Source of the DNA: Amoeboaphelidium occidentale
Lineage: Eukaryota
DNA length: 64,000 nucleotides
Direction: 5' to 3'
NCBI GenBank assembly: GCA_023515795.1
Contig: JALGPX010000043.1
Location: 1-64,000, forward strand
In this document: positions 1 through 64,000 of the stretch, in pieces
Position numbering within the stretch: position 1 is the first letter of the stretch
How the letters are laid out: each line of letters opens with the position of its first letter
The notes under the pieces: model-generated
Database searches by the model: none
The model's input: the letters and a program-made list of their open reading frames with translations, nothing else
What the model was told of the DNA's origin: nothing
Position numbers and translations under genes: made by a program

Positions 1-483
1 GAAAGGTTTCAACAAAATGTCGCCGTAATTACATATTTGCTGTTGGCTCAAGTGACGTGCAAGGAAGTGACAACATGCATACTGCATTTGGGACTTATCT
101 CGTGAAAAAAGCTGCAAAGTCTTGGTTATGTTGTTGTTACAGTAGACGAAGACTTCACCTCTCAGAAATGTCCTCGATGTTATTCTCAAAGTGAAGCTGT
201 GTGCATGAGAGTCAAATATTGCCGCATTTGTCACCAATACTTTCACAGAGATGTTATGGCTGGAGAAAATATGATCAATATTGTAAGAGGTTTGGCGGTG
301 GATGGCATTAGGCCAGAGTATATGTGCAGAAAACCTCCTGATAATCCCGAAATTGGTGACAGTAATGATTCTGGTGATGAGACTATCCATGCACAGACTG
401 AAACAGATCAGAGTAATCGTGCCTCCTCATACAGAATATTAACAAGATCACAGAAGCGGCTTGACAAGTCCGCACAAAAGTAA
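1..483 (+). pseudogene. Fanzor (eukaryotic TnpB-like RuvC nuclease), C-terminal part, frameshifted; 5' portion lies outside the window
   Basis: Frame 3 reads IFAVGSSDVQGSDNMHTAFGTYLVKK. After a one-base shift in the A6 run at 105-110, frame 1 reads KLQSLGYVVVTVDEDFTSQKCPRC...YCRICHQYFHRDVMAGENMINI, giving the RuvC-II Glu, a CxxC..CxxC zinc finger and the RuvC-III Asp. Confidence 0.85.
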
Positions 484-524
484 CCAAGGTAAATTTGTAC
501 GAAAGTGATTTTTAATACTTTTAG

Positions 525-547
525 AATCATGGCATTCAAGGGGTTAA
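525..547 (+). mobile_element. Putative right terminus of the Fanzor element, piggyBac-like (GGCATTCAAGGGG|TTAA)
   Basis: Reverse complement reads TTAA-CCCCTTGAATGCC, resembling a piggyBac TIR start plus TTAA target site, about 60 nt after the Fanzor stop. The other end is not in the window. Confidence 0.4.
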
Positions 548-655
548 TGTGGCGCGCCTCAATTTGCTATGCATGGCAACCGCGTGCGTCTTGTGATCAT
601 TTAAGATTTCATAAATTCATACATTTATTCATTTGATTTCGATTCATTCATTACT

Positions 656-925
656 TCAGAGAACAATTATATCACAGACTGTTCGTTTCGATCCAGAGTA
701 ACTCAGCAATTTGTACATGATATTGTCATTCTCACTTGAATCTTCTCGTTGTGGATGATATCCATTAAAAGCATTTCCAAAGAGGACACTAGGGTCTCCA
801 AACTCTTTGTGAGAGATAGGACTCATTGCACGTTTGTTATCATGAAGTTGTTTCACTTCCATCATGTTGTAAAACCATACAGAGCCTAAAGCGGCACCAA
901 CAGTGTAAGCAGCAATACTAGACAT
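656..925 (-). CDS. Hypothetical small protein with N-terminal hydrophobic segment
   Basis: 89-aa ATG-initiated ORF; no recognised motif. Confidence 0.4.
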   Translation of the reverse strand: MSSIAAYTVGAALGSVWFYNMMEVKQLHDNKRAMSPISHKEFGDPSVLFGNAFNGYHPQREDSSENDNIMYKLLSYSGSKRTVCDIIVL

Positions 926-1059
926 TTTCTTAATTTGAACGGAAAGTTATAGAACCTCTTCTGAATTTATACCCGTTGATGTTTGCCATGCGTCTAGCAA
1001 TCAACTGATAGACTCTGCAATGACGCAAGACGCTATACATTCACTTTTAACAAACTTCA

Positions 1060-2211
1060 CTAAGCGTTGTATTCAAATCGATGCATCACATTACTGCACT
1101 CTGCCTCAATAATTGAAACTTCGTTTGGGCCTAAAATCTTTCTCCAAGAATTTAGGGTTTCAGCAAGGTTAAATGTCTTATTGGCGAACCGTCTGTGCTG
1201 GTCCTTTGATATCAACTTTCGGAGCCTCTTGTTCAAGTATGGTGGCATTTTAACGCCAATGAAATCATATATCGCATTTGAAACTGTTTCAGGAGTTCTT
1301 GCGAAATCTTCGTAACGCAAATCCAGCACGACATTGTGTGAAATAGAATTCAAAGAATTTTGTCGTGTCCATATTTCATTGCACAGAGTTCTTACATATG
1401 ATCTGAATGATACCTCATCTGTTCGTTTCAGCCAGTTCTTTCTAATCCTGCTGGCTATGATACCTTTTGGATCTCTGGATAATGATATGATCTTATATTT
1501 GAAGCACTTCTCGCTGTTAATTATTGTAGCATCGTTCTGTAGTTTGCTTAAAATACCAATGTCATGCAACCGAATGAATTTGGCTACTCTAATCTTCTTG
1601 CTGCGACACTGCTCATTCATGAGGTCAAGTTCTGTTGAATTAAACGTAATCTTTTTAGGATGCGAGAATGTTTTTCGGAACCACCAATTCTTCGTTGCCC
1701 CGTAACCCCAAAATACTTTTCTCGCGATGGCTTCAGTCATATCACAGTTGATCATTCCGTGTTTGAGCAATTCAAAAGATTCTTTTTGGGTTCTTGCAGA
1801 GTGTAGAGGTTCAAACAGATACCAGATATCATCGTTCTGATTTAAAGTTTCCGCCATAATAGTGGAACCTGATTTACCGTCCGCAAGTAAGAAAACCAGC
1901 TGGATTTGTTCGCTCTCTGAGTCGCACCTCCCAAACTGCTGTTTCACCTCCACATTTTCTAAAGAGCTGATTTCCGTGGTTGTAGATTCTTTTAAACCGT
2001 GAGGGCCATCAGAAACTAAGCGATTGTACTGCGTGACTTTAACAAAAATTGTTCCGTATTCATCAGGCTGCAAGTGAACGTATAGCGCAATACTTAGGAC
2101 CAAAGCAGATGCCAAGCAAAGTAGGAATAGCAGAAACATAAGCAAGTTAACAGAGGTCGTTTGCTTGCCAGTGGACCCTTTGATGTACAATTTATCGGTC
2201 TCAACGCTCAT
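1060..2211 (-). CDS. Type II membrane carbohydrate sulfotransferase (CHST/GlcNAc-6-O-sulfotransferase-like)
   Basis: N-terminal TM; 5'-PSB-like GKSGST followed by LNQNDDIWYLFEPL; 3'-PB RDPKGIIASR; LRYEDF. Single ORF. Confidence 0.8.
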   Translation of the reverse strand: MSVETDKLYIKGSTGKQTTSVNLLMFLLFLLCLASALVLSIALYVHLQPDEYGTIFVKVTQYNRLVSDGPHGLKESTTTEISSLENVEVKQQFGRCDSESEQIQLVFLLADGKSGSTIMAETLNQNDDIWYLFEPLHSARTQKESFELLKHGMINCDMTEAIARKVFWGYGATKNWWFRKTFSHPKKITFNSTELDLMNEQCRSKKIRVAKFIRLHDIGILSKLQNDATIINSEKCFKYKIISLSRDPKGIIASRIRKNWLKRTDEVSFRSYVRTLCNEIWTRQNSLNSISHNVVLDLRYEDFARTPETVSNAIYDFIGVKMPPYLNKRLRKLISKDQHRRFANKTFNLAETLNSWRKILGPNEVSIIEAECSNVMHRFEYNA

Positions 2212-2377
2212 GACTGTTGAAACATCCAGAAAAGCACGAAACAGGATGAGACAGCACGCGCGCTTCCTTAAAGCTTCAAAACAACTTGACCAGGATGGAA
2301 ACTAACCACTTAAACATTTAGCAGCTTTAATGGCGTTTTACACACTTTTATTCAACATCATTTGTTTCAACTCCATC

Positions 2378-3505
2378 TTACAAGGAAGCATTACCAACAA
2401 TGAAGAACCATTTGTCAACTAAAAGTAAAAACGAAAATCAATGAAATAGTTACCAGAAGGGTCAATAGCGTGAGGGGCAGCCTTCTTCTCTGCTGGCACA
2501 GCCTTGACTGTAGCATCATTCTCTGCAACCTTGTATGGACTTCCTTCTGCTGCGACATTGACACTGAAACATTAGCATAAACTTCATTGCAACACTTACG
2601 TCTTGATGGCGTACTTGTCAGTCTTGTTTGGAACCTTTCCAGTAATCAAACTTTTCCAAGATTCATTGGTTTCCTTAATAACGTTCATTGCGTAAGCCTT
2701 GTTCTTTGCTTCACCGCCAAATGCAAATACNNNNNNNNNNNNNNNNNNNNTTGTTTGGAACCTTTCCAGTAATCAAACTCTTCCAAGATTCATTGGTTTC
2801 CTTAATAACGTTCATTGCGTAAGCCTTGTTCTTTGCTTCACCGCCAAATGCAAATACGTTCTCTGGCTTTCCATCTGGAATCTTGTAAATGCGGAACCAC
2901 TCATTTGTAGCTCTCAACAAACCAGGCATGTTCTTCTCAACATCCTCAATATCGTTTAACTTTGCAGCCAAAGGATCAGTAACATCAATAACGATGACCT
3001 TCCAGTCAGTTTCGCCTTCATCGAGCAATGCCATGACACCCAAAACTTTGACTTGCTTAACTTGGCCAATGTATGCGACCTTCTCGCCAATCTCGATAAC
3101 ATCAAGAGGATCATTATCACCAACTGCATTTGTGTCTGGGTGCTTCACAGTTGGGTCTTCCCAAGTCTGAGGGAAGGCTCCGTAGTTCCAAATGTAGCCG
3201 TGATGTGGGAAACAGTTTCTAACAAACCTTAACTTTCCCTTCTTAACATCCTGCTTAATCGGGTTGAAGTCCACATCCTTGCAAATCTCAAGCTTCGCAT
3301 TAGTCCAGCGAGGGATTTCGACAATCATGTTGAGCACAGTCTTCTCCTTGTTGGCATACAAGGGAATGTCGTGGAAAGGAGAGACAACTTTGCCATCCTT
3401 TTCTGCAGATTAAGTTATTAGGCTGCATAAGGAATTAAAGGTACCGATATAAGACAAATGTTCCAATGAGTAGAGAGGTCCGACTTGGCGTGTTTTATAA
3501 GTCAT
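2378..3505 (-). CDS. IPP1: Soluble inorganic pyrophosphatase (multi-exon; crosses an N-gap with duplicated flanks)
   Basis: [46 protein letters not shown]; last exon VDKWFFIV. Confidence 0.95.
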
Positions 3506-3580
3506 GTTTTGAACTCGTGTGGCAAAAATGTGTCTTCGGGCGAGTTTCAAGATGCTCAAAAGCATTCACAGAAAACGATT

Positions 3581-5651
3581 CTATTCACTTGGTGGAGCAG
3601 AAGTCAATGCCTCAGCCAATTTAATAATTTCCAATTGGAATGCTAAAGAATGTTAATTTTGTTTCAATGGTAAGCGTACCTTCGATAACTTCGCGTTTGA
3701 AATCCCCAAGTTCTTTCCTAATCTCATACATCAATTCATTCTTAATTCTCAAAACCAATTTATCCTCTCTTTCCTGTAATTTATCGGATCTTGAGCCACG
3801 TCTGCTATTGCTTAAGCTGTCTTTGCTTCCTCCTCTTGACCTGACACTACCCTGGCTAGCCAGAGAGTTTTGACTCTTTGATTTCTTAATCTTATCACCA
3901 ACAGAAAGATTGGTTGTGGACTGTTTCAAGGATGCCTTTGACTCTGATCTCACGGCCTCCTTTGAAGGCGGTGGAATTGCCGACAAAGAGCTTCCCTTGC
4001 TCAAAGATGAAGCTGTTTTGTTCGAGATTAACTGAGGCTTAACAGAAGCAATAACTTCATCCCTGGTTTCAGCTAACTGCTGCTCAACAGGGTCTTTTGC
4101 GGCCTTTCTTACGGCTTGCTTCACAGTGGCAATATCGTCATTTGATTGTTGAGTTTTGAATTTTCCTGCTGGTGCAGCAGGAGCTAATAGAATTAATTAA
4201 AAACCAATGGTAATCTTACCTGAAGATTCAGCTCCGTTGTCCAGCTTGGTTTGAGCAAGGTTCTTGTTTGGGATTGCACCTGGAGCAGGAGGAGCAGGTG
4301 CTTCGTTAGGTTTCTTAAATAGCTTATCAGATGATTTTTTGAGATTGCTTTCTTCAGGAGCATCATTCTTATCAGCTTGAATATTCGAAGAAGACCCTGA
4401 AACACTCTTGGAGTTGTCAAGCTTGCCACCTTTGCCTGCCATTGGGGTTGAAACCGTTTTAACGGTTGGAGGGCCCTTCTTGACAGTAGGAGCTGGTGCA
4501 TCATCCCATTCATCGTCATCCTTTTGTTTCTTCTTGTTAACAGGCTTATCTTCTTCCTTTGGTTGCTCCTTTGGTGGCGGTGGAGCTGCAGAACGGAAAC
4601 CACGACTTGCTTTTGGTTTCTCCTCTTCCTTTGGTGCCTCAGGCTGTTTGAACCTATTGAAAATGCTATCAGTATCAATAGCAGCTGAAGCGGCTTTATC
4701 TTCATCTTTAGAATTATCAGGCTTTGATGAATTAGATGGCATTGGAGGTTCATCCGCAGACAGCTTTGAGTCGCTCATCTTCACTACTTTAGCTGCATTC
4801 TCAGTTGGAGCTTTGACTTCTTCCTGCTTTTGACCTCCCAATTTAGCTTTCAGCTGAGATCTGAAGTCTGTTTGAGCCGGTGCTGGTTCGTTCTTTTCCT
4901 GAACTGGCGCAGCTGGAGCGTTGTTTTGGTTTTCGCGCTTTTTGTTTAATTTGGACTGCATTTCGCCAAATAAACCACCAAGAGGGGCGGCAGAAGCTGG
5001 AGCAGCGGTAGCAGCAGGAGCCTTTTTCTCGGTTGCACTATCATCCGGTAGTTTTGATGGACTTTTCTTGAGCTTAATAGCGCCTATAGAAGCGGCCAAA
5101 CTTGATTGTGCGCCATCAGAATTGCCACTGTCAGCGCCTCCATTCGAGACAGATCTACTGTGACCGCCTGATGTAGACTCTAATTGCTGTTGCGTTGGTT
5201 GAGGCGGAGGCGGCGGTGGCGCAGGTTGAGAAGGAGGTTTCGTAGCAGCAGCCATCAAATCCACAATGGCATTTGACATTGCGTTACCAAGAGCATTTGC
5301 ATCATCGGCTGATAGAAAGTTGAAGCCGTAAACGTTTCCAGAATCAATTAGCTGATGAAACGTTTCGGTTGGTGTCGTGTATTGACTTCCATTGTATGAT
5401 AGAATGATGTTAATACAGTATGAATTATCGTTCAGGTTCAAGCCAATTAAGCTATATTGTTAACGCGGACTCTTTACGATATACCTGTAACTAATTGCTT
5501 CTGCGTTATGATACAAGACCAATTGTGTGTGTCCATCACTCATAGGCTTCCATCCAGACGCATCTGTGGTAAATGCTTGACATAATACGTTAGCTATAGG
5601 CTGATCACTACAGAAAGCGTAAGTTGAAACGTGTGTTAAAGCGAACCTCAT
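3581..5651 (-). CDS. Ena/VASP-family actin polymerase (EVH1, polyproline, EVH2 with tetramerisation coil), multi-exon
   Basis: Predicted spliced start MSDQPIANVLCQ; EVH1 VYGFNFLSADDA; PPPPPP; G-actin-binding-like LAASIGAIKLKK; F-actin-binding-like GGLFGEMQSKLNKKRE; C-terminal RIKNELMYEIRKELGDFKREVIEAF. Confidence 0.85.
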
Positions 5652-5886
5652 GTTTGTTCACGAGAATCAAATTACACATCTTAGCAGCTTGTGATTGAAC
5701 AGAATTGTCAACGCACGTTGAGCATATGAAGCATGTCAAACTTCTCTTGAAGAATGACAAGTAACCGTTTAAACGTCTGATGCGCCTGTTTATTAAAGTA
5801 GTAAGGATGTGCACGGCTAAAGACCCATAAATCCCCAAAAAACGATGTTTCAACGCTGTGAAACTCTTGAACGCAATACCCTGTGA

Positions 5887-6611
5887 TCATATCCCGCCTT
5901 TGGTAATGCTTAAAACTAGAAATGTAAAGACAAGTAGCATAGAAGCAAATCCCATCGTATCTTTTGCTACAAAGTCTCTGGTGATCTTTGCTCGCTCATA
6001 CTGAATCTGTCGTTCTCGCTTTGTAGGATCATATGTATCATATTTCATCGAATGTATCACAGTATTGTATTCCTCATTGCGCTTTGACTTATTGCGCATA
6101 TTGAACGCTGCGTCTGCTGCACCTCCCATTCTTGACCTTTGATATTCATATTCTGCTGCTTTGTGATCAGTAAAATCTTGCTGAGTTTCCCTATACCACG
6201 AAGAACTATTGGCTGTTGTATTGTGCCTAGAGGGCTGAGAACCATAAGCTGAAGATGTCCCATTATTGATGTCATCCAACCACTTATCATAAGCTCTTCT
6301 TGATTCCACATCTGACAGAATACGATAAGATGCGTTTATCTTTGAGAACATTTCTTTAGCTTCCGGAGTATCGTTCCTGTCAGGGTGCCATTTGAAGGCG
6401 AGCTTTTGAAACTGCAAGATCAACTCCATTCTGATGTCATGCAAAGTAATACCTGTTCTTTGATCCTCTTTGTTGTTATCATTGACCCTGGCGTGAGCTC
6501 TAAATTATGATAATGTTCTTTTGGATTGCTTTCATTGAATTGAAGTCTATGCGTCGAGAATCGAGCTATTGGCGCAGTAACATTTCTGTGCTTCCGTCGA
6601 AAATGGATCAT
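5887..6611 (-). CDS. J-domain (DnaJ) protein, probably mitochondrial, with C-terminal TM
   Basis: Arg-rich N-terminus, LAFKWHPDRN (HPD), one intron, terminal hydrophobic helix. Confidence 0.8.
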
Positions 6612-6678
6612 TCTGGTGTCGATATTCAAAAGAACAAAGATTATATTACAAATAAAAAAGGAAGTCTATGAAAGCGTT

Positions 6679-8839
6679 TCACAATTTCACATTTTTCTTG
6701 GCTGTTCCAATGTGACAGTTATTCACTTTGGTTGCAAATCGTAGAGAGTTCAATGTCTCTGATGCATTCGCGCCGCAAGGATTCACATTGACAAACATCA
6801 GAGTCTTGGAGTTACCGCCTAAAAAGAATTAGTTTCAATTTAAAGATAAGCGAAACCTAATGAGTTCTGAAGAAGATAAGTCAGCTTTGAATCTCTGAAT
6901 GGTATATGACTGCTGCCGTTTCCTATTGCAGCAAACACACTCGCTAAGCTGCTCAAGCTCTTGTTTATGGCTTGAGTTTCTTTTAAACGATCTCCGGTTG
7001 CTTGGCTATTGGATAATCTTTCGGAACCAGCCAAATCAATCAAGTTCAGTAAGCCTTCACATTCTTCGCCAGAATCTGCGTTCTTTCCGGATATCTTCAT
7101 CATAAATATGCTATGACTTCTTGACGATGCTTCATTGCACATAGTCTCAGCTACGGATCTGTTATCTGCCGCTTTCTTCAATAGAGACTGAACATGACCA
7201 GGCGATGTAAAAGTTTCGATAGTCACACCCGGAATATATGTCTTATCAGTGTGTGGATCATGTTTGATTTCCAGCTTCTTTTTGGAAGCTACCTTTGGGT
7301 CGACCAGCAAGTCTCTCAATGTTTCATTATAAATCTCGACAAAACTGCCTTCCATTTCAAACTTCCATCCCTTTTCTTCAAGCCTCTTTGATTCTTCCCA
7401 AACTTTTAAAACACTCAGCGGAATCACTCCTTTGTTTTCTGCATTGCCTTCCATCTAAGAAGATTAGCACAGAACAGCTCTCGTAATCTTACTGTAAATG
7501 TTTTGCCACTTCCAGTTATACCGTATGCGAAGATGCAAACATTGTATCCGTCACAGGCAGATTGGACTAACTGAGAAATCTCTTCAAACACATCTTCCTG
7601 CCTACTTTGTGGCTGGAATACACGATCAAAACTGAACTCCTGCCATTTGACCTTTGATTTTCCTTCAGCAGATTCTCCATACTGAGTAATGCCAATAAGT
7701 TTTTGGTCTTCGTCTGGAAACTTCAAATGATCGTAAGATTCATTGGACTGTTCTTCTTGTGGTAACAATGGCCTAACACGACAGAACACTCTAATGTTTC
7801 CCTTCAACTCTTGAATTGTATTATGAAGCTGTTTTCTTAATTTCTCGTCTTCTCTTATTTTTAATTCGAGTGCTTCAATATCTCTTCTCGCTTTTTCCAA
7901 TTCGGTTTCAAGTGATTCGCGTGTACTCTTCTCATTCTTCAATTCTGTTTCAGTAGAATTGACTTTGCTTTCCAAGGAAGTTATAGAAGCCTTTAAAGAG
8001 AGCTCTGTGGCTGCATGAATAGCAACGGCGCTTTTGAGGGCGTCGAGTTCTATAATAGCGTTCTTCAATTTTCCTTCCAGTACTGCCTTTTCTTCAGCTA
8101 TCAAATTGATTCTCTTCTGCAGAATGTCTTTCTCTTCTGCAGTGACTTTAAGAAGATGTTCCTTTTCTTTCTGTAACTGCTCTTCTTTATCTGACACGAG
8201 TTTCTTCAGCTCTGCGACAATGTCTTGCTCTTCACTATGCGATTCCTTCGTTGACGTAACAACGGACTTCTTCAAGTCTTCTTTAAACTGTTCCAAGTGG
8301 GCAACCTGCTCGTTATTGTGCTGAAGTTGTTCTCTAACTTCATCAAAGTTCTGTTTGGATTGCTTCAGCTCGTCTGCCAACTGTTTCGCCCATTCTTCCA
8401 TATCAGCTAAACGACCTTTCGTATCCCATGCAGGTCTTTTGGCTGCAGCGGGAGCTGGCTTAGCCGAAACTTTCGCTTTGACAGTTGTAACTTTGGAAGC
8501 AACCGTTGTCTTTGCTACAGTCTTGGAAGCTGTAGCAGGAACTTTTGCAGCAGCTCTAACACCAGGCCTAGTAGCTGGCACATTCGTAGCTTTTGTGATA
8601 TTCTCTTTCCTTGAAGTTGTCGCTGCAGCTGTTCTCTTTGGAACTGTCTGCTGAGTTGTTCGTGGTGTTTTCAACGATCCGTTAGCATCAGGACCTTCTG
8701 GATCCTCAACAGGTTTTCTCTTAAGCCCTGTTTCAAATACAGGAAATTCCCTTAATTGATTTGTGATCTATTCGGATAAGATATGTAAATATCAGGTTAA
8801 GAAAAGTACTTTGGTTGGCTGTTTCAACTTGGAGTTCAT
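6679..8839 (-). CDS. Kinesin-14 (Kar3/KlpA/Ncd-like C-terminal motor)
   Basis: Coiled coil, then [43 protein letters not shown]. Confidence 0.95.
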
Positions 8840-8888
8840 TTGTTACTTAAATTTAACACGAGCCAACAAGCTTTCTGTAATTCTCGTT

Positions 8889-11813
8889 TTATTTCACTTC
8901 GACCTTTTCTAGATCTGAAGCCAAACTTTCTACCGATGAGCTCTCCTTAGAATTATCATTAGAAACGCCTAAAGCCATCAAGACTTGCTCCCATGTTCCA
9001 GTTCTTCCTTGGCCAAACACAATCGCTTTCATGCCTTGTTGTCTACAAATTGCACAAGTGTCATCTCTATCATCAATTAATAGTTCTAATTGATTCTGTT
9101 TCATTAACTCTGTTTTCAAAGTACGATCGCGACAGAACATCCAACGTTCCTCTGGGACAATTTGATCAACTTTGTCGGCTAGCAAACGCTCCCTAGTCGC
9201 CATTTCTGTCTTCTCACCACAATAAGATAGAAGCCACATATCAAAGTTATTTTTCTTGAGAAGACTGAGAGAATTAAACGCACCTTTGACTTCAACAGTG
9301 CTGTCTTCCATAACGTGGTCGGCGGAATCAGAGACTTTGACAGACTGATAGATGACATTGCCAATATCAACAGCAATACGCTTCGACTTCAGCTTAATTT
9401 GTTGAGGTAACCTTGTGGTCACAGCTTTGTTTCCGAACTTCATTTCGTTCCCTCCTCTGACAGTTCCATTCAAGATCACAGGTTCATCCAATTTTACAAC
9501 GTGTCCTGACTCATTTTCTAGTAATTCATTCGAATAAACAGGGTATACACCATCAGCCAAAGCCAATGTGATGTGTGCGATCTTGTTTGTCGATGGGATC
9601 GTCTTATCTGCAATCTCGACACGAGCAGTTATGCATTTATCGTCATACACAAGCGATTCCACTTCAACATCTGTCTTTCTCTCTTCTTTCACTAATTTAC
9701 TTAAAGCTATGTAGTCTTTAGGAGTAATGAACATTCCTTGGTATGACAATGTGACATGAAAAATATCGTTCAACTTCTTATTCTCTCTGAATTGTTCTGG
9801 AACGAGATCTATCCAAGGTTTAACGTCAATATTCCTGAAAAATATGGCAAAGTACCCGTAACGACTATCATTTTGTTCTCCAAGAAGATTCTCGTATTCT
9901 ACTGAATATTTCAACGCATCACTTACAATCTGAGTATCAATCTTTTTCAACAACTCAGGAGTTAAAACAGACTTGGCACAGAATTCCAGCATAGACAGTT
10001 TGTCCTTTGTCATATCAACTTTGACCAAGTTTGAAGTGAAATGAGACAGTTTCTGTTGATTCATGGCCAACTTCTTGAAGGTTCCAAGTATCATGCTAAT
10101 ATCTGCGTCAGATCTCAATGTTCTGTGAGAATCGCCGCGAGCATGAAATCTTTCTGTGCATAACTTGATAGTATTCTCCATTTCAAAATCATCCTTATCT
10201 TCAGGATGCATGAAATTTAAAATGTAGTCAAATGGACCATTCATAATATCGAAGATATCTTGCAAATTCTGGGCGTCTCTGTTGCTCTTGTCCATAATGA
10301 TGAAATTTGGTTTACTCTCGTAAGCTGCCCTAAATGCCTTCAAGTATTGCGGTCTCTTTCCAATTTCATCTTGGTTTAGCCATATTGCAGTTTTACCAAG
10401 AGAATGAAAAATGTATTGCAAGCCACGAGCAACCATTGATTTGCCAGAACATGGCAAGCCTCTCATCGCAATAACACACGTGAACTTTGAAGTCTCATAA
10501 TCTCCCCACCAATTCTTTTCCGGAAGGCTTTTAAATGTATTTTGTAATGACAACCACTCTCTTTGTATTTGCATTGCATGAAGCTCGTTCTCTCTTCTGT
10601 AAACCTGAAGCCAGCCACTGAAATTAATCAAAAAATTTAATCTGGTATCAATCCAATTTAAAGCAGCTTCATCGTCATTAAATAGATTCTTTGAAACATC
10701 ATGAACAGAATGTCTTGTCTTCATTGCAGAATCGCCTCTTATAATGCAGCCTCTTGTTGATCTTTCCAATACGTATGCAAGTGACTTTATCTTGCACATA
10801 TAAACAACGTGCGAATCTTCTTCTGCAAAAGGTTTATCAGAATAATAACCTACACAGCCTTCACTATTCTGTTTGTTTTTGATATCGTTAAGAAGTTCTT
10901 CATATTCAACAGAACCAACACGAACTTCAGGAGACATCCACGGAGTTGGAAGACCAAACCCGGAGAACGCCTTTAAAGCAGCAGGCACAGTCAAAGCTGT
11001 CAGATTTCCCATAGAACAATTGTCAGATGTTACAGCAAAAAATCTTATATGATCATCAGAACTTCCGTAATCAACAATGTGCTGACTGAAAGACAAAATT
11101 GCCTCACCTACAGCTGTGTAACTATTATCAGCAAGCCAGGCCTGGAACTCTTTGTTCTTGCACTTCTCCAGAACCAGTTTAGCGATGATCTTGGCAAAGA
11201 CGTACTTATCATCGCTCAATAGTGGCGAATTTAAATCATCAGCATTATGAAACACAATGTGAACGTTCTTGGAACCAGCAAGCCAGTAAAGTTCTCCTTT
11301 ATATCTGAATGCGCTTATTTGAGCATTCTCGCCGTTCTCCTTCTCAAGAACCATCATATACTTGGCCTTATCATAATCACCATAGCAAAGCTTTGCCCTG
11401 TCTTCTAAGTAACCAAATTTGCGCAGGCCTTGAACAGTTCCCAAGCGATTACCATCGGAATCATAAGCCAATGAAGTGCCACGCGGTAACAAGTTCCAAA
11501 TGTCTCGATTCTTGGAGTAAATAGAATCATCGTTACCACGCACGTGAACATTGAACACAACGAACTTGTTGGAATTAGCTGTGGCCTCAGTCATCCTGAC
11601 ACCAATGCGCTTTGCACAGGAATACTTTGACTCCAAATCCTTCAGTAAAACTTCTTTCCAAGTCATAAATCGAACAACGGAATATTTTGAGTTTTTGATT
11701 TTTCTGACTTGGCAATGGCGAACATTTGGGTGGCAGCTGGAGACAACGACTTCCAAACGGTTAAGGTAAATTCCGCAAATGCTTTCGTATTCGCCGATAT
11801 CATAGACTTGCAT
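8889..11813 (-). CDS. Multidomain RNA repair/tRNA-ligase-like protein: ATP-dependent RNA ligase + P-loop kinase + 2H phosphoesterase + HAD-like domain
   Basis: Ligase motif I EKENGE, IV SEGCV, V CKIKS; P-loop GLPCSGKS; 2H motifs FHVTL and AHITL; C-terminal IAVDIGNVI...LIDDR. Single 974-aa ORF; the true start may be further downstream. Confidence 0.8.
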   Translation of the reverse strand: MQVYDIGEYESICGIYLNRLEVVVSSCHPNVRHCQVRKIKNSKYSVVRFMTWKEVLLKDLESKYSCAKRIGVRMTEATANSNKFVVFNVHVRGNDDSIYSKNRDIWNLLPRGTSLAYDSDGNRLGTVQGLRKFGYLEDRAKLCYGDYDKAKYMMVLEKENGENAQISAFRYKGELYWLAGSKNVHIVFHNADDLNSPLLSDDKYVFAKIIAKLVLEKCKNKEFQAWLADNSYTAVGEAILSFSQHIVDYGSSDDHIRFFAVTSDNCSMGNLTALTVPAALKAFSGFGLPTPWMSPEVRVGSVEYEELLNDIKNKQNSEGCVGYYSDKPFAEEDSHVVYMCKIKSLAYVLERSTRGCIIRGDSAMKTRHSVHDVSKNLFNDDEAALNWIDTRLNFLINFSGWLQVYRRENELHAMQIQREWLSLQNTFKSLPEKNWWGDYETSKFTCVIAMRGLPCSGKSMVARGLQYIFHSLGKTAIWLNQDEIGKRPQYLKAFRAAYESKPNFIIMDKSNRDAQNLQDIFDIMNGPFDYILNFMHPEDKDDFEMENTIKLCTERFHARGDSHRTLRSDADISMILGTFKKLAMNQQKLSHFTSNLVKVDMTKDKLSMLEFCAKSVLTPELLKKIDTQIVSDALKYSVEYENLLGEQNDSRYGYFAIFFRNIDVKPWIDLVPEQFRENKKLNDIFHVTLSYQGMFITPKDYIALSKLVKEERKTDVEVESLVYDDKCITARVEIADKTIPSTNKIAHITLALADGVYPVYSNELLENESGHVVKLDEPVILNGTVRGGNEMKFGNKAVTTRLPQQIKLKSKRIAVDIGNVIYQSVKVSDSADHVMEDSTVEVKGAFNSLSLLKKNNFDMWLLSYCGEKTEMATRERLLADKVDQIVPEERWMFCRDRTLKTELMKQNQLELLIDDRDDTCAICRQQGMKAIVFGQGRTGTWEQVLMALGVSNDNSKESSSVESLASDLEKVEVK

Positions 11814-11826
11814 AGAAAGTGGCGAA

Positions 11827-12231
11827 ATGTCCGTGAACGAGCAAGATCCTTCTGGTTACACTCCCTTGCAAGCAGCTGCATCGTGGGATCGTGTCGAAAT
11901 GGTGGAATATTTAATCTCTAAGGGCGCTAATGTTAATTTGGTCGATAGCGAGGGCGATACTGCGCTGCATTACTGCGAGAACGCCAAAATTGCCGAAATT
12001 CTGGTAGAACACGGCGCAGACCCGCTTTTACGGAATAAGTATGGTCTTTTGCCTATTGAGAAGGCGTACTTGGATGGCCATGAGGACGTCGTAGAGTTTC
12101 TAAAGCCTTTATCGCCTGAGATCAATTATGAAGTGTTGCAGCAAGATGTTGGTAATGTTGATAATCAAATGATCGAAGACCTCTTGGCGGAATGCTACAG
12201 CTCTGATGAAGCTGAAGATTGTCTGCGATGA
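11827..12231 (+). CDS. Small ankyrin-repeat protein
   Basis: GYTPLQAAAS, GANVNLVDSEGDTALHY, GADPLLRNKYG. Confidence 0.9.
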   Translation: MSVNEQDPSGYTPLQAAASWDRVEMVEYLISKGANVNLVDSEGDTALHYCENAKIAEILVEHGADPLLRNKYGLLPIEKAYLDGHEDVVEFLKPLSPEINYEVLQQDVGNVDNQMIEDLLAECYSSDEAEDCLR

Positions 12232-12277
12232 GATATAGAGTTATACACATAGATTTTAGTTATATTTCATGAACAGT

Positions 12278-14768
12278 TTAGTATATTTCAGCCATAATGT
12301 TTACGATCAACGCACTCCAGCCTGTAAATGGATGACTTCTTTTGCCTTTTCCATCATTCTGGTCGTATTGTTCCCAGACAAAAGATGTACGCTGATACTC
12401 CGACATGATGTTCTTGATTAGATTTTCCCGCAGGTTCTTGTAAATTTCTGCTGCTTGCGCTTTGTGTTCACATTCTTCAACCATGTAGTATTTCTTTAAA
12501 CTCCTCAAAACGAGATAATTGATATTCACCCATATTGGGCCTCTCCAATAATTTTCTCCTTTTCCGTAAAACTCATCCTGTTGTGATAAAGACCTCAGAC
12601 CATAATCAGTCCATAATCGTTTTGGATCGCTTATTAAATCTAAAAAAGACTTAACTTGAACTGAATTTGTATCAACTAATCCGTGCACAAATGGAAACAA
12701 AGATAGATATCCAGCGTGGCAGAAATAATCGGTCTTTCCATTTTTTATCACTGCATCACAAAACAGGCCTTCTTCTTCGCTCCAATGGTACTTTATCAAA
12801 TTATTCTTAACATCTCTTACTATCTCCTCAAACTTCTTGGAGTCAACTTGATAATTCAACAACGTGGCAATCTCCTGTAATGTTTTTGCGTAGAAACCAA
12901 CCCAACTTATAAGGTCCATGTGAACATCGTTTTCAGACACAGGCCCTTGGCGAGGATAATCATCAAGACCAGAAGGTAAACAATGAGAATCAGTTCTTCC
13001 TCTCCATCGAAACAAAGTTGCGTCTTTGACAGTTTTGCTTATCTGTGTTTTTTGATACCATTCAAAATTCTTCTTCAAGTTACTGTATAAGGATTTTAGT
13101 TGGGTCTTTTTTAATGCTTCTTTGCCAGCATTCCGATCTCTGTCTCCTAAATTTTGACTTCCACCAGTAAATAAGATCTCGTCATTGTTCTGAAACACAA
13201 CTTGCTCTTTAGGAAACGACATGCGATTAGCCAGAAAAGCCAATGGTATAACTAGCGTTGGAGGGTTAGCATAGTGTGGATACTGCACCTGAAATTGTTC
13301 AGGAACCCTTACTCTTGCCTCCTCGCCTAAAATTTGCTCACGAGCTATCCAGCCATTTTTGTCCATGAGATTGAACCAACTTGTTACCATTTGCAACATT
13401 AATCCAGAATCAAATGGCGCGATTAATGTTTGGTGGAATCCTTCATCCCAGAAGAATCCTCTAGGAAAGAATGGTCTTGATGGAGTTGCTGAGAAAAGAT
13501 GCATTGGTTCCGTATGGATGATATCAGGCTGTACATCATTTTGCGAAGACGGAGCATAATCTTCTTTGCCAAAATTAAGTAATGCTTCTAGCTCATCTAT
13601 CTCTTCATTCTTGTCTCCTTCGGAGGATTCATCAAGTTCGTATGGCGCAATATCAACAACCGAATCGCCATAAAAGTACCCAATACCACCCAATACATCG
13701 CTGAAGATACTCTTAGCATTTGAAACCATTTCATTATCAAACCCTTTAGATTTCAATCCAAAAGCTTGCTCGAAATGTGCATCAAACGTTTTCGTTCTGT
13801 CCTTCAGCTTGGAATTAAAGTCCTTTACTATTGCCGAAGCTGCGCTATCTTTGAAACTTTTAGCTTCATCTTCAACATCGCCGTGCTTCTGAACAAAGTC
13901 AAGCTAAAGAATTAATCGAGTTAACGGATAAGCAGAGAAAGAATACCTTAAAATCATGCCTGTAAAACTTTTGAACCACAATGAAATTATCGTTGGGACT
14001 TTCGTGGTCTGGAAACTGCAACAGCATGTGTGGTGGTGGCTGGAACTCGCCCTCGCCCAGATTTTCTAGTTTCTTCCTAGCAAAATTCACCACTGCTCCC
14101 ATCATAGCGTCCTTTAACTTCGGAAAGTGTTTCGGGTCAAAGTGAAACGCATTCAAGATTGTAATTGAATCATCAGAAGGCTCTAAAAAATGAAATAGTT
14201 TTACAAAAAATATACCTGCATCGACAATGTAATGCTCAAACGTGCCTAAGTCTTCCGTATCACCTGTAATTCTGATAGAACCATCCTGTAGCTTTGTCGC
14301 ACTCAAACGATCATTTCCTTCATTGTACACAAAGTAAATAAGTGAAACCCATTGATTATTATCTCCTTCAATTCTCTGAACCCAATTATGAGCTTTACCT
14401 TCGGCATTCTCCTCCTTCAAAAGCGACACCTTCATGCTCAAACCCAAATCGGGATCTTCAATATTCTGAACACTAAAAGTTCTGCCATCGTGGGCCTCAT
14501 AGCCATACTTGAGTTTATGTTCCATGTCACAAGTATAGCGAGCATTTTTCCATTTCTCAAGGTCCGCTGCACCAAACCACATGAGACCAACTTGTAAAGA
14601 ATTATGCGAACGTGTTCTTAGTGAAACATAATGTCCAGGCTTGTAAGTGCCCCAATGCAGAGACTTATTTTCTGCAGTAGCCATCATCAGCTCAATAGGA
14701 GAACCCTCACTTGTGCATAAGGCGGTTGTTAAAACCAGAAAGCAAAGCAGCCCTTGAAAAATGACCAT
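12278..14768 (-). CDS. CWH41: ER mannosyl-oligosaccharide glucosidase I (GH63)
   Basis: Signal anchor, WGTYKPG, PSRPFFPRGFFWDEGFH, SGLDDYPR, YWRGPIWVNINYL, HPFTGW. Confidence 0.95.
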
Positions 14769-14969
14769 AAAATTGTACTCTTGGTAAAACGGCAGTTGTA
14801 AAAGTTAAACAGCTCAGCCTCCCAGAAAGACCGCGATAAGATTTGCAATAACAACGACGCCGTAGACCGTTTCGGGCTGAAGTCAATGCAAAGATCGCTC
14901 GCCCGAATACGGGACAAGTTTCTGGCAAACTCACAAATTCCGTCATTTTCCATCTTGAAGTTTCAGTCA

Positions 14970-15430
14970 ATGTCACAAGTAATTGATATGGACATTTTCC
15001 AAGGGATTCTTGAATTGGACTCCCCTGGGACCACAGACTTTTCCCAAGGCCTGATAGAGACATTCGAACAACAGCTTACGGATAACGTTGCAAAATTAGA
15101 AGAAGCAATGTAACTGATTCTATGAATTCTCCTATTGATTAACTTACACTTTAAAGGAAAGCAAAAGATCTGAAATCTGCATCGAGGATAGCGCATTTTC
15201 TAAAGGGCAGTTCTGCATCATTGGGTATCACTAAGGTTCGCGAGACATGTGAAGCGCTACAACACTACGGAGAACTCAAAAAGAAAGATCCTTCAGGTGT
15301 TACTTTTGTGGCGGTAACAGCGGATGCCGCAGAAAAGGAAATGGTCAACCTCTTGCCAAAGCTCATGCAAGAATTCAACGAATGGAGACAAGTGTATCCA
15401 ACGATCATACAGAACATAAAGCAACGCTAA
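14970..15430 (+). CDS. YPD1: Histidine phosphotransfer (HPt) protein
   Basis: Exon 1 DIFQGILELD...FSQGL; intron 15110-15156; exon 2 AHFLKGSSASLG with the phospho-His. Confidence 0.9.
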
Positions 15431-15553
15431 TAAATACAATTTTTATTTCCTTCGTGTTTAACTCAATGGGGCATCAAGGAAGGGATGACGTCATACCCGG
15501 GCAATCGCATCGCGGCATGCAATCTGAGTTTCACATGGGTACACTTGTGTCAG

Positions 15554-16797
15554 CTATTCATACCAGTGTAGGAACCATAGAATAAACGCCAGTAATAGAA
15601 AGAATAGCAGCATAAAATTACGGTATTCTACTCCGCTCCTTGTAGCTCTTCGGAGTATTTCGTTGCCTCTCAAAACTTTATCTGTTGTTTGGATCGACTC
15701 ATCATGCAGTCGATTGATATCTTGATACTGAGCATTCACGTGCATTTCAAGTTGGTCTTGTAAAGAAGAGATCTCCATAATACTCTGCTCTGCTTTCCTA
15801 TAATGTTAACGCTTCAGATTATCAAATACCTCAGCTCAGTTGCAAGACCATTTAGATGCTCAAATAGGAACTTATTCTCCTTTTCAAGCAAAACTTTTTC
15901 TTGCATTGAAACTTGAGGTTCAGGCTCTTCTACAGGAGAATATTCTGGCGGTAATGAATTCATTGAACCCGTTTGAATTTGATGAGGTCTCTTATTCTCC
16001 GTTTCAAGTGTCACAGCTACTGGCGCACCAGCGAAATCTTCAGTCTTATCCAAAAGTGTCTTGAACCGAATTTCCTGATACTTTTTAAGAACCTCTGAAG
16101 CATCGGATAATTTGTTGCGCAAGTATGTTATGATGATTTGGAAATGCACTTGATAATCCCCGCTTTCACCAACGCCTGACTCTACCATGACCCTTCCTAA
16201 TGCAGCTTTAGTCGTGCAAACAGAAAATCTTACTTGTATCATTTTCCAGAATGCTTATGCGCTCAGAACAGGTCCTCATGAACTGGGAGAATTGCCTTTC
16301 CATATCANNNNNNNNNNNNNNNNNNNAACGCCTGACTCTACCATGACCCTTCCTAATGCAGCTTTAGTCGTGCAAACAGAAAATCTAACTTGTATCATTT
16401 TCCAGAATGCTTATGCGCTCAGAACAGGTCCTCATGAACTGGGAGAATTGCCTTTCCATATCATCCCTGTCTGCTTCTGACATTGTAACGCTGCCTTCTA
16501 ATTGCACATGTCGATTAACGTTTAAATAAGAAACACTGTTCTTCTTTAAAAGTTTCTTCATTTCCATAATGCTTGAGACCTACGCAATGTCAGCTTTTGG
16601 GTTTGCGACAGACTTGAGCATACAATCGACTGTGCTTCGACGGAGAATTGTCGCATTTGCTGACTTCTGGATGCCTTCAGCTTATCCTGAACTTCCTTGT
16701 TCATGTCCCCTTGCTCCTCTTTTATATCATTTATTAAAGATACTTGTCGCTGTCTTCGTTTAATTATGTCCCGGAATGTTGTAGTCAGATCGGCCAT
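15554..16797 (-). CDS. UFE1: ER Qa-SNARE syntaxin-18/Ufe1 (crosses an N-gap with duplicated flanks)
   Basis: N-terminal MADLTTTF, MSEADRDDME, SNARE coil, C-terminal TM ending LWFLHWYE. Confidence 0.85.
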
Positions 16798-16808
16798 TAT
16801 GATTCTAC

Positions 16809-17936
16809 TCAAAAACCAAAGTTGGGAAATACAAATAGGAGTTCCAAATCACGCCCATGATGCCTCTTTAAGTGACTATGAATGCCCTTCACAGTGTACG
16901 TGTTCTCGAATGGATTTGGACACAATAAACAGCGATAAAGCTTAGAATGTTGCGCAGTCTTTAATAAATGCACAAGCCTTCGTATTTCTTCCTCTTTCAA
17001 CTCATTATTGGTTTGTAGCATCTCTCTAATATCTGATCTTGCTATTTGGAGCATTTCTTGTTCAATTCTGTAGAATGATATTTCATCATATTCTTTGACC
17101 AACCATGAAAAGCTGGGAATATCAGGAAACACTTCAAAATGCTGATGCTCCATGGCTTCAAAAACTGTCATTGCTTTTCTGCAGTATTCAAAGCAGCACT
17201 CAAAGAATCTTCCGTGTTCATCATCAAACTCGTGTAACAACTTTGCTTTCTTCTTTAGGTTTTGTTCGGCTGAGTTCAGACTTAATTTGTACTTCTGTCT
17301 GGACTTTAGATAAGCCTTCACTTGATTCCTTTGGATTCTTTCTTCAAATTCTTCGTGTTTAATGCAATCTTTGATAAATGCGTTTAACTCTTTGGTTTTG
17401 TCCTTCAAGCTTTGTCTTGAAACATCATGCTGCGATTGCGCAATTGCCTTCTCAATATCTGCACGCCAGTAAAATATTTCACCATTGATCTCCAGTGAAG
17501 GTAAAGTTCTTAATAGCGGAATATCTTGTGGAATATCATCGTAACCAACGGTGTTGCTACTCAAACACGTTTCGCATAGGCGTCTACGAAATATCCAGCA
17601 CACATTAGTAACAGGACTATAACACCTCTAAACGGTCAATATCTGAGTCTATATCAGAATTACGCAGCATTTAGTCCATGAAACAAGCCAAATATACTGT
17701 CTTGCACTCATTCCAGTCAGAATGCGACCGATGCGCTTCTCTCCATTTGAGGCTGCTCTCTGCCACAAGATGTCATGATGAAGCAGGCCTTTGAATAATT
17801 TGCACGTGAGTTGAACCGAGGGAAGATCTTCTGCAGGTAATAGTGAAATGATCATCAGAATGATCTCGGATGGAAGCTGGCACAATAAGCAGCTCTGATC
17901 TCCTGTTGAATTCGTTCTGTGACTTAAAGTTAACAT
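16809..17936 (-). CDS. F-box protein with Cys/His-rich zinc-finger-like segments, tandem paralog 1
   Basis: F-box LPSEIILMIISLL...LTCK; intron 17628-17663 joins KCC to RCYSP..CWIFRRRLC; C-terminal CxxC..HxxxH. Confidence 0.8.
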
Positions 17937-18024
17937 GATCAAGTTATTATCAGCCGAGCAGAGTTAGTTTTGCGCCTGTAATGCCCTTCAATTCTTAAAG
18001 AGTGATCTAAACCAAAAAAATCTA

Positions 18025-19202
18025 TTAAAGTTTAAAGTACGGGAACACAGTTTCTTCAGAAGGACCCAAATTGTGTATTTTTACCATGTGCTCGGTGACG
18101 CTTCTTAGATTGTAAGTTGTTGCGAATGGATCTGGGCATTTGAGACACCGATACAGCCCGCCGAACGAACCTCTTAGTATACTTATTATTCTCTTGAATT
18201 CTGCTGCAGCTTCGTAAGGATCAGAAAGCCTAGACTTAATTATATCATGCCGTTCAACTTCTCTTTGTAGGCGTGTGTGGACCATTTCTGTATATTCTTT
18301 CAATGCCCAATTGGGAATCGGCGGCTGTATGTACGCTCCATTACCCGTGTGTTGATGTTCATAGGCCTCAAATGCAGTCATAAATCTGTCGCAGAAAGGC
18401 CCACTGCATGTGAACAGGTGGCCTTCTTCGGTGTCAAGATCTAAGAGTTGTTTCATCATGTCTTCGTGATCAACTTTCTCAGCCTTACATTGTTTCTTCA
18501 ACTCTGCTCTTTTCCGTTCATAAGATTTAAAATGCTTCAATTTGAGCCGTTCCTGAAATACTTGATGATCTCTGCATTCTTTCATGAATTGATTTAGTTT
18601 GCTCCTAGCTTCCTTTGCAACGCCAGGGCTCATCTTTCCGATACTTCTCAACTCTAAACAATGAGACCTTCTTCTATAACGGTAAAAATACTTTCAACAT
18701 CCTTTGCCCAGTAATGCACATCCTGGAACGTGTCAAAACAGGGCAGCAAGTTCAGGTTTTGGGGTTTGCGATTGATCATTTCGAATGCAATAGTGTTCTG
18801 GTCCAGACAATTCTGACAGAGCCTTCGCCTAAATACCCAAAATATCCTCGTTGCTCTATCGTTGCATATGACACAGCGTGAACCTGCTACCAGAGCAACA
18901 TACTGTCGATACGTCATATCTGAAAGCACAGGCCCCAGCCTTTCACTATCAAATAAAACAATGTGCTTCCAAATATCGTCATCATAAAGGATGGCCTTGA
19001 ACCTCTTGCACGTCAGTTGTAAGTTAAGAAGGTCTTCTGCGTCGACTTGTTTAAAGATCTCTGCCAGTAGCTCCACAGGCAACTTCCCGAAATAAGACTC
19101 AGACAGGGCATCGTGTTCATTCTTTACAGCTTTTCTTGTGACACCGCCATCCTCGGAAAGCTTTCTCTTACTGACAGCCTTCGAAGATCTTGACGAGGTC
19201 AT
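18025..19202 (-). CDS. F-box protein tandem paralog 2, with a frame break near 18655
   Basis: F-box LPVELLAEIF...LTCK; FWVFRRRLC; C-terminal YRCLKCPDPF...H...H aligns with paralog 1. Confidence 0.75.
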
Positions 19203-19364
19203 GGCGCTAAAGATCAAAAACCACAAAACATGAGGCTAAGCTGAACATTGAAACAAATCGGAGTATTAAACGTTTAACTTATGCGATTACAATTACGGCT
19301 AAACCAATTCGTGTTTGAAAATGTTGCGATTGTTTCATCAAACTGCTGTGCACCACCTGTAACA

Positions 19365-22257
19365 ATGTCCGACGCAAAATTCTTTCAAAAAGGTACTGCT
19401 CAATTGATATGATCATAAATCTTATTCCTATTTTATAGGCAAAGTTCAAGAGTTCAGACAGGAGCTTGTTCAGGATGTCAAGAAGGATCCTAAACATACC
19501 AAGAAGCGCACAGTCTTAAAAAAAGTTGTGGCCAATATGACAATGGGCAACGATATGTCTCCCCTGTTCCCTGATATCATCAGCTGCATGCAAATATCTG
19601 ACTTGGAAATCAAGAAGATGGTTTACTTGTACCTGATCAACTACGCCAAGTCTAAGCCTGATTTGGTTCTGATGGCAGTGAACTCCTTCTTGAGGGATGC
19701 TGTTGATCCTAATCCTTTGATAAGAGCTTTGGCCTTGAGGACAATGTCTTACATTCATGTTGATAGAGTAATCGAGTGTCTTTGTGAGCCTTTGAGGATG
19801 GGAATGAAGGATAAGGTTTGTTCAAGGACTTAAAGCTCACCGTTATAGGATCCTTATGTTAGGAAGACTGCTGCCTTTTGTGTTCCAAAGATTTACTATT
19901 ATAACAAGGAGCTTGCTGTATCAGAAGGGCTCTTGTCTGCGTTGAAGAATTTGATCTCAGACTCTAATCCAACTGTTGTCTCAAGTGCTATCATCGCTCT
20001 GTTGGATATTGACTCAAAGTCTGATGATTTCAACTTTCAGATTTCCCTTTCTCAAGCTTCCACTTTAGTAACTGCATTGAATGAGTGCTCTGAGTGGGGT
20101 CAAACTTATATTCTGGAAGCTTTGATGCGTGTTGTCCCAAAAGCAAAAGGTGATGCTGAGTCTTTAATCGAAAGATTACAGTCTCGTATGCAGCATGCCA
20201 ATTCTGCAGTTGTCTTGACATGTATCAAGGTTATCATCTACTTGATGAATTATGTTCAAGATGAAGATATAATCAACAACACTTATCGCAAGATGGCACC
20301 GCCTTTGGTCACTTTGACGTCAGCAGAGCCTGAGATTCAATATGTAGCTTTGAAGAATATTCTATTGATCGTTCAAAAAAGACCAGAGTTGCTTCAGAAT
20401 GACATGAGAGTATTCTTTTGTAAGTACAATGATCCGATTTACGTGAAACTCTCAAAGTTGGAGATTCTGTTCAGATTGGCTAATGAAAGCAATGTTGATC
20501 TGATGCTATCTGAACTAAAGGAGTATGCGCAGGAAGTTGATGTTGATTTTGTTCGAAAAGCTGTTCGCTCTATTGGAAGATGTGCAATTAAGATTGAGAG
20601 TTCTGCTGATCGCTGCATTGCTTCACTCGTTGAGTTGATTCAAAGTAAAGTTAACTACGTCGTTCAAGAAGCAATTGTTGTTATTAGAGACATTTTCAGA
20701 AAGTATCCAAATCGATATGAATCTATAATTGGTGTTCTGTGTGAGAACTTGGATGGCTTGGATGAACCTGAAGCAAAGAGTGCTATGATTTGGATCATTG
20801 GACATTACTGTGACCGTATCGGCAACTCTCATGATCTACTGGAAACCTTTATCGAACCATTTACCGAGGAACCTGCTGAAGTTCAATTGTCTCTATTGAC
20901 TGCAGCAGTGAAATTGTTTGCAAAGAAACCAAGTGAGTCTTTCCCACTTGTCAAGAAGCTTCTCAATTGGGCTACGGAGAACACTGATAATCCTGATGTT
21001 AGAGATAGAGGATTCTTCTACTGGCGTTTATTATCTCATAATCCTTCGGCAGTGAATTCTATCTTGTTTTCAGAAAGACCTCCAATTTCAACTGCTACGG
21101 ATAATTTGGACCCACAATTGCTGAGAGAATTGATGTTGTATTTAAATACTCTTGCATCAATTTATCACAAGCCACCAAGAACTTTGTTCACAAATTTCAA
21201 GGAAAGTATTCAGAATGTTTCCAATTCTGGTGTCTCACAAGCTGCCGCTCAAGCGCCAAATCCAATGTTTGGAACTCAACAGCAACAATACAATCCTTAT
21301 GGCGCAGATAATTACAATGCTATGAATCAAAATAATGCGAGGCAAGCCAACAATTTACTGGATATCGAAGAACCTGAACCTGAACCTCAGAATGCAGGCT
21401 ATGGATTTTATGATACTGGAAAGAACGATTACAATCAATTCAATGTTTCCTCATCCCCACAGATTCCTGACAACATCATGGATCAACTTGGCCAGTTGGG
21501 ACTTGGAGGAACTGCGATGGGTTCAGCAAGTTCAGGAGCTTCTCTTGTTGCTCCAAAGCAAGTGTTTTTAGCAGCTAACATCGCTAAAGGTTTGGAAATT
21601 CAAGGCACTTTTGCGCGTAGACAGGGTAGAATGTTTATGGAGATGACTTTTACGAACCGTGCTTTGCAACCTCTAAGTGATTTTGCAATTCAATTCAATA
21701 AGAACACATTTGGTCTTTTGCCTGGTAGCCAGCTTCAAGTAAGATCTCCTTTACCACCAAGTCAATCCGCTGAAACATCTTTATTAATTGGAATTAATCC
21801 TGCGACTCATGCTCAGCCTTCTGTTCCATTGAACAATCTTCAAGTTGCAATTAAGAACAATGTTGGAGTATTCTTCTTTCAGACACTTGTGCCTTTCCAT
21901 ATCACATTCTCTGAAGAAGGAAAACTGGCACAGCAAGAGTTCGTTTCAAGTTGGCAAGCGACCGAATCATCAGGTGTTGCATTCGTTGTTGATTCATTGA
22001 ACTTTCCTAATATCGACTCCCTTAGAACAAAACTTGCTGCAAATAATGTTTTCATTGTTGCAGAGAGACAGGCCGAAAACAGATACTCCTTGTATTTGTC
22101 CAGCAAGGCATTCGATAATACGGTGTTTTTGACTGAACTTGTTGCGCCATCAGGTGTTAATGGATCCATCAATGTAGTGAATGTAACAGGAAGATCAGAA
22201 GCTGACAGCTATTTGACCTTGTACTTGGAGTCTTTGGAGGCCATTTTAAGGTCTTAA
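19365..22257 (+). CDS. APL1: AP-2 (AP-1/2) complex beta-adaptin
   Basis: MSDAKFFQKGK after intron 19393-19438; intron 19816-19848; EYAQEVDVDFVRKAVR, NPDVRDRGFFYWRLL; appendage domain. Confidence 0.9.
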
Positions 22258-22283
22258 TAATAGACGGCAATTATGTTTCACCA

Positions 22284-23135
22284 ATGCCAACATGTGTTGA
22301 ATGCGGCAATTCAGTCGCTTCCCTTTACACAGAGTTCTCAGCGGGAAACATTCGCCTTACACAATGCGTAACATTTTGCCTTGTTAGTTGCACAAGCTAA
22401 ATGTGTTATAGGAGTATTGTAAGAACTTTGCGGATAAGTACATTGAGCACGATTCTGTTATAATCTTTATTGACATGCTTCTACACAAACCACAAGTCTA
22501 CCGACACATTCTATTCAACCAATTGGAGCAGAGCAATGATGGAATCGATCCTAATGTATTGAGACTTGGAGTACTTTTGATTCTTTTTGATGTGTACGTG
22601 AAATGGTTTGGCTTGGAACTGCTATTCGGAACGGACATGTTCCGGAGCGATACATTTATAGGCCTGATGGGTCAATACATTTCTATTCTGGGGCTGTGCA
22701 TAGTGGAATTCATTGTGTTTCATTCAGTTATTCGATCCGTCGTAATGATGCTCTGTTCGCGCCAAAAGGGAACGATACAGTAAGACTTTATGCGAAACAG
22801 TTTAATGGAATTAATTTAACTTTTCTGTGTTAGATACAATTATATTTCAATGGCTCTGATAATATCTTCCTTTGCAAAATTACTTCTGATACTGATGATC
22901 ATATGGGAATACAACCAGAATGAATACTCTTGGCTGGTGAGCATATCAGTGTTAACTTCAAACACTGTAGCTTTATCAGGTAAGATTTATAAGGTGTAGT
23001 TTCATTCTAATTGTTACAGTTTTCCTAAATGTTTCTTATTTACACGGATTTCTATATATATTATCAGGACTTATTTCCAAGTCCCTGGTTCAGTTCTTCT
23101 TCTACAAATTCATAACAACCGTAGCCTCAATATAG
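22284..23135 (+). CDS. ARV1: Arv1 sterol-homeostasis protein
   Basis: MPTCVECG...IRLTQC, FADKYIEHD, IDMLLHKPQVYRHILFN; three introns. Confidence 0.9.
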
Positions 23136-23332
23136 AATAACTGGCGCATTTATATTTTCCAATGGCGTGATCGATTTTCAGGCGCAGATAGCTCCAGATT
23201 TTCAAGTTGTTTGAAAATCCGATTCCGAATCATTTTGACAATTGCGTCATCAGCGAATCATCCAATACCAAATCACTTCTACGTCATAACTTCTGCTTAC
23301 ATTTTATTCTTACAAGTCATTACTTAATCAAA

Positions 23333-24028
23333 ATGGTTCGCTCATCTTTACCTCCACTATCTTCTATTGAATCTGCTAAGCTAAGGGAAGTTGCACAAGA
23401 CTTCTCACTTGGTGATGTTATTGAAGCAAAGAAACTATTCGCCGAGAGGCCTGTGTTGTTCTTTATGGTTCGCCGCACAGGGTGCCCAGCATGCCGTGAA
23501 TTAGCTCATGAACTCTCAATGTTCTCAGATGTGATCAGGGATGAGTACGGCGTTGATATTGTTGCTATTGTTAAGGAAGTGATCAATGAAGACTTGGAAG
23601 GATTCCGTACATTCTTTGGTGGCAGAGTGTTCCTTGACAGCGAAATGAATTTGTATCGCGCTCTAACTGGTGGCAAATTGATCAAGAACAATGTGTTGCT
23701 TACATTGTTTCGCCCATCTGTTTGGAACGGTTTGAAGAGAGCCAGCTCCAAGGGCATTAAGGCTGGATCACTCGCAGGTGAAGCATCCATAAACGGTGGC
23801 TTCCTCTTGGCTTCCTCTAAGGCTGTTCATTACAAGATCAACGAAGAAGTTGGGCATTTACCATCTTTCGATGACTTGATGCAACAAATTCGCGCAGTTT
23901 CACCAAATGCAGGTGTTACAGATGTTGCGGATGCGGTAAATGCCAGTGGAATCGATGGTGTCAGTGCTCCTAATGCTGCACTGCAACGACCACTCTGCAC
24001 TGATGTCTGCGTAATCCCAGCAAAGTAA
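23333..24028 (+). CDS. Peroxiredoxin-like 2 (AhpC-TSA_2/FAM213-like) protein
   Basis: VRRTGCPACRE (CxxC), FFGGRVFLD, GGFLL. Confidence 0.8.
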   Translation: MVRSSLPPLSSIESAKLREVAQDFSLGDVIEAKKLFAERPVLFFMVRRTGCPACRELAHELSMFSDVIRDEYGVDIVAIVKEVINEDLEGFRTFFGGRVFLDSEMNLYRALTGGKLIKNNVLLTLFRPSVWNGLKRASSKGIKAGSLAGEASINGGFLLASSKAVHYKINEEVGHLPSFDDLMQQIRAVSPNAGVTDVADAVNASGIDGVSAPNAALQRPLCTDVCVIPAK

Positions 24029-24080
24029 ACTTAAGAATTATGTCCCCATGAGAAATAAACTCAATTCGCTTTATTCCCAA

Positions 24081-24621
24081 TTACTTGTTTTCCAGTTCAA
24101 TAAGAACACCTCCACAATCTTTTGGGTGAAGGAATACGACAGGTTTACCGTGCGCGCCAATTTTGGGTTCCTTATCAAGACTTCTGATTCCTTTACTAGT
24201 AAGATCCTTTAATGCAGCGTGAACATTATCAACTTCGATACACAAATGATGTATTCCTCCATCTGGTTTCTTGTTGAGAAAGTTCTGTATTGGGCTATTG
24301 TCTCCGTAAGGGTGTAACAGTTCGATCTTTGTGTTGCCCAACTCTACAAAGACAGTGTACACGCCATGCTCTGGTTGAGGGACTTTTGCTGATACTTTTG
24401 CTCCAAGAACGTTCTTGTAGAATTCTGTAGACTTCTCAATGTCCGGAACTGCGATGGCAACATGATTCAATACGCCTAAATTCCACAACTACACGGGAAA
24501 CGAAGTAACAAAAAGGTTTAGGGCAGAATTTAAAGTATTTTACTTTCTTTGGGACTTTTAAAGATGATGCGCCACTGCCTGTGACAAAGTTTCTCTTTAT
24601 AATTCCAGGAAATCGCATCAA
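24081..24621 (-). CDS. MCEE: Methylmalonyl-CoA epimerase, mitochondrial
   Basis: LNHVAIAVPD, NTKIELLHP, GGIHHLCIEV, IGAHGKPVVFLHPKD; presequence exon upstream. Confidence 0.92.
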
Positions 24622-24689
24622 CATTTTCTGACTTGTCGCTGTGAGAACATTTTGTTTCCGTGCAAAGAAAGTTTTTACTAATTGGAAGA

Positions 24690-24872
24690 ATGTCACCACA
24701 ACAACTGAAGGAACAGCGAAAGCGAAGAGACTTTGCGCAGGACGATGACCTTCCGATTTGTTTCAGGGCTTTTGGTTGCCAAGCGATCAAAGTGATCATA
24801 TTCTTTATCATATTTTTATGGGTCCTGTTTGTGTTGTATCAAGTCTTCCTTTATGAACAGAATAAACATTAA
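24690..24872 (+). CDS. Small single-pass membrane protein
   Basis: ATG ORF with a basic N-terminus and a long hydrophobic stretch. Confidence 0.45.
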   Translation: MSPQQLKEQRKRRDFAQDDDLPICFRAFGCQAIKVIIFFIIFLWVLFVLYQVFLYEQNKH

Positions 24873-24912
24873 ATCCATTTCATTTGATTTTATTTCTTCC
24901 TGTTAAGACCGC

Positions 24913-25886
24913 TTATGCTTCCAATGCCAAGCTGAAACCAAGCTTGTGTGCATTATCATTCAACTTTGCAGTATCAAAAGATCCACCCAAAGTGACCTTG
25001 ACACCTGGACGAATAGCTTGAGTGAAGCCCAAGCCCAAAATACCAGCATTGTTGATCTTTGCCTTTGCGAAAGTTACTTTATCAAAAGCATACTTTCCAC
25101 CAACTTCCAAAGCAACATTACCACCAACATTCTTCTTGTCCCAGACAGCTCTTGCACCTGCTTCAATATCAGGGCTGACTCTGTGGAAGTAGGAAGCAGA
25201 AAAGGCAGTCAAATTGTTCAAACCATGCAATGCAACGCTGTAGTCAGATGTGGCGTATCCCAAAGCAGATGCATATCTTGACACTTTGCCCTCCTGAACA
25301 TTGTAAGAAACTTCAGCACCAGCAACGAATCCTTCAGCACCAACAGCAAAATCAGCAGAAGCAGTTGGTCCCTTAAAGACATCCAAAGCAGCATTGGAGA
25401 ACAAATAGTCACGCTTGTACTCAACACCAACTTTAGCATTCTTCTGGCTACACAGGGAAATAAAAGGGAATTATAAGTTTCCAAAAGACACACACAAAGT
25501 AAAGGTTACCCTGCAGCAGGCAGCAAAGAACCATTCAAGTTCAACTTCAAACCTTTAACCAAAGAATCAGCCCATTCGACTTCACCAGACAAAACATTTG
25601 TGGTTGTCCAGGTCTCAGTAACAGTCAGGCCTAAACAGCGCAACGTAAAAGTTAAACACTCAAACAGAATATCATCAGCCTTACCGTGTGCCTTGTTGAC
25701 ATACTTTGTCTTTAACTCACCAGCAACTGCGCCAGACTTTCCATCTTGGCTACCAGACACTGTGAAGTTGACACCGTTCGATGCAACAGTCTTAACTTCC
25801 AATTTACTCACACCGACTGGAAAGTCTTTTGATAACAAATCCGATGCGCTTTTGCCAATTTCAGAGAATTTCGTTGGGACAGACAT
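24913..25886 (-). CDS. POR1: Mitochondrial porin (VDAC)
   Basis: PTKFSEIGKSASDLLSKDF, KAKINNAGILGL, HKLGFSLALEA; two introns. Confidence 0.95.
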
Positions 25887-26046
25887 TTCGTTGTATGTTT
25901 TCTGTGAATTAGGAAAGTCGGTTTAAAGTTGGGAAAATTGTTGTCGATGTCGCTGTCGTTTGCTTTGCGCCTCGCTTCGGTCGAATCTGTTGACGTCTTC
26001 GTCTAAGAACACACACAAACGAAATAGTTCCTTCGCTTTTATTAAT

Positions 26047-26892
26047 TCAATCCTTTTCTGTAATTCTGGTCAAATGCTTCTCAATGTCTGCTTCTGACAT
26101 TAAAGTGAACTTGCCACCGTTAACATCTTTTGAAACGAAACCTATTTCAATTTCTGTTGGTTTGAAGTCAACACTCAAAACACTTGCCAATGTTGTAACA
26201 GCCGTCTAAAGATAAATCAAAAAGCTCAAAAACAGAAAACCTCGATAGTATCATCAAAAGATAATGAAGATTCCTTAACAGACTCATTCTTCAACTTCTT
26301 CTCCAAATGATTAAGAGACTCCTGTTGTTTCGTGCCAGCTGATACTGCCTTGTAGCCAATGTAATGTCCAGCAGGATCAATTTTAAAAACTTGTGGCTTC
26401 TGTAGCTCATCATCAATGCCAATTAATATCATTGAAACACCGAATGGGCGCATTGCAGCGTGCTGAGTGTAAATCTGGTTCAGGTTCGCCATTCTCTTTG
26501 CCAATAACTCTGGTGAAATGTCATAGCCGTACTTATACTTGAACTCTGCAGCTTCATAGCGGGCCCTCTGTACTTGGGATCTTGCGTCAGGAATTAAGCC
26601 AGTCATTACACATCCAATTGTCTTTGTAACTGAGAACAAATGAGTAATTGTTGAAGGGTCAAGTAAAGAGTCTGGGACCTTCTTTTGTGTTACAACTACG
26701 GCGGAGTCTTTTCCCCTGACTGCTACGGAAGTGTTGCCAGCAGCTGAGATTGCCTTGAATGCATACTCTAACATAAAAGTGTTAACAATGTCTAATGAAG
26801 TAGCAGAGAGTCTTACCAACTTGGTACAGTTTCCCTTCAGGAGAGAAAATTGTTATGTGTCTGTCGTAACCACCGGAATTTCCTCTGGACAT
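26047..26892 (-). CDS. SCL1: 20S proteasome subunit alpha-1 (PSMA6)
   Basis: [47 protein letters not shown]. Confidence 0.95.
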
Positions 26893-26979
26893 GTTTTACT
26901 AATTGCGTTTCTTGTGAAGCTTGGAAAACCAAAAGCGAGCAAGCAAGCGAGATTTCATTTTGCGATTCGACGAGAAGCG

Positions 26980-28300
26980 ATGCACAGACAAGCGCACCCT
27001 CAACAGCCACAGCCACAACAGCAGCAGCAGCACTACAGCACCACCGTGGGAACTGGTCAGGGCGCAAAGAAGAAAAGACCTAACGAAAAAACTTTGCCAA
27101 TGGTTTTACTTCAGAAGGATTTACCTGAATCACAGCTGTACATGAAGTTAATTAATCAGGAAAAGCTATTGGATGCTTTATTTGTTCGTAAACGGTTGGA
27201 TATTCAGGAAGCACTAACAAGAGTCCAAAAGATAAAGAGAAAACTTCGGATATTTGTTAGTAACACTGCGGATAATCAGCCGCACTTTGCTCAGGATGAT
27301 TTGAATGCTGCGCTGGATTTTAATGCTACGCCGCCAAACTGGACACTGAGAATTACTGGGAAGCTTCTTAATGGTGACGGTCAAACTGTTCCTAATGGCC
27401 CGACTGCGAGTTCTGTCCCTGGTCCGTTACAGTCGTTGAAAGATCGCAAGTTTACTTCATTCTTCAAAAAGATTGTTATTGAGCTAGACAGGAGTAATGA
27501 GTTATTCAGTGGAAACTTGGTTGAATGGAACAAGAGCCAGGCTGTTAGTGATACTGATGGTTTTGAGTTGAAGCGCAGAGGTGATCAGGATGTTAATGCG
27601 AGAATTATGTTCTATTTGGATCAGGTTCCGGAAAAATTCAAATTGTCTCCACAGCTTAGTTCTCTCCTGAGCTTAAGGGCAGAGACAAAACCACAAATTG
27701 TTTTGGCATTGTGGAATTATATCAAAGTAAACAAATTGCAAGATCCAAATGATCACAAAGTTATCAAATGCGATGATGCACTAAAGAGTGTTTTTAGTCT
27801 GCCACAGTTTCAGTTCACTCAAATAGCTGATTTAATTCAGTATCATTTGGCACCGGCTGATCCTATTGTGTTTGAGTACACAATTTCTGTTAAAGAGGCA
27901 GAATCATTTGCTCCTTACTATCTTGATGTAGAAGTTGAAGCATTTGAAGATCCTGTTCGATTACAAATGTTAAGATTTGTTACTAGTCAGAATCTATCAA
28001 AAGATTACGCAATGTTGGACCAACAGATCTCCAGGTTGATGAGACAGATCAACATCCACAGGCTAAGGCGTGATTTCTTTGTTGCGTTTTCCAAGGATCC
28101 TGTTAGTTTTATTGAAAGGTTTCTGATTTTTGCTATAATTTTTCTAACTTTATAGATGGATTGCTAGCCAAGCAAGAGACATGGAAGTCACAATTGGGGA
28201 TAATGAAGTTAATCTTGAATGGCAAAGACGTGCTGAATTCTACAAGGAGCCCTTCATGGCTGAGGCTGTTTTCGGATATCTGTCGAGCAAGTTTGAATAG
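26980..28300 (+). CDS. SWI/SNF subunit BAF60/SMARCD (Snf12/Rsc6-like), SWIB domain
   Basis: KRKLRIFVSNT, KFTSFFKKIVIELD, ALWNYIKVNKLQD; intron 28119-28155, then WIASQARD. Confidence 0.92.
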
Positions 28301-28357
28301 AATCTAATTCTTTTAAGGTGCGAATTGTTTGACTGCGATCATACGCAACTTTTTACA

Positions 28358-29868
28358 ATGAACTTTCTGGACTTGAAGAAACTGTCAGAAATAGGAAATC
28401 AGATTTTAAATGAAGTCGCTCCACCTCCGGAATCGATGGCTCAGTACGAAGTTAAATACGAAGTTCCGGAAGCGCCTGTTTTAAATGATCATTCTTACGA
28501 AGCTCAACCTGAAGTCGACGATGGATTCACAGAAGAAGCATTTGATTTACAGGCACCTGCGGTCATACAGCCACATGCATTAGATGAAACTGCTGATAAA
28601 GGGACTAAACACTCGGAGCCTTTTGTTTCGTCGAATATTGGCACGACACCAGACAGCGAATTGATAAAGCTTGAATCAAGGAATGCGCAACTGTCAACTG
28701 ATTTAAGAGACCTGAAAAAATTACATTCGGAATTCAAGTACGATTTAAAAACTATTTTTGGGAGAATACTTTCTGGTTCTTCAATTGACGGATCGCTGTT
28801 GGTTCCGGAAGAGTTTCATGGGGAAATTTCACAGCTTGCGCGACTTGTTTCGGCTGGAAGAGAAAGGCCTACCGTAAATTCTGATGATGAATTAGAAAGG
28901 TCAAAGAAAGAAGTCGAACGGTTAAGGCGTCATTTAGTCGAATCGGAATCTAGTCACACTCAGGAGCTTCTGGAACTTCAGGCTCAGCTAGATCACGTGC
29001 AAGGTCAGTATGAAGCTGCGTCTGGAAGAATTCTCGCTTATGAGCAGATGGTAAATGAACGTGCGACAGTAACAAAGAGTCAATATGACGAACTTGTTTC
29101 AAGTTTCGAAAGATTGAAGGATGAATTACAAGAAGCAAAAGACGACTATGAAGATCAAAGGCGGAGGAATGACAGTCTTGCTCAAGTTTTAAGTGAATAT
29201 GAAATCGCAAAGCAAGGCGAAATTGATCTTGTTACTGGATCTCTGAAAAGCCAAGTCGGTAAATTGCAACAACAAGTTGATCAATACAAGAAGAGCCAAC
29301 TCGAGCACGACGTAAGAACCTTGTTTAACTTTGAGTAATTCGCTAGGCAATTTTTAAAGAACTAGGAATGGATCTTGAAGAGCTGAAGGTATTAAAAAAG
29401 TCTCAAGGGGAAAAAGATAAGTTAATTGGGTCCCTTCAGAAGCAGGTTGGAAATTTATCAATGGCCTTGTCAACAAGTTCATTCTATACGTCTCCAAGTG
29501 CAGTTTTGAATTTTCCCGGGAGTCCTTATTCAAGTACAGACGATGTTTCAAAGTCGCCTTCACAAACGATCGACCCTCGGATTCTGTCAAACTTGTTACA
29601 GCAGTATTTTACGTCAAAAGATCCTCAGCGGCTGGAGATATTGGTACTCATTACTAAAGTTCTTAATATGAGTGATTCTGAACGGGATGTTATTGGACTG
29701 ATACGAGATGAGCGAGGGAAATGGACAAGAAAGAAGTCGAGAAAAGCTTCTGAAGATTTGAGTCAGAATGCGTCCCTGGCAGAACAATGGATGTCGTTTC
29801 TTCTTTCGGAAGCTAGAAAAGCTGAAAAGAATGAGAATGCAGAGTCAGAAACAGAACAAGAGGAATAA
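28358..29868 (+). CDS. GRAB-domain golgin (Rud3/GMAP-210-like)
   Basis: Long coiled coil; IDPRILSNLLQQYF...EILVLITKVLNMSDSE; SLAEQWMSFLLSEA. Confidence 0.75.
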
Positions 29869-29883
29869 ATTCTGAATTGTATT

Positions 29884-30969
29884 TTAACGAACCGCTTGAA
29901 CTTTGTTGACAAAGAAGTTGTCTGTTAATTCTTTCTGCTCAGAAGAAATAACGCTGATGTGGCTTGAACCAATTTGTGCTTTCACGGCAGCTACAAGTAT
30001 TAAATCAAAATAGAACTGATCTTACCATGTAAAGTGCTGACTTTAGCTTTCACTGTCGGAGGAACTTCTTTACCGATGAATTGCAAAAAGACAAACTTAA
30101 CCGTAGTGGATTTGTCAATAACGTGATCATAGCGAAATAGCCCATAAATGATCTTGTTATCATTCAACAAAGATTTCCATTCAGAATCCGCGCCGGAACC
30201 AGATCCCAGTAATTCGAGTTCAGCTGGTTGATTCTTCTGAGGCCACGAAGAGTAAGAGCAGATCAACCACTTGACATTTGTCTTATCATTTCTCAAATTC
30301 TTAATTGCTTCTGTGACTTCTGGACGCAGAACCAGAGATTCTTTCAATTGAGTTGCAACTTGAGGGCCTTTCGTGGTTACAGCACCTTGTGGCGAATTAG
30401 GCATAGAAGTAGCTGTGAACCCACGCTGGCTCTTTCCTTGAGCAAACTCTGAACCATGAGCCTTAATCGCTGTTCCGGTGGCTAAAGGTTTAAAACATGA
30501 AGTTGTAAGAAACATACCATCTGCAATCTTCTCCTTGATCAAGTCTTTGGAGATTTCCTTCGCATAAGAAATCTCAAAGTCAACGTGATAAGGCTGGAAA
30601 TTCTTGACAACATCCCCTTTGATCACACCATATCTGCCTCTCTTTGCAAACGGGACACCTTCACCAACAAAGTAAATGAAGACAAACTTGGTTGTGACAC
30701 TCTGGTCAATCAGCTCTGTGGTCCTTAAGAGTCCATACATGACTCTGTTATCATTCAATTCAAGTTTCAAAGAGTTGATACCTCCAGAACCAAATGAAAC
30801 CAATTCCAGTTCAGAAGGTTTGTCTTCTCTGTGACCAGCCAAAAGCCTGAACATAAACCATAATGCCATTTAATGATTGTTACCAGTCAGTTTCTTCGTT
30901 ATCTTGTCTTACTTTGGCAATGACATCCAATAGTGCTTCTTTATCAACGAGGTTCAATTGACTACCCAT
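29884..30969 (-). CDS. Coactosin-like protein with tandem ADF-H domains
   Basis: Two repeats of YGL(L/F)R...IDxSxTxKFVF. Confidence 0.8.
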
Positions 30970-31204
30970 ATCTTGCAACTCAAAAAGTTGTTTGACTCAA
31001 AATGCAGACATCGCGAATACGCCACAGCTGTAATTCTTCTATGCAGTCCTTATATCACTTTGAATGCTGCAGCACATTTCTAAAAGCCACCAATGATCGC
31101 GAAGGAAGTCATTGTGCTTGTCAGTCGAATCACTCATGACAACGAAAATATCACCGTGAACGTCTCAGCCCATTTTATTCTCACTGTGAAACTTATCAGT
31201 TAAT

Positions 31205-31946
31205 ATGCCTAAACCAGCTCAAATCGATATTACTCCTGACTCCAGGTAATCTTTATTAACATGATCTTCAGCTGATCTCTCTAGCTACGCTGACATTATT
31301 GCCTTCCAACATGGTCGCTTCAGAAACTTGTCTAAGGACACTGTTGAAACCAGCAAGAAGAACTTCAAGGTATGATCTCTACTGGTATTGATCTTATCAT
31401 TTTAGTTGCTAGATAGTGATGGTAATGGTTACTTGGACTTCCATGAAGTCTCCATCATGTTCGAGAAGCTTGGTAAGTCGCTCATGTAATCCATTTGATC
31501 TTATATTTTCAGGCGAGACCAAAACTGCTAAAGAGGTCCGTGAATTGATCTCATTTGTCGATATGGATGATGATGGGTAAGATATGATAAATGATAATCT
31601 TAACTCTCATAGTCTCATCGACTTCCCAGAGTTCTTGCAAATGTTGGCTGGTCCACCTGAAGGTCAGGAAGAAGGCCAAGCCCACGACGCTGGTCCAATT
31701 GGTCGTATTGCAGCAAGCAACTTGGGAAATCACGCTGCGTTCTTTGAAAAGGCAGCTGCTTCAACTCGTGACTCTACTGAAGACCACAAGGAAAAGATCA
31801 AGAGAGATTACGAGGAGAAGAAGAAGATTGATGCATTACGCAAGGCTGAGATTGAACGTGAGAAAGAAGAAGCTGAAGAAAAGGCAAGAGCACAAGCTGA
31901 AGCACGTCAAAGATTGGCTGCAAAAGCTGCTTTGTTCCAAAAGTAA
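31205..31946 (+). CDS. EF-hand actin-bundling protein, EFhd2/swiprosin-1-like (many short exons)
   Basis: EF-hand DSDGNGYLDFHE..MFEKLG, second EF-hand, AAFFEK motif, charged C-terminal coil ending AAKAALFQK. Confidence 0.75.
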
Positions 31947-31974
31947 AAGAATTCATGTCCAATAAAGTGTGATT

Positions 31975-33225
31975 TTAATCTGCATTATCAAGGCCTTTCG
32001 ACCGATACAAACTGACGCCTTGACTCTCGGATGTTGCAGCGATCATTAAAGTATTGCGACTAAAAGAAGCACCGCCTACTTCCTTGCCTAAATAAGAGTG
32101 ATCAAGATGTAAAGCAGACGCCTTTCCAGTTTTCATATCCCATAGAAGCGCATGGCCGAAAGAAGATCCTGTAACAATAAACCGATCATTAGAACAAATC
32201 TCTCCTTGCACGTAAAATGAGCCAACTGAAAATAAATCCGTATCATGTAGCCTTTGTCGTGTGTTCAGATTTATATCCAAGCAATAAACTGAATGGTCTC
32301 GTGAAATAGCAAATATTTGCGATCCTGTAGAATCCTGAAAGATGAAACTGATGCCTTTCGGTGTTTCAGTATTAAGCTGACTGCTTGAAACAGGTTCAAG
32401 CTTATTTCGAATAAGAGCTTGGAACCTCATATCCCATATCTTGATTTTACCATCAACGCTCCCTGATGATACCAATAAATATTCACTGGATTTTAAAAAC
32501 TGTGCTCCTGTAACGCCGCACTAAAAGCAATTAATCGTCGATTTCAGCGATAATTACCTGTTTAGCGGGTTCAATCTTTTTCCGAGAAGGTGTCGTCTGT
32601 GAGAGAAGTGCGTGTGGCTTTGCTAGCTCCCTGATAGCTCCATTCTCTGCAGATGATCTGATGTCGTGAAGTTTTATAACTCCATCACGAGAACCTGAAA
32701 CAAATATGGAACGGTGCCTGTGATGCTGTCTTATTGTTTTGACAGACGCAGAATGCCTTGAGAAATTGTTTACTTGAGTACCCAGCTCGACATCCCAATA
32801 ATCAATCCTTCCATCGCCTGTTCCTGTGCAAATGTTTTCATCATCGTGTGACCAGCAGAGCTCAGTTATGGAATTATTATAAGATATTTTCGATCGAAAG
32901 TGTCTATCCTTCAGTGGCTCAGCTCCGTTGTAAAACAGCACTGTTCCACTTTCTCCTGCGACAGCCAAAACATTCTCTCCTTTGAAAATTAATCATTAAA
33001 ATCCGCTTAATTACTGTTCCCAAATTTGCATGAGAATATGCCTCGTAAATCTGCGCAAGAATCGGTAGTTGTAACATCCTCCAAGGCTAATTTGAAGCTA
33101 TTTGCGAAGGATGATGCCGGTATCACTAAAGCTCAGGCTGACAATCCAATGAAACGTTTACTGTCGCTGTAATTTGTTAAAAGCCCATGTTGCGCCTTGT
33201 TCCATTTGTCCAGAATGTTGGCCAT
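31975..33225 (-). CDS. WD40 protein, Cdt2/DTL-like
   Basis: AVAGESGTV, HSASVKTI, FVSGSRDG, DGKIKIWDMR, SFYV. Confidence 0.75.
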
Positions 33226-33490
33226 CTTACGGAGAAGATTGTGTCGATGAAACAATGCAATTTCGAACTTAGAAGTGCCCTTCAGATACTCTTCTTATTA
33301 GAAAAGATCATTTATTTTTCAAGGCGCTGCCATCCAGACTCCTTCTGCATTCTTTGAGTTGTATGCGCTCTGACGTCTCACAATGACTTCTTGACAACCA
33401 TTGAGCCTGTTTGCTAGAAATCAGAACCTTTGAAAAGATCAAACCATTTAGCATTATCATAAAATAGATTATAGATCCATAGAACATAAA

Positions 33491-34818
33491 ATGACGATAA
33501 ATTTACCTTCCTCAAGCAGTGCAACGTCCGGTGTAAGGTATGTATTAGTTTTGATTCATGATCAGGATCTAACCATGCTGTAGCGATGATCAAATCTATG
33601 TCAAGGTATGGCAATGTCCAAGACTTTAAGGAATTTGTCTAATTTGGTTGTGTAGCTGAATCCGAAGAAGTATCCTCAGCGGTCAACCATACAGCACTGG
33701 CAACTTAGAGACTTGTTACATTGTCCTCTAAGCAGATATGAATTCTACTATGTTCACCAGAACAACGTCTACATGTACAATACAAGGCTAGAGCAAGCAT
33801 CAGCTTGCATGAAGGACTTGACCTTCTCACCAACCTCAATGGCTTCAGGTTACGGATATCTTGCTGCTGGAGGTCAAAGGAACCAGCTCATGGTCAGGCA
33901 ATTAAACTCCAGTTGGTTTGCTCAGACGTCAGTCGGTGGATCTATCAACAATGCCATCTGTATTGCAAGTCACCCTAGAACTACTGACACACAAAATGCA
34001 GGAGAGACAAGGTTATTAGTGTGTAACAATGATGAATCGATTAAAATCTTCTCATTGCCATCTTTGCAGAGAGTTACAACACTTGGGCTCCCTACAGCAG
34101 TCAATTACGCTTCGGTGTCGCCAGATGGGCAAAAGCTGTGCGCTGTTGGTGATTCGAATCAAGTATTTCTGTATGACTGCAAATCAAATGGCTTTTATGA
34201 AAGGATTGCAACGCTGACATCAACTAACGACGCTGGCTTTTCTTGTGCATGGAACCATTCTTCTGAACGGTTTGCAGTGGCTACGCAAGATGGCTTTGTG
34301 TCTGTTTGGGATATCAGATATATCAGAACTGGTAACAATGCATTATCTGCACCTTCATCACCATCACGTGGATTTCCTGGCTCATTTTCTTCTGCTCGCT
34401 CTTTTCCTACAAGCCCTGCTGCATACTCTGGTATACCGAGTAATCTTAATCGGGATTCTACAAAGCTGTCAGTTATTCCTTCAACACAAAACCCGCAAGT
34501 AAAGGGGGCTATACGATCAGTGAAGTTCTGCCCTTCCCCAAGTATCGACATTTTGGCATTCTCAGAGCATCTGTCGTATGTCAATTTCGTAGACGCAAGA
34601 ACATTCGATCCTGCATCTAGGCAATCGGTCAGAGTTGGATCTGCCGGTACAGATACCAACATATCTGGCATTAGCTTTAGTCCAGACAGCAGATCTTGTT
34701 TTGTTGGTAAATTATACTTTAAATTTTCGTTTACAGTTTAGGTCTTGAGACATCAGTTTTAGAGTTTGAGGTTGACACTATTTCGCGAAGGTCATTTCCA
34801 AAGGGTACTTTGATATGA
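33491..34818 (+). CDS. WD40-repeat protein (DUF2415-like)
   Basis: TIQHWQLRDL, NNDESIK, VATQDGFVSVWDIR, AFSEH. Confidence 0.8.
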
Positions 34819-34965
34819 GAAGTAATAAAGTGCCGCATATCCCTCTTGCAAAAGGAAACTGCGTAAAATAGGCTGATGTCACCATTTTCTGAATAACTGA
34901 AACCTTTTCACACACTTTTGAAGGCGCTGCGCCACTTGCCGTTTTTTCGATTTGTCTCCACAATT

Positions 34966-37224
34966 ATGGACGTGTTCCAGAAATCGAGATTCTTGGCGCG
35001 CACCATCTCTACTATTCAAGATAAGAAGACCAAAGCTCAAGAGGAGCAGCTGGCTACAACGCTCCACCCCTCTTTAGCCTCTGATAAGAATGTTTTGCAA
35101 CAATTCTCACGAGTATCAGAAAATGTTCGCCAGGATGCTCGAAAAGCAGAGAAAATAAGGCACACTTTGAAGCGCTGGAGGGAGCATATGGCCGATATTG
35201 AGGGAAAACTTCACTCTCTTGGCTCTAAGTTTAGAGATTTCGCAATATCATGGAAAAAGCGTGACGAAGATTCTGAAGGCGAAACTAAGATACGCTCTCC
35301 TTTCCTGCCTCATGAAAAGATTGCACAAGAGAATAAGCTAAGCCACCGTTCAAGTGTTGTCTCGTTCTGTTCATTGAAGGAGGTTGATTTTGCTGAATTC
35401 TCGAACTCTGCTGATAAAGCTGAAAAGCCATACGATTTGACGGAGGATTTGTTAAACATTATCTCAGAGGTTCACGATGCTTTTGGTGAGAAATGTTTGG
35501 CTTTGGAGCATCAGGCCGAACAGTCCCTGGCTTCCCGCTGGACTGCATTTGTTAAGGGAGACGTGAGAGACGCTAGATATCACGGACATGAATTCTTTCG
35601 CTTGTATGCTGAGTACCAGCAGTCAGTAAGAGCGCTAAATCAAATTGTTGCTTCTCAGCAGAAGCTCAATGAAGCAGGAGAATCTCCTCCACTTAAACCA
35701 AATGATCTGAAAAAGCTGACTTCAGCGAGAAAGAGCGTTGATACTTCCAAATCTCTTGTGTTCAATTCTGCTGACAGCTGCGAGAATTCTTTTGGGAAAT
35801 GTCAGACTGAATGGGAATGTGGTCACGTCCCATTTGGCTTGCTGATTTATTTGAAAACATTCAAGAAGAGCATTCAGGATTTGAATACAAGAATCAACGA
35901 ACTGTTTCCTGATGAACAAATTCAATTAATCGAAAAGAAGCTGAACAAGAATTACGAAGAGAAGAAGAAACAAGAGGAAAAGAGGTACGATGTTACTGGT
36001 AAGAAGGAAGAAAAGACTTCTGATGAGTTGGAAGCCGAAGACGGTTGGCAAGAATCTTCGGTCCATGGATTAAGTCGTCCTAATTCAATCATTGCTGTCA
36101 AAGCTCCTGTCTTAGATTGCGCTCCGCAATTTTCACCTCCGCCTCCGCCTGCATTAAGAAAGAAAGATAGCGATTCTTCATTATGCTCGCTTTCTCCTCC
36201 TCCGTCTCCTATTTCTCTTGTTCCCGGCAGACAAGACGATTATTACAGCCAAGTCTCATGGCCTTCTGTTGGAGAAAAGAATATCAATTTCATCAAGAGG
36301 ATAATGAATCCTAATATGGGCTTCTGGATTTCTTTATGCAAGAGTTCATCTAGTCCTCTTTCTCCGAATGAGACCCTACCAATGATGTTGCCTATAAACA
36401 ATAATCCTGATTTATCATTGTATGATGCGATTAAGATCATGGTCAAGATAGCCTCTGATACTAACGCATTGACTGAATGGCTGGGCCAAATCTTGTTTAA
36501 GTTTGGTGATAAGATCATTGTTAGCGATCTGAATGATTTTGTCAGCGGGAATTTCAAAAGCTGGGAAGATCTTGAATGGCCTACTATCAAATCCTACTTT
36601 CCAGTCCATCAAATGGCATTTGTCTTGATGTTGCATATATTCTGGATTACCAGTAGAACATTTATAGATAAAACTATAAAAGAAATAGTTCATGGTATCT
36701 CTCAATGTAAGGGCAAAACGTTTGATGAGCAGGAATCTCTGAAAAAGAAAACGTTTAGAGTTGTATTGGGACAGAAAGGATTCTTGACAAGGTAATTGCT
36801 TTTGTTTTACAGCAAACTGATAATTAGGGCTGCGAAGGAATGTTTTCTTGTTTTGAAGAATCGAGTATCTATTGACGGTGTACAAACACCTCAACCTGCT
36901 GACTTGAGTTGCATTGCAATCGTATTGTTTGAGCATTTGCTATTTCCAACGTGGAACCTTTTTGGGAATGGCGATTATAAAGTTGAAGGGATCAATTCTG
37001 AAACTGCTGATGTTGCTTCCTTTGTTATCTGGACAAACCAGTACAAGAAGATTATAAGAAAAGCGCTGTCTACCAAAGATGATCAGGACGAGCTTTGTCG
37101 GACCACAATGAATTTCTTGTCGAGTATTTGTTCAAGTATTCCTAATTACACAAAGCCTGATGCTGATTTGTGGATGTTGAGCGAATTAATTAATTCTTTT
37201 GAGGCTTCTTACTGTAACTTCTAA
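34966..37224 (+). CDS. Unknown protein: helical/BAR-like N-terminus, proline-rich linker, helical C-terminus
   Basis: Long ORF plus second exon; PPPPPP segment. Domain assignment tentative. Confidence 0.6.
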
Positions 37225-37241
37225 ATAGCAATAGATTCTAT

Positions 37242-38051
37242 TCATACAAAACTCTGCATCTCGGTATCGTTCTCAAGCCGTCTCAAGAAAGCTGAAGTAA
37301 ATAAGGTTTTATCGTACAGAGAAGGTTTAGTGTTCCTTCGAAGCGCTCGTATCCTGTACAAGATAAATGATGCGATTGCAACTAACACAGATATCGCTGC
37401 AATTAAGAAAACGATTAAGACGGTTTTGTCAACTGGTACAAAAATAACTTCGCTTGTGGTGCGATACTGCAGTGCATTACTGGCGTATATGTCGATTGTT
37501 ATTGTACTGCTGGGCATAAAGTTGTACTCGGCTGGAAAGCGTTCATCTAACTCTGGCGCTTTCGTGCTTTCACAGCCGATACCCACGAGGTCTAATGCTC
37601 TACCATCTTGTAATCGATTTTCAAATGGAAATTTCCAACGATCTTCCACGAAATCAAGGGTAAAGCATAAACGAGACACAGTCAATGAAGATTCGTTCGG
37701 ATACAATAGCTTTGGTATTCCTAACAATTGATCTCCGCTGTCCCATGATTCAGTCAGAGGTATAGAAACCGTCCATTGCAAAGATCCTTTGTCGGAATAA
37801 GCTAGCGAAAGTAAATCGGAATCCATGATACTGTCTAGCTCCAGATCTACACTGTATCTTGTCTCATCAATGCGGCTAAACCCAAAACTTGATCCACCAG
37901 GTTGAAAGATAACGCCAAATGCATGATCAGGACTGAACAATGGCTTAAACTCTTCAACCTTCTCCTTGATCTCTTTATGTCCTGCATCAAATACCCCCAC
38001 AGCCAGCACCAGCACCAAAATCACCACAACGACTGCGGCGATAAGAAGCAT
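37242..38051 (-). CDS. Unknown membrane protein (N- and C-terminal TM segments)
   Basis: ORF with two hydrophobic helices. Confidence 0.6.
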   Translation of the reverse strand: MLLIAAVVVVILVLVLAVGVFDAGHKEIKEKVEEFKPLFSPDHAFGVIFQPGGSSFGFSRIDETRYSVDLELDSIMDSDLLSLAYSDKGSLQWTVSIPLTESWDSGDQLLGIPKLLYPNESSLTVSRLCFTLDFVEDRWKFPFENRLQDGRALDLVGIGCESTKAPELDERFPAEYNFMPSSTITIDIYASNALQYRTTSEVIFVPVDKTVLIVFLIAAISVLVAIASFILYRIRALRRNTKPSLYDKTLFTSAFLRRLENDTEMQSFV

Positions 38052-38340
38052 AATTACTAACCTCAAGATCTTGATGTCAGAATGTACAAGCAAAGAAAAG
38101 TACCGTGCATGGCAAACAGCATATTGTACACACTACATTACTAGCACAATCGCACATCTTTAACGCCCCTACTAATTGATATGGAGAAATTTTGTTTGTC
38201 TGTGTGATTTTGCGTATCATAGAGACGGTTGCTAGGCGCAGAGCCTCACGAGGTGAAGCATTTAAAACTGGGCTTTCGGTGACAGCTCCGAATATTTAGT
38301 GCTTCGCGTGATCTTGAAGTGCATTGCTGAACTTATATGG

Positions 38341-39504
38341 TCAATGCCAAGAGTTGAAACAGTTCTTTTCATTATTTTTCAGAAGCAAAGAATGTTGGAG
38401 CTGACACAAAAGATTTCCCCACGGCTCTTCAAGATATCAGAAATAATTTCAAAGGAAGGCGTAGGAAAGTATCGAATGCAGCAGATAATGCACGCGATTT
38501 ACCGGAAACGTGCATCAAAGTACAGCGAAATTACTACGATTCCGGTGGCGTTGCGATCAAAGATCATTAATGAACTGGGAGACGATATCCTTTCACTAAC
38601 ACCAACTGTGGCTCAGAAATCGCAGCAATGTGAGAAATTACTTTTCAAGCTACACGACAATTCTGCTATTGAATCCGTGTGGATGCAGTTCCGTGATAGT
38701 GGCCATCGATCTGTCTGCATTAGCTCCCAAGCTGGATGTTCACTTGCCTGTTCTTTCTGTTCTACTGGGAAAGCTGGTTTTAAGAGACAATTAACAACGG
38801 ATGAAATAGTTGATCAAGTAATGTACTTCCAAAGATCCCGTGATGGTAGCGAATCTGCTTCAGGAGTTGACACTGTTTCGTTTATGGGCATGGGCGAGGC
38901 TTTTGGTAATCCTCGTTGTTTCGATGCTTTAAAGGTTCTTACGGACAAGGACTGTTTTGGTTTCTCTCCTTCGCGTTTGAATGTTAGCACGGTTGGAATG
39001 ATTCCTGGAATAGCAAAACTCAAGAATGAATTTCCTAAAGTTAATCTGGCTTTCTCTTTGCATTCTCCATTTAATGATGAAAGGACAAAACTTATTCCGC
39101 TGAACAGAATGTATCCTTTGGCTGAAGTAATGAAGGAGCTTGTGTCGTATTGTGAAGTTGCGCGCCAAAAGGTTTTACTTGCGTACTTGGTTTTGCCTGG
39201 ATTAAATGATACTGAAGATCATGCTAAAGCAATAAGGAACCTTCTTGATGAGATTCCATCGCATCTACGAGGATTCTTCAGGCTGAATTTAATCAGATAC
39301 AATCCAGCCGAAGGTGTCGACATTGATTATCAGCGGACCACCAGAGAGAAACTTGAGGTTTTTAAATCTTTCCTGAATGCCGAAGATATTCCTTTCACTC
39401 TGCGACAATCGTTTGGGGTCGATATTGATGCAGCCTGTGGTCAACTATACAACAATTCCATCAAGAACATTGATCAGATCAGAAAGACGGGTTTAACAGG
39501 ATGA
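38341..39504 (+). CDS. Cfr/RlmN-family radical-SAM RNA methyltransferase, Cfr-like
   Basis: CISSQAGCSLACSFC (CxxxCxxC), FMGMGEA, FSLHSP, NLIRYNP, RQSFGVDIDAACGQLY. Start could be 38341 or 38392. Confidence 0.9.
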   Translation, partial: SMPRVETVLFIIFQKQRMLELTQKISPRLFKISEIISKEGVGKYRMQQIMHAIYRKRASKYSEITTIPVALRSKIINELGDDILSLTPTVAQKSQQCEKLLFKLHDNSAIESVWMQFRDSGHRSVCISSQAGCSLACSFCSTGKAGFKRQLTTDEIVDQVMYFQRSRDGSESASGVDTVSFMGMGEAFGNPRCFDALKVLTDKDCFGFSPSRLNVSTVGMIPGIAKLKNEFPKVNLAFSLHSPFNDERTKLIPLNRMYPLAEVMKELVSYCEVARQKVLLAYLVLPGLNDTEDHAKAIRNLLDEIPSHLRGFFRLNLIRYNPAEGVDIDYQRTTREKLEVFKSFLNAEDIPFTLRQSFGVDIDAACGQLYNNSIKNIDQIRKTGLTG

Positions 39505-39754
39505 ACATAAACGCACGAAAGAATAGCTTTACTCTTTAAATTTGTAGTGCGGCTTGCCGATGTGTTTCGTTAACTGTTTATCAAGAGATTAGCATTTTAC
39601 AAGTCAGATGAGCTCGTTAGAGGAATTGATGGTGTTATGTAATGCACATCCAAAGAATTCATCCTCGTAGAATAAAATATGTACAGCTCGAGAACGATCT
39701 CGCTTTGTGTCCGACCGCTGTAAACAATCTCATCAATAAAACAACTGCAGCTTC

Positions 39755-40796
39755 ATGGAAGAGTGCCTGGGAATGATTTCATACATAAAAGACTGGATAT
39801 TATCTTGCATTTTTCCTGATAGAAGGCCTGTCAATTTGCACAACCACAAGTTGAAGGTCATCAAAAGAATCGGCGAAGGTTGTGTTCCATGATGCTCAAG
39901 ATGATATTTAGCTTATGAGTTAAGGCGGCTTCTCTTTTGTGTATTTGGTTAAATCGAACTCTTACAAGGATGAAGAAGACGCTGTAACTTCGTCTGCACC
40001 ACAGAGACCAAAAAGCAAGGGAGGCTCATACCTTTATGCCCTAAAACGGATAAAAATTCAACTCGAAGAACAAGAAAGATCTTTTGAAAAGGAGCTTCAT
40101 TATCACAAGTTAATTGGGTTACATCCAAATGTTATCACTTTAATTGATGGAGAATTAGTTCATCATGGTAACGGTATCAAGGAAGGATTGCTTCTGTTCC
40201 CGTTTTACAAGAAGGGTACATGGCAAGACCTTATTAACAGATCACAGCTGAATGGAGAAACCGTCGACTTAAAACGGCTTATGACGCTTTTTACAGGAGT
40301 TTGTAATGGATTATTGGCTTTCCATCAACAGCCTACAGCGCTTGCTTTCAGGGATTTGAAACCAGCCAATATTCTTATTGATGGTACAGGGCAATCAGTT
40401 CTTATGGATTTAGGTTCAGTCCAACCAGCTCGATTTGAGATAAGAAGCAGAGCGGAGGCTGTCGCGTTACAAGATTTGGCATCGGAAACAGTTACAGCAC
40501 CTTTTCGACCACCAGAACTATTCGAAGTACCAAGTCAAGCACAATTGGATGAAAGGACAGATGTCTGGAGTCTAGGATGTACACTTTATGCAATGATCAC
40601 GGGTTCATCGCCTTTTGACGGAAGTGCGACCTCTGCTATGAGTGGAAGACTGAATTTTAACTTACCTGCCTTCTCTAATTACCCACACTCGGTTAAAACA
40701 CTGATATCGTCTATGATTGTGGTAGATTTAAAGCAGAGACCGTTTGTTACTGATATTCTTCAGCAAACGAAAAGCTTGAAACTTGTTACTGAATAG
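39755..40796 (+). CDS. NAK-family Ser/Thr kinase (STK16/Env7-like)
   Basis: IGEG/GFSFVYL across intron 39879-39924; YALKRI; FRDLKPAN; MDLGS; FRPPELF. Confidence 0.9.
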
Positions 40797-40829
40797 AAAC
40801 CGCGATTTTGTGTTCAATTATAGAGCTAC

Positions 40830-41540
40830 ATGGCACTATTCGATAATGTGCAACTGGGAGACATTGTCTTATTCAGTGATATTTACTGGATAACATCGTT
40901 ACTTACCAGATTTGGAACTGTTTCACGCTGGACTCACGTCGCAATGGTTGTTGGATTGCCTCAGTCACGCAGAGATGATGTTTTGATTTTCGAAATATCA
41001 AACACTTTGGTGCACCCTTTGTATGATCATCTATCTGAGACGTACAAGAAGAAAGGAGCAAGAGTTGTAAGCCTAAGAGAACGGTTGAAACAATACCCAA
41101 AGCATGGCGAGTCCGTGATGATCATGTCGCTGGTTAATCATCGCATTCCGCGACCTATGATATCGTTCTACATGGAATCTGAACTTATAGAAATACTTAA
41201 TTGCATGAAGAATGTCTCTTTTAGAGATTCATGGCACTTACTAATACGAGCGGCGATATCACATAATTGGCGAGCTTTCAGACCATCTGCGATACGAAGG
41301 GATTTAAAGATCATTTACGAGTTGCAGTACAGAAAGTCGACGCTATTCTGCTCAGAAGCCCTTATAATTGTTTTACAAGAGTTGGGTATTCTTAATAGGT
41401 TTTGCAATCCCAAGCGCTATGTTCCTGCCGATTTTGGATGCAGATACTACAAAGACAATGTTCAACCTCCATTATTGCCGTTAAAGCGCGGATGGAACTA
41501 TACTCCTTTGCTATGTTTAAGGCTCAAGGCTTTGCGATGA
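40830..41540 (+). CDS. Permuted papain-like NlpC/P60 (YiiX/YaeF-like) enzyme
   Basis: GDIVLF, WTHVAMV (His) upstream of LFCSE (Cys), then VPADF. Confidence 0.8.
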   Translation: MALFDNVQLGDIVLFSDIYWITSLLTRFGTVSRWTHVAMVVGLPQSRRDDVLIFEISNTLVHPLYDHLSETYKKKGARVVSLRERLKQYPKHGESVMIMSLVNHRIPRPMISFYMESELIEILNCMKNVSFRDSWHLLIRAAISHNWRAFRPSAIRRDLKIIYELQYRKSTLFCSEALIIVLQELGILNRFCNPKRYVPADFGCRYYKDNVQPPLLPLKRGWNYTPLLCLRLKALR

Positions 41541-41610
41541 AACTTGTGCGCTTGGAATAGAGTGTCCATGAAACACCCTTTTCTCGTTTTTGATATCTGA
41601 TCGTGTCGAA

Positions 41611-43035
41611 ATGTTCAATTACAAACGCAGCATGTTTCGATATTTCTCCAGCGTAGTTGCGCCCAGACTGAAAGAAGAGTCAGCAGAGATACCGCAGGCA
41701 GCTGCGAAGAGTGTCACCTTTTACCGAAGAGAGCTGCCTGCCCATTTGATCTCATTTACATCTACGAAAGGCAAACGATTATTTAAAGAGAGCTTAGAGT
41801 CTGGATATGCGGAGAATTACTTTCCGCTCGTGGGGAATTTCACCACGCAGTCTGAACCGGAGTTTTGCGCTTTGGGAAGTCTTGCGATGGTTCTCAATGC
41901 TTTGGAATTGGATCCTGGTAAACAATGGAAAGGCGTCTGGCGGTGGTATTCGGACGACAATTTGGAATGTTCCGCTGTGAATGCGAACAGCATCAAAGGA
42001 AAAGGCGTCACGTTCCGAGAATTTGCTTGTTTGGCAAAATGCAATGGTCTGAGTGTGCAAAGCAAGAGGTCCGACACAGTCACGAAGGAAGAATTCATGG
42101 CAGACTTACAGTCTGTTTGCCAGTCTGTAGATTCTCATATGGTGGTTTCCTTCTCTAGAAAGACTCTTGGGCAAACTGGCGATGGTCATTTCAGTCCAGT
42201 AGGAGCATTTAACAAGGAACGAAACATGGCTTTGGTTTTAGATACGGCGAGGTTTAAGTATCCCTCATACTTTGCGTCTGCAGATCTGCTTTTTGAGTCT
42301 ATGAAGCCTATTGACAAGGATACTGGTTTACCAAGAGGATATTTTGTGCTAAAGAGAGGCAGCACGAAACGATGCAATAATCACCTTTCTTTATGCCGTC
42401 TCACGCATTCTATCGGTGTATCTAATCCAAAACTTGCAAAGTTGTTCTGCAGTCAACTACCTAAACATCTGAAGGAAATCAATCCTTCCTCTTTGGTTGA
42501 TGCAATTTGTCACATCTTGCGGTTCATTCCAGCAGAATATTCTGCACTAATTAGTGTAAATGATGTTCATTCAAATGCAGTGGACCTGGCTTCTCCAACA
42601 GGCAAGCCAGGTTGTGATCTCCTAAGAGAGTTTGATAAGGAATTGTCTGTTATGCTACGAGAATTGACATGTTCTCCTTTGTTCACAAGTGTTAAAGCAG
42701 CAATGGGCGTGGTTTATGGTCAGAAAGAGCGCCCGCAAGTTTATGAAATGTTGCAAAAGTATACCGGAATAGCCCCTGAGGATTTGGACGCTTCGCTGGC
42801 TACTATTTTTATGCTTTCGTGTCCTAGAGAAGTTTTCAGAACATTAGATCCTGTACTACTACAAGAAATTGACGCGTATCGACGAAAAGATGCAATGAGC
42901 GATGTTTTGCGTCCAGAAGTAGAAAGAATCAGCGAGCAATTGAGCACTTTGATGAATGATTATTGTAAATGCTTTCAAAAGAACGCTGCTTTAGAGAAAT
43001 TGCCTTCGGTCCGATTATCATTGGGCTGTGTGTAA
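41611..43035 (+). CDS. PCS1: Phytochelatin synthase
   Basis: FYRRELP, QSEPEFC (Cys), WKGVWRWY, GQTGDGHFSP (His), LDTARFKY (Asp). Confidence 0.95.
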   Translation: MFNYKRSMFRYFSSVVAPRLKEESAEIPQAAAKSVTFYRRELPAHLISFTSTKGKRLFKESLESGYAENYFPLVGNFTTQSEPEFCALGSLAMVLNALELDPGKQWKGVWRWYSDDNLECSAVNANSIKGKGVTFREFACLAKCNGLSVQSKRSDTVTKEEFMADLQSVCQSVDSHMVVSFSRKTLGQTGDGHFSPVGAFNKERNMALVLDTARFKYPSYFASADLLFESMKPIDKDTGLPRGYFVLKRGSTKRCNNHLSLCRLTHSIGVSNPKLAKLFCSQLPKHLKEINPSSLVDAICHILRFIPAEYSALISVNDVHSNAVDLASPTGKPGCDLLREFDKELSVMLRELTCSPLFTSVKAAMGVVYGQKERPQVYEMLQKYTGIAPEDLDASLATIFMLSCPREVFRTLDPVLLQEIDAYRRKDAMSDVLRPEVERISEQLSTLMNDYCKCFQKNAALEKLPSVRLSLGCV

Positions 43036-43059
43036 TTTAAATTTAAAATCATCAAGAGT

Positions 43060-45437
43060 CTATTGTTTGAAGTTCACTTCCTCTGTGGCGTTTGGTGCCT
43101 CAGCTGTCAATTGGTCGAACTGAGTTTTCTCATGCCACTGTCTTGGACCAAGAAGATTTATCATATCTTCCTTATTAATAACTTCTTTCTTTAACAATAA
43201 TTGTGCAACCTTTTCTACATCTTCCTTCTTTTCCTTGAGTAAATCAACTGTTCTGTCGTATGCCTTTTTGATTAAAGTTCTTGCTTGGTCATCGATTAAC
43301 TTTGCAGTAGCTTCAGAGTATGGTTTCTGGAATCTCTGCTCGTTATCAGACGGATTGCCGTAGGATACTGTTCCCACCTCAGCATTCATACCATATGTGA
43401 CTATTTGTGCATATGCCATCTTTGTTACTTTATCCAAATCATCTTGAGCACCTGTCGTTATGGACGGGAAGAAAATCTGTTCTGAGACTCTTCCACCAAG
43501 CGTCATACACATCCTGTCCATCAATTGATCAGTAGATAGAAGGTATCGTTCTTTTGGCAAGTATTGAGCGTAACCCAGTGCAGCTACACCTCGAGGAATA
43601 ATTGAAACTTTCAATAATGGATCTGCATGTTCCAAATACCATCCGGCAACAGCATGACCAGCTTCATGGTATGCGACAGTCTTCTTTTCTTCAGGAGAAA
43701 GGACTCTTGATTTTCTTTCTAATCCAGCAATCACTCTTTCAATTGCTGCCTCAAAATGTTTCTCTGTAACAGAATCTGCATTGTGGCGAGCGGCGATCAA
43801 AGCAGCTTCATTACAAACGTTTGCAATATCTGCTCCAGAAAATCCTGGAGTTAATGTTGCAAGCTTCTTTGACAATTCTACAAGATCTTCATTAGTCTTA
43901 ATAGGCTTCAAGTGAACACGGAAGATATCGGCTCTTCCCTTGATATCAGGTCTATCGATGGCAATGTGTCTATCAAATCTTCCAGGTCTAGTCAATGCAG
44001 GGTCTAAAGTGTCTGGTCTGTTTGTACCGGCTAAAACAACCACATGTTCGTCAGTACCAAAACCATCCATTTCAACAAGCAATTGATTCAATGTAGATTC
44101 TCTCTCATCATTTCCACCACCAAACTTTCCTTTACCTCTAGCTTTACCGATTGCATCAATTTCATCAATGAAAACAATCGAAGGGGCCATCTTCTTTGCG
44201 TTTGCAAACAGATCTCTAACTCTTGAAGGACCAACACCAACAAACATTTCCAAGAATTCTGAACCTGAAACACTCAAGAACGGAACACCAGCTTCACCGG
44301 CAGTAGCTTTAGCCAACAATGTTTTACCTAAAAAATGTCAGAACTTTAAGATGTAATATTACCTGTTCCCGGAGGTCCAGACAAGATGGCACCCTTTGGA
44401 ATTTTTGCTCCAAGCCTCTCGTATTTCTGTGGGTTCTTCAGGAATCTAACAAACTCCATAATTTCTTCTTTTGCCTCATCCATTCCAGCAACATCCTTGA
44501 ATCTGACTTTGACATCGGATTCCTGGTTGAACAATTTTGCCTTTGACTTTCCAATACCAAACAATCCTTGAGAGCCACCCATGCCACCTTTTGACATACC
44601 ACCAATAGCTCTTTGAGACATCCAAATCATCACACCAATGAAAAGCGCAGTAGGTAGTAGTCCAATAATCACGCTGCTCCAATTGACGCCTGTTTCGTAC
44701 ATAATCTTGATACGATCATCTTCTTTAATGCCTAGTTTATCCTGTACACGATCAACCTTTCTCTCAAAATCTTCAGCAGACGGAATTTCAACTTCGAACT
44801 GATGACCACGCCTTGGCAGCGAAGAATTTCTATCAAACTGAGGTGAATTAGGAATCAAAGTAATTCGAGCCGTGTGCTGATTTAAAATTGATATCTGCGC
44901 AACTTGACCCTTTGAAAGCAGTTCACTTTGGAGTTCTTGATATGATATCTTCTTTGTCGGTGCCATTCCGGAACTTGGAAGTGACATCAGCAATGCAGCC
45001 ATAGCAAACCAAAGTAACGCATTCCTCATTGATTTATCCTGCAAAGGATTCTCATTCTTCTTATCTTTTGAGCTCTTTGGCTTATCTTCTTTGGGCGCCT
45101 CTTTAAACTCGTTTACAGGTCTCTGAGGCTGTTCCTTTGGCGACTGATTCTGCTGGTGCTGCTGTTCAGAAGATTCAGAACGCTTAGGCCCTCTATTAGG
45201 CGCACTCTTTCCAAAGAATCCTTCAAATCCTTCTGGTATCTTCCATTGTGGTTTATCTTGTTCTTGTTTTTCTCTGACGTATCGTGTTGACGTAAACGAT
45301 CTTTTAGGCGCAAGGCTGAATCTCCCTGCGCTTCTTAATCCATTCAATGCGACTGTGCGCTCATTTGATCTCAGCGCACTGGACAATTTGATATCATTCA
45401 GGGCTGTTCTCAAAAGGAATAATCTAAGCGTTGTCAT
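43060..45437 (-). CDS. Mitochondrial m-AAA protease (Yta12/Afg3/AFG3L2)
   Basis: GPPGTG/KT split by an intron, FIDEID, HEAGH zinc motif, two TMs. Confidence 0.95.
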
Positions 45438-45658
45438 TTGATGAAAATCAGCGGTAAGAAATGGCACAAGGTTGCTTTGATCAGCGAGCAATTTCGTAAT
45501 GAGCCCGTCATTGCCTTTCAGACACGAATGCCTTCTTTAAAGTTCTACCATTGTTCGATTAAAGCACTTTAAAGGCGCTTAAAGTTACCATGCGATGAAC
45601 TGAAACCATCTGGGCGTGTTTGATCAAGCCAACATTTTCTAGCAACGAGCAAACTATC

Positions 45659-48144
45659 ATGGGAGCTTCAGACTCAAAATTGGCCTTTCGACAAAACATT
45701 TTCAAGTTGGCATCTGATGAGGAATTAACTGAAGAATTTCTTGTGGAACTTTTCTCTGTTAGTCACATAGAAATCGATGATTATTTCGTTCTGTTAAGTT
45801 CCGCAGACGTTCGCAAGACCAGAGACCGGCACAGTGGCAACCTGACAAAGCTTTTGCGTTTCGCTTCAAAGATTTTAATTAATGCAGACTTTTCTTCTTC
45901 TTCTGATACTTTGGCTGTGCAGAAGGTCACAAATGCTGTGAGGATTCTGACAAGATTCTTTCCATATCTGTTTGAAGTCAGCGGTAACTCAGCTGAGGAT
46001 CCTGGCAATGTTGATCTTGATGATGCGCTATTCTGGGAGGAACCAAAAGGCGATGAAGGGCAGCATCGACTGGGCGAAAAGCTTATGGCTGCTGTTGTTG
46101 AATTGTTATTTACGCCTGGATTTACTTTACCAGCAGATGTTTCAGCAGAACGTTCTCCGGTTTCTGATATTTGGTATCCCGGTCTAGGTCGCTATGATAG
46201 TGTTAATACATCGACCAAGTTCCATGAGGTAAATAGGTTGGAAGTGTTACGGCTGCTTTTGACTTTGATATCCAAAGGAATCTATTATCCTCCACAAACC
46301 GTCTTCAAACAGCCTAATAAGTATCTGAAATTTGTGGTTACGCATTTGGAAAATGAGCTAGTAGTGAAGCTAGTCTTTTCTTTGTTGAATTGTGTTCTTA
46401 ACTACAGCAATGAAGGTTCTGGTTCATGGGTGCCTTATGATCACGTTATCCTGGGCGACGATGGCAAGAAGGAGCAACTGGTCCAAACATGCTCTTCGCT
46501 TCTAGTTATTCTGTTGTCTTATACCAATGGCCTTTCTATTGAACCATCTCCTGTTGCTGTATCGAACGATGCGGTCCCTCCAGTTTCTAATGGCACAGAT
46601 TCTTCAATACCAAAAAGCCCTCTTGAAAACTGGACAACCGTTTTGCGTGGCCTTGACGCCATTGATATTGTCGCAAAGAACGAAAATGGGCCTCCTTTGA
46701 ATAAGCTTCGTGCTTGTGTTGCATCAATTGTTTCGCAAGAAGACTTCAAGTTTATTTTTGACTCAATTTGTGCGCTGCTACAGAATCCTTTCCAGTCGAA
46801 TGCCACTTATTTACCCAATTCTGTCAAATCATTGAATGTTACGGAGGAAGTTTTGATGATATTTTGGAAGCTTGTCGAAGTCAATAATTTGTTCTTTGTC
46901 TACGTTTGTAATTCTGAGAAATCTCTGGATGGAATACTTCTTGGTTTGCTTTATCAATGTCTCAGTAATAAGAATAGCACCGTTCTACATTCGAAAATCG
47001 GACTGTTGCGAATGTGTTCTTTTGTCCTGCACGTGTTGAGCGGTGAAAGAAACTTTTCTGTACTGCTAAACAAAGCATATACTGGAATTCTTCCTACGCA
47101 CTTTGACTTACCGTCCTTTAAAGGAAGCTATGCAGACTTGTTGGTTTTGACCATCTATTCTCTGATATACACGACAAAAGGAAGATTGTCATCTCTATAT
47201 GACTGTTTCTTTACAATTATTGCCAATATTTCTCCATACATCAAGTCTTTCTCTATTGTTACTGCAAACAAACTGCTTGTGATGTTTAAGACTTTTTCTA
47301 GTCCTACATTCTTGTTGGCTAACGAAAGCAATCATGTCTTAATTTTCTTCCTACTGGATACTTTCAACAACATTATTCAGTACCAATTTGATGGGAACAG
47401 TAATTTAATTTACGAGATTATGAGGCACCAGAAACTGTTCTTTGAATTGAGGGATTTGAAGTTTCAACGAGCAAAGTCCATGTGGTCAACCATGCAACAG
47501 AAGAAACAGGGAAGAAAACTATCAGTTGTGTCGAACAATGCTGCAAGTGACGAGAAGACAACCAATGATGTAGCTCCATCAATTCAATCAAATGGTAATG
47601 ATAAGAGTGAAAATGAAACTCAACAGCAAGAAAGCCAAGATGATAGCAGTCATGTCATGCCAGCTGGTTCTCAGGATGAACTCAATGTTGAAAAGGAAAG
47701 AAATGAAATGAAACCAGAAAACACTCCATCCTCTCCTCCTGAAGGTGTCATCCCTCAGCTTTTTGTGCCAAATGAAAAATGGTTCAAGTTCTGGCATCAA
47801 CAAATGCCTTTGCAAACGATCTTGTCACTGTTGGAAACATTGGTTCCACAGGTAGAGAAAATGTGCCAAGAAGATAATATGAGCGATGATGCTGGTAAGC
47901 TCCTTAATTTAAATGCACTGATTTTCTAGTGATTAATTTCCTTCAGAGCGGTACTCTTGTTGGACTGCTTCCTGTCCCACATCCGATATTTGTGAGGAAA
48001 TTCCAATACACAGAAGGTATCCATTTGTGGTTCACGAGTTACGTGTGGGGTGTAACATACTTGAGACACACTTCACCGAACCCAACAATTTGGATAGGAA
48101 CAAGAGTAAAGCTATTTGTGGTGAAATCCCTTAATGATCAATAA
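45659..48144 (+). CDS. HID-1/Ecm30-family Golgi protein
   Basis: MGASDSKLAFR myristoylation-type start, LSGERNFSVLLNK, NNIIQYQFDGNSNLIY, GTLVGLLPVPHPI, IWIGTRVKLF. Confidence 0.9.
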
Positions 48145-48239
48145 ACGCAGCAATATTCTAAACGAGAGGGTTCATCAATGAGAGTAGAGCTCGGCTTGCA
48201 CGGCTCAATGTTTGCGAAGTAGTTCAAGCAATCTCAAAC

Positions 48240-51200
48240 ATGACGACGCTGGAAGTCCCTTTCAAACCAAATCCCGAAATAAAAGGAATTCGCTTTAGCA
48301 TCGACCGTGGCGGAACATTTACCGGTAAAATTAGAATTATGCATTCTGAGACTCGTAGACTGTGTTGCTGAGATTCCGATATCTTCGACTGAAACGATTA
48401 CACTACAATACAAGCTCTTAAGCGAGGATCCCACAAACTACGCTGATGCTCCAACAGAAGGAATACGGCGTATATTGGAAGCTGTCACGGGCATACCACA
48501 CCCACAGTCAGAACTCATCGACTCTTCGAGAGTAGCTTCGATTAGAATGGCTACAACTGTTGCAACAAATGCTCTTCTGGAGCGTAAAGGGGAGAAAGTT
48601 TTGCTGGTTACTACGAAGGGCTTTAAGGATATTCTGCGCATTGGGACACAAGCACGCCCTAATATCTTTGACTTGGAAATTAAAGACTTCGATGTTCTTT
48701 ACGATGATGTTCTGGAGATCGATGAGCGCGTAACCGTTAAGGGATACTCAGCTGGCGGTGACAGGACTGTAGTCAGAGCAAATGCTTCTTACAATTGCGA
48801 GGATGATGAAGTGGTTGGTTTGACAGGTGAAATTTTGACTGTTTTGAAACGGGTTGATAAGGACATTGTGAAACAAAGCCTGCAAGATTTCTATAATCGT
48901 GGTTTTCGCAGCATGGCAATCGTATTCATGCATTCTTACAGCTGGCCTGACCACGAAAAATCTGTCGCCGAAATAGCCAAGCAGGTCGGCTTTAAGAATG
49001 TTACTTTGTCGTCAGAATTAATGCCGATGATCAAGATTGTTTCAAGAGGTTTGAGCACTTGCGTAGACGCTTACCTCACGCCTGGAATTAAAAGATATTT
49101 GTATGGATTTGTCAAAGGATTTGATGAAAACTTGAGCCGCAATGTGGAAGTTCTATTTATGCAAAGCGATGGAGGCTTGACTTATGTTGACAAGTTTTCT
49201 GGGTTTAAAGCCATTTTGAGTGGACCTGCAGCTGGAGTCGTCGGGTACGCATTGACATCCTATAAGAATCAACCAGTTATTGGTTTTGATATGGGTGGAA
49301 CTTCAACTGATGTTTCAAGATTTTCAGGAAGTTTTGATTACACTCTCGAAACTTTGACTGCAGGAATTCCTATTCAAGCGCCACAACTTGATATTCAAAC
49401 TGTAGCATCTGGTGGTGGAAGTCGTTTATTCTTCAAGAATGGTATGCTTGTTGTAGGTCCAGACTCTGCAGGTGCTGATCCTGGTCCCGCATGTTACAGG
49501 AAAGGAGGTCCTCTCGCAGTTACAGATGCAAATTTAGTCTTAGGGAGAATAATACCCAAATATTTCCCGCATATATTTGGAAAAACAGAGGACCAGCCAA
49601 TTGATGCCGAAGCATCTAAACGTTTGTTTGGTGTGATGTTAGATGAGATCAAGAATACTTCCCAGACTTCACAAAATAAGATTTTGGTGCCAAAATCGAT
49701 TGAAGACCTTGCTGTTGGATTTATTCAGGTTGCAAACGAAGCAATGTGCAGACCGATTAGGCAAATTACACATGGGAAAGGCATTGATCCTCGAAACTGT
49801 GTATTGTCTTGCTTTGGCGGTGCCGGTGCGCAACACGCATGTTCAATTGCCAGAAAACTTGGCATAAAGACCGTTCATGTGCATAGATATTCTTCTGTAC
49901 TTTCAGCTTTCGGACTTGCTTTAGCTGAACTTGCTGAAGAAAGTCAAGAGCCAGCTGCATTCATTTATGAGGAGGATTTAAAGATCATAAAAGGGAGGCT
50001 TCGATTCTTAGAAAATGAAACAAAGAAAAAGTTCAAAGTCATTGCGGAACGAAAATTCCACACATATTATTATTTGAACATGCGTTATGAGGGAACTGAA
50101 GGATCGTTAATGGTACAAGGTGATAGCATCGAGTTTGATTTTCAAACAGCTTTTGAATCGCTTCATAAAAAAGAATTCGGATTCTCTTTTACCAACAGGA
50201 GACTTCTTGTTGACGATTTGAGAGTCAGAGTTACTCAAAAAATCAAATCAACAAACATTGGCACTGATGAGTTTCAAATAGCGAAAAGTAACAAGGTTAA
50301 GGTTGGCGCTGATTCCGCTATGGTTTACTTTGAGAACTTGGGATGGTTGTCTTGTAATGTGCATAAGCTTGATCACCTGAAGCCGGGCGATTACATCAAC
50401 GGCCCTGCGATAATTCTAAACAATAATCTTACGATCCTTGTTGAACCTCATTGTGATGCCACTTTATCTGTTGGAGGGCATGTTATATTGACAGTTACTC
50501 AGGATGATTCCACATCAAAGGCTGAATCTTCAAAGTTGGATCCTATTCTTCTTTCAATATTTTCTCATCGTTTCATGAGTATTGCTGAACAAATGGGGAA
50601 AACTCTCCAAAGAACCTCGGTTAGCACGAATATTAAGGAGCGTCTTGATTTTTCATGTGCGCTGTTCGGTCCAGACGGCGGTTTAGTTGCCAACGCACCG
50701 CACATTCCTGTTCATCTCGGTTCAATGCAGGAAGCTGTTAAATACCAATTGAAGAAACGCAAAGATGATTTGAAACCTGGAGATGTGTTGGTATCAAATC
50801 ATCCCAACTCAGGCGGATCGCACTTGCCAGATATTACTGTGATTACTCCCGTGTTTCACAATGGTCAAATTGTATTCTTTGTAGCATCAAGAGGCCACCA
50901 TGCTGACATTGGCGGGATATCACCAGGCTCAATGCCTCCACACTCCAAATTCTTACATCAAGAAGGAGCTATTATTGATTCATTCAAGCTCGTAGAAAAC
51001 GAAGTGTTTCAAGAGGAAGGAATCACAAAGATACTACAATATGAACCAGCGCAATACGAAGGTTGTTCCGGAACTAGAAATCTTTCGGATAATTTATCCG
51101 ATCTTAAAGCTCAAATAGCTGCTAATAATCGAGGCATTACGCTCTTGCAAGATCTTATACAAGAGTATTCACTAGATGTTGTTACGAAGTACATGATGTA

Positions 51201-52113
51201 CATAAGGCAGAATGCAGAATTAGCCGTAAGGGATCTACTTAGAGAAGTCTGTTCAAAATATGAATCGCATCTAGAAGCATCAGAATCCATGGATGAAGGA
51301 AGTGTTATCAAATTGAAGATTTCTATCGAAGAAAAGAACGGCAATGCTGTATTTGATTTTACTGGCTCTTCAGAGCAAGTTTATGGAAATTTGAATGCTC
51401 CTCCTTCAGTAACATACTCAGCCATTATATATTGCTTGCGATGCTTAGTCAAGGATGATATTCCTCTAAATCAAGGATGTCTTGGACCAATTGAAACAAT
51501 AATTCCAGAAGGATCTTTCCTTAATCCAACAGCAGATGTCGGAGTTGTTGGAGGAAACGTGCTTACTTCGCAGAGGCTTGTCGATGTCATTTTGAAAGCT
51601 TTCAAAGCCTGTGCTGCCAGTCAAGGCTGCATGAACAATTTGACATTTGGAGAGCCATCATCGTCGTCAAATGATGGCTGGGGATACTATGAAACAATAG
51701 CCGGAGGAAGTGGAGCCGGTCCAACATGGAACGGAAAGAGTGGAGTACACACACATATGACTAATACTAGAATAACAGATAGTGAAATACTTGAAAGAAG
51801 ATATCCAGTTGTGTTGCACGAATTCAGTTTGAGAAGCGACAATTCTGGAGGAGAAGGAAAGTTCAAGGGCGGAGAAGGTATAGTTCGATGCATAGAGTTT
51901 AAGAAAGATATCTCAGTTTCTATATTATCTGAACGAAGAGTGTTTGCACCCTATGGCCTCGAAGGAGGTTTAGCCGCTAAAACTGGAAGTAATCTTTTAC
52001 TCAAAGACCAAGAAAAAATCAACATCGGAGGAAAATGTTCTCTATTGGTAAAAAAGGGGGGAAAGTTGTTGATTAAAACTCCAGGAGGTGGTGGCTTCGG
52101 CAAAATAGCTTGA
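48240..52113 (+). CDS. OXP1: 5-oxoprolinase (ATP-hydrolysing)
   Basis: [11 protein letters not shown] across an intron near 48325-48358; [26 protein letters not shown]. Confidence 0.95.
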
Positions 52114-52132
52114 AAGTCATAAGCATTTTGAC

Positions 52133-53050
52133 TCATTCTTTTATGAAGCTAAATACCATATAAATACCAATAGCCTCCCACTGATCTTCTGGAACCTGTT
52201 GCTTATTATCATCACCGAAGACCCGCATGCGTTGTAGCATTTCTTCATAATAATATTTTTGAACAAACTCGTGGAACTTTTGCTTCTTGACCAACTTGAG
52301 TTTGTACTCGCGAGCCAACCGCTCTAATTCAGGAAAGTACACCAAATACTCTGGACAATCTGAAATAGCATCTTCCAGATTGAACCAATACTTGTGACCG
52401 TACATTGGGTAATCGTCTTTCTGCTCAAAGCGAATCTTGTACACATCATTCCCAAACTCTAATCCTTCAATACTTCTGAGTTTCTTAACAATCCAATAAG
52501 CATCAGGTATCGTCCCGACATAATGCCCACCAGTCTCCAGCATATCTGAGACGTTCTGCAAAAGCTGTCGAATCTTTGCTTCGCTCTCGAAAGCGTAATG
52601 TAAAGCGAACTGATTAGAAACGATTTGGAACTTCTTCTCAGTTAAATGCCGTGGCAGGACATCCTTCAGCCGGACCTACACACAATAAGATCATTCCCAT
52701 TTGCGCTTGATAACACATACTTGGAAGCAATCGTAAGCAAAAAAGTTTGCATCAAAGTTAAATCGACCCTCTGCATAACGAGACTTTGCGTGTTCTATGC
52801 TTATCTCTGCCAGATCAACCCCAACCAGTGAAGCAACGTTGCATTTCTTGAACTTGAGTAGATCTCCACCTTTGCCGCAACAAATATCAAAAGCTCGAGC
52901 ATTTGGAGGAGTATACTTCCGAATAAGAACAGACTTTACGTAATTATTAATGAGCTTTAAGTGTATAATCGGTGACTTTGTTCGATCTTTAGCAGAAACT
53001 TGTGGCCTGGCGTTGTAGTGCGAAGCGACGTCTTTGGCATTGTCGGCCAT
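52133..53050 (-). CDS. ABD1: mRNA cap guanine-N7 methyltransferase
   Basis: VASHYNAR, NNYVKSVLI, DICCGKGGDLLK, QFALHYAFESE, PEYLV. Confidence 0.92.
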
Positions 53051-53082
53051 GCTTTGTTTCAAATACCTAAGAAAAATTATGT

Positions 53083-54534
53083 CTATTGAATAGCACAGTT
53101 ATTGTAGATTTGTTGATATCCTATTGTGTGTGATATTTCTATAGGCGTGTATTTCACTTTAGCTTTGGGTAGTTCTAAAGTAGCCCTTCTAATGTCCAGA
53201 AACTTTTGAAAGTCTTCGATTATCTTGGTATTCAAGAACGTGATATCATCAAAGGAAAGCACCCTCACGGAATCTGGTAGTACAATTTCATTAAAGCAGG
53301 AATGCGGTTTAGCAAGTTCAGTAAATAATTGTTCATTTATATCTTTGCAACCATCAGCATACACACATCTAAGTTTTCGACACGTTTTAAACAATCTTAA
53401 CAAACCTTCGTTACCGACAACCGTGAAACTAACGTTCAAATATTCCAAATGACAACTAATCTCAGCTTCTGCGATGTTGAACAACGTTTGATCAGATAGT
53501 CCACCACAGCTGTCCAGTTGCAGTGTTCGTAACGTAGGACAAAGTTCTATGATTACAGCCATGAACTCGTCTCCTAATTCCACGCAGCCTGACAAGGACA
53601 AGTACTTCAATTTTGATGCTTTTGAATTGTCACATCGAAACGACCGATAGCCCCAAGATGAAGTATCCTCCAAAGATAAATGCTGTAGACCAGGTATACT
53701 TAGTAGTGCCGCAACATCGTGGCATGTCAAACCTGTACATTTGTCAACGTACAAGTATTTTAAATTCTTCAAGTGTGTCATGATGTTAACCATGTTCTCC
53801 GTGAATTCAATGTTGGTCCCATTCAACATCAACCGCTCAATGTCTGGGGCATTACACAGGGCTTGAAACAGCTTTTCAGACTCTTGCTTATCCTGAAACA
53901 CGACATTTGAAAGATCTAAATGCTTCCAATTCACTGTTCGATCCCTACTGGCCTCTAAAAGTATTGAGCCGCAATTTGGCAGACCTGCTCTCGATAGTGA
54001 TAATATCCTCAGATCTGATAATGACCGCAGCAAATCTTGAAGGACCACTGAAGATGCCCTGTAACAGTATTCCATTCTTAGATCTACAATCTTGATGCAC
54101 TTTAACGAGAGCTGTTTTAACAATTCACTCTTTACGATACCCAAACCGCTCAAATTCAGGCTTCTCAAGCATGGACCAGCATAATCAATTAAAGTCAGCA
54201 ATAGCCTTTGAGGATCATCTGCACTCTTGAAGAGCTCATGATCATGTGGTACTGATATGTTTTTCCAGAGAGAACCATCAGTCGCAGCATCTTGCCAACT
54301 TCTAGAAACTTTAATCGCTTTCAGTAAAGTCTGCTTATCCAGATACGAAAATATTTTCATCAATACTTCTTTCGGTAGACGCACCGGCTTATGATCATTA
54401 ACCTCGGGAGTGTTTTCTTCATTGTTCTTTGTAGGAACTGGTTCAGAATACTCCTTGACCTTTAAATCATCCGTAGATCTGTGATATCCACTCCCAAATA
54501 ACGAATAAGACTGAAGGGTGATGTAATCCAACAT
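53083..54534 (-). CDS. F-box/LRR protein (FBXL-like)
   Basis: LPKEVLMKIFSYLD...VSRSW...DGSLW plus cysteine-containing LRRs. Confidence 0.88.
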   Translation of the reverse strand: MLDYITLQSYSLFGSGYHRSTDDLKVKEYSEPVPTKNNEENTPEVNDHKPVRLPKEVLMKIFSYLDKQTLLKAIKVSRSWQDAATDGSLWKNISVPHDHELFKSADDPQRLLLTLIDYAGPCLRSLNLSGLGIVKSELLKQLSLKCIKIVDLRMEYCYRASSVVLQDLLRSLSDLRILSLSRAGLPNCGSILLEASRDRTVNWKHLDLSNVVFQDKQESEKLFQALCNAPDIERLMLNGTNIEFTENMVNIMTHLKNLKYLYVDKCTGLTCHDVAALLSIPGLQHLSLEDTSSWGYRSFRCDNSKASKLKYLSLSGCVELGDEFMAVIIELCPTLRTLQLDSCGGLSDQTLFNIAEAEISCHLEYLNVSFTVVGNEGLLRLFKTCRKLRCVYADGCKDINEQLFTELAKPHSCFNEIVLPDSVRVLSFDDITFLNTKIIEDFQKFLDIRRATLELPKAKVKYTPIEISHTIGYQQIYNNCAIQ

Positions 54535-54615
54535 GATCTGCCCTGAAATCTAAAAAAGTTGTTGGACAAAATCGCAGGTAGCGGCTGTTTCAACTTGTTT
54601 CGCGATCAAACAGAA

Positions 54616-55256
54616 ATGGCTGAGGTGCACTTCATTGGATCTCTTTTAGGGGCATCAAAGTTCCCCAATTCTTCTTTAACATGCAAATACAAGGTGGTTA
54701 CCAGCTCTCCGGAAGATTGGAAATTGTTGGAGGGAAAGGAATATGGACAGACTCACATAGACACACCTTTTGTAATTTGCTACAAGTTCAGTATTAATAT
54801 GATCAGGCCGGAAACACAGTCTGGTACCAACCATTAGATTTACATTACTCTACAAAGTCTTTAAAAGGTTGGCCTTACTTGTACTGCGAAGTTTATCATT
54901 TGGATCAGTATGGACGACATGAACTTTGTAAGTTCAAAGCACCTTAAATTGACTGAATGGCTAGATGGATATGCATTTACTAATTTGCCTACATCGCCCG
55001 GAACTCACAGGTTGGAATTCATGGCATGGAGACCTGTTGGCTCACTTTATGATCGTTTGCTTGGTAACATTCACAGAGTCTCCATAACTTTAACACGGTA
55101 GCGTTCTTTTTGGGTGTTCATCCCCAACTAAAAAATCCAGAGCTGGCTTACAAGTCCTCAAACAGATTCAAGTTGAATACTGAGACTATGGGAATACTTC
55201 ACGCTGAGATCACTGTTTTACTAAGAGGATTCGACAGTAGCAATCTTTCTGTGTGA
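54616..55256 (+). CDS. B9D2: B9 domain ciliary transition-zone protein
   Basis: MAEVHFIGSLLGASKF, GQTHID, WYQPLDLHY, GWP, DGYAFTNLPTSPGTH; three short introns. Confidence 0.88.
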
Positions 55257-55292
55257 TACTTATTTACTTGTATAAAAAAATTCTCATTTAAA

Positions 55293-56411
55293 TCAATTGC
55301 AGCCTGGACATGTATGTATGACCTCGTGTATAAACTTATCACAGTCCAAGCAAAAAACTTTCTGACAGAGTGTGCATTTGAGGCAACGCTGCCTTAATCT
55401 TGTAGAACATCCAAAACATTTGTTATCAGGAGATCCTTCCAATTCTACAGTAGTCTCTTCGTAAACTTTCACAGGAAACAAATGATGATAGCTTCTTGCT
55501 AAATGAGGTGCTGATATTAGTTTCAAGCCGCAAGTCGAACAATCAGATGGTATGGAGCATATTTTCGAATTACATCGCGGACATATGAAGCCATACTTCT
55601 TAACGGTATCATGACATGAACAAAGTTCGTAAGTATTCAGTCTTTCTGGAAATCCCATGTAAACAAGCGAAGCTGGTACGTTTCTGTACAAAGGCGGTGG
55701 CTGTAAGAATTCAAAGAGTAAATCCTTACAATGATCTTCATTTAAAGGAACATTATGAGCTCCGTTCGTCCACTTTGCTAGCATTTTAAAGATATGAACC
55801 TCTGCAGCCAAGGACACCACTGAAACCCTGATCTTATGCTCTTGTAAAATAGGAGCAAAATCGTTTATATCAGCAGGATCTCTCGTCATAAGACTGCCCC
55901 ATATGACCAACACTTCTCTGGACGAGTGCATCGGCGTGGAACCAAGCTCTACAGCCGCGAGTTCGAGAGCATTTAAAATGCTGCCTTCGCCTTTTAAAAC
56001 AGAAGAATCGCTAAGGGCACCCAACGCCTGGTTAAGAACAGATATATCAGAGGATAAACCAACATTAACAGAAGCGTAGCCGTCTCTAGTAATTATGAGC
56101 CCAACGCTGGAGATTGGATTCTGATCATAAAACTCAACCAAGAATTGCTTCAGCAATGACAGGCTCAACTCCAAAAATGAAGGCTTTAAATCCCTGCATG
56201 ACATGTTCGATGATAAGTCCAGAATTAAAACTAAATGCCGGAGTATGCCTCGCTGGATCGGAACATTTTGGCGTTCTCTGCGCTTCTTCCACTGCTGCTG
56301 TTGGTATAATAATGACGTATTAATTTGACCTTCCTTATCCTCCTGAATTATTTCCCAAGAGCGTTTGTATTTATCCTCCCACGAGTAATTATTCTGTTGA
56401 TCATCTTCCAT
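55293..56411 (-). CDS. SSL1: TFIIH subunit p44
   Basis: YSWEDKYKRSW, RGILRHL (vWA), HLARSYHHLFP, C-terminal zinc fingers. Confidence 0.95.
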   Translation of the reverse strand: MEDDQQNNYSWEDKYKRSWEIIQEDKEGQINTSLLYQQQQWKKRRERQNVPIQRGILRHLVLILDLSSNMSCRDLKPSFLELSLSLLKQFLVEFYDQNPISSVGLIITRDGYASVNVGLSSDISVLNQALGALSDSSVLKGEGSILNALELAAVELGSTPMHSSREVLVIWGSLMTRDPADINDFAPILQEHKIRVSVVSLAAEVHIFKMLAKWTNGAHNVPLNEDHCKDLLFEFLQPPPLYRNVPASLVYMGFPERLNTYELCSCHDTVKKYGFICPRCNSKICSIPSDCSTCGLKLISAPHLARSYHHLFPVKVYEETTVELEGSPDNKCFGCSTRLRQRCLKCTLCQKVFCLDCDKFIHEVIHTCPGCN

Positions 56412-56437
56412 TTCTCTTTCTTCTTGAGCTGAACACA

Positions 56438-57979
56438 ATGGCGGAGTCGATTATTACAAAGTCTGATCAAATGTCCGGAGGTCTCGGAATGCACCAGCCA
56501 GGTTCCTCTGGGCTCATGGGCACACCAATTTTAACGGATAGCAGTTATTACAGAGATCAAGTTGATAGAGTTTTAAGGGAGAATAAGCAACTCAGAACAC
56601 GAATGGAGCAATTAGAAAAGGAAAATGTGTCTCTGAAGAAGAGCGTCTTTGATTTAACAAACAGAATATCAGAGCTATTGAGGTCTAATACCTCTACTTC
56701 AAAGTACTTCATGCCGGAACCTTCGATTGATGTCTCAAGCTACGGTGTTCCAGGCCAAAGGTCACAAAACGAAGCTGCGCACTACGTTGGCAGTACAATT
56801 GGCTCGCCTGTAATGGCTGGGAGCTCTGTGTCAAGTTCTTTTATGAATGGCTTACAGAAACAGTTTACAGCTACTTCAGAGCACGTGGGAGAAGATTTGG
56901 CGGTTCTGAAGGGCAAACAAAGCTTTGTGTTGAAGCATGAAATCAAATCGCATTCTGGGGCTGTCTATGTAGTTAAACACTCACCCAATGGTATGTTCAT
57001 GGCTTCTGGTTCTTTTGACAAGACTGTTCGGGTGTTTGATTGTAACAATGATTACGCAGAGGTTCAGTGTTTCAAGAAGCATTCTTTAAATGTTTCAGAC
57101 CTGACATGGTTGCCGGACTCTACGGAAGTTATTTCTGGGTCGTTTGATCAAACATGCAAGATTTTTAATCTTGAAGAGGGTCGCATGGTGCATTCTGTAG
57201 AATGTGAAGGCTTCTTGCAATGCGTCGAAGTTGTACCTAGTGATCCTGCTTTATTCTGGAGCTCTACATCCAAGAAAATAATTGTATTGAATGATAGACG
57301 TAAGCCTAATCCTGCGCTGGTCGTTCGAAATGATGGTATTATCAACTGTATGCATGTTTACAACGATAGCTCAAAGTTGCTTACGGGCGATTCTTCAGGT
57401 TGTTTGAAAACTTGGGATTTTAGAACTGGACAATTGTTAAACAGTTACACTAATGAAACAAAATCTCCAATTAGCTCATTTAGCTTCGTGAGAACGAGTC
57501 TGGATCAAGAGGAACATCGATTCATGGCAGTGAACAGTTATGACAACGTTGTTCGAGTTTATGATCGAGGAGATGATATTGCTCCGAATGCATGCAGATT
57601 GCTTTATGAAGTAAAAGGACCTCATTTGAAGAATTGGCCGATTAAGAATGCGTTCTTCCAACCAACGTTACAGCCTCTTCAGAATGCGCTTGGAGGAGAA
57701 GGAATCGAAGGAAGAGAACACAATGATCGATACATACTTGCTAGTGGTAGCAGTGATGCTAATGTTTATTTGTATTCTGTTAAGTTGGATCAATTGAGTC
57801 GCCCCAGTTCGAGAGGTGTTGGTAAAGTGGAAATCCCAACTGGAGTTGATACCTTGCAAGTACTTCAAGGCCACAGCGATCGAGTTTATGGTGTTTCATT
57901 TCATCCTAGAGATTTATCCCTCGCTTCCTCAAGCTCAGATTTTTCAATTAGAATTTGGAAGCCTCGAACCAAGCAATAA
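56438..57979 (+). CDS. Coiled-coil plus WD40-repeat protein
   Basis: N-terminal coil; HSGAVY, SGSFDKTV, GHSDRVY...SSDFSIRIW. Confidence 0.85.
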   Translation: MAESIITKSDQMSGGLGMHQPGSSGLMGTPILTDSSYYRDQVDRVLRENKQLRTRMEQLEKENVSLKKSVFDLTNRISELLRSNTSTSKYFMPEPSIDVSSYGVPGQRSQNEAAHYVGSTIGSPVMAGSSVSSSFMNGLQKQFTATSEHVGEDLAVLKGKQSFVLKHEIKSHSGAVYVVKHSPNGMFMASGSFDKTVRVFDCNNDYAEVQCFKKHSLNVSDLTWLPDSTEVISGSFDQTCKIFNLEEGRMVHSVECEGFLQCVEVVPSDPALFWSSTSKKIIVLNDRRKPNPALVVRNDGIINCMHVYNDSSKLLTGDSSGCLKTWDFRTGQLLNSYTNETKSPISSFSFVRTSLDQEEHRFMAVNSYDNVVRVYDRGDDIAPNACRLLYEVKGPHLKNWPIKNAFFQPTLQPLQNALGGEGIEGREHNDRYILASGSSDANVYLYSVKLDQLSRPSSRGVGKVEIPTGVDTLQVLQGHSDRVYGVSFHPRDLSLASSSSDFSIRIWKPRTKQ

Positions 57980-58337
57980 CTGGCCCTTCGCTACAGGATT
58001 AGTTCAAATAAAATCCAAATCTTACTTGGAAGAGCGTTACACGAATCGCCGATTTCTCGGCTACGCTGGTGGAGACTGAACAAGTAAATATGCAAGCATA
58101 ATCACCTGACATTAGCCTTCATTTGCATTCAAATCCAAGAAAACGTGCCTGATATTTCGTGCAGCGTTTATGTCCCTGTTCCAAACAGTTAAGCAATCTG
58201 AATTGCAGATTTTAACCGCCCGAAACTTTGTCTGTTTCAACTCATGTAAACAGAATGAGCATAACTTGCAGGGTTCAGNGATGTTCCTGTTCATTGAAGC
58301 ACCCTTCGGAAACTTGCTGAAACTCTTGAAGAAATAA

Positions 58338-58470
58338 CTGGCCCTTCGCTACAGGATTAGTTCAAATAAAATCCAAATCTTACTTAGAAGAGCGTTACAC
58401 GAATCGCCGATTTCTCAGCTACGCTGGCGGAGACTGTACAAGTAAATATGCAGGCATAATCACCTGTCAT
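58338..58470 (-). ncRNA. Putative Fanzor omegaRNA scaffold (second copy at 57980-58112)
   Basis: Lies between the Fanzor remnant and the element 3' end. Minus-strand stems GCUCUUC/GAAGGGC (one G-U) enclose GGAUU/AAUCC and end 3 nt before the junction. Confidence 0.55.
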
Positions 58471-58676
58471 TAACCTTCATTTGCATTCAAATCCAAGAAA
58501 ACGTGCCTGATATTTCGTGCAGCGTTAATGTCCCTCTTCCAAACAGTTAAGCAATCTGAATTGCAGATTTTAACCGCCCGAAACTTTGTCTGTTTCAACT
58601 CATGTAAACAGAATGAACTTAACTTGCAGGGTTCTGAGCGAGCTAGATATATTCTCTTTAAGAAAGTGCATTCGCA

Positions 58677-58711
58677 CTCCAGCTCGCAGCATGTAGACGC
58701 TTGAGCTGGAG
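58677..58711. repeat. Subterminal hairpin at the element's 5' end
   Basis: CTCCAGCTC (58677-58685) pairs with GAGCTGGAG (58703-58711) as a perfect 9-bp stem, with further inner pairing. Confidence 0.8.
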
Positions 58712-58767
58712 CTGCAAGCAATAAGCCTTTTGTTATTTGCCGTCAGTGTTGTTTTTTCACACAACAA

Positions 58768-60813
58768 ATGCCCCAAGCTTCAAATTCGCAGGAAAAGTTC
58801 ACAATTGCTGTGCCAAACAGTCAAAAGCCTGGCTCGTCTGCAATTTACAGGAATAAGTCCAGCCCAGATAAGTTGGCATTTGATGAAAGTCTGCCAAGAA
58901 CTTTGTATGAGAATTTCCAGAAGGGTCTCAAAATTTCTCCTGATGGCCCATGCTTAGGCACAAGAACTATTGACCCAAAAACAAAGAAGGCAGGCGCATA
59001 TCAGTTCCAGACTTACCGACAAGTAAATGAGCGTCTTACTAATTTTGGTGCTGGTTTGCTGCAACTCGGTGGAACTGTTTTAAAACAAGGGGGCGTCGGT
59101 TGGAATGTCGGCTTGTACTCCATCAATAGGCCTGAATGGGTGATTGCGGAACAGGGCTGTAATGCTTATTCGCTGGTCACTGTCGCTTTGTATGATACTT
59201 TGGGTGCTGATACACTTTCCTTTACGGTAAATCATGCAGATTTAAGCGTTGTCGTTTGTTCGCTTGACAAGATTCCTAATCTTCTCAAAGTTTCTTCGAG
59301 TTGCCCAAAGTTGAAGGCGATCGTATCGATGGATGAATTTGGTCCGAATGAGAAAGTCGTAAATGTTCTGAAACAATGGTGCGCAGACAAGAATATTTCG
59401 CTTTACAGTTTCAAAGAGATTGAAGAATTGGGTCAAAAGCACGCAAGAAAGCACATTCCGCCTAAGCAGGATGATATTACAACAATTTGTTATACTTCTG
59501 GTACCACTGGAAATCCAAAAGGAGTAATGGTGTATCATCGTAATTTTGTTGCTGCTGCTGATGGAATTAAATCTCATAATTTGAGTTTCGATAAGAATGA
59601 TGTAATGATCAGTTATTTGCCTCTTGCTCACTGCTTTGAGCGTGTGCTTCAGACTGCAATTTATGGGAACGGTGCATCGATTGGTTTCTATCGTGGTGAT
59701 GTCTTGTTACTTGTCGAAGATATTCAGGCTTTGAGACCTACGTTCTTCCCTTCTGTACCTAGATTATTCAATAGGATCTATGCCAAATTAATTGAAGGAA
59801 CCATCAAGGCTCCTGGTGTAAAGGGTATGCTTTGTAGAAAGGCTGTTGCTGATAAGTTGTACTATTTGAAGGAAGCAAATACATTGCACCATACATTTTG
59901 GGATGGTCTGTTGTTCAAGAAAGTTGCAGCTGTACTTGGAGGACGTGTAAGATTGATGATTACCGGTTCTGCTCCTATTTCAGGTGAAGTTTTAAACTTT
60001 CTCCGAGTTTGTTTCTCGTGTGAGATTTTAGAAGGCTTTGGTCAAACTGAGTGCGCAGCAGGTTCAACTTTGACATTCCCCGGTGATTACATAACTGGTC
60101 AAGTTGGTGTTCCAGTTGTTTGTAATGAAATCAAATTGGTTGATGTGCCGGATATGGGTTATTTTACTACTGGTGATAAACCAAAAGGTGAAATTTGCAT
60201 CAGAGGATACAATGTCATGAAGGGCTATTACAAAGAGCCAGCAAAGACTGCTGAAACACTTGATGAAGAAGGCTGGTTGCACACTGGAGACATTGGAACC
60301 ATCACTGAAAAAGGTTGTGTTGCCATTATTGATAGAAAGAAGAACATTTTCAAACTTGCCCAAGGAGAATATGTTGCACCAGAGCGCTTGGAAGCAGTTT
60401 ATCTGAAATCAAAATTTATAATGCAATGTTTCGTTCATGGAGACTCTTTGCAGAGTGAATTAGTCGCTGTCATTGTACCAGAGCCAGTTCAGTTACAGGA
60501 ATGGGCTAAGAAGAATTTGGATAAAGGTACTTCGTTGGAGATGGAATTATTGTGTCAAAAGAAGGAAGTTCATGCGTTGCTCCTTACTGAGCTCGCTAGA
60601 GTAGGAAAAGCTTTGAAGTTGGCTGGATTTGAGTTGCCAAAGAACATTCATGTTGAGCATGAACCATTTTCCGTTGAGAATGATTTGCTGACTCCTTCTT
60701 TCAAGCTCAAGAGAAATATTGCTGTAAAAAAATACCGCAAGATCCTGGATAAGTTATACGAAGAATTGGAGAAACAAAAACAGGTTGTCGGTGAGACTAA
60801 ATCGATGTTGTAA
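58768..60813 (+). CDS. Long-chain acyl-CoA synthetase
   Basis: YTSGTTGNPKG, SYLPLAH, GFGQTE, GWLHTGD, IIDRKKNIFKLAQGEYVAPE. Confidence 0.95.
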   Translation: MPQASNSQEKFTIAVPNSQKPGSSAIYRNKSSPDKLAFDESLPRTLYENFQKGLKISPDGPCLGTRTIDPKTKKAGAYQFQTYRQVNERLTNFGAGLLQLGGTVLKQGGVGWNVGLYSINRPEWVIAEQGCNAYSLVTVALYDTLGADTLSFTVNHADLSVVVCSLDKIPNLLKVSSSCPKLKAIVSMDEFGPNEKVVNVLKQWCADKNISLYSFKEIEELGQKHARKHIPPKQDDITTICYTSGTTGNPKGVMVYHRNFVAAADGIKSHNLSFDKNDVMISYLPLAHCFERVLQTAIYGNGASIGFYRGDVLLLVEDIQALRPTFFPSVPRLFNRIYAKLIEGTIKAPGVKGMLCRKAVADKLYYLKEANTLHHTFWDGLLFKKVAAVLGGRVRLMITGSAPISGEVLNFLRVCFSCEILEGFGQTECAAGSTLTFPGDYITGQVGVPVVCNEIKLVDVPDMGYFTTGDKPKGEICIRGYNVMKGYYKEPAKTAETLDEEGWLHTGDIGTITEKGCVAIIDRKKNIFKLAQGEYVAPERLEAVYLKSKFIMQCFVHGDSLQSELVAVIVPEPVQLQEWAKKNLDKGTSLEMELLCQKKEVHALLLTELARVGKALKLAGFELPKNIHVEHEPFSVENDLLTPSFKLKRNIAVKKYRKILDKLYEELEKQKQVVGETKSML

Positions 60814-60845
60814 GCCAACAGAATAAATCAGAATTCAATTTCTTC

Positions 60846-61766
60846 ATGTCGTTGAAGTCGAAACAGCTCAAGTTGATTGATATCGCGCTGAATTGGGGCG
60901 ATGATATGTTCCGTGGTGTTTATCACGGAAAGAAGTGCCATGCAGACGACTCCTTAAAAATTATCGAGAGAGCCAAAGCAGCAGGAGTTCAAAAGTTTAT
61001 ATTCACCGGAACAGATCTTGAAGAAAGCCGTAATTGCCTTGAATTAGCAAAAGAACAAGACTGCTTTTACTCCACAGTGGGCTGTCATCCTACGCGATGT
61101 ACGGAATTTGAGAGTGACCCTGATAAGTATTACGATGAACTTCTGCAGCTCGCTGAATCTGCACCAGGAAAAGTTGTTGCTATTGGTGAATGTGGCTTAG
61201 ATCTGGACCGGTTACATTTTTGCCATTTAGAAACTCAAAAGAAGTACTTTGATAAACAGTTTGGACTAGCTGAATTAACGAAGCTGCCCATGTTTCTGCA
61301 TAACAGGAACACCAACGGTTTGTTCGTTGAAATGATGAAACAGAATCGTGATAGATTTAGTGGAGGTGTTGTGCATTCTTTCGATGGGACCGTTGACGAA
61401 ATGAAGCAGCTTACAGATGAACTCGGCCTTTACATTGGCATCAATGGTTGTTCCTTGAAAACTGAAGAGAACCTTGAAGTTGTGAAGCAAATACCTCGTG
61501 AAAAGCTGATGCTTGAAACAGATGCGCCTTGGTGCGATATTCGACCTTCTCATGCTTCTTACAAACACCTGAATAATTTTAAACCAGAACCATCACAGGT
61601 TTGCAAGAAGGAAAAGTTCACAGAAGGTAAAATGATAAAAGGTCGAAATGAGCCTTGCAACATTTCTCAAGTTCTTGAAGTTGTTGCGAGTATCAGAGAC
61701 GAAGACATTCACGAGCTAGCGGAAGCCATCTATGAAAACACCAACCAGCTTTTTGGCTTATCGTAG
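60846..61766 (+). CDS. TatD-family DNase (TATDN1-like)
   Basis: STVGCHPT, IGECGLD, LPMFLH, VVHSF, LETDAPWC, RNEP. Confidence 0.95.
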   Translation: MSLKSKQLKLIDIALNWGDDMFRGVYHGKKCHADDSLKIIERAKAAGVQKFIFTGTDLEESRNCLELAKEQDCFYSTVGCHPTRCTEFESDPDKYYDELLQLAESAPGKVVAIGECGLDLDRLHFCHLETQKKYFDKQFGLAELTKLPMFLHNRNTNGLFVEMMKQNRDRFSGGVVHSFDGTVDEMKQLTDELGLYIGINGCSLKTEENLEVVKQIPREKLMLETDAPWCDIRPSHASYKHLNNFKPEPSQVCKKEKFTEGKMIKGRNEPCNISQVLEVVASIRDEDIHELAEAIYENTNQLFGLS

Positions 61767-61860
61767 AAATATAATTTGTTAATATCCTTCCAGAGTTTTC
61801 TCATGCTTTGGTTTGGTGTCTCATGTGAATCAAACATCTTCGACGCCATCTTTTCAAAAT

Positions 61861-62700
61861 ATGATATTCCAGTATTTCATAACGATTATCGCACTATCCG
61901 CAGAAGGCATTAAAGCTCTGTCTGTCGCAAACGAAATAGCGGGCAAAGAACGCGGAGGGATATTTTGTAACAACACTTTCAGGATACTCGACAAGAATAA
62001 TGACGGCGCGATATCAGAAAGCGAATTCAGACACGTGATACTGATGGCTATGCAGAATCGGAGACATCATGATATACAATCTGCAGGACCTGAAAGCATG
62101 CCAGAGTTCTCTTCAGTTGACAAAAACTCTGATGGTTCGCTTGATCATGATGAACTATGTTCTTATTTAAGTCTTGATGATTTCAACTTGAACAAACATT
62201 CCATGCTTTCATTAAAGAACATGACACGAGGTATGGATACTTTAAAGTCAAAAAAGTACGCTAAAAGAATGTACATGGATGCTTATGACAAAATCTGTCC
62301 TGATCAAGATTCTGCAAAAGCTTGGACAAGACTTCACACGCAATGCAATTTTACTTCGGATGAAGCGCCACAAGATTTAGACGCACTCGTAGCTTCCGAT
62401 AACTGTAAAGTATTTGACTGCACTTCAGACTATGAGAATCAAATGGAGAAGAAGCTAACGACCTCTGTGATTTTGCTTTCTATTTTCCTTCTATTTTATA
62501 CAATGCTCGTGGTATTTGCTGCCTTCTTTTTTATTACATCGTTCGCGGCAATTATTGGCGCTGGGGCTGCATTCGCTGTATGGAAGATGGCACTGATACC
62601 AGCTTCGTTGATTCTGTTCGCAGGGCTGTTAGTAGGGGAGATATTCCTATTTAAGAAGATGATACACGACGCAACCCTTTTGCATTTGTTGGACAAATAG
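61861..62700 (+). CDS. Membrane protein with signal peptide, two EF-hands and C-terminal TMs
   Basis: DKNNDGAISESE and DKNSDGSLDHDE loops; hydrophobic C-terminus. Confidence 0.7.
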   Translation: MIFQYFITIIALSAEGIKALSVANEIAGKERGGIFCNNTFRILDKNNDGAISESEFRHVILMAMQNRRHHDIQSAGPESMPEFSSVDKNSDGSLDHDELCSYLSLDDFNLNKHSMLSLKNMTRGMDTLKSKKYAKRMYMDAYDKICPDQDSAKAWTRLHTQCNFTSDEAPQDLDALVASDNCKVFDCTSDYENQMEKKLTTSVILLSIFLLFYTMLVVFAAFFFITSFAAIIGAGAAFAVWKMALIPASLILFAGLLVGEIFLFKKMIHDATLLHLLDK

Positions 62701-62739
62701 ATTCTTTCTGCGGTTGTTTCAAGCCCTTTTTTATCCAGC

Positions 62740-64000
62740 ATGCGAAGACAGTTTCCGACAAGACCGCTAGAAAAAGTTCCACCAAGAAGGCCTTCTTATA
62801 ATCAATATCGAAAGGGGCTTTGGAGCTCTGAACAAGTTATAATGTATATTGCTGCTTTATGTTTTGGCTGTTTCATACTTCAAGTAATGTTTGGTGGTTA
62901 TATTACACCTATGGAACACGGAAAGGGACATGAAACAAAAGATCACAGTGAAGAACACAAGCTGTTTACGAGTTATAATTTCTACGACCTCTTCTGTGAA
63001 GGCGATCCTGGAAAATGTTCCTTGGCCAGGTTCGCTTGCATTCAGGACCACAAGATTTGCAAGATTGCTTCTGTTTACTACATTGACGACGAACTGTTCC
63101 TGTTGTATGATCCTCAAAGACAATCAGCGAATGAAGATAAGTCTGCCTCATTGGGTTTGCTAAAATCAGCGTTTCCCAACACAAAAATACACTTTCTGTC
63201 CATTCTACATGTTCAAGATCGTTTCAAGCCAAGCTCTGATCCTGTGATGTTGGAAAAGAAGAAGCTTATAAGCGTAAATAGCAAGAAGGATGATAAGTCG
63301 TTCTTTAATCAGATCATGGCAATTGTTTCTAGTTGGGCAGGTGCTTTTGCGTTTAATACCCCAGGGCTTGATCAATTCGATTTGATTTATGGCTCGAAGA
63401 ATATTCCGGATGATATGGTCAAGTTATTGAATATTCCAGTGTTCCAGCTTAAGAAGGGCGAAGGCTTCCTTATTGATTATTTATTCCTTGCTGATAATGA
63501 TTTAATTGACTATGAAGCATTGTCAAATAATCCACAATTTACATGGACGCCTTCTCCGTTATCACAAGCATTTGATTTTCTGAAGGAGAAATTAAACAAA
63601 CTTCAAGCGAAAAAGGAAAGCAAGCAATATTCTAAAAGCATTGTTTACTACTCTGATGTTAAGAGCCATCAGTTTCCAGATCACGCATTAATCGAGAATT
63701 ACTTGTCTATTTACGATGAACGGACAACATGGAGTATCACTAGCTCAGACGCTGTCGCTTCAGGAGAAGCTGCTCGTGACATATCTTTTGCTGATGTCCT
63801 TGTTGGGTCTCCTACAGAAGATTGGTTATGGGGAATGTTGCTCGCTAGAGATGATGCCGTTATAATTGAAATGGAACCGATTAATTATTTGTATTGGAAC
63901 TTGGCAAAGATAGTGAAGAAAAAGTACTTGTTCTACGGCAGTAGCAGATTGAATGTTGCACCGGAAGTCAAAGGTATTCATGTGTTTCGTAAAAGGGCCG
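62740..64000 (+). CDS. Type II membrane protein, possibly glycosyltransferase family 61-like; runs off the window
   Basis: Frame 1 is open from ATG 62740 to the window end (not in the ORF track); TM MYIAALCFGCFILQVMF; ADVLVG...AVIIEMEP..Y.NLAK. Confidence 0.6.
   Translation, partial: MRRQFPTRPLEKVPPRRPSYNQYRKGLWSSEQVIMYIAALCFGCFILQVMFGGYITPMEHGKGHETKDHSEEHKLFTSYNFYDLFCEGDPGKCSLARFACIQDHKICKIASVYYIDDELFLLYDPQRQSANEDKSASLGLLKSAFPNTKIHFLSILHVQDRFKPSSDPVMLEKKKLISVNSKKDDKSFFNQIMAIVSSWAGAFAFNTPGLDQFDLIYGSKNIPDDMVKLLNIPVFQLKKGEGFLIDYLFLADNDLIDYEALSNNPQFTWTPSPLSQAFDFLKEKLNKLQAKKESKQYSKSIVYYSDVKSHQFPDHALIENYLSIYDERTTWSITSSDAVASGEAARDISFADVLVGSPTEDWLWGMLLARDDAVIIEMEPINYLYWNLAKIVKKKYLFYGSSRLNVAPEVKGIHVFRKRA

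What the first reader, a model, noticed from the sequence alone, without database searches (positions are those of the whole stretch)
8889..11813. All-in-one RNA repair enzyme: Trl1-like ligase-kinase-CPDase plus an extra HAD-like domain
Established: fungal Trl1 has ligase, kinase and 2H cyclic phosphodiesterase domains, while T4 Pnkp uses a HAD phosphatase for 3' healing. Seen: this ORF has all three Trl1-type modules plus a C-terminal HAD-like domain (IAVDIGNV...IDDR; second Asp replaced by Gly), and no intron over 2.9 kb. Inference: it may combine both end-healing strategies, or serve in repair of ribotoxin-cut RNA, and may not be orthologous to Trl1.
Basis: partly seen in the sequence, partly recalled or inferred. 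Interest (0 to 1): 0.7.

Follow-up and report, generated by a model that had tools for sequence, protein, structure and literature searches.

The report
Four-domain Trl1-type RNA repair ligase
A microbial eukaryote, likely an aphelid (an algal parasite related to fungi), has an intron-free gene whose protein joins the three modules of a fungal-type tRNA ligase to an unnamed phosphatase-fold domain otherwise seen mostly as a stand-alone protein in virus-like DNA, which would likely let one enzyme both rejoin broken RNA and strip phosphates that the fungal enzyme cannot remove.

Summary
The four modules are real and the gene is intron-free. It most likely starts at Met50 (11666; 925 aa), not at 11813. 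The ligase scores as Pfam DUF7920 but folds like fungal Trl1, including Trl1's special C-domain. It keeps the His-Arg-Arg triad that makes Trl1 prefer 2'-phosphate ends. The ligase-kinase-CPD core belongs to a large unnamed family in protists and giant viruses (104 of the 150 best hits). The HAD fusion was seen only in aphelid-type proteins and one fragment. The HAD fold is confirmed. Its DxG motif is the family norm (37 of 37), and an active E. coli phosphatase shares it, so it is not decay. Relatives carry RtcA or Tpt1 in the same accessory role. Best reading: a Trl1-type heal-and-seal enzyme whose HAD likely removes dead-end 3'-phosphates. Boldest reading: the HAD replaces Tpt1 as an NAD-independent junction 2'-phosphatase. 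No activity was tested, and the host genome was not available. This scan earlier noted four-module repair enzymes in other domain orders on other DNA. Verdict: new variant of a known kind.

The parts
8889..11666 (-). Most likely true coding sequence, 925 aa, no intron: ligase-kinase-CPD-HAD
   Evidence: Identical to record P0006; homologues align from this Met; cDNA-like contigs without joints
11667..11813 (-). Upstream 49 in-frame codons of the reported ORF, probably not translated
   Evidence: Overlaps the divergent ankyrin-like gene and its intron; absent from P0002 and P0006
10782..11666 (-). Ligase adenylyltransferase domain (aa 1-295; DUF7920): K109 (motif I KENG), S132-K133, E188, H196, E269-G270, K292, K294
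   Evidence: Foldseek and VIA to Trl1 LIG
10515..10781 (-). Trl1-type helical ligase C-domain (aa 296-384) with R302 and R305, equivalent to Chaetomium R334 and R337
   Evidence: Profile alignment to 9r3w; VIA aligns aa 4-384 to Trl1 LIG but only aa 4-331 to T4 Rnl1
9879..10493 (-). P-loop polynucleotide kinase (aa 392-596): G408-K409-S410, D433, lid R506-x3-R510, H514
   Evidence: (Z 18.8, rmsd 2.7 to 6tzx)
9444..9866 (-). 2H cyclic phosphodiesterase (aa 601-741): H637-x-T639, H698-x-T700
   Evidence: (Z 15.8, rmsd 2.0 to CNPase)
8967..9386 (-). Nearly capless HAD-fold domain (aa 761-900): D767-x-G769, S814-x-C816, R846-x-R848, K851, D865-D866
   Evidence: stand-alone homologues
11715..12231 (+). 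Divergent ankyrin-repeat-like gene with a 40-nt GT-AG intron (about 11766-11805); neighbour, not part of the enzyme
   Evidence: Translation, splice joint; the ankyrin label is from recalled motifs, not from a profile search

Best explanation
The gene encodes a ligase, a kinase, a 2H phosphodiesterase and a HAD-fold domain in one chain, and it likely works as a Trl1-type heal-and-seal RNA ligase whose HAD is predicted to remove dead-end 3'-phosphates from broken RNA. Inferred steps: the CPD opens a 2',3'-cyclic phosphate to 3'-OH/2'-phosphate; the kinase phosphorylates the 5'-OH; the ligase adenylylates K109 and seals the ends, holding the 2'-phosphate with H196/R302/R305. Ends that already carry a 3'-phosphate cannot be sealed by this ligase type. 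The HAD, a predicted Mg-dependent aspartyl-phosphate phosphatase (D767) with no real cap and two conserved arginines, would strip them so that they can be joined, more slowly. Shown here: architecture, folds, conserved catalytic residues, and cDNA-like coverage in close relatives. Inferred: every activity, the HAD's substrate, and whether the enzyme serves tRNA splicing, general repair or both. My odds: about 0.9 for the Trl1-type core, about 0.4 for the whole statement including the HAD's substrate.
For: Fold: AF2 pLDDT 90.3. The best six Foldseek hits are fungal Trl1; VIA Z 24.8 including the C-domain, against Z 18.9 without it for T4 Rnl1. Triad: by my count of residues in the printed alignment to 9r3w (chain offset +3), H196/R302/R305 map onto His227/Arg334/Arg337, the enforcers of the 2'-phosphate requirement (PMC11404444 passages). 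The triad is intact in 130 of 144 ligase-bearing hits. Trl1 LIG does not seal 2'-OH/3'-P ends and seals 2'-OH/3'-OH ends weakly (PMC12440814 passages). HAD: fold; D767, G769, S814, C816, K851, D865 and D866 in 37 of 37, R846 in 36 of 37, R848 in 35 of 37; as conserved among the fused proteins (38-45%) as the kinase and CPD (29-41%). The top structural match, tied within 1 Z unit with other HADs, is deoxyribonucleotidase-like. Relatives fuse RtcA, which also deals with 3'-phosphates, at the C-terminus (3 of 37 proteins scanned). A phage homologue lies beside a tRNA cluster and a Ro protein.
Against: No activity was measured. The HAD's product (2'-OH/3'-OH) is a poor substrate for a ligase with an intact triad, and a HAD that did not tell 2' from 3' would undo the CPD's work. 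Most family members lack any HAD (4 of 150 hits have it fused). None of 11 stand-alone HAD loci had a ligase, kinase or CPD homologue by my profiles (most loci are short), and the 29 neighbour ORFs scanned by Pfam showed no RNA-repair gene. The phage homologue also lies next to ribonucleotide reductase genes, which fits nucleotide metabolism as well. The usual general-acid Asp is absent, and its substitute is unknown.
Confidence: 0.4

Rival explanations
1. [quoted passage not shown]
For: The ligase type leaves a junction 2'-phosphate. In this family Tpt1 is fused in 2 of 37 proteins scanned (P0124 N-terminal, P0125 C-terminal) and is the adjacent gene in 1 of 6 giant-virus loci (L007). This reading has no conflict with the triad. 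The domain is nearly capless with conserved arginines.
Against: I found no HAD described with this activity in the listings. An internal 2'-phosphate is a crowded substrate, and the general-acid Asp is missing. Whether the host has Tpt1 could not be checked. Stand-alone HADs were not seen beside ligases.
Confidence: 0.2
2. The HAD is a small-molecule phosphatase: a nucleotidase for 2'/3'/5'-NMPs, or for ADP-ribose-1''-phosphate made from the Tpt1 by-product by a 2H enzyme. It would clean up by-products of repair.
For: Best VIA row and best profile hit are the deoxyribonucleotidase-like 3bwv (Z 14.2; E 0.17). An Atlas cluster with 41% NT5C scores 0.92. Two homologues carry an automatic 5'(3')-deoxyribonucleotidase label. 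The phage copy sits next to ribonucleotide reductase.
Against: These matches are faint or tied with other HADs. The lack of a cap favours large substrates (recalled rule for HADs). A diffusible substrate needs no fusion.
Confidence: 0.2
3. The HAD is a non-catalytic or unrelated passenger, fused once and kept for binding or by chance; the protein is functionally a three-domain Trl1.
For: A single origin of the fusion is likely (4 fused proteins form one clade, support 0.98). The canonical second Asp is missing. The core occurs without a HAD in most relatives.
Against: All Mg- and phosphate-binding motif residues are kept in all five fused HADs examined, across about 40% identity. DxG is the family state and occurs in active YihX.
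Confidence: 0.15
4. The ligase is T4-like (needs 2'-OH/3'-OH) and the CPD plus HAD heal the 3' end completely before sealing.
For: Atlas features rank viral Rnl1-type clusters first (0.95, against 0.94 for DUF7920). CPD followed by HAD is the scheme described for jumbo phages (PMC7824862 section 3.4.9).
Against: The Trl1 C-domain and the His-Arg-Arg triad are intact, and the same ligase occurs without a HAD in most relatives.
Confidence: 0.05

Closest known systems
Fungal tRNA ligase Trl1 (Rnl6 clade; Chaetomium 9r3w/6n0v, Candida 6u05)
   Same: Order ligase-kinase-CPD; ligase fold with the helical C-domain; His-Arg-Arg 2'-phosphate triad; kinase lid RxxxR..H; two HxT motifs.
   Different: Only 14-18% identity in structural alignments; the ligase scores as DUF7920, not RNA_lig_T4_1; much closer relatives are in protists and giant viruses; extra C-terminal HAD; GTP-specific G-loop not confirmed.
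Trypanosoma brucei Trl1
   Same: Three-domain heal-and-seal enzyme outside fungi, all domains essential (bioRxiv 2026.08.16.745097 section 11).
   Different: Its signature motifs (PMC4931112 passage) were found in none of my proteins. The trypanosomatid DUF7920 protein I found (P0095, Angomonas) is a separate, degenerate paralogue. No HAD is described for TbTrl1 in what I read.
T4 Pnkp + Rnl1 and jumbo-phage RNA repair kits (PNK-HAD, 'Swiss-army-knife' HAD)
   Same: A HAD phosphatase combined with a kinase and an ATP-dependent ligase for end healing (PMC7824862 section 3.4.9).
   Different: Here all modules are one chain; the ligase is Trl1-type; the HAD is DxG, matches no Pfam family above cut-off, and HAD_SAK_2 is hit by only 1 of 51 members at E 0.03.
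E. coli YihX (HAD4) and 5'(3')-deoxyribonucleotidase-like HADs
   Same: YihX has the same DxGNV motif I and is an active phosphatase (PMC8938923 passage); the fold is similar to 3bwv.
   Different: These are stand-alone small-molecule phosphatases, YihX with a cap (recalled); no link to RNA repair.

Membership tests
Trl1-type (Rnl6) tRNA ligase | Ligase-kinase-CPD in one chain | tested here: met
Trl1-type (Rnl6) tRNA ligase | Nucleotidyltransferase motifs I, Ia, III, IV, V intact | tested here: met
   K109, K133, E188, E269, K292, K294
Trl1-type (Rnl6) tRNA ligase | Unique helical C-domain of the ligase | tested here: met
   VIA aligns aa 4-384 to Trl1 42-398, Z 24.8, rmsd 4.2, 326 aligned
Trl1-type (Rnl6) tRNA ligase | His-Arg-Arg 2'-phosphate triad | tested here: met
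   H196/R302/R305
Trl1-type (Rnl6) tRNA ligase | Kinase G-loop giving GTP specificity | tested here: inconclusive
   P-loop, general base and lid are kept; the G-loop residues of PMC5728400 could not be mapped
Trl1-type (Rnl6) tRNA ligase | Measured 2'-phosphate requirement and role in tRNA splicing | not testable with these tools
   Needs biochemistry or complementation
Orthologue of fungal Trl1 | Groups with fungal Trl1 and is the genome's only tRNA ligase | tested here: inconclusive
   Profile scores favour non-fungal relatives; my tree held no fungal Trl1; no genome held
DUF7920 (PF25536) ligase family | Pfam score above the curated cut-off | tested here: met
   126.9 bits against a cut-off of 27
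HAD superfamily | Rossmannoid HAD fold | tested here: met
   VIA Z 14.2, rmsd 3.4, 128 aligned; local pLDDT about 90
HAD superfamily | Motifs I (Asp), II (Ser/Thr), III (Lys), IV (DD) | tested here: met
   37 of 37 each
Canonical DxD HAD phosphatases (T4 Pnkp type) | General acid Asp two residues after the nucleophile | tested here: not met
   Gly in 37 of 37; also Gly in YihX
Swiss-army-knife HAD (PF10307/PF18143) | Match to the HAD_SAK profiles | tested here: not met
   No match for the window domain; 1 of 51 relatives at E 0.03
T4 Rnl1-type ligase | Rnl1 C-domain, no 2'-phosphate pocket | tested here: not met
   The alignment to T4 Rnl1 ends at aa 331-333; the triad is present

The most novel reading that the evidence does not exclude
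The HAD is an NAD+-independent phosphatase for the 2'-phosphate at a sealed RNA junction. That would make this protein a self-sufficient, single-chain tRNA-splicing and repair enzyme that needs no Tpt1, in a lineage next to fungi, built from a Trl1-type core and a phosphatase family both shared with giant viruses.
Probability: 0.2. Interest if true: 0.8.

Novelty: new variant of a known kind. Interest (0 to 1): 0.55.

Why it matters
It assigns DUF7920 as a Trl1/Rnl6-type ligase domain and shows that Trl1's 2'-phosphate pocket, usually treated as a fungal hallmark, is kept in a large family in protists and giant viruses. That family swaps accessory modules (Tpt1, RtcA, this HAD). It also defines an unnamed DxG HAD family whose substrate can now be tested in a few assays. 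If the HAD removes the junction 2'-phosphate, it would be an alternative to Tpt1. If aphelids use this enzyme in place of fungal Trl1, it bears on how the fungal tRNA-splicing pathway arose.

Tried and rejected
Whole-genome check for Trl1, RtcB and Tpt1: no genome held. First AF2 model from 4 sequences: pLDDT 48.6, usable only for the HAD. Single-sequence PDB search: nothing; HAD profile A2: nothing. Pattern scans found nothing: A2, A1 and A6 in viral contigs; A7 and the Leptospira HAD protein in prokaryote genomes; these scans are narrow and do not show absence. The phage HAD found no further phage or plasmid relatives. The idea that the trypanosomatid hit is TbTrl1 (my note) was rejected: it lacks TbTrl1's motifs and has degenerate ligase and CPD sites. 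Recent gene transfer by composition: no signal, GC 0.393 and GC3 0.387, like the neighbours. No tRNA gene in the window. No RNA holder was listed by record; runs X3, X4, X7, X8 and X9 are judged cDNA-like only from their splice joints. The wide VIA search never ran. Burroughs and Aravind 2016 is not held; from recall it describes multi-domain RNA-repair proteins with HAD domains, so it or its supplement may already list this architecture. Literature searches listed no paper on DUF7920 or on an aphelid tRNA ligase among the rows shown. The YihX paper passage and PMC9128629 did not discuss the DxG motif. The scan's notes held no look-alike sequence.

Full report
Observation. The reported ORF is open on the minus strand, 974 codons. 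The window is eukaryotic, gene-dense and about 40% GC. The closest named relatives are Amoeboaphelidium protococcarum hypothetical proteins at 39-40% identity over the whole length, so an aphelid-like host is my inference. No genome was held. The real start is most likely Met50 at 11666. A database protein identical to the window's begins there. The extra codons overlap a divergent ankyrin-like gene. In runs whose contigs are spliced, and so look like cDNA, 11764-11803 is removed, and contigs of two studies end at 11661-11662; one contig runs on into the neighbour. No joint lies inside the ORF, and one contig covers 9047-11122, from the ligase into the HAD. Contigs cannot prove a single transcript.

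The core. Pfam gives DUF7920 for the N-terminal third, a weak Trl1-kinase match and a clear Trl1-CPD match. A profile search of 1.84 billion representatives gave 1249 hits at E <= 0.001 and 143 at E <= 1e-30. Of the 150 listed, 104 are ligase-kinase-CPD, 24 ligase-kinase, 9 ligase only, 4 ligase-CPD, 2 kinase-CPD, 3 four-domain (the query's own group), 1 CPD-HAD fragment and 3 HAD only. Few carry names. Of 20 representatives looked up, one is a dinoflagellate protein and one an Angomonas protein. Six loci lie in IMG/VR viral contigs, three of them named GVMAG and two others with eukaryote-type RNA polymerase genes, so I read them as giant viruses. I aligned 94 sequences (the window protein, 3 fused relatives and 90 roughly full-length hits, leaving out fragments and insertion-rich ones). 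That profile hits Chaetomium Trl1 LIG-KIN at E 3e-32 and Candida KIN-CPD at E 1e-30, and it gave a model at pLDDT 90.3. Foldseek ranks fungal Trl1 first. VIA aligns residues 4-384 to Trl1's ligase including its C-domain (Z 24.8), but only 4-331 to T4 Rnl1 (Z 18.9). All catalytic residues of the three domains are intact.

The 2'-phosphate pocket. In Chaetomium Trl1, His227, Arg334 and Arg337 enforce the 2'-phosphate requirement (PMC11404444, passages; PMC12440814, passages). Counting along the printed alignment, these match H196, R302 and R305 here. They are intact in 130 of 144 ligase-bearing hits; the 14 exceptions include a degenerate trypanosomatid-type group. The enzyme is therefore expected to seal 2'-phosphate ends and leave a junction 2'-phosphate. 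Consistent with this, Tpt1 is fused in 2 and RtcA in 3 of 37 relatives scanned (mostly chosen for length), and Tpt1 is the adjacent gene in 1 of 6 viral loci.

The HAD. It has no Pfam family but a clear HAD fold, with only a short hairpin and loop where a cap would be. Stand-alone homologues reach 47-48% identity; 57 were found with a profile. Eleven metagenome loci show them in gene-dense contigs, several with giant-virus-like neighbours such as a histone H4-like gene, KilA-N, patatin and SET, and without RNA-repair neighbours. A phage homologue annotated 'phosphatase' lies between ribonucleotide reductase genes and a tRNA cluster with a Ro protein. In 37 sequences chosen to span the family, the nucleophile Asp, the Gly at +2, Ser-x-Cys, Lys and Asp-Asp are invariant. 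E. coli YihX, an active phosphatase (PMC8938923, passage), starts with DLGNV, so DxG does not mean dead. A flap Asp (30 of 37), or an acidic residue plus His in the five fused forms, is a candidate general acid (speculation). The four full-length fused proteins form one clade (support 0.98 in a 67-sequence FastTree without fungal Trl1). The five fused HADs group with one stand-alone protein (0.97). This points to one old fusion kept under selection.

Mechanism. The Trl1-type core is well supported. For the HAD I commit to removal of terminal 3'-phosphates, which Trl1-type ligase cannot seal and which relatives handle with RtcA. Against this, the product is a weak substrate for such a ligase. 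The main rivals are a Tpt1-replacing junction phosphatase (0.2), a by-product nucleotidase (0.2) and a passenger (0.15).

Comparison and novelty. The protein works like Trl1 and meets the sequence and structure features of the Rnl6 clade that I could test. Orthology to fungal Trl1 is unresolved: fungal Trl1 scores far below the protist and viral relatives. HAD-plus-ligase repair kits are known from phages (PMC7824862, section 3.4.9 and passages), but with other HAD families. My searches listed no paper on DUF7920 or on this fusion. The key review (Burroughs and Aravind 2016) was not available and is cited from recall only. Other papers seen: PMC4931112 (passages), bioRxiv 2026.08.16.745097 (abstract, section 11), PMC5728400, PMC5824351, PMC4251788 and PMC9128629 (passages), PMC10946435 (listing; a word search found no mention of aphelids). 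No supplements were read. Unchecked notes of this scan report four-module enzymes in other domain orders, so multi-module fusions recur and the general idea is not unique.

Verdict. A real, apparently expressed gene; a new variant of a known kind; interest 0.55, and 0.8 if the HAD proves to replace Tpt1.

Noticed in passing
P0095 (Angomonas deanei) and P0104, P0111, P0121, P0128, P0138, P0157, P0080: A trypanosomatid-type DUF7920 group, distinct from TbTrl1. In the three checked residue by residue (P0095, P0111, P0128), ligase motifs III-V and the CPD histidines are degenerate while the kinase residues are intact: a likely kinase-only or pseudo-ligase paralogue.
   Followed up: partly
P0070, P0086, P0119, P0125, P0124, P0084, P0047: Family members with other accessory modules: RtcA (one from a dinoflagellate), Tpt1, SPRY, TrmO, RRM.
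   Followed up: partly
L007:7719-10563: Giant-virus contig with the three-domain ligase gene convergently overlapping a Tpt1 gene; its closest relative in my tree (P0124) has Tpt1 fused.
   Followed up: partly
L004:204-2531; L003:7989-9176; P0143: Permuted or reduced forms: ligase-CPD-kinase order, ligase only, and kinase-CPD-ligase order.
   Followed up: no
P0033: Family member with a C-terminal extension of about 240 aa that matches no Pfam family and not this HAD.
   Followed up: no
L011:5932-6939: Stand-alone HAD directly upstream of a histone H4-like gene and a KilA-N gene in a 105-kb giant-virus-like contig; in L013, L014 and L016 it is followed by a lysine-rich ORF of unknown family.
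   Followed up: no
window 11667-11714: Only 48 bases separate the two divergent start codons, so promoters and 5' UTRs are shared or overlap.
   Followed up: partly
window 8889-8891: A metagenomic allele (P0007, P0008) reads through this stop and adds 18 residues.
   Followed up: no
window 38344-39504 and 41611-43035: An RlmN-like radical SAM gene and a phytochelatin synthase gene in this compact eukaryotic genome.
   Followed up: no

Follow-up and report, generated by a model that had tools for sequence, protein, structure and literature searches.

The window analyzed here comprises 64,000 nucleotides of the Amoeboaphelidium occidentale genome (GenBank assembly GCA_023515795.1, contig JALGPX010000043.1, positions 1 to 64,000). 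The host is a fungus-related algal parasite, the genome of which is almost wholly coding. The region described here starts with a WD40-repeat gene (56438..57979, forward strand; 513-amino-acid ORF), the TAA stop codon of which (57977-57979) closes a direct repeat, CAAGCAATAA (57970..57979, forward strand). This repeat is target DNA including an ATAA core and is single in empty alleles. Directly after the stop codon, as the initial annotation had reported, a first copy of a mini-element begins (57980..58278, reverse strand), which comprises the right end, the omega-RNA region and a Fanzor remnant and is interrupted by a scaffold gap of a single N at 58279. Then follow 58 nucleotides (58280..58337, forward strand) with the last 18 codons and the TAA of an NRF-6/acyltransferase-3 gene from another locus, and a second, full-length copy of the mini-element (58338..58714, reverse strand; 377 nt, net insertion 387 nt), the flanks of which come from different loci in the assembly. 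The repeat CAAGCAATAA recurs at 58715..58724 (forward strand; 10 nt at the WD40 locus). When the element and one repeat are removed, the next ATG follows after 43 nt (58725..58767), in agreement with the earlier description, and this stretch is the intergenic gap of the empty allele. The downstream neighbor is a host gene for a long-chain acyl-CoA synthetase (ACSL; 58768..60813, forward strand).

Translation of the 58-nt piece yields MFLFIEAPFGNLLKLLKK*, as noted before, and the same 18 residues form the C-terminus of an NRF-6/acyltransferase-3 protein (P0047-P0050). Thus, the proposal that this peptide is the end of an acyltransferase-3/NRF-6-type protein from a second locus was borne out: the gene was found, all 18 residues match exactly, and the TAA at the copy 2 junction is a true stop codon. 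A simple codon score of this frame was negative, but the protein match overrules it and the score was set aside.

The two copies had been described as neighbors. The sequence is indeed as described, but the N at 58279 had been missed, and the copies belong to two loci that this gap fuses. All three N gaps of the window are bordered by duplicated DNA. In sequencing run X1, which may be the source of the window sequence (zero differences among the listed unique flanks), the 58-nt piece and the flanks on the WD40 and ACSL sides are located on three separate long contigs of single depth. The contig carrying the 58-nt piece (43.9 kb) continues unbroken into other DNA, the piece itself being at single-copy depth (107 vs 106), and none of the contigs examined links copy 1 with this piece. 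In the NCBI records, the acyltransferase protein is found on a 366-kb record and the window genes on a 79.5-kb record. The N gap, the separate X1 contigs and the separate NCBI records together indicate one element per locus; the apparent tandem is an assembly artefact with one element at the WD40 locus and the second at another. A real tandem, in which two omega-RNA units are arrayed and a captured 58-nt gene fragment serves as second guide, would agree with the order shown in the window, with a right repeat that fits the WD40 flank and with a middle junction that fits a different gene, but the same three lines of evidence and the duplicated DNA at the other two gaps largely refute it and leave it a very small probability. 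Correcting the artefact matters, since the arrangement is otherwise open to misreading as a guide array.

Empty alleles, which the initial annotation had suggested looking for in other strains, are present at both loci, and the insertions are thus strain-polymorphic. The runs compared were X1, X2, X3, X5, X7 and X9. At the WD40 locus, they were found in runs X2, X5 and X7, where position 57969 is joined to 58715 and 10 letters match either side. The X5 allele is diverged and carries TAG where the window has the TAA stop. At the NRF-6/acyltransferase-3 locus, empty alleles were detected in runs X2 and X3, and the site reads AATAAA.

The element is about 380 nt long and occurs in dozens of copies, and its sequencing depth is tens of times above that of its flanks in all four runs. 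Copies 1 and 2 differ at 12 positions (57980 to 58278). The Fanzor1 C-terminal remnant of copy 1 (58115..58276, reverse strand) contains the RuvC-III motif W-x-R-D-x-N-A-A-x-N-I as well as the cysteines of the zinc finger; in copy 2 (58473..58627, reverse strand), the first cysteine is replaced by serine. An internal-deletion junction lies near 58627, and at the corresponding position one X2 contig carries the parent reading frame on. The remnant corresponds to the ~50 C-terminal codons of a Fanzor1, an RNA-guided DNA-cutting enzyme, from Amoeboaphelidium and shares 48 of 52 residues (92%) with KAI3657174 (P0029), a protein listed among Fanzor HMM matches in one supplement (PMC10711439); the Fanzor origin proposed earlier is thereby supported. 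Against Pfam PF07282, the copy 1 remnant gave an E-value of 7.6e-5, a match that falls below the curated cut-off. Although the window itself carries only these final ~50 codons, the parent protein P0029 is by its sequence a Fanzor1: it is a long eukaryotic protein (relatives of 675-739 amino acids) that retains a RuvC triad with DPG and RD (R-D-I-N) and an alternative glutamate (E-H-N-T-S) before the zinc finger. When a profile of the parent family was compared with the PDB, SpuFz1 was the best match (E 1.6e-21), and SpuFz1, PpFz1 and GtFz1 were the top matches.

The remnant had no match among longer proteins in a word search and a single leucine-rich-repeat match in the PDB, which we attribute to chance; protein P0006 alone had no PDB match. 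The right-end pattern was found neither in viral contigs nor in prokaryote genomes, and its three occurrences in metagenome contigs were all chance matches of 19-22 nt. A locus scan based on P0029 gave no hits in viral and genome contigs, and a scan with alignment A1 gave 19 distant loci (27-47% identity over short C-terminal stretches).

The left end (58628..58714, reverse strand) carries a terminal hairpin with arms at about 58673-58685 and 58703-58715 (z-scores of -1.9 as DNA and -2.5 as RNA), and reads cover this end far more deeply than the remainder of the element. Within the element, there is no inverted pair of at least 20 nt, the copy ends are identical at 11 of 30 positions in register, and a subterminal inverted match (6/7) was seen by eye only. 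The length of 387 nt does not serve in-frame read-through, as stops occur in all three sense frames. From the high depth, the many flanks and the empty alleles at two loci, it can be seen that the element is multicopy and mobile; it has kept its ends and lost the nuclease gene, and is thus a non-autonomous ghost.

The junctions define the insertion site. Among the 43 right-end junctions listed, a list that leaves six further rows aside, ATAA precedes the element in 37, AATAA in 30 and TAA in 38. As some loci are common to several runs, these junctions are not independent, and a binomial P for the 37 was therefore set aside. In the remaining seven ATAA junctions, the fifth position is G, which gives R-ATAA. 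Both window junctions (WD40 and NRF-6/acyltransferase-3 side) read AAGnAATAA followed by CTGGCCC, as described before; the AAG is not conserved elsewhere, which eliminates it as a target component, and only R-ATAA is kept. At the left end, after 58713, other copies finish with CTGCGCG-ATAAA (36 contigs, all four runs). The WD40 copy reads G-CAAGCA-ATAA, so that target sequence substitutes for the usual final left-end bases at equal length. With ATAA before the right end and ATAAA after the left end, the insertion target is likely a fixed R-ATAA-A, with ATAA flanking the element on both sides; the WD40 copy, which is aberrant, is the only one of which both flanks were seen. One copy in run X9 follows an in-frame TAG and has no motif.

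The predicted omega-RNA scaffold (57976..58114, reverse strand) starts at the stop of the remnant, covers the right end and includes the TTAT core. In the predicted fold, the terminal G-UUA(U) pairs with an internal (G)UAAC (four pairs, probability 0.80-0.87), so that the TTAT strand would close the stem, and published examples indicate that the target site duplications (TSDs) of Fanzor1 RNAs likewise pair within the scaffold (PMC10711439). Two inter-copy differences fall inside stems, both changing C-G to U-G. The whole region reached z-scores of just -1.7 in copy 1 and -0.5 in copy 2, and overall folding is thus not significant; a comparison with Rfam gave four matches, all far under the gathering score. 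Taken from the bases beside the left end, the predicted TAM of a full-length Fanzor1 is 5'-(T)TTAT. On the host sense strand, the right end contains an AATAAA 28 nt past the host stop (58007..58012, forward strand; 58365-58370 in copy 2). Of 54 scored stops, 10 have AATAAA within -5 to +40 and three its reverse complement, and we consider the element-internal AATAAA a candidate replacement for the poly(A) signal.

The initial annotation had suggested that the element targets host TAA stop codons. Recognition of stop codons as such was not supported: TAA belongs to the fixed R-ATAA-A motif, and in four of the seven single flanks (read by hand; two of the four may hide a 3' splice site within 30 letters and one has a depth of 2.8) no in-frame stop adjoins the element. 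Stops are therefore not required, and insertion is not restricted, or nearly restricted, to them; partial enrichment may nevertheless exist. In the window, 318 of 399 RATAA sites (about 80%) are coding, and among AATAA sites at which insertion would be tolerated as non-disrupting, 2/48 to 3/49 (4-6%) are stops; the gene mask behind these counts is a rough model of one window. Against this baseline, two stops at two protein-verified junctions correspond to P of about 0.002-0.003 (0.016 when tolerance is confined to stops and 3' UTRs), with the limitation that this pair was chosen for its look, after the fact. The T content of the flanks is 0.18 upstream and 0.39 downstream, and this composition fits TAA stops (P 0.38) somewhat better than 3' UTRs (0.06) and far better than coding sites (0.003) or the rest of the non-coding sites (0.005). 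Enrichment of copies at gene 3' ends is likely.

Taken together, we consider the following explanation probable: the element arose from a Fanzor1 transposon by deletion, is non-autonomous and multicopy and likely inserts at R-ATAA-A, and its copies probably survive mostly at gene 3' ends, since nearly all other motif sites fall in coding DNA. The safe-harbor strategy suggested earlier may then hold as an outcome, reached via selection rather than targeting. What weighs against this explanation is that the low stop baseline, the flank composition and the X9 TAG copy demand either selection far stricter than tolerance of any non-coding site or some targeting.

Such targeting, in which a host factor of termination or polyadenylation, for instance, would direct the integration machinery to stop codons or 3'-processing sites and ATAA would partly reflect TAA usage and AATAAA signals, appears unlikely. 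It would account for the stops at both verified junctions, for the composition of the flanks and for the enrichment of AATAAA just past stops. In three of the seven single flanks, the frame stays open until a stop is reached at the junction (TAG in one case), and comparison by hand of one X9 flank with the matching X3 consensus revealed two changes, which in the stop frame are silent and conservative, respectively. However, among the other four single flanks one open frame crosses the junction, and two open frames among the four TAA singles are at chance level, since an open 10-codon frame precedes TAA at 157 of 399 random RATAA sites. Moreover, TAA makes up only 27 of 55 scored stops, compared with 38 of the 43 listed junctions, a stop codon gives no reason for the fixed ATAAA on the far side, and the bias is obtainable from selection alone. 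Equally doubtful is a more elaborate version, a gene-end specialist Fanzor ghost that would integrate on a stop codon or poly(A) signal, supply AATAAA from its own omega-RNA hairpin and carry an antisense guide against the final codons of the host gene, so that Fanzor would cut the empty allele of an indispensable gene. Plain insertion at the motif with no stop bias, the two stop junctions being a lucky pair picked in the initial annotation, is still less probable. TAA is part of the motif, the single flanks are no better than chance and the finding was selected after the fact, but stops are few among tolerated sites, and the compositional asymmetry between upstream and downstream flanks would be unexpected (P 0.003-0.014 under random or non-coding models, with loci common to runs).

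Among known elements, the ghost Spu-1 of Spizellomyces punctatus (Saito et al. 2023, PMC10432273) is similar in being multicopy, with both ends and omega-RNA and no intact Fanzor; it has fixed bases beside the left end, as our element does, and these match the TAM (CATA), and SpuFz1 is the best PDB match of the parent family here. Spu-1 is bounded by 30-nt inverted repeats and shows TA duplications, whereas our element has no clear terminal inverted repeats (TIRs) but carries a hairpin at its end, uses an ATAA core of 4 nt in R-ATAA-A and retains ~50 nuclease codons; the account of Spu-1 in that report describes no gene-end bias. MCi-5 Fanzor1 of Mucor circinelloides (Bao and Jurka 2013, PMC3627910) likewise has no significant TIRs and a fixed AT-rich direct repeat (ATTTAT) ending in TTAT, and its class is unsettled. 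By its description there, MCi-5 is long and occupies five loci, some with a Harbinger-type transposase, compared with dozens of 380-nt copies here. Cryptons lack TIRs and have fixed direct repeats of 4-6 bp, one read as target and the other as element end, and Fanzors occur in them (Kojima and Jurka 2011, PMC3212892; PMC13565253). Our element shares the lack of TIRs and a fixed direct repeat in this range, with both flanks of one copy seen only at WD40, but its terminal hairpin is not described for Cryptons in the relevant parts of these sources. The Chlamydomonas Helitron2-Fanzor1 elements CRe-1/2/3 (PMC3627910) have a 5' hairpin and a fixed T-rich target, as here, and their copies with altered 5' ends show longer duplications (7-19 bp), comparable with the 10-bp repeat of the WD40 copy. 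Intact CRe copies are described there as following TTTT with no repeat and as having asymmetric inverted repeats (ATIRs), in contrast to ATAA on both sides of our intact copies. Helitron2/Helentrons are marked by a 5' hairpin, ATIRs, a 3' hairpin and a RepHel partner; our element has a 5' hairpin but, by eye, no convincing ATIR. The insect-virus Fanzor1 elements SFav-1/HVav-1 are reported to build a 4-bp TTAN duplication into the RNA scaffold, as predicted here, but differ in their 13-bp TIRs and in coding for the complete protein (PMC3627910; PMC10711439).

TIR DNA transposons or MITEs (Mariner, MuDR, hAT types) do not apply, as there are no clear TIRs; a variable 9-11-bp duplication of the MuDR type is refuted by the fixed left junctions of the other copies, the 10-bp repeat being special to WD40. 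In IS200/IS605 elements (Y1 transposase), the left-end hairpin is subterminal, lies at some distance from the cleavage site and has a guide tetranucleotide at its base, and the target beside the left end is T-rich. IS605-type targets, as characterized in one source (PMC13565253), resemble the TTTAT beside our left end, but our hairpin begins almost at the end itself and no TnpA was seen. Our literature searches returned no report on Fanzor in Amoeboaphelidium or aphelids or on transposable elements of the A. occidentale genome and, among the papers listed, no matching eukaryotic case of stop-codon or safe-harbor insertion; the relevant part of PMC2759123 does not describe stop-codon targeting.

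For the preferred explanation, selection acting on motif insertions, the following steps can be envisaged. A transposase acting in trans would recognize the ends and integrate the element at the ATAA core. No recombinase or transposase domain was present in the 11 Fanzor-family proteins scanned, and our best guess, a tentative one based on the lack of TIRs and the fixed short direct repeat, is a Crypton-like tyrosine recombinase; an HUH/Helitron2-like enzyme and a DDE transposase, such as the Harbinger-type of MCi-5, are somewhat less likely, each to the same degree, and another type is the least likely. The right end and TTAT would be transcribed as omega-RNA scaffold with the flank as guide, which at stop-codon sites would be antisense to the last codons of the host. 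Full-length Fanzor1 in trans may then cut the empty allele, and repair off the filled allele would keep the copy. Insertions in coding DNA would be purged by selection. Stop-codon sites would be safest because the left ATAA preserves the stop, and the AATAAA of the element may replace the displaced poly(A) signal.

These data provide the ends, the target motif, a predicted TAM (TTTAT/TTAT) and a predicted omega-RNA for a Fanzor1 family known only from rows of published tables, together with dozens of natural insertion polymorphisms across strains. Two questions thereby become testable: by which enzyme Fanzor elements lacking TIRs are moved, and whether natural populations maintain ghost copies through Fanzor homing. 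If the gene-end specialist exists, harmless insertions would be driven through the population like homing introns or inteins, but without splicing. If the gene-end bias exceeds what selection explains, it would represent a new way for a DNA transposon to reach a safe harbor in a eukaryote with a very compact genome.

The element lies in a compact eukaryotic genome (coding share about 83% by a rough model); its neighbours are a WD40 gene (56438-57979) and a gene for long-chain acyl-CoA synthetase (ACSL, 58768-60813). A phytochelatin synthase gene (41611-43035, plus strand) was also seen in this aphelid-like genome. The initial annotation described two copies of a Fanzor-derived mini-element, each directly behind a host TAA stop codon. 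When we re-read the sequence, both junctions were exactly as stated, the translation of the 58-nt piece between the copies was reproduced, CAAGCAATAA recurred at 58715-58724 and the 43-nt gap agreed. The copies form a direct repeat of 300 nt, at 57971 and 58329. Base 58279, which had been overlooked, is an N, and each of the three N gaps in the window is flanked by duplicated DNA. The other two (20 and 19 N, at 2624-2857 and 16171-16463, with duplications of 107 and 137 nt on either side) are unmerged contig overlaps, which break genes in the assembly.

We used contigs from 6 of 22 listed public sequencing runs. One of these, X1, was free of differences from the window in the unique flanks listed, and could be where the window's sequence came from. 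Here, the WD40 flank terminated a 57-kb contig 22 nt into the element, and a 19-kb contig carrying the ACSL flank began within the element's left end. The stretch 58280-58360 formed the end of a 43.9-kb contig that continued into other DNA and was single-copy (depth 107 vs. 106). An apparent match of 58280-58333 on opposite strands was this same contig, the far end of which bears another element copy. The 58-nt peptide, for which an acyltransferase-3/NRF-6 likeness and an origin at a second locus had been proposed, matches the C-terminal end of an NRF-6/acyltransferase-3 protein (707-709 aa) exactly; this protein bears the label Amoeboaphelidium occidentale and sits on a 366-kb NCBI record. 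Four of seven window proteins were found by exact look-up, all on a 79.5-kb record; the other three had no exact match. Thus, there are two loci with one element copy each, both copies adjoin genuine stops, and a tandem pair at one locus was rejected as an artefact.

Read on the minus strand, the element opens with a left end (58714-58628) that bears a terminal hairpin. Roughly 50 C-terminal codons of a TnpB/Fanzor nuclease follow (Pfam PF07282, sub-threshold at E 7.6e-5 to 0.001), then a non-coding stretch of about 135 nt and a right end terminating in GGGCCAG. Searching 1.84 billion representatives yielded 27 proteins, several of 675-739 aa. The best cluster includes A. occidentale KAI3657174 (P0029), which is identical to copy 1 at 48 of 52 residues and in which DPG, the alternative glutamate and RD are all intact. 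A 16-sequence profile matched SpuFz1 best (E 1.6e-21), followed by PpFz1 and GtFz1. The Fanzor origin was supported, and a contig of run X2 carries the parent reading frame on at the deletion point. No transposase domain was detected in any of 11 Fanzor-family proteins scanned. The A. occidentale label is borne by 7 of 24 longer relatives, several of which resemble mis-joined repeats; the gene models P0051, P0052, P0054 and P0060 contain repeated blocks and are probably such assemblies. P0063, P0067 and P0019 represent several distinct Fanzor1 families in the genome. P0069 (1356 aa, three contigs) combines N-terminal XPG nuclease domains with a C-terminal Fanzor-type zinc finger, a putative fusion or gene-model join.

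Among the listed contigs, 43 entered the right end from other DNA; ATAA was present at 37 of these junctions, a count favoured by the comparison since flanks with ATAA match longer. AATAA was found at 30, and G preceded the core in the remaining seven ATAA cases. Depth also climbs at 58332-58335 in X1, X2 and X3. The left end, free of match-length bias, gave the consensus CTGCGCG-ATAAA after 58713 in four of four runs (13, 5, 11 and 7 contigs). X9 was the exception, with ATAA at one of four. These data define the insertion site as R-ATAA-A, with ATAA flanking the element on either side. The AAG shared by the two original junctions is due to chance. The WD40 copy departs from this pattern: at its AATAAG site, the final bases of the left end have given way to the same length of target sequence, which yields a 10-bp repeat. 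Potential free target sites were seen at 29868 and at the stop, within AATAAA, of a 974-aa ORF (8889-11813, minus strand) with DUF7920 and fungal tRNA-ligase kinase and phosphodiesterase domains.

Targeting of stop codons was not supported in the form proposed: both original junctions are true stops, but the motif is fixed and four of seven hand-read single-contig flanks (30 letters each) had no in-frame stop at the junction. The other three were open up to a stop there, one being a TAG without the motif. Among the four stop-less flanks, one had a depth of 2.8 and one had an open frame crossing the junction; in two, a splice site may fall inside the letters read. Because 157 of 399 random RATAA sites follow a 10-codon open frame, the single flanks alone show no stop enrichment. 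In favour of enrichment, the window has 49 non-disrupting AATAA sites, of which only 3 are stops (2 of 48 excluding the WD40 site), and two of two junctions at stops gives P of about 0.002-0.016 depending on the model, for a pair chosen by the initial annotation. We also hand-counted T in majority-consensus flanks of groups of at least five contigs (five upstream and four downstream rows; smaller groups dropped) and obtained 0.18 upstream and 0.39 downstream. In simulations from window sites, this difference had P 0.38 at TAA stops, 0.06 at sense 3' UTR sites, 0.005 at other non-coding sites and 0.003 at coding sites; since loci are common to several runs, the treatment of ties may matter and upstream T lies below the stop model (0.24 ± 0.03), this gives only a hint in favour of gene ends. 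AATAAA occurred within -5 to +40 of 10 of 54 scored stops in sense vs. 3 of 54 in antisense, and thus the motif is somewhat tied to gene ends. The element's own AATAAA, 28 nt into the right end on the host strand and missing from some variant right ends, may serve in polyadenylation.

Empty alleles, which had been suggested as a check, were present at the WD40 site in X2, X5 and X7 (10-nt repeat once) and at the acyltransferase site in X2 and X3 (AATAAA across the site); the element is mobile. A more diverged empty allele in X5 (57978-58768) ends WD40 with TAG and has another gap sequence, of 33 nt; this run thus represents two or more strains or sister species. Element depth was tens of times flank depth in four of four runs; we estimate dozens of copies, since summed contig depth overstates them. 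In X1, X2 and X5, the left-end region 58640-58706 was several times deeper than the remaining element, which makes it probable that other families share this end; an autonomous partner may be among them. In X7, other sequences continue from 58711-58712. Several runs contained copies with a different interior at 58407-58475, between nuclease stop and right-end stems, and with variant loops at 58365-58368, which suggests at least two predicted omega-RNA subfamilies, useful for covariation. In X1, a flank starting at 58328 places one copy apparently within an ORF whose frame would reach its stop after eight codons of element sequence; a host gene may be truncated at its C-terminus here.

In the predicted fold of the Fanzor strand, four pairs (p 0.80-0.87) join the terminal G-UUA(U) to an internal (G)UAAC. 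Two differences between the copies lie in predicted stems, and each turns C-G into U-G. Folding of the whole region did not differ significantly from shuffles (z -1.7 and -0.5; longer piece -0.16). According to Yoon et al., the TSD belongs to the scaffold of Fanzor1 RNAs (PMC10711439), and a review describes the 5' TSD as being read within the TAM (PMC13565253). Such a role would give a reason for the conserved TAA that is unrelated to translation.

We propose that the Fanzor1 ghost was moved in trans, by a putative transposase, into R-ATAA-A sites, that copies would be kept by homing, in which Fanzor cuts empty alleles at a predicted TAM of TTTAT or TTAT, and that selection would filter them to gene ends, because 318 of 399 RATAA sites in the window are coding. 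Ghost elements are reported for Spu-1 in PMC10432273, one supplement of which contains 38 Amoeboaphelidium Fanzor occurrences; a supplement of PMC10711439 holds 112, KAI3657174 among them, and the supplements of PMC10530073 none. Bao and Jurka (PMC3627910) describe the MCi-5 Fanzor elements, which lack TIRs and have ATTTAT repeats, as well as TTAN elements and Helitron2 copies whose duplications vary; PMC3212892 describes Crypton ends. Subscription papers and Repbase aside, main-text searches turned up no paper dealing with Fanzor elements of aphelids, and no listing for a eukaryotic DNA transposon that inserts at stop codons. Taken together, ghost elements, TIR-less Fanzor elements and Amoeboaphelidium Fanzor proteins were known already; apparently undescribed is this ghost family, which is real and active, has unusual ends and probably is biased towards gene ends.

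Follow-up and report, generated by a model that had tools for sequence, protein, structure and literature searches.

We find in the window (the whole stretch of DNA that was analysed, 64,000 nucleotides of Amoeboaphelidium occidentale) a multi-copy, non-autonomous element of about 377 nt which lies on the minus strand and has been cut down from a Fanzor1 transposon. We think it probable that a single insertion of this element occupies a TTAT over the stop codon of a host WD40 gene, that its 3′ end templates an omegaRNA with UUAU in the scaffold and the guide just upstream of the stop, and that a Fanzor1 acting in trans would cut empty alleles behind a predicted TTTAT. The locus comprises the following features.

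56438..57979, plus strand: host WD40-repeat gene (Pfam WD40); its stop codon TAA (57977-57979) lies within the ATAA target.
57970..57979, plus strand: first copy of the 10-nt target duplication; its last 4 nt (TTAT on the minus strand) are the fixed repeat of the family.
58064..58267, minus strand: C-terminal Fanzor1 remnant of copy 1 with the zinc finger and the RuvC-III RD motif; premature stop at 58114-58112.
58279, no strand: scaffold join, a single N in the sequence.
58280..58337, plus strand: 58-nt flank assigned to another locus by contigs of runs X1 and X2; it ends in ATAA and is a possible gene end.
58338..58714, minus strand: the complete element as assembled (copy 2), 377 nt, delimited by flank break points in sample contigs.
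58677..58714, minus strand: GC-rich hairpin at the 5′ (left) end of the element (DNA fold, z = -2.72; 1 of 200 shuffles was as good).
58715..58724, plus strand: second copy of the target duplication, the same 10-mer, which is single in the empty allele of run X2.
58768..60813, plus strand: host long-chain acyl-CoA synthetase-like gene (Pfam AMP-binding), which adjoins the WD40 gene in the empty allele.

The window is compact and eukaryotic: the 44 open reading frames listed make up 71% of it. The best homologues of the WD40 gene are those of early-diverging fungi (33-45% identity), and the named protein relatives of the element are annotated in the aphelid A. occidentale. The WD40 reading frame ends at its natural C-terminus, as 26 of the 27 first-listed homologues stop about 10 residues or less from the same last WD repeat. 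An earlier note on this DNA had proposed a guide complementary to the last codons of this host gene; the stop at 57977-57979 is the natural one. At 43060-45437 an FtsH-like protease is found in two adjacent open reading frames, probably split by an intron.

The Fanzor1 ancestry is read from the remnant. It corresponds to the last about 68 Fanzor1 codons, and 63 of the 68 residues are identical to the C-terminus of P0125, a 325-residue A. occidentale protein with a Fanzor1 motif. The remnant itself matches Pfam Cas12f1-like_TNB with E = 7.6e-5, short of the curated cut-off. Both candidates from a protein search with the remnant are relatives, and one relative's cluster contains P0125; the search with the 54 residues of the remnant gave no longer homologues, so that P0125 was reached by the cluster look-up. 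The published Fanzor1 pattern is DPG..E-x6-C-x2-C..RD-x5-N (bioRxiv 10.1101/2023.08.09.552727). Residues 95-295 of P0125 fit this pattern and not that of Fanzor2, and the window retains the zinc finger and RD part only. The best PDB matches of P0125 are SpuFz1 (E = 0.016) and GtFz1 (E = 0.097), both weak, the Atlas clusters give TNB/DUF8286 at 0.97-0.98, and similar A. occidentale proteins carry, by eye, the FZ1 label in the supplementary table of PMC10432273. P0125 is short compared with several catalogued relatives (325 versus 559-804 residues) and its C-terminal tail is unlike that of P0122-P0124; a single-sequence AlphaFold model was unusable (pLDDT 30.6).

RuvC-I and RuvC-II are deleted from the element and both copies in the window have premature stops. 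The translation of copy 2 has two stops as well as changes at a zinc-finger cysteine and in the WNRD motif; the interior of this copy may be a mosaic of copies. The element thus has both ends and no intact Fanzor reading frame, and it is present in many copies, with at least 13 and at least 16 distinct flanks at its two ends in run X1. In X1 the contig depth summed over the element exceeds the single-copy level 30- to 500-fold, a figure which we do not take as a copy number. For these comparisons we used contigs from 6 of the 22 listed runs (X-numbered). All runs are present as contigs; the window itself may come from X1, which is hence no independent sample. One contig of X9 departs from the window at 58627 and continues, by eye, with the RuvC-II motif of P0125, thus longer copies exist. 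An intact cognate Fanzor was not found in the protein and cluster searches nor in metagenome and viral contigs. We also note a module boundary at 58473-58475 of copy 2: contigs of X1, X2 and X3 retain the 138-nt 3′ end and continue with a different interior, and other contigs retain the Fanzor codons and continue with a different tail matching P0122-P0124. The subfamily in the window is perhaps chimeric, with parts from two related elements.

As assembled, a repeat of about 300 nt occurs twice, at 57971-58270 and 58329-58628, with 96% identity (12 differences in 299 positions) and with one N and 58 nt in between. The earlier note counted two copies and placed the second one behind the last codons of a second host gene. 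Most likely there is instead one insertion, mis-joined across the N through the repeat, and the 58 nt were brought in from elsewhere. This reading has the following support: the copies straddle the N at 58279, the flank is found on another X1 contig, and the WD40 and synthetase genes meet at an empty site in X2 and X8. Positions 1-81 of a 43,866-nt X1 contig match 58360-58280, so the 58-nt flank starts that contig. Its far end carries another element (guide) end; with both ends facing guide ends this contig cannot fit between the WD40 and synthetase genes. In record 9 of X2 the flank lies mid-contig without the element. Duplicated edges are also found at the two other N gaps of the window. Another X2 record of 14,391 nt spans 57300-57979 and 58715-59100 with ten letters in common (record positions 4591-4600), and in X2 and X8 the loose ends behind 57979 agree, by eye, with the sequence from 58725 on in 28 of 30 letters. 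According to these records the two genes are neighbours with one copy of the 10-mer where the window has two (starting at 57970 and 58715). The predicted empty alleles are therefore present in other samples, X2 and X8; X6 is also without the element at the WD40 site, and none was found in X1.

A real tandem, in which two copies would hold a captured 58-nt host fragment between them, is hardly credible. The divergence of the copies speaks for it, as 12 of 299 exceeds that of the 99% direct duplicates (107 and 137 nt) which flank the two other N gaps of the window (runs of 20 and 19) and which are contig-edge artefacts (2624-2857 and 16171-16463); furthermore the comparison is one of contigs and not of reads across the locus. 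However, the join is an N, the 58 nt run into the 43.9-kb X1 contig with its two guide-facing ends, and the 10-nt duplication brackets the whole pair. The flank has 18 open codons; of the control ATAA/AATAA sites, 45-50% are open over 10 codons. The 18 codons may resemble the C-termini of acyltransferase-3 proteins. At 58725-58728, beside the 5′ junction, the window shows two differences from the X2 and X8 empty alleles, against a divergence of about 2% in the genes; these two differences are possibly a repair scar. In X6 record 23 (57763-57978) a more divergent WD40 allele appears to end in TAG, with the target site gone.

The single insertion has TTAT at both of its ends, as has the family. 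At the guide end ATAA is found in 45 of 49 and AATAA in 42 of 49 flanking contigs among those listed (four runs; sites may be shared between runs). At the other end ATAAA stands beside the element in all five multi-contig consensus rows among the rows listed (16 contigs in X1). On the element strand TTTAT hence precedes the element and TTAT, mostly then T, follows it. The flanks show a TTTAN target and a TTAN duplication, in which a fixed repeat and an end motif encoded by the element look the same; with TTAT fixed either way, the empty site reads TTTAT and then the flank. The allele in the window itself has C, not T, beside the 5′ TTAT, and the terminal bases at its 58714 end are unlike the usual end of the family in other copies. 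Its duplication is 10 nt long; the chance of six matching bases beyond ATAA is 2e-4. Inverted terminal repeats of 13 bp are absent: when the ends were compared in the window and with the usual family end, only the first base consistently agreed. ATAA is missing in 4 of the 49 flanks, and two single-contig flanks read TTGT on the element strand (X1, X2, X8 flanks at 57978). TTGT is possibly a minor target still able to pair in the terminal stem.

We suggest that the 3′ end of the element encodes the scaffold and guide of an omegaRNA with the following predicted parts.

57976..58117, minus strand: predicted omegaRNA scaffold region of copy 1, from folds.
58040-58029 with 57976-57989, minus strand: terminal 12-bp stem of copy 1 with a 2-nt bulge, predicted fold.
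58028-58005, 58061-58048 and 58108-58081, minus strand: inner hairpin, GAAA-tetraloop hairpin and upstream hairpin of copy 1, predicted fold.
57956..57975, minus strand: predicted guide at the WD40 site, starting UGCUUGG after the duplicated UUAU, from the fold and the precedent of the SfAV Fanzor1.

The earlier note read the minus strand as carrying the end of an element derived from Fanzor, with a terminal stem that pairs fully only there, and this is confirmed: the outer stem 58341-58347/58387-58393 forms seven of seven pairs on the minus strand, one of them G-U, which is C-A on the plus strand. Its nested inner stem (58354-58358/58370-58374) is complementary as described, but the favoured fold does not contain it. 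The pairing probability of this inner stem is 0.01 (copy 1) and 0.08 (copy 2) in a 136-nt fold and at most 0.26 in 48 windows, and in copy 2 an inner hairpin at 58363-58386 takes its place. Deletions in other copies hit the same stem, a common one of 1 nt and another of 2 nt. Nested stems of such size moreover occur in 13% of 500 shuffles and in 5% of 500 random 63-mers from the window. The 48 identical terminal nucleotides are likewise present (57980-58027 and 58338-58385) but within chance expectation (p = 0.12, computed given 12 mismatches in 299 nt); the dead coding part contains a longer identical run, of 80 nt. A divergent subfamily (X2 and X6 loose ends behind 58007; X3 record 17) has changes in the inner hairpin loop and in several G-U pairs, and the inner stem of the earlier note is lost in it.

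There is modest support that the 3′ end folds like an omegaRNA scaffold. The fold z-scores of copy 1 and copy 2 are -1.50 and -0.78 for 136 nt and -2.11 and -0.74 for 88 nt, the latter start being set by the stop of P0125 and possibly not ancestral. The 143-nt span of the earlier note gives z = +1.07 and -0.96, no better than shuffles. Both copies have a GNRA hairpin, found post hoc, which occurs in 0.3% (Watson-Crick pairs) to 3.5% (G-U allowed) of 2000 shuffles. Among the variants listed 19 substitutions could be scored: 9 fall on unpaired positions, a pair is kept in 5 and lost in another 5, and none is two-sided. All five pair-keeping stem substitutions are G-U exchanges which work on the minus strand only, and they thus favour a minus-strand RNA without proving constraint. 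An Rfam scan gave nothing better than E = 1.9 (three matches with E = 1.9-3.8, rejected).

The guide appears to be taken from the flank, as had been proposed: each of the two 19-nt guides equals the reverse complement of its flank. Behind TTAT elsewhere in the window, no sequence comes within three mismatches of either 15-nt guide. The claim that the guide covers the stop codon was revised. Most likely it starts 4 nt later, after the duplicated UUAU and without the stop codon, since both ends of the family have a fixed TTAT and UUAU is predicted to lie within the terminal stem as in the Fanzor1s of insect viruses. UUAU lengthens the 7-bp stem to 12 bp. Its pairing probability is 0.8-0.9 in folds without flank (5′ starts up to 136 nt) and in one case 0.73. 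With 10-20 nt of guide added to copy 1 it drops to 0.11-0.39 when the 5′ start is one of the two shortest; on the longest it is 0-0.05.

In the alternative drawn by the earlier note the scaffold ends with CCAG and the guide starts with UUAU over the stop codon. The pairing of UUAU does depend on the window folded, and the fixed repeat leaves the boundary of the element inside TTAT unplaceable from the sequence. Yet with TTAT fixed at both ends, empty sites would offer such a guide no constant TAM, and in the insect-virus Fanzor1s the duplication belongs to the scaffold (bioRxiv 10.1101/2023.08.09.552727). We therefore regard this alternative as very unlikely and retain the guide start behind UUAU. 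The TAM predicted from the flanks is TTTAT. The filled 3′ junction reads GTTAT and lacks the extra T, thus it would escape self-cutting.

We suggest that the element could spread in these following steps. Transcription of the minus strand by read-through or from within the element. Then, processing of the transcript to a scaffold with a 14-20-nt guide and loading of this RNA onto a Fanzor1 made elsewhere. The empty allele would be cut within the last codons of the gene behind the predicted TTTAT, and finally the cut could be repaired from the filled allele (homing; the model is that of PMC10432273 and PMC10055086). Homing by a Fanzor acting in trans is the known model for such loci and would be a candidate here.

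It is also conceivable, with a smaller but appreciable probability, that the element is an inert remnant, a passive mini-transposon whose 3′ end is kept only for the transposase and from which no guide RNA is made or used. The low fold scores and the five of ten stem changes which break pairs, none being two-sided, would agree with this, as would the premature stops in both copies, the failure to find an intact partner and the position of the strongest hairpin at the other end. On the other hand all pair-keeping changes are G-U exchanges of the minus strand, which fits an RNA, the pairing of UUAU agrees with the precedent of SfAV (bioRxiv 10.1101/2023.08.09.552727), and ghost RNAs are functional in S. 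punctatus (PMC10432273). In our view a guide RNA from the 3′ end remains the better explanation.

The predicted guide would run antisense to the host gene because insertions at ATAA, a possible stop codon, have a fixed orientation. No function is required to explain this, and nothing supports the suggestion of the earlier note that the RNA regulates the host gene as an antisense RNA. The insertions may be biased towards stop codons, which one verified case, one unverified case and the 4 of 5 open flanks described below do not suffice to show. A preference of the family for stop codons or for AATAAA resembling poly(A) signals, with the RNAs as antisense regulators of host mRNA ends, is in our estimate highly improbable. 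One verified insertion is at a stop codon, though only 3 of 30 AATAAA and 4 of 64 AATAA sites outside the interiors of reading frames in the window are stops, and four of the five single-contig flanks with TAA at their end have an open frame of 10-11 codons (by eye). But against a background of 45-50% this gives only p of about 0.15-0.19 (hand calculation), 2 of the 27 long reading frames in the window end in ATAA, and the sites are polymorphic for presence and absence among samples, as expected of a parasite and not of a retained regulator. With about 70% of the genome coding, the insertions that survive would include ones that preserve the stop codon. A broader proposal is that this TIR-less Fanzor1 family targets AATAAA at gene ends, where tens to hundreds of mini-copies would form a guide library against last codons; a Fanzor acting in trans would cut the empty alleles within their coding sequence and so drive the filled alleles, with the 10-nt duplication left behind by cutting and repair. 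We consider this proposal unlikely.

Further searches for relatives gave no related loci in metagenome and viral contigs, and a cognate transposase in an autonomous copy was not found. The DNA pattern scan of metagenome contigs had no matches and none of the 151 matches of the protein-pattern scan was confirmed; in viral contigs 0 of 5 and 0 of 4 protein candidates were confirmed. Five viral loci picked up by a 16-mer were rejected as chance, none matching beyond 16-17 nt. Fanzor1 proteins of Amoeboaphelidium are already catalogued (PMC10432273). Supplementary file 3 of that work lists Amoeboaphelidium in 38 rows, of which 21 are FZ1 entries from A. occidentale; the accession of P0125 was not found in the part of this file covered here, and a search of the PMC10530073 supplement, as far as accessible, gave 0 matches. 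Our literature searches, which included PMC3627910, PMC10288648 and PMC10055086, gave no published description of the element; the supplements of bioRxiv 10.1101/2023.08.09.552727 could list related elements.

Natural homing by Fanzors is discussed as a possibility by Saito et al. (PMC10432273). The family is suited for a test of homing: copies are young, filled and empty alleles of one site occur across samples, and a TAM (TTTAT) and a scaffold end can be predicted from the flanks. The element joins the known ghost-type Fanzor1 derivatives and adds to them a TIR-less end type, a corrected guide start and a candidate TAM.

Its closest counterparts are described in fungi, algae, insect viruses and bacteria. 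Like the ghost Spu-1 loci of the Spizellomyces punctatus Fanzor1 (Saito et al. 2023, PMC10432273), it is a non-coding derivative that retains both ends, the 3′ one predicted to be structured here, and its genome is of an early-diverging fungal type; in both, the bases conserved before the left end match the TAM (a predicted one here), and for both guides are proposed to serve a Fanzor in trans. In S. punctatus 134 ghost loci have working omegaRNAs. Spu-1 has, however, 30-nt inverted repeats and the TAM CATA, whereas our element is without such repeats, has a left-end hairpin, retains 68 Fanzor codons and is known from sequence alone.

With the Fanzor1 of the insect virus SfAV (Bao and Jurka 2013, PMC3627910; bioRxiv 10.1101/2023.08.09.552727) the element shares the TTTAN target and the TTAN duplication, and the duplication, which lies inside the scaffold in SfAV, is predicted in the terminal scaffold stem here. 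The SfAV type differs in having 13-bp TIRs and an intact reading frame; here there is no TIR and N is nearly always T. MCi-5 of Mucor circinelloides (PMC3627910) is likewise a fungal Fanzor1 without TIRs, unassigned to a superfamily, with a fixed putative duplication ATTTAT which contains TTTAT. Its copies are long, some with a Harbinger-type transposase, and the likeness is by description only.

The Helitron2 Fanzor1s CRe-1/2/3 of Chlamydomonas (PMC3627910) have a 5′ hairpin, present here at 58677-58714, and a T-rich target. A copy with a non-standard 5′ end and a longer duplication occurs in both (7-19 bp in CRe, 10 bp here). Canonical CRe ends have no duplication and asymmetric TIRs, whereas the usual ends here have the fixed TTAT and asymmetric TIRs are doubtful: by eye a gapped resemblance, TCGC..CAG, can be seen some 10 nt before the 3′ end, at a spacing unlike that of Helitron2 (20-30 bp, upstream of the hairpin). 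Finally, IS200/IS605 TnpB elements such as ISGst2 with the TAM TTTAT (Meers et al., PMC10055086) have the TAM beside the left end and a similar motif at the right end, although in IS605 elements the TAM differs from the right-end motif. They also share the subterminal hairpin, the guide from the right flank and the cutting of empty sites as modelled here. These elements are bacterial and depend on TnpA, whereas here no TnpA was found and the protein is a Fanzor1.
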